A stretch of DNA of 56,664 nucleotides, the filler included, from Sphacelaria rigidula (lineage: Eukaryota), in the NCBI GenBank assembly GCA_964200075.2. It is 3 parts of 3 records of this genome, joined end to end, with 100 filler letters (N's around TTAATTAATTAA, not from the genome) between each part and the next. Parts side by side here need not be neighbours in the genome. Positions count along the whole stretch, not along the records: positions 18,929 to 37,747 come from CAXNAA020000782.1; 2 more parts are not named here. One strand, 5' to 3'. The notes under the pieces were generated by a model. It worked only from the letters and a program-made list of their open reading frames with translations. It had not been told where the DNA came from and made no database searches. Shown piece after piece: positions 1 to 56,664 of the stretch (positions within the stretch are counted from its first letter, which is position 1; each line of letters starts with the position of its first letter). The position numbers were made by a program, and so were the translations under genes.

Positions 1-1050
1 AGACACGAACTTAGCGCATCATTTTTCGATCGAAAAAGTGCCGCGGAAAACAAAACTTCCGATTTGATACGTCGTGATTTAAACCATCTTCAAAATTAAC
101 TACAACAGTTGAAATCACAACCCTATCAGATCGGAGTTTTCCTTTTCCACACTGCACGTATTTTATCGACAAATAACGTGCTCATACACACCCTGACTAG
201 ACTGTGGCGACCACCGAGCTATTCAAGCACACAAAAAGAAGAGATACCTGTGTTGCTATCAATGCAATATTTGCGACCGGCCTGCTGCCGTTCGTGTCTT
301 CAAGATAACCGCATTACCTTGCTATTGTTGTATTATAGAACGCTCAACAACATATATAAAAGTAGCCCAGACTCAGTCTGCAGTGGAGAGAGCGATGTCA
401 CACTGTTTTGCTCTGTGGTACTAACTAAGCCGCTGATGAAAAATGTCTACGTGTACGGTAAAATGACAGTATAAACAGTACAGCACGGGTAGTTGAGACG
501 ATGTGACACGCAGCGCACACGTCAGGAGAGTCACATGCTCGCAAGTCGATCCTCAGAACGCTTGGTCGAACATATTATCTTGTCGTTATCAAAACCCCAA
601 GGCTAACCATGATCCCAAATCTCAACCCAAGGCATACTGGTACGCTTTGGCAAGGGTGGGGTATACGGCGTGTGTTAGCGAAGCAAAACCACATCCGGCA
701 TACGCTGGCGACTGGGCACCTGGGGCTTTGGTTCCCCCCCAGACCCGAATGTGCTACCCCACACTAAGACCAAGTGTGTATATTTGTTCGACCATGGATT
801 TTGGTGACCAACCCGGGTGAACTCTACTGCATCAAATTATGCTCGAGGTGGGTCAACACTGACTGTCCCCCAAAGATCCAACATTGTACAACAACCAGGA
901 GTCGATTATATCAGTTTGTTTGCGAATATCGCAGGTGTGGTAGTAGTGTGTTGTCATCCCATTTATTCTGGGCGCCAGTCTGCACCTTTCGGTATATGTG
1001 GGCGCACCAGCCGGGGTCACACAGGAGGAAGGTCAACACAGGAGTTTGTA

Positions 1051-1300
1051 CTTTTTTGTTTGTTTTTAGTACCCCACCTTCAATCTGTGGTGCTTGTCTT
1101 TATTTTTTTATTGCGAAAGGGGTTCAGCAGTCCCTTTCCCTCGTCGACCGTTAAGTCGAATTTTGTGTACCCACGACATAGTCGCTCTCCACTGTTAGGC
1201 ATGTGAGAAAAAATGCTAGATTGCTCCAGGAATTGAACCCCGCTACTACTCAACGGTCAGAAGGTTTCGAGGTTACCAACTGAGCCACCGGGGCGACCGG
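1051..1300 (-). mobile_element. tRNA-derived SINE
   Basis: The minus strand begins CCGGTCGCCCCGGTGGCTCAGTTGGTAACC (Pol III A box TGGCTCAGTTGG), then B box GGTTCAATTCC, a non-tRNA body and an A-rich tail near 1051-1070. No full cloverleaf; no TSD found. Confidence 0.7.
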
Positions 1301-2042
1301 TTCAGTAGTGGTGTGCTCGAATTACAAAGAAAGCCTGAGAGCGTGTGTACCCCATGAAAATTGGTAGGCGTACATGAGCCCAGACTCAGCCTGCCGGCAC
1401 AAAAGTGGTCAAGCACTTTTGTGCACTCATTGCCACACAACTAGTCAAAAATGATCCACCTGTCCAAATGAAGAGTAGCTGTGCCGTGTGTCATTCGTCA
1501 GTACCTTTGAAACCAAATCGGTCACAGCTCATCTTGGTCAACTTTTCTTCGAACGCGCTTCATACTATAATGAGATACACTCAAATCAACTGCTTGACAT
1601 CGTTTTTGCCCAGATACAAGCGCACTGCGAGTGTTTCAGATTGTCTGATACATCTGGGAGTCCCTATTTTTCGTGGAATCAAACACCCGTCCCCCCCCCC
1701 CCATCGCAGGATCACTTCGTGCCACAGCTTCCATCAAAATTCGATTGTTTGCTGCTGTACCGCATGCTTGCAGTGAGGTTTGTAAATCATTCTCGTGGAC
1801 ATGTCACGTATATCCAGTATGAATATATATTCCGAGAAGCAGAATACGACAGCTGCGGTTGAGGTGATACTCAAGCTGCGTGGTCACGTGCATCAAAGCG
1901 TCCGTACTTAATAAGCGAAGGACACGGGTCACGGCTAGGGTGGCAATTAAGTCACTAAGTGTGTCACCTCTCGTCACTTGAGCAATATCCGGCGACGATA
2001 TGTACGAGCTGGACCAGCCGAGAAGCGATTCTGCAGTTTGCA

Positions 2043-2308
2043 GGCCCATTATACGGCCAATACTTGGAGCTGTGCCCTGAAATTGGGTATGGATAATGAG
2101 TAGGGCAAAATAAAAAAATTACTGGCGCACACAAGGTTTTTTTTTTTTTTCCATGAGTTAGGGGCATTTTACCGATATTTGAAAACTGATTATTGCCTTC
2201 ACTCATGAAAAAAAAACTTGTGCACGCCAGTATTTTTTTGTTATGCCCAGCTCATTGTCCATACCAATTTTCAGGGTTCAACTCCAAGTATTGGCCATAT
2301 AATGGGCC
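2043..2308. mobile_element. Palindromic (foldback) MITE
   Basis: About 120-bp imperfect inverted arms GGCCCATTATACGGCCAATACTTGGAG... / ...CTCCAAGTATTGGCCATATAATGGGCC around a ~27-nt loop. Confidence 0.75.
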
Positions 2309-3111
2309 GTTTAGTGACAGGGTCAGAAGAAATTCAGAACAGTATTTTGCAGGATATATACCGGCCCACGTTTGGTGTTTGTGTATTGAAATCTTGTGTG
2401 GGCGCTCTCTAAGGCATATTTAACAAAAGAAAGTGGGTTAGGTTGATTTTTTTCAATTTTTTCCACTGGTTTAGGGCGTTCTCCTATGGTAAAGACCATA
2501 TTTAACGAGAACGCCCTAACCTCTATGAAAATAAAATAAATGGAAGGCCCATTTTTATTTATTTATTCGGCACTCTTTTGTGGTTCTCCACACCAAAATT
2601 CGTCGCCATCCGCTAAGTGCATCGATCGGAAGCTTCATAGAGATTTTAGTATTGACGCTATCTCCCTTAGGTATAGGAATTACTAGACATGGGATTGAAT
2701 CAACGAGAAAATATGGGCCCAAGCTTTTGAGCAGATGGGCACCTTCCCCTTGATTAGACGATTAATACGATATGCGGACCACGGCCCAACTCGTCTGTGT
2801 CGATAAGATATTGCTTTTAGAGCTTAAATCAGTTTTTAGGCTGGCCCAGCTCGTAGTCGTCGCACGGAATCCGGTTTGGGCAGACAGAACCACATCGCCA
2901 TCGGGGCATGGCAGTGATTCATGTTCAGATTTCATGACATACAGTGAGCAAGATCCTCAAGGAGTGAATCAAGGGAATGAGTCATGACTCTTCAGACGCT
3001 GCTACGCGACTCTGTGCGCAGCACAACACGGTATTCCCGGCTTGCGTGTGCTACAGTAGTGTCCACTTCGTTCGAATCCAGAGCACGGTACAGTAAAACG
3101 TGTGCTAGGAA

Positions 3112-3402
3112 TGTTTTCGCGAGATTGGGAGTAGAGCGTTGATTGAGAGTGGATTTTATCATTCGCTTTAATATTATCAATGTTCCAATATCTGTGTGCT
3201 CTTCTTTTCCTGTGACACTGGCGTGTGCTTACTGCTACTCGTCCATGTCCTTCTCAGGGATATCAAGGGCTTCAGTGGCAAGCTTTACTACAGAAAGCGT
3301 ATCGGAACTCGTGAAGGGACATTTCGGATATGAAGCGATTCATTCATATATTGACCGTTTCTCACTCTCAATCGTATCATCTCCCCTCAATCTCACAAAA
3401 AA
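3112..3402. mobile_element. MITE family A, copy 1 (TIR ~TGTTTTCGTGAGATTG)
   Basis: Shares the core CACTGGCGTGTGCTTAC...TCAAGGGCTTCAGTGGCA with 14552-14822 and 16274-16568. The ends are imperfect inverted repeats. Confidence 0.7.
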
Positions 3403-3787
3403 ATTGTTTGCTGCGCACACTAGGGTAAATAAAAAAATATCAAGCAAAAGGACTCGCCCCTCATCATATCTTTCAGCGCGACTCAACGTGTGGAACAACA
3501 TCGCCCTCTGACAGTCCCGATGAAAACGGGTGAGAGGGCCTCGGGGTGGTTGGCGGGACTACTGAAATCAAGATATATAAACAGAGTAAATATCATCACA
3601 CGAACACTAATGTAGGTATCGATTGAACACTCACTTCAAAACAGGGTGGACCACAAATCCACCTTTTTCGCGCTGCCACGGAGATAGAGTAAGAACTTTC
3701 GCCCAACAACACATTCGCCCGGTGACCCGACGATGCAGCCGCCAATCGACGTGCAAGGGCATGGTCCCGTTGGTTTTCGTGGCAAGG

Positions 3788-4048
3788 GAGTGGTTCTGCG
3801 GTAGGGGCGCACAAATATTCCGCGAGGTTGTAGTTTTTTAGGAGCCCTTTATCCCCTCCAAAATTCGACTTGTGAAATGCGTGACAGCACGCCACGATTA
3901 GCGTTTTGATGGGCTATTATAGTGACATCCTGCATGAATTTGAAGACGGGAAAACCCTCACCATATTCTTGTGTTGCTCCTAACTTTTGGAGCCCCTGAA
4001 TGTGAAAAATTTGGGCCCAAATGTGCAACCCCTACCGTAGCATGCCTC
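3788..4048. mobile_element. GAG...CTC-ended MITE (Sola2-like), degenerate copy
   Basis: TIRs GAGTGGTTCTGCGGTAGGGGCGCAC / GTGCAACCCCTACCGTAGCATGCCTC, same family as 15367-15620 and 40403-40655. TSD imperfect. Confidence 0.6.
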
Positions 4049-4749
4049 AAAGTTTAGTTTACAGAGCAGCAGCAGAGAGACATCAACAGTGCAGTACAGA
4101 TCGTACACTGTGGCGTGGGGTGGGCGGGTAGCTGTTACTAGGGGGTAGGCTGCTGGCTGGCACGATAGAGTGCGCAATGCTTGAACTTCATGCTGTGGCT
4201 AACTGACTCGCATGTGACTGACTGATGGTTGCTCTTTCTCACAAGGATCACGATGAACCTTTTCATGAGCATAAAAACCGAAAAGTCACCAAATCGCTTG
4301 CATCGTGGCATCGCCACACTGAGTGAGCTATAGTCGTTGCCTACAGCGCGGCTGACCGGTGCTCAACCTCTTATGTACGCGGCGTGTCATGTATGCACCA
4401 CGGTAGTCTTGCCTAGCAAGCCCGAAGCAATTCAAATAGAAACAACAACAAAAAGAGGAGGGAGATCCTGGAATACTAAAATCTATATACAAACGGACGT
4501 TCATCCCTGACACCTTTGTACAGGAGCCGGTCCACGGGTGATATACGGCATTTCGCGCCCCTAGAGTTGCAAACCGGTGGGGAAAACACGATATTCTGCA
4601 AGATAACACAATGATTTCCTCTCGCAGGAGAGTAGAGAAAAAAGCCGCACTGTGACTTCGAGTTCAAGTCTTGATAAAACAAGCCGCTGGGACATGAAGC
4701 AGCGCTATCGCACACCGAGGATTCCCATGCCTGTCGACCCTCCACTTGA

Positions 4750-7542
4750 CTAATTGTCGAGGACGAGTGCCTTCCCTCTCTCAAACGTCAAGAACGACTG
4801 CACGCTAATTCGGGTCCCGATGGGAAAGCCCTGCGCGGCATGCGGCCGCTGCACACACAACACTACGAGGTCCCCAGGCAACACGCGTATTTGCTGCGGG
4901 CGCGGAAACTTTCTCCGCAGCAAGGCCTGTCCCTCTTGACCCTGGACCGTGAGATGCGACAACGTCTGGGCGTGTCGGTAAAAATCCCAGCGAGATTTAA
5001 TCGCCACTGGCCATATCGCAAGCTCCCCGCCAGTAGGTGGAACCTTGAGATACACGTTTGCGCTGAACGTGCCTCGATCTTCAACCATAGGTGCCAATTC
5101 GTCCACGTGCACGAAACCGTCCACATATTGCGTCGGGCCTCGCATGACCCTCGCCACCCCGGCCAAGAAAGACTTCCCTTCTGCATTTTTGCGGACCGTT
5201 GCTCCTTCCGGCCATACCTCGTCTAGCTCTAGTCTCAGCTTGTCCAGCGGGCCTAGCGGGGGCGGCTGATCAGGCTGGGTGGTTTCGCGCCACCAGCGCA
5301 TGTGGGACACGGCGCTGTCGAAGTAGTCTGACATGATGCAATTACCGCAATTCACACGGACGGCAAGGAGCAAGTGAAAGGTAGTGTCGGGTGAGTACGA
5401 AGCCTTTTAGCGACGAATGTGTTGATAAGCAACGTTTCACGTAACAACAACACCCTTTGCCAAATTTCGCGGTATGAAAAGACCACACGAACGGGATAGG
5501 TCTACTATTGAGTCGACTATAGTCTGACTTACTTTGGGCGTGAAGATGTTGTGCAATGGTGCACGTTGTGAGGGGAAGTCGGCATCGACACAGCGGGTCG
5601 CACAAGCACGGCGAGATACGGACTATGGGAGTGTACGTATGCTGGGCCGATACGAATGTGTGGAGAGCCCACACAGTCGACAGCAGAAGACATGGTACAA
5701 ATGGTAGTCCCTTGCATTTTCCAGCATTTTCTCTGGGCTCATGGGCGACATGTAGGAAACTCGATGCTTCGTAGAGAAAACATTCGAGGGGGAACGGTTG
5801 GCGCATTAGCTTTGAAGCACGCTCTCGCATTCAACAGGATTCGGTCATATTCGCCACGAGAGTGAACGCTACTCACAGGTGGCAACACTAGAGAGTACGA
5901 TGCAAACCAAAACAGTCGCACAACGCGCCGACTACAGCGTCAGTGGGCCGTTTGCAAAGGTACCGACACCTGCGACACAGAACACCCAGGTATTTTCAAT
6001 TGGCGGACTGGTTGATGCAGCAGCTTGTCGCGTCCAATATTGGCGCGGTGAGTGGTCGGGCGTGTCAGATCTCCACCTTGAAAACCAGTTTACGGCCGGT
6101 CGTATCTGAGCTTTCGCCGGTCGACCATCGATAATACGAGGTGTTACTGATCATGAAGGGCGTGTGAACAGGTTTGCACGCATTTCAAATCTCCACACAC
6201 ATACCCCCCTGGAATTAAAATTCGGTGGATTTGAAGGGAAGGTGGAGGCGGGTGATATCCGCGGCATATGTTGCGCTACTCCCAAGTATAAGAGTTATCT
6301 TCCAGCGGGAGGCGGGCATGCACAGTACAGCAGGAACCGAGGTCGTGAGTGTGGAGCGTTACACGTAGTGTTGGCCAATAAAAAACTAGTACTCTCAAGA
6401 GTTTTCATGCTCAGTAGGGGTTCCATCGTAGGGGGGTAAAACATCTTGTCACAAGTCCGAAACGCTATACAAATATCAACTGACTGCACTACACCAGTAG
6501 AGTGCGGGGTGCTGTCATGCCGGTACTGCAGTGTCATGTTGTGCGGACTCTTAGAATGGCATATTGTGGTGAGCCACCTGCAGGTTAGGGTAGATTCATT
6601 CGCACTGCCTGTTCTTACCCTTGTCGACCCCGTGTGTTGTTATCCACAGACAATACTACCACTGTGCTACCAGGCAGAGTACCTAGGGTCACGCAATGGA
6701 AGCAGACAGCGTACGGTAAAATACTATTACGCCAAAAATCAAGAAGCACCTGCATTAGTTGACGTACAGCGACTGGCGCAGTTCTGGAAAAAGCGAGGCT
6801 TTTGAGAGGGTAATGTTGAATCAACTTTCCTCCCCGGGGAAGGGATGTTTCCGATTCCAATGTAAGGGGACTCCTGGTGTGCACCGAATTGCGCGGAACC
6901 CTGCGCAGCATATACCGCCACCGGATCTAATTCCACCGATGCGGAAAACCCACATTCTGCTGGCGTACGGTGCTGCTTCCCGATTTTTCGACTGCGTTGT
7001 CCGTGATCCATTCGGCCGCCAAGAGTTTGTGCATGCTACGGCATAAGCCTTCCAATCATCAAGGCTCCAGGCGGAACCAACGCGCATGCGGAAACATAAA
7101 TCCGGAAAGCCTCCAGTACCACAGTAAGACCCTCGCGACCGAGGTTGATCATAGTGGCAGACAAACCTTGCAAGGCCGCTGGTCCCTCCTGAGCTGCAAC
7201 ATTGTATGGCTTCCCCACACTCAACACATCGCTGCTTTCCAGCCCACGCGGAGAGGAAACCTTCCAGTTCTGCGTCGACTGACCCTCCAGCCTCGCTGCA
7301 CACTGCGCGCCCGCTTGTGTTGGGTAGAACCCCGGCACATGCACGGCACAAGCCTCGTGCTTGAACAATGCCGTCAGAGAGGCTCGATCGAGCGTGTCGG
7401 TGGTTATAACACCCACCGAAGGCTGCTCGAAAAGGTCTTCGATGTGCCCGAACCGCCTTTCGAGCTCCCTCGCAAAACTCGCAACACCCTCTCGCCGTCG
7501 AGACGTGGCTAACAAACCGCCCAGCTCCCTCATGCGCTTCAT
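4750..7542 (-). CDS. 2-oxoglutarate/Fe(II)-dependent oxygenase, 2 exons (7542-7167, 5327-4750), ~317 aa
   Basis: Donor CAAG|GTTTGT at 7167 and acceptor TCAG|AC at 5327 join in phase (954 nt). There is an in-frame stop upstream of the ATG. Motifs: HVD (HxD), NVYL..P..GGEL, PGDLVVL...PH (distal His) and R-x-S (TRIS), typical of the DSBH 2OG oxygenase fold. Substrate unknown. Confidence 0.8.
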
Positions 7543-7921
7543 GCGTGTACTCTAGCCGATGTTACTCTGCTGTTCGTACCGCCACTCTAGGGTAGCACTG
7601 CACACCGGTGGGGTTCATTCAGTACGTCCCAGCAGTGTCCGATTTTACAGCAGCTTTACTTCCCGTCCAAAGTGATCCTGGGATGTACAAAACCGACGAC
7701 CTCTGTCTTCATGAATCAATGAAGGCCTTGTGTGGTCGATCTCTGTAGCCTAGGCCTATAGCCAGCGAGCAACAGCGTGTGAGTCGCAGCTGCTGTGGTG
7801 ATGTGTTTCGTTCACCTCGGAATCTCGCCGCATTTTTCACCTCGTTCAGTCATTATCCACATCCATGATCCTCACCCTTCCGGCCCCCATTGACCCGCCG
7901 TCAACAGCACGTGCACCTGTC
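7543..7921. promoter_or_regulatory. Probable bidirectional promoter region
   Basis: Only 379 bp separate the divergent start codons of the oxygenase (7542) and VPS36 (7922). Confidence 0.55.
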
Positions 7922-10900
7922 ATGGAGGCCAAGCCACACGATTTCGACAGTCTTATCAAGCCATTCGAGCTCACGGCCGGGGGTCTGCCGAAGCTTCTCC
8001 CTGATGAAATAGAAATTACCACCAAAGAGTGAGTGCAAATTGTGACTGCCAGAATGCCGTAGATTAAGAACAATTTGGGGGCTGATCTCTGCGCAAAGTG
8101 CGAGATGATGGTCTACACACTACAGCGCATCACTGTACAGTGTGAGAGACTATGTTGCATTCTGCCAAGCGTGTGAGGAATTTATGCAGACCTACGACAC
8201 AGGCTGTTTGGTTCATATCGATTTCGCGACAACAGCCCGCATGATCGTAGCTCCTGTGTCACATTATATTACTTCAATATTCTCCCTTACGGTGTCAGTC
8301 GTGCACTACTCGTACAGTGTCCTCGGCGACGGCTATCATGTACTCATGCTGGCATCCTTGCAACCACTAATGCAGGCCAATAACAGAGCCCGTTCCGTGT
8401 GTGCTGCAGTTGGGCAATCGAGAGACTGACATTACTTTCTCTTCTCTCTCGACATTCAACGCATCTAATCTCGCTGCCAGGGTGGTGGTCTCCGTATAAC
8501 CTTTACTGGAATTATGGGAAAAGGAGAGAAGAAAAACCGCCCCTCTACGAGTTTTAAACTCCCGGAAACACATCTGGACGTCCTTACTTTCCCACAGAGA
8601 CTGTCCTGTAGTGTTCTGTTCACGCAGTTCATAGGCTGTAGCGCTGATCGAACAGCAAAAGTCGGCGCGTGTGCTGTGTGTTTTCTGAAGTAGTGAGCAC
8701 TATCACTCCAAAGATGAGCGTGACTGAGAATGTTTTTGCCTTGCTGCACGTGCGTTGAAAGTTGAAAGCTCGTTGGGGTGGGCGGTGAAGACGGTTTCAC
8801 TGGTAGGCCCATGGTCATGACTGTACACCAGTCCAAAGTTCTGCGCTACTCTGCACCTACGCACTCCTCGTCGTCTCCGCGTACTGCCTGTGTACATTTC
8901 CTATGTATGGGCTTCACTGCAGCGAATGGAATACACCCGAACACACCCACAAATCGGTGCGTTTTAATCGTGAGGTTTTGGAGGGCGAGGGGAAAGACGG
9001 GCAGCAAACAATGTTGTGGCCTTGGTGACTGTTCGTTGCACCGCCCCGCGCGAGAATCAACATGCATCCCAGAACCCAAGCCGCAGGCATGGGAGCATCA
9101 CATATGTCCCATGGTGCTCAACGGAAGCAATGTTAACCCTTTGACCGCGAGGGTAGGTCACCTGCTGAATCAGCATAAATTTCACTTGAAACGAGTGTGC
9201 GTGATCGACACGGACTACCCGCATCGCGGTCTGAGGGTTAATCGCCAACATCACCGTACAGCGGAAGATGGTCGTTGCCGATTATGAAAGTTTTGAGTAA
9301 TATCTCAGCGTGACTTGTAAAACAGCAGAGTCGTCGCCGCTCGCAAGATACCTCATGCTCTTGCAAAAAAACAGGCTGAATACGGGAGATAACACCTCGG
9401 GGTTGCGATTCCTTACAAAATCCTTGTGCAATTCTATATGCTCGCACATACACCCCATGATATCGATCGAAAAATCGGCGTGGTATCAACTTGTTGTCTA
9501 TTTTCCAGCACACACTGACGCATCCTGTTAGACTGTGGAGTGGCACGGGGTCGATTTTCCCGTGTGGCACGTCGGCTGAAGTCCATGTACCCCCACCAAT
9601 TTCGACGTCTGGATCTTGACCGAAATCGCGATTTATAAATGTTTCGCACACCGTCACAGCTTCACGGTGTCAACACCTTCAACCGATGTGGCCAAAAAGT
9701 ACGCTCCCCAGTGATCCAGGTTTGCCATCAGCATCATCTATGTGTACATCAGACCTTCGTAGTTGAAGCTGAGCGAAAAATTGTGCGAGTGGGTGGTGCG
9801 TTGACGGGTGCCATATGCGGCCCTTTCGCGCTCGCTTCCCCCGTTATAAACAAAAATCGCCGAATTCACCCGTCTGATTTCTGTCATAAAATTTGTTTGC
9901 TTTGTCCATAATTATTGTCGCAGATTGCAACACAGGTGATATATGTATGGTATGCGTGTCCTTTTTTTTTCTGCAACAGCGCTCATGAATATGTATAGAT
10001 ATGTAGGTGTGTGTATTTGTATGGCGATCGTTGAGACCCCACCCTCTCCTTCTGCTCCTCATTGTTTGGAACGCAGAGAGGCGCACTTGTACGCATGCAC
10101 GGGAGAAAAGGCTGATGAGAGGTTACGGGGTGGAACGGCCACCCTCACCACACACCGGATTCTGTGGTTCGACAGATCCCACCGAGGACACCCGGTCAAC
10201 GTTTGCATACAACTATGGGGTAAGCAACGTAGGGACGTCCGACGTACAGGGTGATTTACGCCGCCGAGAGATTTGCGGTACGGTGCAGGATGATGGACAG
10301 GTTGCTGCATGTAACGTACCATGCACGCACTTGCATGGACGATATATCTATACGGCGCCTTTTTTCTGTTCTGCGCTCGGGTGACTGTTGTTGAAGCACG
10401 CCTTGTTATCGTGCCCGGAATGCTGACGGGAACCGCGCGGTGCACCATGTACCAGGTGCACATGGCGCAATAGAGTTGATCTTCTGAAGTAGGATGGGTA
10501 AACAGGTCACTAACGTGCACAAGCCAGCACCTTCGGTGTGTCTTGTTTCCATTTCCACATTTTCATCGATAATAGCTAACGGGAAAGGCCTAGACTGAGG
10601 ACAGCGTTTTCACTCCCCGTCAAACAAGCTGCCCTCCTGTGCTGTTCATGATCTGTCTCACGGCACAGTATTGAGAAAAAAACTTGTCTGCCTCGTTCCT
10701 CGCCACAGCTAGCGTGCTCTCACGGCTTGCTTCCTGCGCACTCCTCGTTCCCCGTACCGCTTCCTCGCGACGCAATCTCTATTTTCACATGTACAGATAT
10801 CCGAGACGCGAGGCCACGAGCACGACGGGTCCTGAAATCATCGTCCAAGATAAACATATTTCCCACCGGTCAGGCCGACAGCGAGTTTCCAGGTGCCCGC

Positions 10901-13476
10901 TCGCCTACAAATTGGTCATGCATATTCTCGATACTCCCGGGGTAGCATGTGCGCGTCCCATCGATAGAGTGAACCTGGGCTTCAATGCACACGTCGCATT
11001 GTGCCGGTCGCCTCGGGGCCATTAGAATATTCATACCGCACTCATCACTGCGCTCGGAATCGGATAGTGTGCCAACGCCTGCGACTCTCTCACGCTTGAA
11101 TATGTCTTCCCGTTCTCGTGTCCGTCTCTACTCACAGTAGAACTTGTCCTTGACTCCCTCCTTGGCAGTGTACTTCCTCTGTCCCATAAGTAAAGGTCCT
11201 TCAGGTTACGCAGACCCTTGACGCTGTCCGACGCCGTAGCCGTAGGCGGTATTTTTTTTAGTATTCGGTGTTTTTTTACTTAGAACCCGTAGATATATAT
11301 ATATATATATATATATATTTGCACGCACCACCCTGCATGCATGAACGGCCATAAAAAAAGTAATCGGTCCAAAAAAAGCCATATTTCGCCCCCTTTCCAG
11401 GGACGAAAGAGTGTCGAAACAAAAAACGAAGAAACATTTTCGTTTGTCGTCCTCGCCGTCACTGGTGCTTGATGCTAGATACTCCCAGGGCGTTGCAAAG
11501 ACTTTCTGATCATATTTCACCACCTTTTCTAACATTCCTGCCTTCTGATTTGATCGATTGATTGGTTGATCACTCGTCAAACTTTAACTGACCCCCCAGG
11601 GATTCAGCGGTGGTCACATGATAGACCCAAGACAAAACTAAACTAAAGCGCGTCGATACCCCGGTATGCTCCACACCGAAGTCGTCATCGCCCATCGCGC
11701 GTAGTATTTGGTTGTAAACCTTAAAGAGTCTCTGCCAAACCTGTTCCAGCGTGTCACTGTCGTACTCCCTGTACTGCCAGAAGATCGTCTCCACTATCTC
11801 GGTTTCGTTGATCTGAGCTTTGCGCTCGGACCGATGTTTTTTTGGGTAGCCAGCGCCAACACCGTAACGCTCCGCGATGGGGGCTATAGCGCCCTTGGGC
11901 ACCCTTGATTTGCCTGGTGGAATGGCCAACGCTACCTTCACCGCCATGGCGTAACGGCGGCCCAACGATACTTCGGCGCCTCGTTTACATATTGGGGGGT
12001 ATCCATCGTGGTTGTGGGATGCGGTTGGCCTCCGAACGTCGTAAATAACATAAATTCTCGAAAACAAACTCGGTAAAAACTCGACAAATTCTCAAAAACC
12101 CACCAAATTTCCCACTTCTTTACCCACTATTTCTCAGAAAGTTCGAGACGTTTTTTTTTTAATTTAAATGAGCATCACCGTATCGAGAGCTTTTCAGCAA
12201 GCCTAACTTTGGCATCGTAGGCAACTCCATCGGCGAGATATGAATTGCCCCCCATAAGGACCTTTACTTATGGGACAGAGGAAGTATCCCCCTGCGGGTT
12301 CTTCACGGGAGTGTTGAGGCATGGTATCATGTATTCGTCTTGATTTACACCCAGCAGCGCGCACATGGCAGAAAAACGCGCTAATCCTAGTCCTAACCGT
12401 CATCCTCCGTTAGTCGTTTTTGCCCATCTCCTTTCCCCCGCCTTCCTTTCCCCCCTCCCTCCCATCGTGCACGTACTATGCCCCAACCCCGAACCTCAGC
12501 CGTGATGATTTCCGTCAAAGGTCGGGACGAGTTCTTCTCTCACCTGCAATCCGCGCTGGCGCGAAAGGGCTGGATCAAGGAGACAGCTGCTGAGGTCATG
12601 GGGAGGCGGGCGGAGGGGGGAAGCAGGGCCTCCGGCGCTGGCATCGCCGGTATCCTCCGTAGGCAAGAGGCAAACCGGAAGGCAACTAGTGAGATCGCAA
12701 CGGAGGCCTTTTCCGATCTGCAGAGCCTCATCGACAAGGCAAAGGAGGTGGTGGCCGTGGTGGAGAGGTACTCGGCCGTGCTTCAGGACAAGCAGGCGGC
12801 GGCGGCGACTTCGGAAGAGGGTAAAGCGGGGGGTACGGGAGGGGGAAGGGATGCAGATGATAGAGAAGCTGAGGACTTGAGCAACATCCTTCTCGACATT
12901 GGTATTGCGAGTCCTGTTACCAAGCTCACCGCAGGGACGAGGTATCACCAGCAGCTGGCCCGGCAGCTGGCCGACTTCTTGTCTTCACCGCCGGGAGGTA
13001 GGAAGGGGGCGAGGACGATCATAGACCGCTTCGGCGGTATGATGACTCTAGCCGACGTATTCTCCATCTTCAACCGCGCGCGCGGGACGGAGCTCGTCTC
13101 TCCCGCGGATTTGCTGGCCACCGCTAAACTGCTCGGGCCCACGCGACTGGGGATGTCGCTGCGGCGGTTCGGCTCTGGGGTAATGGTTATCCAAGCGGAC
13201 ACGCACAGCGATAGGGCTCTGGGTGAGAGACTCGTGGAGGCAGCGAAGGCAGGCGAAGGGCGATGGGGTGACGGCGTCGTAGCGACGCAGGTGGCGAGGG
13301 ATTTGAGAGTGTCGGTTACTCTTGCGGTGGAACACCTGAAGACTGCGGAGGCGAGCGGGCTGCTTTGTCGGGATGACGGGGTGGAGGGCACGAGGTTTTA
13401 CGTGAACGAGTTTGGTGGTTTTTTGAAAACGTTGGAGGAGTCGAAGGAGGGCGAGCAGGGAGTGTCTGGTCGATAG
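7922..13476 (+). CDS. VPS36: ESCRT-II subunit VPS36/EAP45, 4 exons (7922-8028, 10077-10219, 10797-10868, 12500-13476), ~432 aa
   Basis: GT-AG junctions all in phase (1299 nt). GLUE-like N-terminus (ELTAGGLPKLLPDEIE; GTATLTTHRILW; SSSKI). EAP30/winged-helix region motifs AGIAGILRR, EAFSDLQSLIDKAKEVV, GIASPVTK, YHQQLARQLADFL, FNRARGTELVSPADL, GLLCRDDGVEGTRFYVN. Confidence 0.93.
11293..11318. repeat. (AT)n microsatellite
   Basis: Uninterrupted ATAT run in VPS36 intron 3. Confidence 0.9.
11482..12150 (-). mobile_element. Internally deleted Tc1/mariner (DD39D/Stowaway-type) relic in VPS36 intron 3
   Basis: ORF 11570-12067 fuses an HTH-like start (GAIAPIAERYGV) to a mariner-like C-terminus (YDSDTLEQVWQRLFKVYNQILRAMGDDDFGVEH). 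Left end TA|CTCCCAGGGCGTTGCAAAGACTTTCTGA; only a partial inverted match (TCAGAAAGT) near 12134. Confidence 0.55.
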
Positions 13477-14091
13477 CTGTGCCGGCACGCACGCACGCGG
13501 ACTTCTCTGTCAGATCGATGGGCCTCCTGTGTGCATATATATAAAAATTGTGGTTTGAGATTGTGTTTTTGAGGTTTCTTGACAGTTTTTGAGATCATGC
13601 TCAATTTTTCATCTGAACCACGTCCAAACTTTGAACATTGATCGAGATGTGCGCGATTTCTGGTGAGTGATTCAGGAGCGACTCCCAAAAGTGATCGGTC
13701 GCACGTTCACACAATCAGTCAGAGAGACAGAAGAGGTGCCCGCAGTTTTCTGACTAGCCAATTTTTGAAAGGATCGTTACTGTATTGCAAGTAGGCGTGT
13801 ATGTAGGTACGTGTAGGCAACGGAGTTGGTGCCAGATGCGATCCGAAGGCTAAGAAGAGTCAGCATATAGTTGATCCCCAGTTCGTATCCCCAAATCCAC
13901 GGTTGGAACATACTTGATTTTAGTGTAGACACCGAAATTCGGAGCTGTGGCGGGGCTGACAGTTCCTAGTGCTCTGGGCGTGCGCAGAAAGCGTCCTTTT
14001 ACAAATCGGTGCCAATTTGAGACCTGTCAACGCACCCTTGGCCTAGGGCACCCGTTGCACCGCCTTCGCTCGAGGGATCTTGGTATTCTTC

Positions 14092-14124
14092 GGGTTGGGG
14101 TTAAGGTTAGGGTTAGAGTTAGAG
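14092..14124 (+). repeat. Degenerate TTAGGG-like repeat, probably part of a TE
   Basis: GGGTTGGGGTTAAGGTTAGGGTTAGAGTTAGAG. Confidence 0.5.
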
Positions 14125-14426
14125 TCAGCGTTACTTCATATTTTTTTTGTGAAACCATTATTTTTTGGGATACACGAACCGCGGTAAACACGCCTCGCTT
14201 AAATGCGCCGTTTACATTTCGCGCCTTCTAGCGGAGAAATAATAACCGAAAAAAAGGGTTCCTTCGCTATTCTAATACGGTTAGTTTTGGGGTCAGAAAC
14301 TCGAAAAGGCGCACAATTTTCTTGCATGCTTGGTTGTGAAGGATAATATATCGTAGCGGATTGGTTTGGTTTAATGTGGAGTGTGGCGCTCGGCCCTGGC
14401 TTTTATTGACGGTCCGGGAGCCTACC

Positions 14427-14967
14427 GAACTCAGCCGCGATAGCCCCCCCCCCCCAGAAAAGTGACTGGTTTGATGAGGCAGAATCTTGATGTGCATCAG
14501 ATTGACTGAAACCGAGCACACCGAGCAGCTGGGAACTCCTACGCTTCATGATGTTTTCGTGAGACTGGGCGTAGAGTGGCGATTGAGAGTGGAAATACCA
14601 TTCGCTTTAACTTGGCCAAGTTTTCATTGTGCGTGTGCTTTCCTTTGCTTGTAGCACTGGCGTGTGCTTACAGCTACACGCCGATATCCTACTCAGGGAT
14701 GTCAAGGGCTTCAGTGGCACGCTACTGCGGGAAGCGTATCGGGCCTCGTGGAGGGGCATTCCGGAACTGAACGGAACTACTCATTCACGGATTAAGCGCT
14801 ATCCACTCTGAATCTCATAAAATCATTGTTGCTTGGGGTCTTCTTCGTCAATGTCGCCCATTTGGGGCGCTTCCTGCAGTGAGAAACCAGCCATCATGTG
14901 CTTGATGGCCATATTCTTCTGGACAGTTTTGGGGCTGGTTTGGGGGACGGCTATCGCGGCATAGCTC
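14427..14967. mobile_element. MITE family C (TIR ~GAGCTATGCCGCGATAGCC) containing a nested family A MITE
   Basis: Ends GAACTCAGCCGCGATAGCC / GGCTATCGCGGCATAGCTC. The interior aligns with 15774-16033 once 14552-14822 is removed. Confidence 0.6.
14552..14822. mobile_element. MITE family A, copy 2
   Basis: Clear similarity to 3112-3402 and 16274-16568. Confidence 0.7.
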
Positions 14968-15366
14968 ACGGGTGGACGTGGGCTTTCCACTCTCGCAAGA
15001 AGTGGCAATTCAAGGTGTTGAAAACAAAAATATACAGGGGGGGGGGGGGGGGGGGGTATTCATTTGTTGCTCGCGTTAGTCGTTCGACCATTGATCACGC
15101 ATCCCTTTCCAGGCGGGGAAACATACGGGGATATACTTGCACAACAAAAAAAAAACCCGGCTGTTTCAGCAGAAGGAACAGTGATGATGACAGATGGTTG
15201 ATTTCGCTCAACAGTCAATGATCCCTCACTTGCTTTATGGTGGAAGCTGACTCGTGACCAAATTTTTGAAAGGAAACACGGGATTGATCGAAACTCACCA
15301 AGAAAAAACGAAATAAGTCATTTTTCATGCTGCTGCCTCTATTTGAAGAGGTCAGGTTGTAATTTA

Positions 15367-15620
15367 GAGCAATGCTACGGTAGGGGTGCAGTTTATGCGC
15401 GAAATCTTGTCTGGTTCATGGGCTCCTCAAGATTCTAGATGCACAAGAACATGGGTTAGGGCACCCCCGTTTGCAAATTCATTAGGGACATCCCTAGCAC
15501 GAGGGACTAGTAATCCTAGCGTACTCACATATTTCAAAAGCCGTGTTTTGGACGAGAGAAAGGGCTCCTAACAATCCTAACCTCAGAAAATATTCGTGCA
15601 CCCCTACCGTAGCATCCCTC
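15367..15620. mobile_element. GAG...CTC-ended MITE (Sola2-like) with 4-bp TSD TTTA
   Basis: TIRs GAGCAATGCTACGGTAGGGGTGCA / TGCACCCCTACCGTAGCATCCCTC, flanked by TTTA on both sides. Confidence 0.8.
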
Positions 15621-15773
15621 TTTACACACATGGCGACTTGTGTAAAATGTTGATGCCTCCCACAGTAGCAGACTTGAGGGTCCCACCGAATACGACTCAC
15701 TTCAGAAATATATGTATGTTGCACATTGAACACGCACAAACCTAAATAATATCAACACTAGATTGGTCAGGAC

Positions 15774-16033
15774 GAGTGATGCCACGATAGCCCCCTCCAG
15801 AGAGCGGTTGGTTCGAGGGGGGGGGAGGGGGGGGCGAAATCGGCGTGCGAATAATCACGACAAAAGCCGATCACACCGAGAAGCTGGGAATTCTTACGCC
15901 TGAGATCGTTGTCGCCAATGTTGCCCATATGAAGCGCTTCATTCAGTCGGAAACCAGCTACGAATCATGAACATTTTCTGCCTGACGGTTTGGGGGCTGT
16001 TTTTTGGGTGCAGGAGCTATCGCAGCATTACTC
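15774..16033. mobile_element. MITE family C, copy 2
   Basis: GAGTGATGCCACGATAGC ... GCTATCGCAGCATTACTC; interior homologous to 14427-14967. Confidence 0.6.
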
Positions 16034-16273
16034 TTACGCCCCAGTTATAGGGCACTCTTGTGTGATTGTGCCAAGGGGTACGCCGGGCAGCCATCGCATG
16101 AACGAGCGTTCCGCGGTCTAAACTCTTCCAGTCGACATCGACCATGTTGTGATGATGCAGAGGATCGATGCGGCATGCCGCGAAAAATCGAGGAACGACT
16201 TCTTTTTGTTCTTCATCAACGCACACGAAATCCGCAACTATCTGCATCTACCCGGGTCGTCTAGTACAACCTC

Positions 16274-16568
16274 TCTTTTCGTGAGAGTGAGAGTAGAGCA
16301 TTGATCTAGAGTGGGTTTTATCAGTCGCCCCAACGAGACCAAATTTACATTATGCGCGTGTTTTTTGTCCCCCGTATCACTGGCGTGTGCTTACAGCTAC
16401 ACACCAATGCCCTACTCTGGGGTATCAAGGGCTTCAGTGGCAAGCTACTACAAAAAGCGTATCGGGCCTCGTGGAGGGGCATTTCGGAACTGAAACTGTT
16501 TACTCATCAATTGACCGCTTCTCGCTCTCAATCGTATCCTCTATAATGCTCTCAATCTCACGGAAACA
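16274..16568. mobile_element. MITE family A, copy 3
   Basis: Same core and inverted ends as copies 1 and 2. Confidence 0.7.
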
Positions 16569-16776
16569 TTTTTTCTTGTATAGTATCACGCCAAACCGTG
16601 CTTCGTCTCTTCCGGGTGGACTACAGGCACTCCTCCTATACTTGCTTCACGAGGTGACCAGACCAATGCGGAAACCCCTTTGCCACGCGTACGCACGGGC
16701 ATAGACGAGGCGATACAATGTCATGGATTGTATCATATACAACGCTCAGCTTCGGCATTTCAACATGGAGCAACAT

Positions 16777-16777
<1 letters not shown>

Positions 16778-16810
<33 letters not shown>
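16778..16810. repeat. (CA)n microsatellite
   Basis: Uninterrupted CA run. Confidence 0.9.
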
Positions 16811-16812
<2 letters not shown>

Positions 16813-18828
16813 CTCGTCAAGACTCGTTTATATCCGCCAGAGGCAGCTAATGAACAAAATCAGATACACCACCGAAGTACAGATACAACATCACACTGCA
16901 TCTTCGGCGACCAATGATACTCGTACACAGATACATGGCGGGTCTGGATAATGGCAAGAAAAACACTACAGCCTCAATGCGCTCGGAAACACACACTGTA
17001 GAAGCACCCGGGTCTGCACCCATAGGAGAGGACTGATTCTTAAAGTCGTCCAACGCCTACCGGTGCTGCGAACACTTACACACACATAAACACAGCAACA
17101 ACAACGACTACATCGCTCGCCGTTGTCCCCCCCCCACCCCAAAAAAACAAGGGGAAAAAATACAAGACAACAAACTCGAACGACAACAACAATAAAAAAA
17201 TAAAAGACAACACAACAATACTCGAAAATATCAACAGCATCCAACGAGCTCTCGCCGCCAAGCCGCCCTTGGCCGACGGATGAAATTTTACTCGACCCCA
17301 TCCACGACGTGAAATGCGCACCAAATCTCACCACATCTCCCGACTCGAGGCCTTCATCGTTACCCTATCCTCGAACACTACCATTTACTTAGTGTGCACC
17401 CAAGGCAAGCATCCCAGCGGGATTTTTTCGGCTAAGACCTCGATCATGCATGCCGACACCCGTCGTGTGGTCAACAGAAATAGAAAAAAAAATCCCTGTC
17501 GATGACGGCGTGTGTGTGACCTCAAAACTTACAGGGCCACTCATTGCAGGTCATACTTACCCAGGTAGTCGACATAAACGGTGCTACACGGCTCTTACTT
17601 GCTGCAACAAGGTCTTCGTCCAACAACGACGCGGCTTGTTAAGTCAAGGGCCATTGATGAAAATAAAATGGACTGCAGAAAAAACGCCGCAAAAAATATA
17701 TATTATATCCAATTGGCGGCACCTTCACGGTCTACCCCACCAACCTAAACCAAAGTACAGAGACGGCAGTCGTGCCCCCCCTCCCCCTCCATGAACCTCG
17801 CTTCAGATACACACGCACAGAGAAACTGCCGTCACCGCCAAGCCCTCATGCACTGCATGACAATGCTTCTCTGCTTCATGAGCTTCGAGTGCTCGTCGTC
17901 AAAACGTTCGACAAGGGGATGGCCATCCTCTTGTGTGAGTGCAACGACCACAAGTGGAAGAACACAACAAGAAATAAAAAAATAAAACCCCTGAAAGTTG
18001 GCAACCAAGCGCGTCCCGTCCCATCCGCCACATTTGACCAAGCAACCAAAGCAATCAAATTCGGGCAAGCGAGCACGCAGGCATGAACGAGCACAAAACA
18101 CAAGATCTACACGAAGGAAAAAAGGGGGGAAGGAGGGGAGGTAGGGAGGGTGGGGGGGGGCGTACTCATTTACGCCCCCTCCACCTTAGGGAAGGTGGGG
18201 GGGGGGGGAAGGGGGGCCAACAAAAGAACAGGAAAACAAAAGGCAGCACGTGTTTCAACCGTTCCAACTTGGTTGCCGCGCCATTTCATGTGCTTCAAAG
18301 AAACAACAATAATAACAAAGGATGCCAACTCACACACAGAAAACCCAACCGCGCTTGAGGGGGGGCGTGACAATTCCCGCTCTCCCGCGGTTGCGCTCCT
18401 ACACTCGAGTGGTGGGGAGGCAATACCCGAAAGCTCGGAGCTCTCTGCTCGCGTCCTCGCTCGTGACCTCAGCGCCCCGCTTTCACCCCGCCAATTTGAA
18501 CAACACCTCCCCTCCCACCGTTTTTCTCTTCGCCGACGCACAAGTCACAATATTACAGCGCTTGCCTCTTCGGCCTCGAAGAATGCCCATCACGATTCTC
18601 GCATTCGTTTGCAGCTGTTGCTCTGGTCTCCCCTCTTCCTGCCAGCACGCGCTTGCTTCTCGAGCTTCTGAATGTGATCCATGATCACCTGTGCGCACGG
18701 AAGGAAAATTGTTCGTAAAAAAAAAAATGTCCGACACGGGTTATTGTACCTCACTCTACCCCCCCCCCCCCCCCCCCCCCCCGCCCCCCCCCGTCGAGCC
18801 GCGCGCGGGGGGAAAGGAGAAGGACAGC

Positions 18829-18928
18829 NNNNNNNNNNNNNNNNNNNNNNNNNNNNNNNNNNNNNNNNNNNNTTAATTAATTAANNNNNNNNNNNNNNNN
18901 NNNNNNNNNNNNNNNNNNNNNNNNNNNN
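18829..18928. other. Artificial scaffold spacer N44-TTAATTAATTAA-N44
   Basis: Exactly 100 bp; the 12-mer has stops in all six frames; an identical copy is at 37748-37847. Confidence 0.95.
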
Positions 18929-19799
18929 CTTCAGGACCCCCAGCCCCTTCCTGTGGCTGTCCCCTCCGCCCCCCTCGAGCGACTCCGCCCGCCTTTTTTT
19001 CCCCCCCCCCCCCCCCCCCATGAAGCGTTAAGCGATCCTTTTGATACATACCCAATCGCGATCTTTTTCAATACAACAATGCAGAGTCGGCCATTGATGG
19101 AAAAAAAAAAACATATCGAGAAAAAGTCTACTTTCGGCTTCTCGTCATTCATTTTCAGGTGACATGAACCGGTACTCTACGATAGCCGGGTGGAAACAGA
19201 AACAACTCAGGTGCTTTTGTGATTCAAAATTTGAGCCTGTCCCATCTGACATTACCCATACGAAGTTTCGATGTGCGAGAGTAGGCTTGATTCTTGTCCG
19301 TATTACTACGGTGAGGGCAATGGACATTCATACGAGGCCTCGCTGTGCGGAGCAGCGTTGATTACTCTCCGTACTACGAAGTCGAGGGCAAGGGATTAGC
19401 AGCGATCTGCGCGGAAACTTACGCGCGGAAAGTGAACCGGATGCCGATAGTTTGGTCCTCGGGCGCGTCTGTTATCTTCCGACAAAGAGGGTGGTGTTCA
19501 CAAGGTGCGCGAATCAGCTTGGGGTTTCTTTGGGCGCGGGTCGTTCGAAATCATTCACAGTTCGGACGAATCATAGTCGGTTCGAATCACCAAATCTACG
19601 ATTTTTCAGACCTCATTCCTCAAAACAGAGAAAAAAATTTCCACGAAATTTTTGAGCCATTCCGCGTGCCTGGGCTGCGCGTACAGCACCTAGGTTGCAA
19701 CGCTGAAAACGAAGCCTAGGGATGGATTTGTACGGTACGAACCACACTCAAGTCAAGTAATTTCCAGACGAATAATGAATTTGTACGACCCTTAAAACC

Positions 19800-20144
19800 C
19801 TTCAGACCTTCCCGACCGAGGGGCTCCATATCGGGAAATCCATGCACCACCCCCTCTTTCGCCGCACAAACCTCATTTTGGGGTTGAAGAAGGGGGGGGG
19901 GGGCGTTCTCATGTGTTGCTTGCCTTAGCTGTTTGACCATTGACCACGCATCCCTCTCGAGACGGAACACCGTTCTTCTCCTAATAGAGACACTTCCAAC
20001 ATTCTGGCGCTCATTACGTTCCTTCTGTAACTCACCACGTTTCTTCCATACATTACACAAAAACCTCTCACGTATCTTACCTCCGTCCTGTTTTGCCGTC
20101 TCTGGCCACCATATATCCTCTAGTATAGCCATCGTTTTCTCCCT
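19800..20144 (-). mobile_element. Dispersed repeat, possibly the 3' end of a non-LTR retrotransposon
   Basis: Parts recur at ~15050-15120 (GACCATTGAyCACGCATCCCT) and inverted at ~21158-21200 (GGTGGTGCATGGATTTCCCGATATGG). The minus frame reads FLCNVWKKR..., reminiscent of LINE ORF2 C-termini (weak). Confidence 0.35.
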
Positions 20145-22597
20145 NNNNNNNNNNATCAAACGTTTTCATGCCACCTTTGTTCACGTCCCGCATTTTTTTT
20201 TGGGGGGGGCGGATACCCGATTTCATGGCAGGGATACCCCCCTGATCGCTGGATGATGGCGATAGTAGTTGCGGTACTGCACCACACGTGTTCGCCGGCA
20301 ACGTCGGCCTGTGCCGGGTGTACTAAAACGGTAGGTGGTGGGGGTAAGTCGAAGCAAGCAGAGAAGAGCATACCCGCAGAAGCAGGGAGTGAAGATCAAA
20401 GCGCTTAGGGTACCGGTGCTGGAAATATGCCGCAGACTCTAGAAATCTTGCAAGGGGTGAACGTGGAGTGGGCGCGCACGCTTGGCACCCAGAAGTTTGC
20501 ATGGATCTGCCCTTGCGGGCATAACAGTATCAATATCACGTTAATTGCATTTCATGACTGCCGCTACCTCGATGTTGGTTGTTCTTTTTCGCAACACCAC
20601 GTCCATAACATCCCCCTCTGCAAACTCTCCCTCTCTTGTGTCGCAGTGCAGTATCAATTGCGATTTGTAGATATACGCCTTGTATGAACACGGCTGTCTG
20701 CCCCAACGCGGGCAAAGTACGTGATTATCTGCAACTCATACATTGTGCACGTCTATAATGTCAGAACATTTTCGTGTCGGCGGGTATCACCGCACAGTCA
20801 ACTTACTGCATGTCAATTTCAGTCTTAGAGTAGCAGTACAGAACCGTTCTTCGTACACCGCCCTCCTGGAGCATTGCGATCTCATCACTGCGATGGTGCT
20901 AGGTCGGTAAAAAACTGGTCTTGTAAAAGTCAGGGGGACTCAATATTCATTATCCAGTGCTCGCCGCGACTCAAAAGCCATTTTCCAGCCGGCAAAATTG
21001 CTCCCTGATCGCCACAAGAACAACTGACACACCAAAACTTCTCGGTTTTGGGCTGCTCACGTTGAGGCGAACCCGGAGGAAGGAAAAGTTTTTTCCCGAA
21101 TTGATTTGGCATTTTCCCCACTCTCGACCGCGGGTAGGGGGAGGGGGGGGAGGGTAGCGGTGGTGCATGGATTTCCCGATATGGGGCCCCTCGTTCCGAC
21201 TGTCAAGCCCTGTGCACATGTTTCTCCGGACAAGATCTTACTGGTGTTGGATCTTCGTGCACGTTCACACCCGCGTACTTTGAGGACAGTTGACAATCGC
21301 GGCTTGCTAAATTCGCAGTAGTATGCTGCCGCGAGGATCAGTACTCCGTGGGTCACACTTGGCTTATTATATCACGGTGCAAAGCGTGCAAAGGTGACAA
21401 CATGACATGTTTCGCCAGTGCTGTAAACCTTCGACCATGATGCCACCGATCGAAGCCAATTACAACATTTCACACGTTGGACACTATACGGCCAACTGTT
21501 TGCAACAGACAAGAAACGTACTGCATTATATATAGGCCTACTGCGACTATTGTCGGCCGGCAATAGTTGTTGCAATTGGCCTATATTTTATGCAGAACAC
21601 TGTTCGTCCATCGCATGTTTTGACTACATTTTGTCCAGGGTGTGCACCAGTTCAAAACATTCTGACCTCGGCATTTTGTCTATTCGTATTCGTCGCAAAC
21701 CACGATGTACGGCCCACGAGGATGGGGAAGACCACGAGCCACTTCGCTGCATGTTCGCTCGATCATCAGTCGTTTCATCAAGTTGCCGGGGTCCGGCATC
21801 ATCGGTCCCATACATCACGACGGCGAAATCCTTCCGTCTTCATTTCGAATCTTACTAGCCGACCTCGTTCCAAGGAGGTATCACTGTTTCAAGTAGCCTG
21901 TATGTGATACATCATGGACCCATGAAGTTAGACCCCCAACAGTCAAAGCACGAACCTGATCTTTACAGTGGCCAGCTGTACATGAGAGCACATGACGTCT
22001 CTAGAATAGAAAGAGCACATCTTTTGGGTCTAGTACTTCAATGACCCCCGGTTAACTTATTCTTTTCTTCCTAAACCATCAGGCCGCTTCTCATGGCGAA
22101 AAAAAAACAAGAACCTGGACACCTGCCTTTTTGGGTCTTCTGCGTTGCATGACGCCGTAAGAGAGGGCTAGGGGGATTTTGACAACTTGGAATGCCTTGC
22201 TATACTCGTCTGGATGATTCTAGGACACCTATGCATTTTTCGGTGGCCGCAGTTATCTTTTGGCCAAACTCATATCTCTTTCGGAGGCCCGTCACTTTTC
22301 TCCGACCGAAATCCGAAAAAATGAAAGTGTGGCAAAAACATTGCGCCCACCGGAAAGTGGAAATGTGCCCTGGAAAACAATTCCAACACATCAAATTTCA
22401 CCTAGCCCTTTCAGGACGTAAAACGACACAAAAGGTAATGAAAGCCAGTTTTCCAGGTTTTCACTCTTTTTCGCCACATGGAGCGGCTTCAGTTGTGAGA
22501 AATTCTAGACTCTTTTTATTTGATCCAGCGAAAATTTCGCAGATCCGACGAGTCATGACTCCTCAAGACGATTGCACTCGTGGGTGTTTTCCCAAAA

Positions 22598-22915
22598 CAC
22601 AACGAGCATGACTCGATTGCTCGCCCCATTATTTTTTTCTACAACGAGCAATGACTCGATTGCTCGCCCTATTATTTTTTTCCACAACGAGCAGTGACTC
22701 GAGTGCTCGCCCCATTATTTTTTTCCACAACGGGCAGTGACTCGAGTGCTCGCCTTATTATTTTTCTCCACAACGAGCAGTGACTGGAGTGCTCGCCCTG
22801 TTATTGTTTTCCACAAGAGCAATGACTCGAGTGCTCGCCCCATGACTTTCACGGCCAACGAGCAGCCCAACGAGTGCGAGTGCCACGAGTCACACTGGTG
22901 CTCGTCCGACGTATG
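22598..22915. repeat. Minisatellite array 1: six ~43-bp units plus a conserved terminus
   Basis: Unit ~ACAACGAGCAATGACTCGAGTGCTCGCCCTATTATTTTTTCC; ends ...GAGTCACACT...CGTCCGACGTATG. Confidence 0.9.
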
Positions 22916-23752
22916 AAGTCCTCCCAGGTTTCCAAAGCCAGGATGCTCGGAGCATGGCTTATCGTATTGCTTGCACTCAGTATAGCGTTCCTAGGATTTT
23001 CCAGGAGTTTTTATGGGTTGCCGGCTTTTACTAAAACGTAGTAGTTACACCAACACAGGGTGGAGTGGAAAAAACCCGGAAGGAGTGTACATGCCACAGT
23101 GTGATCATTTTCACGAGGCACTAACCCCGATGGGCCGTTGAAAGACAAAGTCATGAATTCTGCTCATCCCTCTGCCGATGACTTCCAGAACACTGCGGAC
23201 ATATATGTAGTGGACGGGGATGAACAAGCTGTGCACAGGCAGCTGATCTTCGTCGGTGAGAACTGTCCAGAATGTGCAAGGGAGTATGGAGCGGCAGCTG
23301 CTGCTGCATTCGGAGAGGCGTACTGCACTGTTTTGTACTGCAGTATGTATGTGCATCGCAACGCTCATATCCTTCCAAGATAATTTGCCGCTTGCAACAA
23401 GGAGGGAAATGGCGCCCCCCCCCGACAACAAAGGGCTGTGTGGACAGGTGATGGGGACAATAATATCATCCAAAGCCACAAGTGACGGGCGGCCCGCCGG
23501 TCGCCGCATCCTGTGGAAAGCTCTCCATTGTACGGCGACATATATTGCTCGCTACATCAGATGTACATGATCTAATGCGCACCCTGCACCTGAAAATAGA
23601 TCGGATGAAACTTTCGGTCTTCGTCATAACCTGCGGTTACATACGCGGATTTTCAGCAACATGCCTCTGTTTCGTGCAGACGCCAGACACGTCATTCCTG
23701 ATCAGCCTCATTGGTCGTTTTGGAGGCTCGGGCCCAAAGGGGTTAATATCTT

Positions 23753-24224
23753 CCACAACGAGGAATGACTCGAGTTCTCGCCCTATTAATCATTTCCACA
23801 ACGAGCAATGACTGGAGTGCTCGCCCTATTGATTTTTTCCACAGCGAGCAATGACTGGAGTGCTCGCCCTATTGATTTTTTCCGCAACGAACAATGACCC
23901 GCGTGCTCGCTCTATTGATTTTTCCGCAACGAACAATGACTGGAGTGCTCGCCCTATTGATTTTTTCCACAACGAGCAATGACTGGAGTGCTTGCCCTAT
24001 TGATTTTCCGCAACGAGAAATGACCCGCGTGCTCGCCCTATTGATTTTTTCCGCAACGAGCAGTGACTGGAGTGCTCGCCCTATTGATTTTTCCCACAAC
24101 GAGCTATGACTGGAGTGCTTGCCCTATTGATTTTTCCGCAACGAGCAATGACTCGAGTACTCCCCTTATTTTTTACAGCCAACGAGCAGCCCAACGAGTC
24201 ACACTCGTACCCGTCCGACGTATG
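23753..24224. repeat. Minisatellite array 2: ten ~42-43-bp units plus the same terminus
   Basis: Same unit as array 1 and the same ...CGTCCGACGTATG end. Confidence 0.9.
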
Positions 24225-24367
24225 GCAAATTTGTCCTACAGGTAAAGGTTTGCAAGGCAGGAGGCGACGTGGTGGGTGGCAACATTTTATGTTTGAGAGC
24301 TAAAAACGCCTGTGAGGGAGTGTCGTAGCGAACTATTTCTTGACCGAAGGAATGCGTATTTTTTTTT

Positions 24368-24535
24368 CAGGGCTCTTTCCGTTACACGTCACAAAACTCG
24401 TTGGACGCGGAGCCCTGTGTCAAGCCAAGTCAAATCAAGCGTCGGGCCTCGCTAGTACTACGGTGGGGGGACACGTTGGCCCCCACCGTAGTACTAGCCT
24501 GGCTCGACTTGTGACATGTAACGAGAAGAGCCCTG
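24368..24535. mobile_element. Small foldback MITE with internal perfect hairpin
   Basis: TIRs CAGGGCTCTTTCCGTTACACGTCACAA / TTGTGACATGTAACGAGAAGAGCCCTG; internal 19-bp stem GCTAGTACTACGGTGGGGG / CCCCCACCGTAGTACTAGC. Confidence 0.75.
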
Positions 24536-24699
24536 GGAAATTCAATCTACACACTATACGTCGTCCGTTCAACATTTATGATGTGGACACGAAAGACGAC
24601 CAACCAGACTATGATTTTTCTTCCCCCCGCTCTTTTTTCGGTCGAAATATAGCTTGTGAGACAAGACCTCAACGCACCGAAAATTCAAAGGTTGTGTTC

Positions 24700-25050
24700 T
24701 GTAAGGTACGGGTACGTTCTGTAGGGTATGAGATTCCGTACAGAGTTTACGAAACTGTCGGGTACCGGTATGAAAGTCTTACAGACTTCACAGAACTTGT
24801 CTGGTACGGGAAGGAAGGCTTACAGAGAACCGGTACCGACAGTTGGGGAACTCTTTCCGGGTAGACCCGCCGTTCGGGTTCGGGTAAATGTGTTGTACAG
24901 AACTATCGGGTAAGGGCATGAAAGTCTCACAGAGATGACAGAACTGTCGGGTACGATTCGGGAGGGTCACAGAGAACCGGTACCGGCAGTCGGGTAACTC
25001 CTTCCGGGTATAACCGCCTCTCGGGTTCGGGTAAGTGTTGTGTACAGACT
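24700..25050. repeat. Complex tandem repeat (CAGAACTGTCGGGTAC subunits; ~140-bp unit about twice)
   Basis: Repeated AACTGTCGGGTA, ATGAAAGTC, ACAGAGAACCGGTACCG, CGGGTTCGGGTAA. Confidence 0.7.
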
Positions 25051-27339
25051 CGTAATCTGTTACAATGTTGACGCATCGAAACACCATACGACTCGTAATA
25101 CGTTTCGGCGGAAACGCCGTCAAACACTCCACTATGGCCCCTCCATCAAAACTTTAGCTGAAGATCACGGACACTACCTTCAATACTTAGCCGTACCTGA
25201 TGTCCACCAGTGATTCTTTCCAGTGCAAAATTACGAACTGAAAGGAAGCCACACAGTCGAATCGCCCCCCCACCCCCCGAGTATTACGGAGGTTTCCGGT
25301 TTTCATGCTTGCGAGAAACGGAACAACATTGAACACTGCTCCTCAACTTAATAGAAAAGCCGGGAAACAAGAGCTGACCGCGCGTTCGAGTGGCTTGAAA
25401 ATGATCTTGGAGGGTAAAAAAATGCTACCTCTCGGTGATACTGTTTCGTTTCAATACTGACCGAACATAAACAGCAATCCGTCTGGGGAATACTGACCAA
25501 TCGAAACCAGTTGCTACAGAGCACAGCGAGGGTAAGGTTCGAGCCATGTTTGAGGGACGTTCCCAATACCGTTCTGCGAGTGTTGAGAAGTATTCCGATT
25601 GGTACTGAGTGCCGCGTGCTGCATGAACGTGCACCGATCATCGTGTGTTCTGCGGAAAAGCTTGTGAGAGATACATGGACCAAGTCAAAGATTACCGTTT
25701 CCATGGGCGTCGACGTCCCTTTCCCTCCGCTTCCTCGTGCAAGACGTCACTATCTTGTACTAGCTGTACCGTTACAATCCTCTCCGGTAAAACGACCTCA
25801 GTTGTATCTCGAAAGCTAAGAGTGCATGGAACATCATTTCAGTGCGAGATACTGGCTTCCGGTCACGTTGTCAAATCTCGAGTGTTGTATGCCACATCGC
25901 GTCCGGTTTATGGAAACACATGTACGTCTGCTCCCACGCCACTTAGTTTGCCATTTCGACGTGATCCGATCTTTTGGTTGTTGGTGTGATACACTCACCA
26001 GGACTGGCGTGGGAAGCGAGCAGTCACTACAGCCTTTTTGAAGTTCCCTCCGAATCTACTTTTAACACTTCGTGCTTTCAAAAATTGAAAAGCCGACGTC
26101 GGTGGGATGACGACAACACACGACAGGTACATCACATGAGAGTACGCAGTGACAGTACCTTGGACAGTGTTGTGCAGCCATAATAAAACAAGTCGGCGAG
26201 AAGAAGTGCAGACAGGAAGGGGGCTGCCTTCGAGGTCAATTTCAAAGAGGCCTTCAAACCACAATTACTGTACTGCCTATTTTGTAGAGTGATGGGTGTT
26301 CGAGCGCCAGTTTCCCGTGTAAGCATGGAAGCGGGAACAGCACAAACGCGCGTCATCTCGCTGCAAGGCATGCAGTAGAGTACGGTAGAGGATCGCTGTG
26401 CCGTTTGTCGCTGCCACAGCTAGAGCCCACCATAAAACGGGGTACTGGACACAGTACATGTACTGCAGGCAAGGCTGAAGCAGCAGGGGCACCAGCGAAA
26501 GTGCTCGGGATGTCCCAACAACGGTAGCGGTACCGGACCACCAGGTCCCGGCATCAAACACCGAGTCAACAAGATATCGAGACACAAGAGCATGAAACCA
26601 TGGACCTTCCTGTGCAGTGCAGAGCTGCATACAAAAAGCAGCCTTTGCTGCACTCTAACAGGCCCGCGGCACGCTCGGACTACGATACGACAGTCAGTAC
26701 AGAGCAGTGCAGATCGAAGATGACGGTGCCATTTGGTCAAGAGACGGGTGGATAAACGGCGACCCACTGCTCCGCTGCACGGCACGGTGGTACAGCTAAG
26801 GGTTGCAAATAACACCAGCATCGATATCCAATACGACCATGCTTACAATCTCGCAGCTGTATCCTCATGCTCGACCATCCCACGCTCACACACCTTGTTC
26901 AAGAGACCTGCAAGCGCTGTTCGCCCAGATGAAGGATGTGTTTCAAACCTCCAGAATCAGGCTACACCCCCTTTCCCCCGACACAAAGCCGCCGTGGGCT
27001 TACTCGCACCTTTGTTCTTCGGCATGGTGGTGTCTTGTTTCCTTCCTCAGGCTGAAGCTTTTCTCAGTAGAACAGAAAGCGTACGCTCGCTGCTCTCTTC
27101 TCCTAACTGATGCTTACCTCAACGCTGACAGACACACAGGTCAGACACACCAAAGCGAATGGGTCCCCACCCAGGGCGTCTTCCCTGAGTAGTTTACGTA
27201 TGTCATCATCAAAACGCCTGACAATAAAATCGAAAATAGTACGGGGACAAAAATATGTGTATCCCCGACTCGAAAATCACGCCGCCAGGAGAGGGCGCAA
27301 CTACTGGCTGGCCTCGGGCTGTCTTATCACCTACCATTA

Positions 27340-27350
27340 CTCTTTTTCTC
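27340..27350 (+). promoter_or_regulatory. Pyrimidine tract (TCT/5'TOP-like) upstream of the RPS4 start
   Basis: CTCTTTTTCTC ends 28 nt before ACC-ATG|GTGAGT. Confidence 0.5.
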
Positions 27351-27378
27351 GGGTAACCCCCCAACCAGCTAGGACACC

Positions 27379-30300
27379 ATGGTGAGTTCCCGAAGGAAGC
27401 AAGGCTGCTGCTACTGAGAGCCGTCTGTGTTGTTCCTAGAGATCATGCTTGCTTGCTTGACACGGAATTGCGAAAGCTGATGCGAATGGTTTGAGATTCT
27501 GCCCTTGTGATGATGGCAGCTTTTGAGGTACTCATCATCTCTGTTGCGCAGTGAAGGAAATGCCGCGGCTCATCGTCTGCCGTGGTTTGCGCTGAAAAGA
27601 CAGTGTTGGCACCGTTTACTGAGGTGGCATTCGGCCATAATGTCCATGTCAATTTATCTCATGAGTTCAGCTTGAGCTGTCGGTGCCCCCCACTCAAGAT
27701 TTGTAATGGACGCAGCGGACTCAAATTGTTTCAGGTAGGCAGGTCGGTAGTAGAAAATAACATGGGCCCGCCCCTGTAAAGCATATACGGCACTGTGCCC
27801 GCCGTGCACCACACAACAGCGTAGCACAGGCCGATAGCCTCGATCGCCTCTCGGAGGCTACGATGTCCGCAGTACATGTGTTCCCCTAAGCTCATAGTTG
27901 TGAGAGTAACTTTTGTTACACACCGTGTTGATCAACAGGGCTAATGTGCGGTTGGTTGGCCGATGAAAAAGCGCAGCAATCGTGCTCAACAGTACATTAC
28001 ACGACGGTCAGTACAGACAGTCCATCAGTCTCCATGTAATCCTTGAGAGGCTTACATAGGTTGTATATTACAGTAGTGTCCTTGGCCTCAACACGGGGTG
28101 CTCATTCTGCTCGTCATGTAAGCCCATTCGGCACTAGATCAGTCGTACCCAACCATAATGTCTTGACGGTGTTGGACACAGTGCGGGGTGTGCTACACGC
28201 AGTAGTAGCTGTTGGGTGTTATCAGTGGACTCCAGAGTGTCCATTACCTGTTTCGGGATGGCGTTGCCCCTGACTACACATCCCGGTTGAGGACGGACAG
28301 ACGAAATGGGGGTCAAGCTGCGGACACGAAGAAGCTCTGGAATTCAGCGGGGGAGGTACCACTGCAAGGGAGGGCACGCATGATCGCGGAATGGTCGACG
28401 GGTTGGGATGCGAAGCTGATCGGACAATCAGCAGCTCTCGCCGGAGTTCTGTGACATGAATCACGGGATATAACACCCCCTCTCCAGTATTTATTCAATA
28501 CTTTTGAACCTGTATTTTCTCGATACTATGGTCGGCAATACTATGGTAGAGTACGCAGCCATAACCCGCGTCGCGGTGAACACCGTCGCGTTGTTTCTCC
28601 TGCGCCCAAGAATATCTCTTCTTGAACATCGAGGTCTATCCTCGGGCTGGAACCTCCGCCTGTCACGAAAGTTGCTTTACGTCGCTCACGTCACATATGT
28701 ACAATCGTCGCGCACATCTTACGGCGCGCTCGTTGACGAGTGAGACCGAAATCCGCAATCGTGCAGACACGAGGCTCCGATGACCGATTATGACATTTTC
28801 TCACGCTTCCCCAGGCACCGCTCTAGCTGCATGATTGGACTTGATCGCAACCCGTTGCGACATATAAAAAAAATTAGGGCTCACCGAGCAGTTCGTACGT
28901 GCCCTGTAGCGTAGTATTGACTAATGGCGTATCACACTTGGCGTTTTTCAAATCAGCTTCCACTCGTGATTCCACGAGTGGCGTCACCTGCTCCGTCCCT
29001 AATGCCCTCCCGGCGTTTGAAAGGACAAACTCGGAAAGGAGTCCCGCGTCCGTTACAATCATCTCGTATATTTGGATGCCGATCGCCCAATTTATCGTAC
29101 CATGCGTTGCCTTCGAACTGCTCTCGCGTATGATCCGTCTTGACCTTTCGACGCTTTGCCGTAGCCCTACCTCAGTGCCATATGAACATTTCCGCTGTTT
29201 TCTGCCCCATGCGGTTTGCAGGGTCGCGGGCCCAAGAAGCACTTGAAGCGCCTGAATGCGCCCAAGCACTGGCTGCTTGGTAAGATGGACGGGGTGTGGG
29301 CGCCCAAGGTGAGGAACAATCTGTTGACTTCAAGTTGGATCCCACATTCCACGAACATTTTCTCCCAGCACGGTTGCAAGTGGAAAAAACACGTACATTT
29401 CATGTCGGTTCTGCCGTTGTAGATGCAGAGATTGGGACGTGGTATTGGGTCTTGAATGATGAAAGACCATGATGAAAATATGACGTGCGTTCATGCGATG
29501 AGGTCACGACTGCATTTCACCGTCGCGTATTATTTGAGTACTGGGAGGTCGAATACCCGACATATTGCACTCATTTTCACGAAAAATGTTGGCGGTTGCA
29601 ATACGAGGGACATTTCTGATAATCGCGTGGCCACCTTTCTGAATCAGATGCATATCTTTAGATCCGCGCGTACACATTCACAAACTCCGTTGTTTCTGCT
29701 TTTTTCCCGTTTCTACCCTTTCTTTATTTGTCGTTAGCCCTCCCCCGGACCTCACCCAGGAAGGGAGTGCCTGCCCTTGGTAATCATCATCCGGAACAGA
29801 CTGAAGTACGCGTTGACCATGTCTGAGGCCAACATGATCTGCATGCAAAAGCTCATCAAGGTGGACGGAAAGGTTCGCACTGACGTGAACTTCCCCGCTG
29901 GATTCATGGGTGGGTACTTCGCTCAAAATGATGTGAAAATAATTTCATGCCCAAACTTATTTTCTTTCCATGGGTGTGTGAACATCTGAGACCGACACGA
30001 GGTGCTTCGTTCGCGTGTGGTCTCTAATGATACCAAGAAACGCGCAGCAGTTCTTGCATGACGACGGTCTGACGCCACTTTTGACTCGTCGAAACCGTGA
30101 GGTGATAATTTGGACCCGTGGACAGAAATGTATCGACTATTGCGCACATGGCGACAGACGAAGGATCTTGAACTGTACGCGGTACACTTCATGACGAAAG
30201 GTTTTTGTAAATGACATTTTTCTTTCCTTGGAGCATTTTTGACGTCAACGGACAGCTGAGCCCGTCATGCACTATGAGAAATTTGGTGGAACCTTGCCAA

Positions 30301-33300
30301 TTCTGCCCACTGGGTAAGCCTCTGAGCGGTACGTCCGGTCGTGTTTTCAGCTGGCACTACATGCGGCCCCGTGCAAAAATCTAGGAGCGAGTCACATTAT
30401 CTGATATCATGATCGGTAGTCAAACGACCGTAGAAACGACCAGTGTCGACGTATGCGGTCTTGATCCGACCGTCTCGAGCACAGTTGGGACGGGCATCCG
30501 AGTGGCGGGGAGATGGAGCGATAACTCGTCCTTCGCTCTGCATACCCTCGTTTTGTGTTTTTGGACCCCCCAAAAGTAGGCTGTAGTGCTCTATTTTGTC
30601 CTCTGAGTGCCCTGCTTTTTACATTTGTGGCTCGGCATTTTGGATGTCTCACACCCTCGACAGCATGTGGTTGATTGTTGCAGTGGAAAAAAGTGTACTG
30701 CGTACATGTACCTCACGCAGCACATTTTTTTAATCGCAAGTACTGAGAACATATTGTTCATGGTATTTACTCTTATCGGTCCCTCGAAAGTTTTTCCACC
30801 ACGCTCCTGCAAATTGATTTGTGGTACAAAAAGTGGTGGATCATGTGACGGTCAGGTATTCATTGGGGGCGTCGATAATGGCTCTGACGGGGGGTAGAGT
30901 CTGCCCACGCTACAGTAGGTCGTGGGGAAAAGAACACCGAGAAAGGTACTGGGAACGAGAAATACGTTTCCTAAACTAGCCTCCTTCGAGATCTCGGGGC
31001 TTGAAAACGTATTTCGTGTTTCAACTTTCCTCCGTGAAACGGTATTATTTCAAGGACGGGTCGAGTAAAGTATACTTGAACGCGGGGTATTTCGAAAGAC
31101 ATACTTGGAGTACTCTAGTTGGGGTAGAGTGCTGGAAGTCGTACCCATATAGTAGCTGGGAAGCGATTCCTGAAACCCTGCCACCAAGCTGTGTACTCTG
31201 ACTTCGACTTTCGAAATATCCGGCAATTGAGTATACTCTACTCGACCTACGCTTTCATCATTTGAACAAAATGTTTTCGGTCTTGCGGTATCCTGTGAAT
31301 ACAAATCTACTACACTCCGCAAGGATCATGTGTGGAAATTACAACCTCAATACCATCTTCCGTATGAGGACACACGCCATATTTGGATCAGAGAAAGTGC
31401 GGACGACGTCAACCATTCGGCACCTTGAACGCTATTGATGACTTTGTACGTGCTTCGTATTCCCAACTGTCCGATGTAAGCTGCGTCGGTCGACACGATT
31501 TTTCTTCGCTGCAGAGGCACCTTGTAACCTACCCTAGAAGAAAGAGTTTCTCCGTGAAATCGGGTCAACCGGAGCAATTTGTCGTCATCGTAGTGGGATC
31601 CCGTGATTACAAATCTATGCACCACTCCGCAAGGCGTATGTGTGGAAACAACACCTAAACACCATCTTTCGTATGAGGATCCCCTCTGTGAGAGACATTG
31701 ATGCGCAAAGGACGTGAATCAATCGACTGCGTCTATTCTGCTGTGTTCCAATTTTTGTGTAGAATTGAGTGAACAAGCGTCTGTGCGTGTTTTCGTTTGT
31801 GTCTGATATATCCGTGGTTTTGCGTCGATCGAAACGAGATGATTCTACTAAGAGCGAGATCCCGTGATTACAAATCTATGCACCACTCCGCAAGGCGTAT
31901 ATGTGGAAACAACACCTGAACACCATCTTTCGTATGAGGATCCTCTCGCTGCTCACCCTTGACAGCCGAACAGTAGCCATGGCTTCTGGAACCTGGACCG
32001 ACTCTTTTCCCCTATTTGATGCTGCATCTGCAACGGAATTCATCCGGTACCGTACGGTCGGCATTATTGTACCTTTTCTGCCGTCGCTTATGCGACGAAC
32101 CGTTTTCTTCGCTGTGGCTATTTGCTGGCCGGAGTGACTTTCAGGCACAACACACGATTGAACTCATGCATCGTAGGGTCTAACCAATCGCAAATCATGT
32201 CAATGTTCTGTGTCTTCCTCGTCGTGGGAGGCCACACTGTATCCCCCAAACGTACTGAGTTTTTTCACGGCATGCGAGAAGATTGTTGGATTTCGTCTGG
32301 TCTAACCACTCTGCGGTTATGAAACCCTCATGTGTCCCTGAGACGGTACGAACATGTGGCAGATGAACGTCCGTGCAACTCGCGATCCCCGTGGTGTATC
32401 TAGCCCGGCTGTATCGTCGTTTATCCTGTGAATTTAAACCTGTGCACCACTCCAAAACGAAGTGATGTGCCAAACACCTGTTGACACCAAATGTCACAAA
32501 ATGAGAACAAGCAACCACGCGGACATGTGTGTAAGCACCTGGTGGCCGATGTGAACAAGTGGTGCAGCTCCACCCCACGCTAAACCCGTTCTATGGGAAA
32601 CTGATCCATGTGTCACTGCTCCGAACGCTTTGATTTCGTGCATGAGCTTTTTTTTCATGATTGCGAAGTGCCGCGCTACCGGTGATCCATGCCTGACTTC
32701 AATTTCACCTGCGATTATAGGCTCTCCCATTGCCTGTTTTTCTTCTGGTGCGTGTGTGCGCAGACGTTGTGCAGATTGACAAGTCTGGCGACCTGTTCCG
32801 TTTGTTGTACAACACGAAGGGACACTTTGTTCTCCACCGAATTTCCCCCGAGGAGGCGAAGTTCAAGCTCTGCCGCGTCAACAAAGTGAGCGCATGTACC
32901 GCTACGGAACGGCTTCAAGGCTCGAAGTTTCACCACGGTTTCCAGTGGAGAAGAATCACACTCACAGCTGAAAATTGAAATACAGTCGACACCTGATGCA
33001 TATATCATCGCATGTTCCATTCAACGTCCCTTCCCGTCAGTCCTGCACAACTTCAGTGTCCTTTGCAATTCCCAATGGAGGATGTTCACGAACTAGTTAC
33101 TCTACACTTTTTGACACCAAAAGTAAGCCTCAAGGATCACCCGTCATGTCCGTGATTAGCTCACTTCCTATACGTGAATGTTTATCCGGGAATATCGCAC
33201 CTCGCGTTCATTTGTAAACGGTAACTGCTGCGGTCGAGAAGTCTACGCCGTCTATGATGCAAACCATGACCTGCACGGGTCATGATAATACATGAAGTGT

Positions 33301-35955
33301 TCTGCGAGCTAGGCGGCAGTTCGTTGCGTCCAGTGCCGAAGGGAAGCCTCGGCGTTCGGATCACCTGGCGGGCACAGGTTCAACCATGAGCGATTCAAAT
33401 GCCGAATGACCATTTTTCATTCGTCACGCCCTGCGTTTTTTTCCTCCGTCGTGCAGGTGGAGTTCACGAAGAACAAGATCCCATATCTGGTCACCCACGA
33501 TGGACGCACCATCCGTTACCCGGACCCCCTCATCAAGGTGAGAGGAAGCAAAATAGGCCGATGGTTCTCGTGAGTCCGTCTGGCTCCTCATGTTGTCTTC
33601 ACATGAATGAAAGCGTTCCGATTTCTTGGCCGCACATCCGTGATGGGAGTCTGATGCGGACGCCCCCTGTGTTCACAGGTCAGCCACCTATGATGCACTT
33701 CGAGGAAATCGAACAAGGAAACAGTAAACAACTGGTATACCTGAAGGTATCCGGTGCCGCAGGTTACTATTTGGACTTGGGGGGGGGCGGTGGCCGATTG
33801 GACTTGGGGGGGGCGGTGGCCGACCTAACTCTACGCGTGAGAACAAGTAGAAACAAATACAGGGTCAAACCACGGACCAAACTCAATGCCCGAAGACCAC
33901 CAACCAAAATACTGGGAAAGTGAGGTTCTATTCGTCGATATCCCGAGAGAAATACGTACAAACATACAAGGCATATCAAGACGAGCTCCGCATGACCAAG
34001 CAACACCTCATCGGGGGAGGTCACCCCGCTTCTCCTTTTCTGTAATATCGGCATTGCGGAGTCGGCTTCGTTGATGTCCCGCCAATCGCACGCAGTGGGT
34101 CGGCCCCCCCTTTATTCCCGTGCCATGAGGTCATGAACCTCTGCCCTCCCTGCAGCACTGACGCACGCCACGGCATCCCCCCTTCCTCATCCCCTGCTGA
34201 GGGCCAGAGGACGCGGTCATTTCCGAATGTCTGACGATTTTCACCCGTGGAGCTGCATGTGGCTCCGGAAACTTGAAGATCGTCTCCCAGACGAGTCGGC
34301 CTGTTTCGTTTCGGGCGCCCATGTCCTGGGTTCTCCTCCCCCCCATAGTGTTTTCCACGACGTTTGCATCAGTAGTCATCCGTCTCTTGTGTGGTGAGTG
34401 CTCCCGCGAATAGCACTCACCGTTGCCCTGACTAGACAAGCGGACGGACGATTACCGATGCAAACGTCGTGAAGAACACTGGTTGGGGGCTGAAGAACGT
34501 AGGACAATTGTGCCCGGAACGAAACTGGCCGAAGTGCCATGAAATAATGTCCAATCTTTCGGAGCCACTTACAGCTCTACGGACGACGATCGTCAGACAC
34601 TCGGAAATTATGTGTTCTCTGGCCCTCGGCAGCGAATGAGGAGGGTGGATGCCGTGGCACGCGCCAGTGCAGCGGGGATCGCAGAGGCCCATGACCTCGT
34701 GGCACGGAAATGAAGAGGAGACTACCCCACTGTCCTTGATCGCGTGCGTTCACTTGACCGATCTGTAAAGCTCACCACGCCCTGTAGCCGTGTTTGGGTT
34801 GACACGGCATGAAGAAGCAGGTACTCACCATCACTTGAGATGGTGTTGCAGTATACGCTGTCGCCGCCTTTTGTCGAGTTTCGGCCACATCTCATGGTGT
34901 ACACCTGCATGGCTCTTCACTGCTAGATTGGATCACTTTCGAGTCAACATGGTGTTGAGTGCTACTTCCATGGATCTAATTTTCCACAACAAGCGGAAAT
35001 TGTGGAATACTTATTTGTCGTCTTCGTTGCACAGGACGGCGGTATATAGACATCGGTTTTTACAGTAGCTGCCCTTGAGCTTCACTTATCTATCCCACAT
35101 TATTCTTGGGAAAAAAATGAAGAAAGGAAAATCGGCGTTTTGACCATAACTGGGCAACAGGTGAACGACGTGATCAAGGTGGATCTGGAGACGGGAAAGC
35201 CGATTGAGGTCATCAAGTTCGAGATCGGCAACGTGTGTATGATCTCAAGGGGCCGCAACGCTGGGCGTGTTGGGGTGATGCAGCACATCGAAAGGCACCC
35301 TGGATCGTTCGACATCGTGTCCGTCAAAGACGGGGCTGGACACGTGTTCGCCACCCGGCTGCAGAACATCTTCACCATGGGCCACGGCACCCGCACCATG
35401 GTCAGTTCTTGCTCAGACCTGTGGGTCGGTGTCGGTGTCTTATCCCCCCACACCACGGAGGTTTATCACTGGGAATGCATGCGTTTTGGGTGTCCTGCCC
35501 AATTCTCCTCACGATACTTGTCTGATGTTCTCGATTTCTTTCGAGCCCTGAATTGTTTGTGTGGTCGGGCGTGAGGTCGAGGTCCCGCGTGCCTGCAATA
35601 CTATCACTCCCTCCTCGTGCCTGTCTCTGTCGCACCCCTATGGCGAGTCATGTTCCTGGGCCTTGACATCTGCCATGACACTGAGAAATGCCGATGCCGT
35701 GCCGCTGAATGTAGTTACAGACACGTTCATATACTACTGTGGGCAAAACAGACGGTGAGCATCCTTATTTTGTGCTTGTCGGTACCGTCGCCTGGACATG
35801 CATACCATGTGGCACACTCATGTACAAACTCGTTTGTGTTGATGCTGTCGCGTGTGCTTTATTGACGACAGGTGTCGCTTCCTAAGGGTAAGGGCATCAA
35901 GCTCAGCATCCTCGAGGAAAGGGCGGCGAAGGTCAAGAAGGCGTTGAACAACTAG
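27379..35955 (+). CDS. RPS4: 40S ribosomal protein S4 (eS4), 7 exons (27379-27381, 29222-29308, 29738-29909, 32764-32885, 33457-33537, 35161-35400, 35872-35955), 262 aa
   Basis: [104 protein letters not shown]. All junctions GT-AG and in phase (789 nt). The ATG-only first coding exon is the least certain part. Confidence 0.96.
31288..31373 (+). ncRNA. Degenerate copy of the dual-guide C/D snoRNA
   Basis: Aligns end to end with 31595-31683, but box C is GTGAATA and both guides are mutated. Confidence 0.5.
31595..31683 (+). ncRNA. Intronic box C/D snoRNA, SNORD32/U32-like targets (SSU Gm1271 and LSU Am807 equivalents, yeast numbering)
   Basis: 7-bp terminal stem GGGATCC/GGATCCC; box C GTGATTA (31603-31609); box D ATGA (31673-31676). 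Guide CACCATCTTTCG is antisense to LSU CGAAAGAUGGUG. Guide CTATGCACCAC is antisense to SSU GUGGUGCAUGG (one G-U). Confidence 0.8.
31853..31950 (+). ncRNA. Second intact copy of the same box C/D snoRNA
   Basis: Core differs from 31603-31676 at two non-guide positions. It has its own extended terminal stem, AGCGAGATCC / GGATCCTCTCGCT. Confidence 0.8.
32421..32510 (+). ncRNA. Highly diverged fourth snoRNA copy
   Basis: TCCTGTGAATT...CTGTGCACCACTCC...AACACCTG..ACACCA...ATGAG. The SSU guide could still pair through G-U; the LSU guide is lost. Confidence 0.4.
34104..34720. mobile_element. ~615-bp foldback element in RPS4 intron 5
   Basis: Near-continuous imperfect inverted arms of ~280 bp, e.g. 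CCGTGCCATGAGGTCATG / CATGACCTCGTGGCACGG and CACGACGTTTGCATC / GATGCAAACGTCGTG. Confidence 0.85.
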
Positions 35956-37747
35956 ACCTGTCCGAGGGCGACAAATATGTTCCGTCGAATGACGCGGTAT
36001 ACGGGCTTTCCTGACCACCGCCTCATTCGTCAAACTTGAGCATTTACCGTGTGATGATACAAAAGTGACATTTTCGGTGGTCCTGGAGTGTCTTTTGTTG
36101 GATGAATCAGGCAGAACTTCCGCTTTTGTTGAATGAAGTGGGTGGTGCAAATGCCCCGTTCGAGGGACGGGGAGGGGTGTCGCTTTTTCTCTGCACACGG
36201 TTTGTGTGGGGTTACCGAGAAACGAAAACAAGAGTTGAAACAACAGAGCGATCATGGCCTGAAATACCCGTCATGGATTTCCCGACGCGGCTGCTATCCA
36301 TGCCCCCATGGGGCAACTCAGTGTTGCATGGCCCGGTACCACCCGCACACGAATGGTGCACTGAGGATAAAGATGTACCCTATTGTGCGAGCTTCGACCA
36401 AGAACTCGATGCTCGAACTTCACTCCCAATTTCGTGGAAACGCCAAGGGAGTCGCTTTCGAGGACATGGCGACGATGCAAGAGATGAAACTGTTCACGAT
36501 GTCTCGCTTCTTCAGTCCCTAGATCTTGCCGCCCTTTATGACGTGCCGGACAGGTGTCATTTCGGTGCCGTTGCCGCTGACATCAAGCCCGACCCTCGAA
36601 GTCGAAATTTGTGATTTTTCTCTTACTATTTTAATGATTCATGGAGGGAGCTTTTTAGCATTCGCGCAAAACGATTCGCCCGATCCGTGTTTTTCAGTCC
36701 CGTTGAAGAAATGTGCTCCAGTGCCGCACGGTACCTCGTGCACGAGAATGACTGCTGAGCCTTCTCTTGTTGCTCAAACTTCGGGCTCGTGAGTGCTGAT
36801 ATGGCTGTTAGCGTGAACCTTGACGAACCTGATCCTTTGCATCAGTCACATAACATGACCAGTCCTACTCCATCAGGAGAAAATATCGCGCGACGCATGG
36901 AGTTCATCGTGAATTTTTCCGTAGCCTTCCGCCGTAAAAGAATGGTCGCCATCCTACTCGCTTTTCATTTTCGTTGTCGGGGCCTGGAGTGATGGAAGGC
37001 GTCTGGCCTGTGGGCGGAAAGGAAAGGTGTTCGAAGGGTGTAGGATGACTTGAATGCGTGTGCCTAAGCTTAACTCGTGGATGTTTTCCACCATGCTTTG
37101 CATTGTGCGACAGCTAACGTTTTCTGGTGAGTTTTTCATGCTGCCAATGCCGCAAATGACAGTTTGCAAACCCCGTCGTGGTGTATGAACTGTACCACAG
37201 CACATGACGTGATTTGCGCAGCATTGCTGTTCACGCTGCAGGCGAGATATTACGGAATACCCGAAACCTATCTACAGGTGAATGAGGTTCACGTTGCAGT
37301 CATCATGGTTGTACAGTCATCTGACGTTTCATGCGTCTCCCTCACCGTTTTGTCAAAGGGATCGTTGCACGGTTTGAACAAATCATCTCGTGAGTCAACT
37401 CAGTCATCATCTCGACGAATATATCATGCGGTTCGTACATGGGTTGTAATCTACGCAATCAACCATTCTCTATGACTCGAGGCGTTACGCAATCCACGCA
37501 GTCAACCCTTGTTTCATGACTCGGGGCGTGAATGGCTCGTACATGCACGCCATGTGCGACAAGGTCGACATGAGCGCCGGTATTCATTTCCGACCTTCGG
37601 ATGACTGCGGGACTTGAATGAGTTAACAAGGTTGACTAATCTGCAGTCATGGGGCCTGACCCGCACGTACACTTTTCTCAAACCTGTAATGCGCGCAAGA
37701 TGTCTGCACTGCACAAAATGTTTTATGTTCTCCACCCTCGAATGAAT

Positions 37748-37847
37748 NNNNNNNNNNNNNNNNNNNNNNNNNNNNNNNNNNNNNNNNNNNNTTAATTAAT
37801 TAANNNNNNNNNNNNNNNNNNNNNNNNNNNNNNNNNNNNNNNNNNNN
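37748..37847. other. Artificial scaffold spacer N44-TTAATTAATTAA-N44
   Basis: Identical to 18829-18928. Confidence 0.95.
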
Positions 37848-37922
37848 CATCTAGAATCGTAAGGAGCCCCTGAACCAGACAAAATTTCGCGAAAAAAGTG
37901 CACCCCTACCGTAGCATTGCTC
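37848..37922 (-). mobile_element. One end of the Sola2-like MITE, truncated by the contig edge
   Basis: Reverse complement matches 15367-15441. Confidence 0.75.
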
Positions 37923-40136
37923 CTACTACTACTGTAGAGTCTCGTTCCTCAATGAGCAGAGTTGATTTGTCTGCAACTGTAGAGCTTCGTTCTTCCCTCG
38001 ACACCCCCACATCGAGTGGCGGAGGTGAGTTTTTACTGCTCCTGTAGGGCCTCGTTCCCCCACGAACGAAGTTGATTTTTCTCCTGCTATGGAGCCCCGA
38101 GTGTCCACAGATCCTCAGCGCCATACAAATATGTTTTAAACTGTCCCACATATATTTGGCTTACGACATATCTCCGCCGGAGGCGTTGTTTACTCCCCTC
38201 CCGTGTCTGTGTCCAGCCGGTTTCCCCTACAAGCGTTTTATCTACTTCCCCAGATGTTAGTACTCAGCCCGCGTTTTCGGTAAGCGGTGTACCTTTTGTG
38301 CGGACTGTTTCACGTGTGCAGCTTCTGCAACCACCGACAACGCCGCTCGCCGGCAGGACGGGTGATGAAGCCAGTACCGTCGCCGACCCGCAAGCATACC
38401 CGAAGCCGCTTAATCACGCGATAAACCCGAGCCGCTACCGACGCTTCCGCTACCGTTGACTTTACCGATAACGCCGCCGTCGCCGCCAACACATGATGGG
38501 ATGACATCCTAGCCTCCGCAGCCACTGCCGTTACCACTGACCTCATCTATATCATCGCCGATAACCCTGAGTCCGATGCAACTGCTGCCGACTTTATCGG
38601 TACTGTCGTCGACAACACCGCAGTCGCCACCGACAACCCCAAGACCGATGCAACTGCTGCTGACTTCATTGCTACTGTCGCCGACAACATTGCCGCCACC
38701 GCCCCTTCCTCATACTGTGTCGACTTCATCGATCCCGTCGCCGACATCACCACAGCCATCGCCGACAACCCTGAGTCCGATGCAACTGCTGCCGGCTTCA
38801 TCGCTACCGTCGTCGATGACATCGCCGCCCACGCTGCTACCACCTACCGCGCCGACAACATCGCAGCCGCTGCCGCTCCCTCGATTTCCGCCGACTTCAT
38901 CGTTACGTCGCCGACATCACCGCAGCCGCAGCCGCTACCTTCTACCACGCAACGACAACATCTCAGCCGCTGCCGCTCCTGTTGATGGTGTCATCAATGA
39001 ATTCAAAATGCTAACATATAGCCATAATTATTATATTCGTTGAATATAAGTGGACCTTAGGAATGTTGTGTACACAGATGTAGATGAATAGTCAATACTT
39101 GGTTGATCTGTTTATGTAGACAAGCATATTAATTTACTCCTTGCACTATACGTGAAGGCCGTTCTTGCTGCGAACAATGGACGGAAAGGTGGCGGAAAGA
39201 GCAAAGTCGAATGCTGGGCTTGTGGTGAGTTCGGTCATGTAAGATCTCAGTGTCAGGCATTCTGTACGAATTGCTGAGGAAAACGCCACAGTGCTGAAAA
39301 GTGCCAACCGTCGACAAAAGTGGAAGACAGTGGAGACGGGCAGGAGAGGGGGGATAGCCGCAATCATTTTATTCGTTGAGTATAAGTGGATCTTTGGAAT
39401 GTTTTGTACACAGATGCAAAATGATAGTCAATGCTTGGTTGATTTTTTCTGTAGACAAGCATATTAATTCACTCCTTGCACTATACCCTTTTTTCTACCA
39501 CTGAACAGCTCATGGCCGGGCTTGACCCGCAAGCCATGCCTTGTGCACCATGCCGACATTGAAACTTCACATATAACCTGCGACCTGCGTTACGCTAGTT
39601 GGCAGAATATCTCAACATGCTAGTGCTCATTGGGTGTTCCGCTACTGAGTGTGCAACATGGCCGAGGAGAGGATAACGGATGTGTCGCTGAAAGAGCAAG
39701 TTGGTGAAAACAGCAACCGGCTCAACGATGTTGCCGAGAAGACCGAGCTGCTAACAACACAGTTAGACAAAATCTCTAGGCTTCTCGAGAAACTGACGAC
39801 TGAAAGAGAACAAGAGTCCCGGGCGGCGGCTCATGTTAACAGTGGAGAGATACCGGGAGGGTATCTGGCGCTGAAGCGTGGGTGATGGTGCTGGTGATGG
39901 CGGCAGAAGTGGCGCAGTGGCTGTGACTGGTGACCACTTGTACAGTAGAAGGCAACGTGAAGGTTTGACTTCAGGATGAAGCGCAGACCGCATAAATTAC
40001 CCGATATTCAGCGGTGCTGACGAGGACTACAGCAACTGGGCAAGGGAAATCATACAGCTCATGAGCAGGAACAGGGGGAGCAGATATGCACTACTTAGTA
40101 CGTCTATCATGCGACCACGGCTGGACCCATGGGTGG

Positions 40137-43100
40137 CGTGACGCCAGCCAGTGGAAGCCCTGTTGGATCACTGCTGTTGAGGGGCTCCCCAGTCTTACTG
40201 CCCTCAGTTTCAGTTGTCAGCCTTTACAACATTCTCATTATTCAGGAGTGACCTTCCACGGCACCCATCTAGGCACGCCAGGGTATCAACCTAGTGTCCC
40301 CGGCCAATATCCAGATCATCACTACCAACGGTCATTATCCATATCATCACTACCAACTCAACGTACGGCGTATTTTCGTCACAGCACCCCCAAAGCGCGT
40401 TGGAGCCATGCTACGATAGGGATGCACTTGTTTGGCAAAAATATTTCTCGGGGTGTTGGACGGGTCATCCTGAGAATCGGCGTCATTTTTACTTGAAAAG
40501 GACTAAAAATGATGCCGATTAACGAAAAGGCCCCTGCGTACATCTTCATGTCCGATCCCCGGATATTTGAATTGCAGAGTAAGCCCCATATATTTGGGAT
40601 CCTACAAAAAAGCGACCCAGAAACAAAAAGTGCAACCCCTATCGTAGCGTGGCTCGTTGGACGAAAATTGATCAACAAGCCTGAAACATAGAAAACGCCA
40701 AAACGATGAGTAAGTCACCATTGAATACCAAACTCATTCGTAATGCGAGCAGCAACGGCACGAGTCACGCGCAATTTACGCAACTCCTTCGTAAGAAATT
40801 GCGGAGCGGCCCTCCTAAATATCCTTGAAAGACTCCCACGTACGCTTCTCAACTTCGAAACCAACCCAGTCGACCAACACGATCAACGAACGATCATCTG
40901 CTTCTGCCACTCGGACAATACCAGCCATCTGAAATTGCCCTGATTGAAAGCATGCTGGAACACGTCCTTAACGTCAGCCGTAACATTAAGCTGCGAGTTT
41001 GCATGAAAACGCAGACGAGCTACATACATAGGCGGTCTGATTACGACCCGAAACAATGTTCTGAACCTCAAACACGTGCGGGTGGTGAGCACCAACCACT
41101 CTCCATGGACCAGTCCAAGTCGCCATCAACTTGGGCGTAATCCGGACGACGCGCGTGTGCATACAAGACATAGTCGCCTACCACAAAATTCGGCAATTCC
41201 AGCCCCGACGAGGACCCCTCACGTCTACGCGCACGTTCAGCAGCAAAATGTTCCTGCACTTCAACGTGGAAACGTTTTTGCAAGTCCAAGACTCCTTGCA
41301 ATGCTCTCTTAATTTAAAGATCGTCCAAAACATCACAGTTCCATTCCCCCGCCGACGAAGACGCCAGCACCGAGAAAGACGTCCGAGGAGCACGACCAAA
41401 CATCACGTGGTACGGCGTACTATCGTAACGACGGCGATACGCTGTATTGAGCGCCGATCTCACCGCCGGCAACACGTCCACCCACTCGGAAACCGCTCTA
41501 CGCTGCTCGAAAGGAATAGAGCAAAGAGCACGAACTACTTCCTTAACCATGCGTTCGCACGTACCGTTAGACCATGCAGAATACGCCACCGCAAACTGGT
41601 GATCAACGCGCAAAGCGTCTCGCAATCGGGCCAAGGTCGCATCCTTGAAATGCGCGGCGGTATCACTCACCCACACATGCGGCACCCCCAAAGTTTTGCA
41701 CCAATTCAGCAAAGATGCAGCGGTCGATTCAGCAGTACACACTGCTACTGGTTCCAGAGCCATAAAGTTGCTCAAATCATCCATGATTACCAAAATGTAT
41801 CGGAACCCAGCATCCTCCGACAAACCTTGGGAAGCTAGCCGGCCACTCTCGCCCACGTACAAGAAATCGAAATGAACGACTTTATTCGGCGTGGTCCCAT
41901 GGACCGTTTCGCCGAGCGGGCGGGGAACAACATCGCCCGCCCTCGAGTCAGCACAGTGAAGACACTGGCGGACAAGTTCGCGCACCTGAGTTTCTATCCC
42001 CTGCCAGACAAAAATTCTTGCAAGCGCAAGAGCGTCGCAGCCACACCACGATGCCCGGCGTCGCGCATGTGCGCGCATATAATCAGACGAACCTGCAACT
42101 ATTTGTCAGAATTCGGAACCCACAAAACCTTTCGACCACGCACATGCACACGGAACATACCTCTATTATCCAAGATAGCAGTACCAACGTCCGACTCGAA
42201 AGATTGCACATCCGCATGTTAGGCCCCGAGGTCTTTTCGTTGGGCTTGACGAACAACAGATTTGGACGGCATCGAGTCATCAGGTTCACACGGACTATGC
42301 ACAGCCACAGCGCGCGCAGGCAAAGCCGGAATATTCACCAAACGCGAAAGCAAGTCACCCCACGCGTTACGGTCACCCGAACTATGGCAAATCGAGTAAC
42401 GGTACTGGCCAAGAACAGCTTTCCAACCCTCCAAACGTTGTGCCAATGCTTTCGACACAGACGTAACGCACGCTTGCGGATTGAAAATGTACACGAGATT
42501 TCGGTGATCCCTGAAAATGTGCACTCCGTCCCACAAAAGATGCTCCAAACGACGAAAAGTGCTTACGATAGCAAAGCTTCCTCATTGATTGTGGTCCAAT
42601 GCACCTGCGAACCCTTGAAAGTACCACTGAGGAAAGCCAGCGGTTCATGCGTCATGCCCTCAACTGGCAGGCGTCTTTGTATTTCAGCTTTAGGCACCTG
42701 CGTAACGAAACTACCCGAATGACACTCAGATGCATCCGGAAACATTAGCACCTGACGATTAGGACGAGGATGGAACAGCGTCACGGCATGAGTCACCAGA
42801 TCCTTCGCTGCCGCCCACGCCTGCAACCTGCCCTCCATCCACGATGAGGGCGGAATGGCGCGTTATTTTTGCAACACGCTTCGCCCGCCTCGCAGCACCC
42901 GCCATGAGTTATTCGCAGCACCCGCCATGAGTACAGTTTCTGCCATACACGGCAACGAGGTACGCGGCCAATTCACGGCCTGCAGGACTTGCATGAGTTT
43001 TGCGGCCATCTCTGGGCGCCGCATGTCAGACAAGCCTTGCAATCTGACAGGGTCATGAGATACGCGTCCGTATGAGTACACTTTCCCACACCACACGAGC

Positions 43101-46100
43101 TCACTAGCGAAGAAAGTGCATTTGTGCGCCGACGCAAACAAACCAACATTCTCTGAACGGGCCAAGACAGCATCGAGCGTGTCTAAAAGTTCTTCTTCCG
43201 TATCCGCGAAATAAAACATATCATCCACCCATATCTTGTATTTTAAGCTGACTAGCAGTTCTGTCACGATACCTTGAAAATATGCCGTGGCATTCAACAC
43301 GCCTTGCGGTACTCGCTTCGGGGTAAACAAGCCTAACCGGGTCGTGATTGTGAAAATCTCCTGCACTTCCTCCGCCAACGGCATCTGCCAATAACCTTGG
43401 AGGAGGTCCAACTTGCCAAAAACGAACACTCAAGATATCACGCATGTCCCACTCTTGATTGGGCATCACACCCGACGACTTTTCAACCTGATCATTTACG
43501 GCCTTGTAGTCGCTTATCAGGCGAAACGAGTCTTTCTTGGGAACCGTCATCGCCGGACTGGACCATACCGCCTGCAGGCTCCGGACTACCAACCCAAACG
43601 CCAGAAAAGCCGCCATGCACGACGCCAACCAGCTCGACTTCACCGGATCGTACCGCCGCGGCTTCGCCTTCACCGCGGATGCCCCAGATTTCAGCTGAAC
43701 ATGCATGGGCTCCACGCGCGCAGGGGGATCACCCCGCAGCGCACGACGAAACGCGTTGACGCGGTGATGCAAGATGCCGCGCAGGCGTTCCGCTTTGGGG
43801 ACGCTGAGGCCTTTCGCCACAGCATCCGTCACGCTCTCCTTCAGCGCAACCTTCCGAGCGGACTCGTTCTCCGCCGGGTCCATGAACATATCCGGACCGC
43901 GCTCTACTAAGCGTTTCACCGCCGCATCCCGCTCCTCGGTCGCCTGCCTCCCAGCCTCCTGAAAAGCATCCACCCACAAGCTCACGCGACGACTGCTAAA
44001 AAAAGGCGGGCGTCTCCACGTGCGGACCAGGTAGAGACATCCGCGTCTTGATGGAGTCCTTCAATCGCTCATAAGGGTCGACTCCTAGATCCTGTAGCGT
44101 CGGCAGCCCCAGAAGAACAACGCCATCCGACCCTGGCATAATCGCAAACGAGATCAGAGGCGACAGCGCCAGGCCCCAAGCAGTCTTGAGGGCTAGCTGC
44201 AACGAAACAGTACGCTCCGTGACTGAACGATGCCGACCTGACGCGGTGACTGCCTGCCGCGCCCCGAGCGAAAACGAGGTGCGCAGCGGCACACCCGGGA
44301 GTTGTCGCTCCAGCATCTCAACCATCTGCACCGGCAGATGAGTGAAATGGGCGCCAGAATCCAACACAGACCGAAACACGATGGCTCCACGCTGCCGTTG
44401 ATTCGGATGACGTAACTCCGCCGGAATGTATCTGTCGGCAAGCTCCACGGGAACTTCTTCCGCTGACCTATGCGCCATTAATCACGCTTGACGCTACAGC
44501 TGCGCAAGCTGCGCAGGCGAAGACGCCCCGGCAGGTTCGAACGGCACCGCCGGCGGGTACGCCCCCCAGCCGGCAAACAAAGAATTCGGCGACCCTCCGA
44601 CCAGCGCGTCAACAGGCGTCGCGCCTGGCGCTGCTACCGGTGTCGCCACCGGCGCCACCACCGGCGCTGACGCAGTGTTCGACTCTGTAGAAGTCGGGGC
44701 CACCTGCACCGCACGTTGCGGAGCAGCAGCACCTACGGCGGCGCAAGATCCAGAGCCAGGCCCATGCTGACGCCGCTGCCCCTGCTGCTGCTGGTTCTGC
44801 TGCTGCGGCTGCTGCTGAGGGTTCGCTTGCGACCCTCCATCGCCGGAGATGCGCCGCCGCCACCACGATTACCCCGTCTTTTGCACTTGTGCTGACGATG
44901 CTGATGGCGCGCGGCACTAGACTGCCCAGACTCTCCACCGGAAGATGTTGGGCAATCGCGCGCGTAATGGCCGACCTGGCCACAGCGGTGACAAGTAATA
45001 CTCGCGGCGCGACCAGCCGATTTCGAGCCATGGTTGCGCAAAGATTTCGGCGAAGAGGTGAACGACTGGCCGAACACCTCTATTTTCCGTCACTCCTTGG
45101 CCTCGGCCACGACGGTGCTCATCACCAGGTACGGGTCGCCCTTCCAATCTATTTGGTGCTGCAGCTTGACAAGCACGGCTTGCTTGAAAGTTTCCGGTGC
45201 CAACCCCTCAACCAAAGCCTTGGTGATTACTGCTGCCGGGCCGGGAATGTCCTCACCATCGGGGGAACGATATACTAGTTCTACGTCTGGATTTTCCGTG
45301 AAGTACTTCTCCAAATTGGCCAAGATGGGCTCCATACGCTCCAACATCGTTTTCCCCCGAGAATCCATTGCGACAGCTTTCGCCACGGCCACGGACGCTT
45401 GAGTCAGATCTACCTCGGCGCCCGCCGCATGCTCAGCATGCTTTTTGATCGCCGCAACCGATTGCGGCGAGGTGAGAGGGCTCTCATTATGCTCCAAACG
45501 AGCGAGCACTCTTTGTACGTGAGTTGGCACTTGTTGAGCCATTGTCACCACCTGATGCCGCACGGTACCCCCTGCATATAGCGTGCTCCACACGCTTCTT
45601 GTATTCCAAATACCTCGGGTCAAAAGTACAAGATGCATTCCCTGAGTTCCTGTCCCCGTATTGGGGAGGTCGTAATTCTTCCCTCATGACCACGGGTGTC
45701 ACGGTGGGCGTACCTCGTGAGCCGGTAGCCATAGCTGTAGCTGAATTCGGCTACCTGCGAACCTCTGCAGGCCAGCGGACCTTCGCGAACTGCACTTTCT
45801 TTGTTCCGTCGCCGCACCACACAGTCGTAGGAGCCTCCGAACTCCCGCTGCGCGCAGTTTCAGCAAGTCTCCAGTCTGGATCAATCACAGGCCAGCCGCC
45901 TTTCTGCAGCCGCCTCATCTGGAATCATCTCCACGCGTCCGTGGGTTATCAGGTTTCCACAGCGATCAAACTTCTTCCGCCGAATTCTTTTCCAGCAGAT
46001 GTCTAGCACTAACACTAGGACTAGCGCTAATATCGATATTGTGATGCCAGCCAATGGAAGCACTGTTGGATCACTGCTGTTGAGGGCCTCCCCAGTCTTA

Positions 46101-46286
46101 CTGGCCTCAGTTTCAGTTGTCAGCCTTTACAACATTCTCATTATTCAGGCGTGACCTTCCACGGTACCCATCTAGACACGCCAGTGTACCAACCTATTGT
46201 CCCCGGTCATTATCCAGATCATCACTACCAACGGTCATTATCCATATCATCACTACCAACTCAACATACGGCGTATTTTCGTCCCA
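40137..46286 (-). mobile_element. Ty3/Gypsy LTR retrotransposon with chromodomain, full length but frameshifted
   Basis: 247-bp LTRs 40137-40383 and 46040-46286 (consensus TGTGACG...CGTCACA), TSD GTGG. Order gag (CHRCGQVGHYARDC), protease (VLDSGA), RT (LDLLQGYWQ, PQG, WVDD), RNase H (FPDAS, DHRNL), integrase (VHFDF, NGTCER), chromodomain (LVDWVGFE..RTWE, ~40815-40940). Confidence 0.93.
40403..40655. mobile_element. Sola2-like MITE inserted in the Gypsy 3' region, TSD GTTG
   Basis: GTTG|GAGCCATGCTACGATAGGGATGCAC ... GTGCAACCCCTATCGTAGCGTGGCTC|GTTG. Confidence 0.85.
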
Positions 46287-48477
46287 GTGGTCAGTTAAAG
46301 TACGACAATCAATCAATCAGTCAATCAATTAATCAAGAGATGATGATATCACAGTCGAGCCGCTCGACATGCCGGATCTCACTGGAAGATTATTAGCATG
46401 GTCGAGATCAATCATGCTCAGGTAGTGTTCGCGGTTCTGTTCTGCAACGTCGCGACACACGCCGTGAATAACGTCATTTTCACAGCAGGTGGACCGATTG
46501 AAGCCTGGAGAAAACTGCGGGAGTGGTTCGAGCCTCAGACTACACAAGCAGTAAACCAACTGATGAAGAAGTACAGCAGCAGATACCTCGGCGCGCGTGA
46601 GGACCCAATCGAGTCATTGCCGACATTTAGGCCGTGCAGCACAAGATTCGGGTACTGTCTCCAAGCCATGCGTCCAGCCAGGAGATTGCGGGGGCAGAAA
46701 AAGTCGAGGCAGAGTCGGGGAGAAGAAAGGGGAGGTTGCCTACCTCAGTACAATGGAAATGGGTGGTTATATCGGTCACCACAACATCTTCGGGATGGAT
46801 CCCACTACTAGCGCCTTAGTGTGGATGGATCCCACTATCAGCACCTCCTCCGTCGCGTTAGCTGTACTATACCGCTATTACAAGTGCGAATCCTTCGACA
46901 TGTGTGGTTGTTGTTTTTAGAAAAGGTGTCGCTAGGAGTATCCCTTTGACGTGATTGCTAGAGTTGGCGCAATGGCACTCAAGCCGAGCAGGCAGACAAG
47001 CTGCTTTGGAGTGTAGACAAAAGATAGTGTTTAAGGTGCCACTTGCGGGCAAGACAGCCCAAACAACCCGCCGTGTTGAACGGTCAACCGAGGAGAGTGG
47101 GAGCAACCCGACTACTGCTACGCTCCATATCAGACCAAACTATCGTGAGCAGTACCAGCGATTGACACGATGACTCCATACAAGTACAATACCATACAAA
47201 GCGCTGACGAGAGTAAGGCCCACAGTCTCATTTTCCAACACTCCGCCTCAACGCAAGTAAACGTCTTACTCCATCACACTCCCCCTCAATGCAAATTCAT
47301 AATGGTTCCAACCACCCAACTCAATACAACCGTCCCGGCACTCAAGGACGAAGTAATAACGGGTCCCACAGCCAGAATGAAGTCAGATGTTGAATGTATG
47401 TGTTGATAAGCTTGACGAGATGGCAGTGCCTGTGCCTGCTGAGGTACTTGGTTCCTATGTCGGCGAGTTGGTCTTCAGTCTTAACATAACGAATGTCGAT
47501 CCTTCTCTCCTGACTAATTCCTCAATAAAGAAGTACCGTAGAGCTACGTGCTTGACTCTCGAGCTGTAGGTTCGGTTACCTGCGACGTGGAGAGTTGAAG
47601 TGTTGATGATGTAGACGGGGACGGCGTCGAAGCGTGTGCCAAATCCCATCTTCAGCATCATGTTCGAGCTAAATATGGCCCCCTTCATGGTGAGTGCAGT
47701 GACCACGAGTTCTGCTTCCATGGTCGATTGCGCCGTCAATCCTTGTAATTCTACCTCAAAACTGATGAGGCCATTCGAGCGAAAGAGAAGATACAGCGAT
47801 GTTGATTTCCCGTTGTCAGGGCTGTTGCCCCAGTTCGTCTCTGAAAAAGTCGTCAATTGGAAACCACCCTGGGTGTAGGTGATGTCATGGTCCGTAATGC
47901 CGGCCAAATATCGAAGTATGTGTTTTGCAGCTGCCACATGCGCCTTCGACGGGTTGGACATCGCCCGCGCCAGTTGATTCATGCCGTATCCATTGTCGTA
48001 GTGGGTCACTCGAGCGAGATGCATCACACTGCCTATGATGGCCTGGAAGCGCTGTTTGTCCTCCTCGTTTAGTATTTTGTCCCTCGGCTGGTCCAGTGAC
48101 AGTGCTTGTCCCGCCCCAGGAGTGTACGCCGCGTTGCAGTTCGCTATCTCATATCGTTCCTGGAGAGACGCGTTGTAATTCGTGTGGCTGGTGTTGACAA
48201 TCTTGCGATTACGGTCACGAACAGCCTCCATTCCCAGCACTAACGATATATCTCCCATGCCCGTCATAAAAAAACGTCGCATTAGCTTATTATGCTTGAT
48301 TCTTTCCAGAACCTCGTAGTCAGTCTGTCATCGCTCCAGGTTGTACCCCCCAACTCTCACCGACATCATGCGAATACGCTGAATTCTGCAGATCAGAACA
48401 ACTGCCGCAACCGAAACCGGAGACTTGTTTCCAGCCCAGCACGCCGACTCGAACCTTGTAGCAGCAGCTGCGGTACC

Positions 48478-48572
48478 AGTAGTAGTAGTAGTAGTCGTAG
48501 TTGTTCTTGTTCATGATGATGATAATGATGGTGGAGGTAGTGGTAGTGATGGTGTTGTTGTTGTTGTTGTTG
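48478..48572. repeat. Compound trinucleotide microsatellite (GTA/GAT/GTG/GTT)
   Basis: Runs such as AGTAGTAGTAGTAGTAGT and GTTGTTGTTGTTGTTGTTG inside the inner Copia. Confidence 0.8.
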
Positions 48573-51204
48573 CCTGTAGTTGCGGACTGCCACGCGTACA
48601 CACGTCACCAAGAAGTGAGTGTCGATGACAATGGGGTAGCGATAGTCCTGCGAGCCGTGTCACCGTGTGTTCGCCAAATCCGTCCCGTGGGTGTGTCACG
48701 AGTTGCTCCGGCAGTGTACCACTCTGCGGACGACCATCGTGCGGAAGCGTCCCTCCACGGGTCGGGGTACCGTCGTGCATATCTCGCCTGGTGATGACGC
48801 TGATTCTCCCCAGAAACTCGCCCCCTTGTGAATTTCTAGCGCCCCCGCTGGCGGTCGCGTGGTCGGCAAAGACATGCGCCGGATGAGTTAATACAGAAGT
48901 GTGATTGCGAAGGTCGCGTATGAAGGCGTCGTTGGGGGCGTAGTTGTGTCCCTTACTGCCGCCAGGCTCCTCGTCGTTGAGTAGGAAGGGTGTATGATGT
49001 AGACGCGATGACATCTACTGCTATTACCATACCTAACCAATCGTCCTCCGACTGGCTCGGGAGATAGTTCCTGAGTGCCCCCATTGGTGTGGACGAACGC
49101 CTTGGCCTCACTGATTCGAGGATGTCTTTAATCTGGTTTTCCCCCCTGCAGCATCTTGTGCGGACATTGCATTCTTAGCGCGGAGTGCGGTGCCCTATTC
49201 GGAAGGTAGGATGTCCTGAGCATTGATTCGCCCCAGGAAAAGGTCGGTAAACCGCTGTCGGCAAGCATGCACCGGACTATGGCTACAAGCGTTCTCCCTA
49301 CGCGTTTTGACAGGCCAATTCGTTGTGGTGTATTGGTGCTCGCAAACTCTAGCAATATGCCTGTCTACCGGTAGTACGTTCTGAAACCGTTGCCAATAAA
49401 TTCACCCCTTTATCTGCTCTGAGTCGTTCGAGTCGAACGCCGCCGGTCCCACCCATGGTCATGACCAGGTGCAAGGTGCGTTACACTTTGTTGTTGGCTG
49501 TCTTCGGATGGACTAGTTGATGGCTTTTCCCAACAGTACGAATACTCCAGTCTGGGACAGATCAACCGAAATCCCCTCCGTTACTTTCGACGGTTTCGAG
49601 AAGGTTCAAACTATTGCTGTTCATGTACCCCATCCGCCGATGCCACAGCGTCGCGGCATCTGCAGCTTGCATGGCCGGTCCAGGCGCGTCGTTGCCGCTG
49701 ATCCCTTCTAGATAAAAGAAGTACAGGTGACTCCCTAGCTCCTGCAGCGGAACGGTGAAGTTGTTTCTTTCTAGTCTCGGGTTGTTCATCTCGAAAACAG
49801 ATACCACTCCATTCCGTGTCGCTTGCTTGACGGAGAACAGATTCCGTCCCAAGCCAGGCACCACCAAACACGAAATCTGGACCAGGCGTTCGACCTCTTC
49901 GTCGTCTTTGATGTATCCGCGGAGCAGTCCCTTACCAGCCCCTGCCAGTTGGTGCCCCCCTTCGGTGGTGATCTCACGCGAGATCGCCAGTTTCTGGTAG
50001 TTGTAGAGTTTGTGTCGCAGCCCCAGGATGAGGGTATCGTCAAAGTAAGGTGCCGACGCGCCACTGTCTACCATGGCACTGGCAGAGCTGACAAAGCTGT
50101 TGTTGCCCTCCTTCCACTTGTCGACAACGGTTCCCGCCGCGAGAGCCGACATCATCAGCGTCGGTGATACCGCCAAATGTTTCAGTGCTGTCGGAGGGGT
50201 TCGATGTGGCTCGGTGGTAAAATGAGCTCCTAAATATCAACCAGACGTGATGAACCACGGCAATTATGGCCAACGCGCGGGCTATTGGGGAAAGTGCCTC
50301 CTTGATTCCCCGCAATATATTGTGAGTCCTACGCCGGAACTCCAGACCCCCGTCCTCCTCGGCCCCGTCCGTCCCTTTGAAGGCGCCGAAGAGTCCACTG
50401 CTGCCAAACGAAGCAACGGGTTTGTTCGTTGGAGCGAACGGCCAAAGGTTGTCCGTTTTCCGGGGATTTCGTGTTCTGGGCACTTGTGAGGCATTGAAGG
50501 AGATGGCCGGGTCTGCTCCCTTGCACCGGTGACTGGTGGGTAACCCGACCACTGCGCGAGATTTTCTGCCTGCTGGTGTCTGCTGCCTGCTGGTTGCGCC
50601 GTTGCAAGAAACGGCACTCTTCGTCGCTGTGGGTTGTTGACATGTGGAAGGAGCACCACGTGCCTTCTGTCCCCTTTTCCTTGTCTCCCCCTGTCAGTGC
50701 TTGGGTCGCGTTTCGAGCGGGGCAATTTCTTTTAACGTGGCCTCCCTTTCCGCAGCGAAAACATACTGTGCGATTTCTTCTGCTATCACCACTTCCACTG
50801 GCCTGCATGGCGACCCCGCGGCCTGCGACCAAGTTGATGGCGTCTGGGCGAGAGAGATAGTCGGTATACATGGTGCTGACCATGTATCGGAGATCCGCCA
50901 AATTAAAATCACGCCTCTCGCAGCTAGCAATACGAACCCTTTCGTACTCGGCAGGCAGGGCTCGGAGGATAATGTCCTCGTACCGCTCGTCGGGTATACA
51001 TTAACCCATTTCATCTAGGCGGTCACGGTAGCCGTCCACGACAAACAGAAAGTCTTCCGGATCATCTCCGGCTTGAATCGTTGTGGTGTGGAGTTTGTCA
51101 TGGAGCTCCCTTCGCGCCTCTTTGCTGTTACCATCATATTTGTTGTGCAGCGCTGCCCATGCTGCTTGTCCGTCCCCGACCTGATCCTCCTGGGTTTTCC
51201 CCAA

Positions 51205-51537
51205 ATGACGTCTGACGGTTTTGTTTCACGGTTAAGACAAATCAACTCGTGAGTCAACTCAGAGCCATCATTCAACAAATAGATCATACTAGTCGTACGT
51301 CATTTGTAATTCATACAGCTTCTTAGCTTGTGCGTGGCTAAGTATAACCCGAAGGTACTCGCTTCATACCTTCCGTGACTACCGAGGTAAATTATTGGCA
51401 CATAGTCAACCATGCACTGAAAATTTGGATGCATCGATTGTACATGTCACGCACTTCTCATTATCATGAGTCGGGAACGTTATGTACGACTTGCTTGACC
51501 AACTTGTTGTAGGTGAGCGCCCGTACATTTTTCCCAC
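51205..51537. mobile_element. Unclassified repeat inserted in the inner Copia gag
   Basis: The gag frame is broken at ~51205. CACGGTT...ACAAATCA.CTCGTGAGTCAACTCAG is shared with ~37368-37403 in the other contig. Confidence 0.45.
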
Positions 51538-54500
51538 NNNNNNNNNNATCCACCCTCAAGTCAGCGGGACCAACGGTTTATACAGCATGACTGCTTGCGC
51601 GTTCATCGAACTTTGGACAGACTGTCAGTACCCCTCGAATACCCTCATTGTCCGACATGTGAATCCTGTCCGTCGCTCTGCTCCAACGTCGCCAGTAATG
51701 ATTGAGGGTATTCAAGCGTGTCCAAGTATCGTTTCCCCTCCACACAATCGGCTTTGCTCACCGCCGCTTGACTCGTCGGTAGCTTAAAAAGATAATATAC
51801 GTAAACGGATAGAACACAGAACGTTCCCCCACCGCAGCATCGTCTACCGGGCGTGCCGCTTACCTCCCACCAGCGCCCACTTCCACATAGAGTATCGATA
51901 TACACGGTGTCATAATTGACGCTACGGCTCTGCACTTCTATATAGTGGACGCGTACAATTTCCCCCCCAAAGGATCCGACGATTGTCCCGCTGTTTTAAA
52001 ATTACGTATGTTACCAGGTGCCCACAGGAGAAAGTGCCGTCCTCACTTCGTGACACACTGTTGCAGACGCACACACGTGTAGTGCCGTCTTCACTCCGAC
52101 TCAACTCACGTTGTTTCCCAGCAAATATTCTTCCTTTTTTGCTGCTGCCTTCCTTTCTTCCGAACTCCGATCGTTAGACGCCAACGCCGAGGCTCAATAA
52201 ACCTGTTAGAAAAGGTGTCACTAGGACCCCTTTGACGTGATTGCTAGAGTTGGCGCAATGGCACTCAAGCCGAGCAGGCAGACAAGCTGCTTTGGAGTGT
52301 AGACAGAAGATAGTGTTGAAGGTGCCGCTTGCGGGCAAGACAGCCCAAACAACCCACCATGTTAAACGGTCAACCGAGGAGAGTGGGAGCAACCCGACTA
52401 CTGCTACGCTCCATATCAGACCAAACTATCGTGAGCAGTACCGGCGATTGACACGATGACTCCATACAAATGCAATACCATACGAAGCGCTGACGAGAGT
52501 AAGCCCCACAGTGTCATTTTCTAACAGTTGTGAGGGGTCGCCCGTGTCTGGGTTGGGAGCTAGATATGAGCCCTGTTGGAGGTGACATATTCTGGGCGAG
52601 GAGAAATGCCTGGGAGTCGAAGGCATGTTTGATGGCTAAGGCAACTCAATCATTTTTTGGTTGAGACTTCCGAGGGGCATGGAGATGCGCGAATTACCTC
52701 GGATAAGGAATCGAAAGAAGCAATGGATACACGGTTGGGGGAGCTGATGAGACTTGACGTGGTGCGCACAAGGACTGCTGATCAGTCGGCTGACGAAGGC
52801 TGGACCCCAACCATCGCATGGTGTCAAAAAGGTGGAGATATTTTTATACAGTTCCAGGAGCACGTTGTGATATTGTTCTCACAGGTAGATACGAATAAAA
52901 AAATGGGAAGTTCACAAAACAACAGATAGACAGCGTGTGGTCCAAAAAAATGTCCCTGAGACGTGTGTATGAAGCGATGATATATGATGTCTCTGAAGAC
53001 TGAGGTGAAATGCTGTCATTTGAGGCTCGATCAAAGAAATACCCACGCTCGAGTAAGAGGGTAATGAAGAATCAAACTGCCATTTGAGGGTAGGTCCGGC
53101 AAAGTAACGCTCGAGATGAGTTCAGTCTACAATGCCAATTTCAAAAAGAGTTGAACTGCACCAGAAAAATCCAAGCTTTAGTGGAAAGCTGTGTTGAAGT
53201 AATCGGGTGATGCTATTACTTGTGGATTGGCATGTTTTGACGAAAATTCTCGGTAGGGAATGGACTACGCTGTACGTAAGTTGGAAGATACAAAAAGATT
53301 GTCAAAACGGGGCTCACGTTCGAGACAGGGCGTAGTGGAGTGCAATACTGTACTGCCATTTTTAAGAGTGCGTGACACACGAGGGGGCGTGCATGCAATA
53401 TGCCCGACCTGATGGTGAATTGGTCGTTGTTAGTCCCGAAGTATACACATGAAGCTGGTTGTCGTGTAAACTGACCGTGGGTGCGGCTTGTTCGAAGACA
53501 GATGTTCTTACTATTTCATGTGACAACTCTTCCCAGGTGGGCTATAATACAGGCAGGTACTGTCCCTGTGCGCATAAATTTGGATTTTCATATCTATGAA
53601 GGAGTTTTTGAAGAAGAGAGGGACTGTGTACTGTGGTAGTTATGATCGTTTTTGAGTATTAGATACTCGATCATTGTTTTGAGGTTGTCATCAGAGCTGG
53701 GAGGAACAACTGAATGATTTCCCAACCAGACCAAGCATATGTTGCTGTGGTATAAACTGGAGATATTCGAGCAGGGAGGAAGGAGTTGGTAATAAGTAGA
53801 TACTGGTATCAGATTTTTGTCATTCCTGGTTTATATGCAGGGAAAAAATGTTATTATATGCATTTGTGGACTGTGCGACGCACGGTATATGCAGGTGACA
53901 TTTGTGGGAAGCCTGTTCATGAGGATTCTGTGAAGATTGGGTTTTGGAAAATAGAGGAATGTCATAGAAAATACTGGACAACGATCGGACTTCACCGTGA
54001 GTTTTGGAGAGATTGTCAACGATGAATTCGGTCGTAATGTATTTTTGTTGTCTCCATGTTGATCGTGGTTGCGTTTATTAACAGATTGATTCTATGTGGT
54101 AGGATTTCGATAGTTTAATAAATGGATTCAGAATACGAAAGTATAGCCACTATATCATTTTATTCGTTGAGTATAAGTGGATCTTAGAAATATTCTGTAC
54201 ACAGATGCAAAATAGTAGTTAGTGTTCGGTTGATTTTGTCTGTAGACGAGCATATTAATTCACTCCTTGCACTATACGTTTTTTTCTACCACTGAACAGC
54301 TCATAGCCGGGTTTGATCCGCGAGCCATGCCTCGTGCACCGTGCCGACATTGAAGTATCACATATAACCTGTGACCTGCGTTACGCTAGTAGGCAGAATA
54401 TCTCAACATCTCCTTCATACTCTGTCGACTTTAACGGTATCGTCGCCGACAACACCGAAACCACGGACATTATCGCCGACCTCATCGATACAATCGCCGA

Positions 54501-55929
54501 CAACACCGCCGCTACCAACGAAGCAAAGGGTGAGATTCGTGCCGCCGTCGCCGCCGACGCCGACACCTTCATCAATATCACCGCCGGTGATTCCGCGATC
54601 GATATGATCGCCGCTGACTCTGCAAGCCACACCGCCAACAGAACAACAGCAACCGCTGCGACTACCGCCGACTCAGCCGGCGACACCTTCTCACATGTGG
54701 CGTTGTCGGTGCCGGGAAAACAGAGCAGGGGGGCGCGGACTCACGCCGACTTCGCCAGCAACACCGCCAACAACACAGCTGTCGCTGCCACTGTCGCCGT
54801 CGCCGACTCTGTCGACAACACTTTTTTACGCATGGCGTCGTCGGTGCCAGTCGAGTGGAGCACGGGAGCGTGGAGGCATTCCGATGCGATCGAGTATGGG
54901 GAGCCAAGGGAGCAGGGGGCCACTAGAATGGAATGGGAATACGGGGAAGCACATGAAATGGAATGCACCACGGAGATGGAGTCGGCGCTTTTGGCCAACG
55001 GGGAGATGCAGAGAAGACAGATTTTGGAGAATAGAATGCTCTGAATGTGGCCATTTCAAGTGCTCGCTTGTTGACAGCTCCAGCGTGTCAGTAGTTTCAT
55101 GCTTTGCGTCATTTTATTCTGAATGAAGCTTTTGACCCATTGGTTTTGAATGGGGACGCATTTCTGTGACTACTGCCTGACCGCAGTGATTTATTTGAAA
55201 AGATATGTCAGACTTGCCACAGTTAATGATTAGCGTGCTGCACTAGGCATTATAGGATACGCGAGGTGAACAAGTTTGCGGGGGATCCGTTTGCGTAGAA
55301 GTAACTAGCTGGCGCGGGTCAATAACGCTTGGAAATTAGGCTTGTGTTGTTGATATTACGTAGGGATTTCGGTCTGAATCTTTGGAATTGTATCGTACAG
55401 CACCACCATGTGGATCTGTTCTCGATTCGACCAGCTTGTAGCCAAATGATACCAAGCAGTATATTTCAGTATGATCGATTGCATGATTGGAGCAGTCGCA
55501 GGGGACAGGGGATCCTGGATTGATGACCCTCATCTGTGTGGCCCCTTACTGTCTGGCTCTTGATGTGATCTGTTGAAGATCACTCCGTGATAATAACAAG
55601 TGAGAAGAAAGGACTTGTCGAGCACGAGGCCAGTGCTACTGGAGAAATCCCTCGTGGATAGTCGTCTTGTCTAGATCGTCTGGCAGAGGCTGCAATATCT
55701 AGATAGTATTCTTCCGGCACTCTGTTCGAGGCTTTTTGGCTGAGGAGAGAAGTTGGACAGCAGCTAAGAGCCAGTTTAGCTCGCAGACAGGAGGAGACCA
55801 GCTTGAAGCGCACAGCAAGGGGGAACGCACCGTGAGCTGGAGGACGCACAAGTCAGGCAAGGGTCTCTCCGTGGAGTGTTGGGAGCATAGGCGACATGGC
55901 TCAAGCGGCGGCAGCGCCGCTGGTGTTAC

Positions 55930-56511
55930 GTGAGCCACTACAGTCGCCAAAGTATGGCGAAGTGTGGAGAGGAGGCATCACGCGTGTTTTTCGCAGCATA
56001 TCTTGAATATATAGAGCGTTTGAGTCTCGCGACTTTACAGGGAATTATACGGCATGAGAGAGTAAGCATAGGGAAACATATTCCTGCCTATATTCACCGG
56101 TGCTTCGAAGACATGTACAAGGGCAGTCGGGCTATGACCCTCGATGAAGTGCTTGATGCTGTGAAGCAGCATGCCAGGTATACTACAACCGGTGGAAACC
56201 ATGACGCTGTGCGGACTGCAGAAGACCTGCGTAGGGTACTTACGATGAAGCAAAAGGGGGGGAAATCTGTCAGGGATTGTGATATGATGGTCAGTTCAGA
56301 TATGAAAGGGTTTTTTGCAGAGAACCTGATGGTGCAAGCCATGTACCGTGCGGAGGACAGGAGTTGGTTACCAGGCCCGGCCGAGTCGGTTCCCATGGCT
56401 TTGGTGGACGGGATTTCGCCCTCGGAATTCAAGGCGTATGTTAGAAGTGTACTAACGTATGTTGACGGCTGGATAAAGAACCCGACGGTGGTGTTAAAAA
56501 AACTTTTTTAG
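55930..56511 (+). mobile_element. gag of a second Gypsy-like element (truncated at window end)
   Basis: Colinear similarity to the gag at 45090-45730: YLEY, RH, PGPA, ALV.G..P..FK..V, W...P..V. Premature stop at 56511. Confidence 0.7.
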
Positions 56512-56664
56512 GCGGCCGACCAGTGGAAGTTCATTGAAGCACATGGCCGGCGCGACTCTGCAACAGGTGCAGGTGGTATGCGCCGCAAACACCAATAAAC
56601 AGCCGATTTTATATTTTGGGTTCATACAAAATATGGGGCTGAAGTGGCATATCTGTCTTGCACG

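Follow-up and report, generated by a model that had tools for sequence, protein, structure and literature searches.

Two near-identical units lying in one intron of a ribosomal protein S4 (RPS4) gene, within the 56.6-kb stretch of DNA analyzed here (the window), are best explained as functional, intron-encoded box C/D snoRNA genes (copies 1 and 2). Judged from sequence and comparison, this explanation as a whole is given a probability of roughly 0.7. Each unit carries one guide for small-subunit (SSU) rRNA upstream of box D' and one for large-subunit (LSU) rRNA upstream of box D, and the two copies most likely direct two ancient rRNA methyl marks. For both we infer the existence of a stable RNA, its assembly into a snoRNP, the route by which it is processed and the two methylations. 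The units are genuine and carry no annotation, yet they belong to a familiar kind. Terminal stems, 12-bp guide duplexes and homologues in other eukaryotes argue for box C/D snoRNA genes with two guides each, encoded on the + strand; a dual-guide box C/D snoRNA had been proposed in a first-pass annotation of this DNA.

A repeat search recovered two 95-nt copies on the + strand (31592–31686 and 31853–31947; family D1) at 95% identity and 261 nt apart; 85 of the 89 bases in their 89-nt bodies were common to both (96% identity). Similarity is confined to the units. Flank identity between copy 1 and copy 2 was 45% over 100 nt upstream and 51% over 100 nt downstream, the level of randomly drawn intron pairs (179 pairs; mean 49%, maximum 57%). 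The 95-nt units differ at five positions, four inside the bodies (31596, 31640, 31657 and 31683) and one (31594) lying 1 nt upstream of the body, and all five leave the boxes and guides untouched. Near-identical cores closed by different terminal stems had been reported for these units, and this description holds: copy 1 is closed by GGGAUCC/GGAUCCC (7 bp) and copy 2 by AGCGA-GAUCC/GGAUC-(CUC)-UCGCU (5+5 bp, interrupted by a 3-nt bulge). The minimum-free-energy folds contain each of these stems; the fold z-scores of the two copies (−1.03 and −0.64) were not significant and were counted against the preferred explanation. Both antisense strings are present exactly as first described, and exact matches to either of them in the window were restricted to copies 1 and 2. 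When the window was scanned from end to end for a simple C/D pattern (16 rows), these were the sole compact entries (<100 nt) with a box-adjacent stem of 5–7 bp. Feature coordinates are collected in Table 1.

Table 1. Positions of the snoRNA units, their elements and the flanking RPS4 exons, counted along the window.
Feature	Position	Strand	Evidence or remark
RPS4 exon (S4 domain), upstream of host intron	29738..29909	+	Pfam S4, E 1.1e-07; contig junction 29908/29909
RPS4 host intron, 2,854 nt, GT..AG	29910..32763	+	contigs join 29908/9 to 32763/4
Paralogue c0	31287..31375	+	covariance model R1, 47.3 bits, E 9e-10
snoRNA copy 1	31595..31683	+	covariance model R1, 91.5 bits
Copy 1 stem strands	5' 31595–31601; 3' 31677–31683	+	
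Copy 1 C box GUGAUUA	31603–31609	+	
Copy 1 SSU guide, 12 nt	31615–31626	+	
Copy 1 D' CCGC	31627–31630	+	
Copy 1 conserved C'-like UGUGGAA	31641–31647	+	
Copy 1 LSU guide, 12 nt	31660–31671	+	
Copy 1 D box AUGA	31673–31676	+	
snoRNA copy 2	31853..31950 (body 31856–31944)	+	covariance model R1, 87.8 bits
Copy 2 boxes and guides	same as copy 1 at +261	+	
Copy 2 extended bulged terminal stem	31853–31862 / 31938–31950	+	
Paralogue c3	~32420..32528 (core ~32423–32511)	+	family D2, 81% over 31 nt; model 19.9 bits, E 0.017
RPS4 exon (Ribosomal_S4e), downstream of host intron	32764..32885	+	Pfam E 5.2e-14; contig pieces

The SSU guide upstream of D' is complementary to SSU rRNA GGUGGUGCAUGG, and the LSU guide upstream of D to LSU rRNA CGAAAGAUGGUG. 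The 12-bp duplexes were scored at −19.8 kcal/mol in the SSU context and −19.9 kcal/mol in the LSU-like context (0 of 1000 shuffles as good for either), the contexts being a partial SSU in viral contigs (L010; Rfam SSU_rRNA_eukarya, 534 bits) and a chimeric LSU-like fragment in viral contigs with no Rfam match (L012), which served as local context only, come from eukaryotes other than the host alga and were counted against the preferred explanation for that reason. Position 5 of the duplex falls on G (SSU) and on A (LSU), in agreement with the initial assignment of the D+5 targets to the sites of yeast 18S Gm1271 and 25S Am807. In a yeast-human site table these are equivalent to human G1328 and A1511; both sites are methylated under snoRNA guidance in yeast and human, and predictions for Entamoeba and T. 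brucei also place them among guide targets. The LSU string also recurs in barcoding and taxonomy studies (judged by title), as would be expected of a stretch that serves as a 28S primer site.

Homologues were sought in metagenomes with a pattern that demanded both guides exactly, in the order SSU guide then LSU guide. Six of the nine matches (L001, L002, L003, L005, L008 and L009) were C/D snoRNAs with the same guide order, whose guide conservation is not independent evidence because the search pattern required it. All six possessed both a C and a D box, and their terminal stems differed in sequence. When 10 members were aligned, seven of seven stem pairs changed on both sides and 76% of stem cells were paired. 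Shuffles gave 51.5%, none of 500 reaching the observed share, and slid partners gave 29–47%. The alignment was fitted to the covariance model, and 7 of its 10 rows had trained that model, a dependence counted against the preferred explanation. Copies 1 and 2, like the homologue alignment, show a terminal stem by which the C and D boxes are brought together, and a C'-like UGUGGA motif was found in 7 of the 10 rows of alignment A4. The L003 unit lies in an intron of a Bud23-like methyltransferase gene, and the L005 and L008 units in an intron of the gene for the largest subunit of RNA polymerase I, whose best named relatives were brown algae and Tribonema. Bud23 and Vta1 family membership was confirmed for metagenome-contig proteins. 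RPS4, the Bud23-like gene and the RNA polymerase I largest-subunit gene are typical snoRNA hosts. The NDUFS8 exon at L001 was too conserved for placement (best matches 95%, ciliate 88%, vertebrates 87%).

The metagenome snoRNAs thus resemble copies 1 and 2 in guide order, C'-like motif, terminal-stem geometry and, for L003, L005 and L008, residence in an intron of a ribosome-synthesis gene. They differ in that the host is never RPS4, box D is canonical CUGA, and D' is CUGA, CCGA or CUAA. None reached an Rfam gathering score, and the RPS4 locus offers a covariance model for finding such homologues in environmental eukaryotes. Among sequencing runs, a contig of a relative (run X7) carried an identical SSU guide with canonical CUGA after it, and an 84-nt contig in run X6 covered 31860–31940 with eight differences. 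With a looser, reverse-order pattern, 84 matches turned up in prokaryote genomes, in contigs of bacteria and archaea, which is about the chance level for 19 fixed bases in that amount of DNA on a rough estimate. Viral contigs contained 2 matches to the reverse order and 27 to the forward order; these loci scored only 13.7–19.7 bits with the model, the level of sequences selected for containing the two strings.

In both copies the C box GUGAUUA departs from the class consensus RUGAUGA at one position (position 6) and the D box AUGA from CUGA at one position (position 1); that both boxes are off consensus was counted against the preferred explanation. The GA dinucleotides for the sheared pairs are present in both boxes. 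C-box U6 and D-box A1 could form a Watson-Crick pair where the canonical pair is G-C, and homologues whose C box ends in CGA or UGA keep CUGA as box D. Across the homologues, C boxes AUGAUUG, GUGACGA, AUGACGA or AUGAUGA were each accompanied by D box CUGA. Since L002, L005 and L008 combine U at C-box position 6 with canonical CUGA, the U6-A1 pairing is not clean covariation. As for the internal boxes, D' is CCGC, which has no GA, and C' is a conserved UGUGGAA, features likewise counted against the preferred explanation. The non-canonical D' that the first-pass annotation had invoked for the SSU register is present, exactly where homologues have CUGA, CCGA or CUAA.

Two further, diverged copies (c0 and c3; repeat families D2–D4) were found in the same intron, where they had been overlooked, so that the original description of the unit as duplicated was right about two near-identical copies and understated a cluster of four members. 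A covariance model search of the 56.6 kb returned these four copies only, all in the RPS4 intron. In c0 (C GUGAAUA, D' CCGC, D AUGA) a 5-nt deletion has destroyed the SSU guide, which lies at shuffle level (137 of 1000 as good); a mismatch adjoining the target position weakens the LSU guide (UACCAUCUUCCG), whose duplex of −13.0 kcal/mol was equalled by 58 of 1000 shuffles. In c3 (C GUGAAUU, D' CCAA, C' GUGAUGU, D AUGA; poor terminal stem) the SSU guide is kept (GUGCACCACU; −19.0 kcal/mol, 22 of 1000 shuffles as good), and the 3' guide has diverged and has no LSU complementarity (shuffle level, 378 of 1000 as good). The best explanation takes c0 and c3 to be older, decaying paralogues, each apparently left with one of its two guides. 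The intron would then be a tidy case of snoRNA birth and death, with intact twins beside copies that have each lost a different guide.

These paralogues bear in both directions on an alternative in which the D (LSU) guide alone is active, the SSU element is a vestige retained through recent shared descent, and methylation of the SSU site falls to a different snoRNA. Such an arrangement would account for a D' without the GA of CUGA and a C' motif far from UGAUGA; the relative's homologue still has CUGA, as though D' were degenerating in copies 1 and 2, and c0 demonstrates that the SSU guide can be lost. Against it, copies 1 and 2 share an intact 12-nt SSU guide without a single difference, and c3 has retained precisely this guide while losing the other. 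The guide also stays in register in homologues whose D' is degenerate (L003 with CCGA, L009 with CUAA), although the search pattern demanded the guide. Active eukaryotic snoRNAs commonly have degenerate D' and C' boxes, which was counted against this alternative. A single active guide is accordingly rated unlikely, and two active guides are preferred.

Five Pfam domains (RS4NT, S4, Ribosomal_S4e, KOW and 40S_S4_C) were detected on the exons, which confirms RPS4 as the host gene. An RPS4 exon with the ATG was searched for and not located, so the earlier numbering of the host intron as intron 3 is provisional. The host intron was spanned by exon-to-exon contigs in four of four sequencing runs. 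Choristocarpus tenellus supplied the best named RPS4 relative (73% identical), and the earlier label of brown alga is to be read as approximate. Rfam models searched in E-value mode over the whole RPS4 gene gave no further snoRNA-like match. A multi-copy foldback element (31059–31247) lies in the host intron.

That element also enters the argument for non-functional relics, in which copies 1 and 2 would be snoRNA pseudogenes or mobile-repeat fragments that preserve old guide sequences. Non-canonical boxes, two clearly decaying paralogues alongside, and variant contigs in run X1 with small indels over copy 2, which hint at copies elsewhere, point the same way. Relics are hard to reconcile with bodies that are 96% identical, with unchanged boxes and guides, between randomized flanks. 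The covariance model placed all of its four copies in the 56.6 kb within the RPS4 intron, and X1 contig depth was 1.7–24.8 over the units as against 1000–3500 over the foldback element (depth being no evidence of expression). Homologues in other eukaryotes retain the architecture, with compensated stems. Decayed relics are judged very improbable, and functional genes remain the preferred explanation of copies 1 and 2.

As functional genes, copies 1 and 2 would form part of the RPS4 pre-mRNA and be freed from the 2.85-kb intron, probably by endonucleolytic cuts followed by exonucleolytic trimming; endonucleolytic release is probable because several units share one intron. The distance of both from the 3' splice site is at least 818 nt, well outside the position favored for splicing-dependent release in animals, which was counted against the preferred explanation. 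Trimming would halt at the snoRNP core (Snu13, Nop56, Nop58 and fibrillarin), which is predicted to assemble on the kink-turn that the terminal stem makes together with C box GUGAUUA and D box AUGA. The duplex of the SSU guide with GGUGGUGCAUGG would place fibrillarin on the G just 5' of UGCAUGG (yeast Gm1271, human Gm1328), and that of the LSU guide with CGAAAGAUGGUG would lead to methylation of the second A (yeast Am807, human Am1511). A third alternative, in which the RNAs exist but work chiefly as chaperones of rRNA folding or, for example, as cis elements for RPS4 splicing or expression, with methylation secondary, has no direct pointer beyond a ribosomal-protein host gene and four units crowded into one intron, and is the least credible account, given that both guides stand in exact D+5 register on sites methylated in other eukaryotes and that homologues in unrelated host genes disfavor a host-specific cis role. 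The RPS4 cluster, read as methylation guides, leaves the understanding of box C/D guide action unchanged and provides a testable predicted guide for two universally conserved rRNA methylations.

No Rfam model reached gathering level anywhere in the window. Sub-threshold, in-register matches were obtained to RF00134 (snoZ196/R39/R59; 29.4 and 21.5 bits, gathering 55) and RF00300 (snoZ221/snoR21b; 19.2 and 18.3 bits, gathering 44), and none of these reached its threshold, a shortfall counted against the preferred explanation. RF00134 (plant Z196, yeast snR39 and snR59; clan CL00054) has the same LSU guide CACCAUCUUUCG directly upstream of D, aimed at the same target A, and the guide aligned in the family register, its posterior probability being marked '*'. 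In yeast, 25S Am807 is guided by snR39 and snR59. The 5' half of the RF00134 consensus lacks the SSU guide, and the GUGAUUA and AUGA boxes belong to copies 1 and 2. RF00300, from plants, shares the SSU guide AUGCACCACU, which there too immediately precedes D' in an unchanged register; its consensus D' is CUGA in place of CCGC, and its 3' guide differs from the LSU guide, of which a CCAU..UU remnant is all that aligns. The snoRNA loci of ochrophytes, including relatives of brown algae, are almost unannotated, and Rfam thresholds miss the RPS4-intron family. The Ectocarpus loci were only predicted, with ACAseeker and CDseeker, according to the accessible part of that report, and the literature, as far as its accessible text extends, yielded no study of snoRNA processing in the host alga's lineage. 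In the portions of the sources at hand, plants, Chlamydomonas and two Ostreococcus clusters have several snoRNA units per host intron. The RPS4 intron is alike in this respect, which implies processing of a polycistronic precursor, and differs in that all four of its units are paralogues of one family.

The target pair is that of human U32A (18S G1328 and 28S A1511), as the site table and the duplex registers bear out. In the available excerpt of its description, the D guide of U32A is directed to 18S G1328 and the D' guide to 28S A1511, so that the reversed order noted at the outset (here D' to SSU and D to LSU) stands to the extent of that excerpt. SNORD32A (U32A), in an intron of RPL13A, is thus alike in having dual guides for the same two positions within a ribosomal-protein gene, and differs in guide order and in host, the comparison being by targets and not by sequence homology and, for U32A, drawn from the same excerpt. 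A U32-type model was absent from the Rfam matches listed at E up to 10, with the best family given per clan.

Guide permutation or convergent pairing had been suggested for the RPS4 locus and found no support, the same order being present in six environmental loci and the same box positions in Z221 and Z196/snR39/snR59. Because the environmental loci and the plant and yeast Rfam families match the box positions of the RPS4 units, human U32A, not the RPS4 locus, looks like the odd one out in guide order. A more speculative extension, which is possible though the odds are well against it, holds that the SSU-G guide at D' and the LSU-A guide at D are an ancestral linkage surviving unannotated in ochrophytes and other protists. 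Were this so, the single-guide families of plants and yeast would have arisen by duplication and complementary guide loss, with the Z221 type keeping the D' guide and the Z196/snR39/snR59 type the D guide, and human U32A would be a permuted or independently re-paired derivative. The RPS4 intron would then display the process under way, with both guides in copies 1 and 2, the LSU guide alone in c0 and the SSU guide alone in c3.

Five exon pieces were translated and yielded the domains RS4NT, S4, Ribosomal_S4e (twice) and KOW plus 40S_S4_C, by which the host is assigned as the gene for ribosomal protein eS4 (RPS4). Contigs of the public sequencing runs examined (4/4) joined 29908/9 directly to 32763/4, skipping 2,854 nt bounded by GT..AG, so that the snoRNA units sit in a spliced intron; the RPS4 host named in the first-pass annotation was borne out by the Pfam domains. 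Among named sequences, the RPS4 exon was closest to Choristocarpus tenellus (brown alga, 73%), Chrysoparadoxa and Phaeothamnion, and one further protein was 90% identical. These matches place the organism among the ochrophytes, within or close to the brown algae. The ATG exon of RPS4 was looked for and was not found. Runs X5, X6 and X7, labelled as three other organisms, each contained a low-depth spliced RPS4 contig with 0 differences from the window together with their own diverged high-depth RPS4, a pattern that points to cross-sample carry-over or to mixed material.

A repeat search of the window returned a 95-nt unit present twice on the + strand (31592-31947; spacing 261 nt; identity 95%). 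The 89-nt bodies of the two copies, c1 and c2, were identical at 85/89 bases. Their 100-nt flanks were 45% and 51% identical, about as alike as random pieces of intron are (49% on average, at most 57%, n=179 pairs), so the similarity is restricted to the unit. Five differences separated the 95-nt units, four in the bodies and one at the base just before the 5' stem, and none (0/5) fell in a box or guide. The second copy carried the identical set of parts; its inner stem register was weaker (G·U, A·C) and was extended to AGCGA-GAUCC / GGAUC-(CUC)-UCGCU. Both terminal stems were present in the minimum-free-energy folds. Fold energies were unremarkable (z = -1.03 and -0.64 for c1 and c2), as is expected of C/D RNAs, which are largely unstructured. 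Such boxes were looked for on the reverse strand and were absent.

Features of the RPS4 host region, the window and the metagenome locus L001
Feature	Position	Strand	Detail
RPS4 gene, as assigned	about 29.2-36 kb	+	
Host intron	29910-32763		
C/D-like unit	29927-29989		AUGAUGU ... CUGA, ~63 nt, starting 17 nt past the host intron 5' splice site
Possible outer stem of that unit	29913-29918 / 29998-30003		ACUUCG/CGAGGU
Inverted repeat, same intron	31059-31247		64-nt arms, 73% complementary
c0, diverged paralogue	31287-31375	+	covariance model 47.3 bits, E about 1e-9
Possible two-pair hairpins CC-GCAA-GG	31317-31324, 31627-31634, 31888-31895		GNRA-type loop; contains the D' CCGC
Copy 1, snoRNA body	31595-31683	+	
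Copy 1, 5' stem			GGGAUCC, then 1 spacer base
Copy 1, C box			GUGAUUA
Copy 1, 5' antisense element (SSU guide)			12 nt, CUAUGCACCACU
Copy 1, D' position			CCGC
Copy 1, C'-like			UGUGGAA, conserved
Copy 1, 3' antisense element (LSU guide)			12 nt, CACCAUCUUUCG, then 1 base
Copy 1, D box			AUGA
Copy 1, 3' stem			GGAUCCC
Copy 2	offset +261 from copy 1	+	
c3, diverged paralogue	about 32420-32528	+	covariance model 19.9 bits, E 0.017; first 31 nt 81% identical to copy 1
Nested inverted repeats, later RPS4 intron	34093-34732		arms 91, 62, 47 and 35 nt, 79-83% complementary; foldback ~640 bp
Repeat, two copies ~5.9 kb apart	40198-40362, 46095-46265	-	one ~140-170 nt repeat
L001: two tandem dual-guide family snoRNAs beside an RNase MRP RNA gene	1521-1613, 1746-1827, 2103-2400 (of L001)	-	

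Two diverged paralogues, c0 and c3, were found in the same intron by the repeat search and a covariance model built in this analysis; across the whole 56.6-kb window the model gave no match better than E = 2.8 beyond these four units. In c0, the SSU guide had lost 5 nt and the LSU guide was mismatched at position 4. c3 retained the SSU guide (GUGCACCACU) together with a good C' (GUGAUGU), and the LSU match of its 3' guide was gone. The count within the window speaks against a high-copy dispersed TE fragment, the refuting possibility raised in the first-pass annotation: it is limited to four units, all inside one intron. Contig depth in run X1 was 1.7-24.8 over the units vs 1000-3500 over the inverted repeat at 31059-31247. 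Some additional copies may lie elsewhere, as hinted by a small number of variant contigs that have indels over copy 2. The inverted repeat at 31059-31247, with its many variant letters and opposite-strand joints in run X1, resembles a foldback or MITE-like element that is transcribed and present in many copies.

Pairing was assessed against an SSU rRNA fragment confirmed by Rfam (L010) and an LSU-like fragment (L012), both from eukaryotes other than this alga. Each guide of c1 and c2 formed 12 contiguous pairs with its fragment. Duplex energies for c1 were -19.8 (SSU) and -19.9 kcal/mol (LSU), with 0/1000 shuffles as good in either case, and c2 was about equal. The corresponding values were -19.0 (22/1000) and -7.7 kcal/mol (378/1000) for c3, and -12.6 (137/1000) and -13.0 kcal/mol (58/1000) for c0. 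From these energies we infer a cluster of two intact twins and two older copies, each having lost a different guide: c0 is left with an LSU guide that is weakened, c3 with the SSU guide alone. The fifth pair fell on the SSU G that directly precedes UGCAUGG and, in the LSU, on the second A in CCGAAAG, which probably correspond exactly to yeast Gm1271 and Am807. The U-x-G and G-x-A spacing of the sites in a yeast table (Um1269, snR55; Gm1271, snR40; Gm805, snR39b; Am807, snR39 and snR59) agreed with the SSU and LSU contexts. In a comparative table, human G1328 is the counterpart of yeast G1271, and human A1511 that of yeast A807; Entamoeba and T. brucei are shown there to use separate snoRNAs for the two sites.

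An Rfam search in E-value mode gave 29.4 and 21.5 bits for snoZ196/R39/R59 (gathering score 55) and 19.2 and 18.3 bits for snoZ221/snoR21b (gathering score 44). Membership in either family thus fell short of threshold, and both guides nevertheless aligned in register: the 3' guide and D box of the snoZ196/R39/R59 consensus matched CACCAUCUUUCG letter for letter, and the snoZ221/snoR21b consensus has the 5' guide AUGCACCACU followed by D' CUGA, in the exact place occupied by CCGC in c1 and c2. According to a preprint, box D of human U32A (SNORD32A) serves the guide for 18S G1328, and D' the one for 28S A1511. The order in c1 and c2 is the reverse (SSU guide at D', LSU guide at D), and the preprint agrees with the SNORD32 order given in the first-pass annotation.

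Metagenome contigs were scanned for an exact pattern (SSU string, gap of 20-50 nt, LSU string), which returned 9 loci. Six of them (L001, L002, L003, L005, L008 and L009) had the C and D boxes as well as a terminal stem and are clearly C/D snoRNAs; the order is not peculiar to the RPS4 locus. L004, L006 and L007 were rejected as C/D snoRNAs, L006 scoring 20 bits with the covariance model, as do sequences chosen simply for containing both strings. None of the metagenome homologues reached an Rfam gathering score. Their D' boxes read CUGA (L002, L005, L008), CCGA (L003) and CUAA (L009); in L001, which has a second tandem copy, CUGA lay 2 nt further on. In run X7, which represents a relative with RPS4 exons diverged from those of the window, a contig carried the identical SSU guide and then CUGA. 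CCGC is best read as the degenerate end of a D' series beginning at canonical CUGA, and this series supports the SSU register that had been proposed with a non-canonical D'. The hairpin sequence around CCGC was present in c0, c1 and c2 and absent from the metagenome homologues. In one L001 copy, a D' 2 nt further 3' would shift the SSU target two bases upstream, from the G to the U that corresponds to yeast Um1269.

Stem covariation was examined in a model alignment of ten members (seven training rows, c0 and the two L001 copies). All 7/7 terminal-stem pairs changed on both sides, as in GGGAUCC/GGAUCCC (window), GUGUCC/GGACAC (L003), CAGCCC/GGGCUG (L005) and CAGCGA/UCGCUG (L009). Paired cells made up 76%, vs 51.5% in shuffles (0/500 as high) and 29-47% with slid partners, in an alignment that is model-fitted and biased towards structure. 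The 3' stem half GGACAC was identical in c0 and L003. C-box U6 stands opposite D-box A1 in the window copies, and homologues with G6 retain C1; this match is only suggestive, since three homologues (AUGAUUG + CUGA) break it unless an extra U is bulged.

None of the metagenome loci carried RPS4. The L003 snoRNA lay between exons of a Bud23/WBSCR22-type methyltransferase, and those of L005 and L008 between exons for the largest subunit of RNA polymerase I, whose best named relatives were brown algae, Tribonema and Chrysoparadoxa (70-85%). The L009 snoRNA lay upstream of a Vta1 gene; the L001 snoRNAs lay upstream of NDUFS8 and beside a gene for RNase MRP RNA that scored above gathering (94.1 bits). 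Hosts so different indicate that the snoRNA family moves between host genes, three of which function in ribosome synthesis.

Anatomy and established knowledge of box C/D snoRNPs suggest a mechanism in which the RNAs would be produced from the RPS4 intron, trimmed to stem-protected ends, bound by Snu13, Nop58, Nop56 and fibrillarin, and would direct methylation of two rRNA positions. With four units in a single 2.85-kb intron, and >800 nt between the intact ones and the 3' splice site, release is probably by endonucleolytic cleavage of a polycistronic intron, a route described for intronic clusters in plants, Chlamydomonas and Ostreococcus; the exonucleolytic route with one snoRNA per intron, as in animals, is less likely.

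Intronic dual-guide C/D snoRNAs as a kind are already known, as are the two targets and this form of cluster. New are the particular guide pairing and order, which Rfam misses at its thresholds, the presence of that arrangement in ochrophytes and in further eukaryotes, the variant boxes and the complementary guide loss among paralogues. On the boldest reading, which the data allow, the SSU-at-D'/LSU-at-D order would be ancestral and single-guide families would derive from it; the sole extra hint is a CCAU..UU remnant in the Z221 consensus at the place expected for the LSU guide.

The C/D-like unit near the 5' splice site of the host intron had no Rfam match. The two minus-strand intervals at 40198-40362 and 46095-46265, picked up in a box scan, were not snoRNA-like and proved to be two copies of one repeat.
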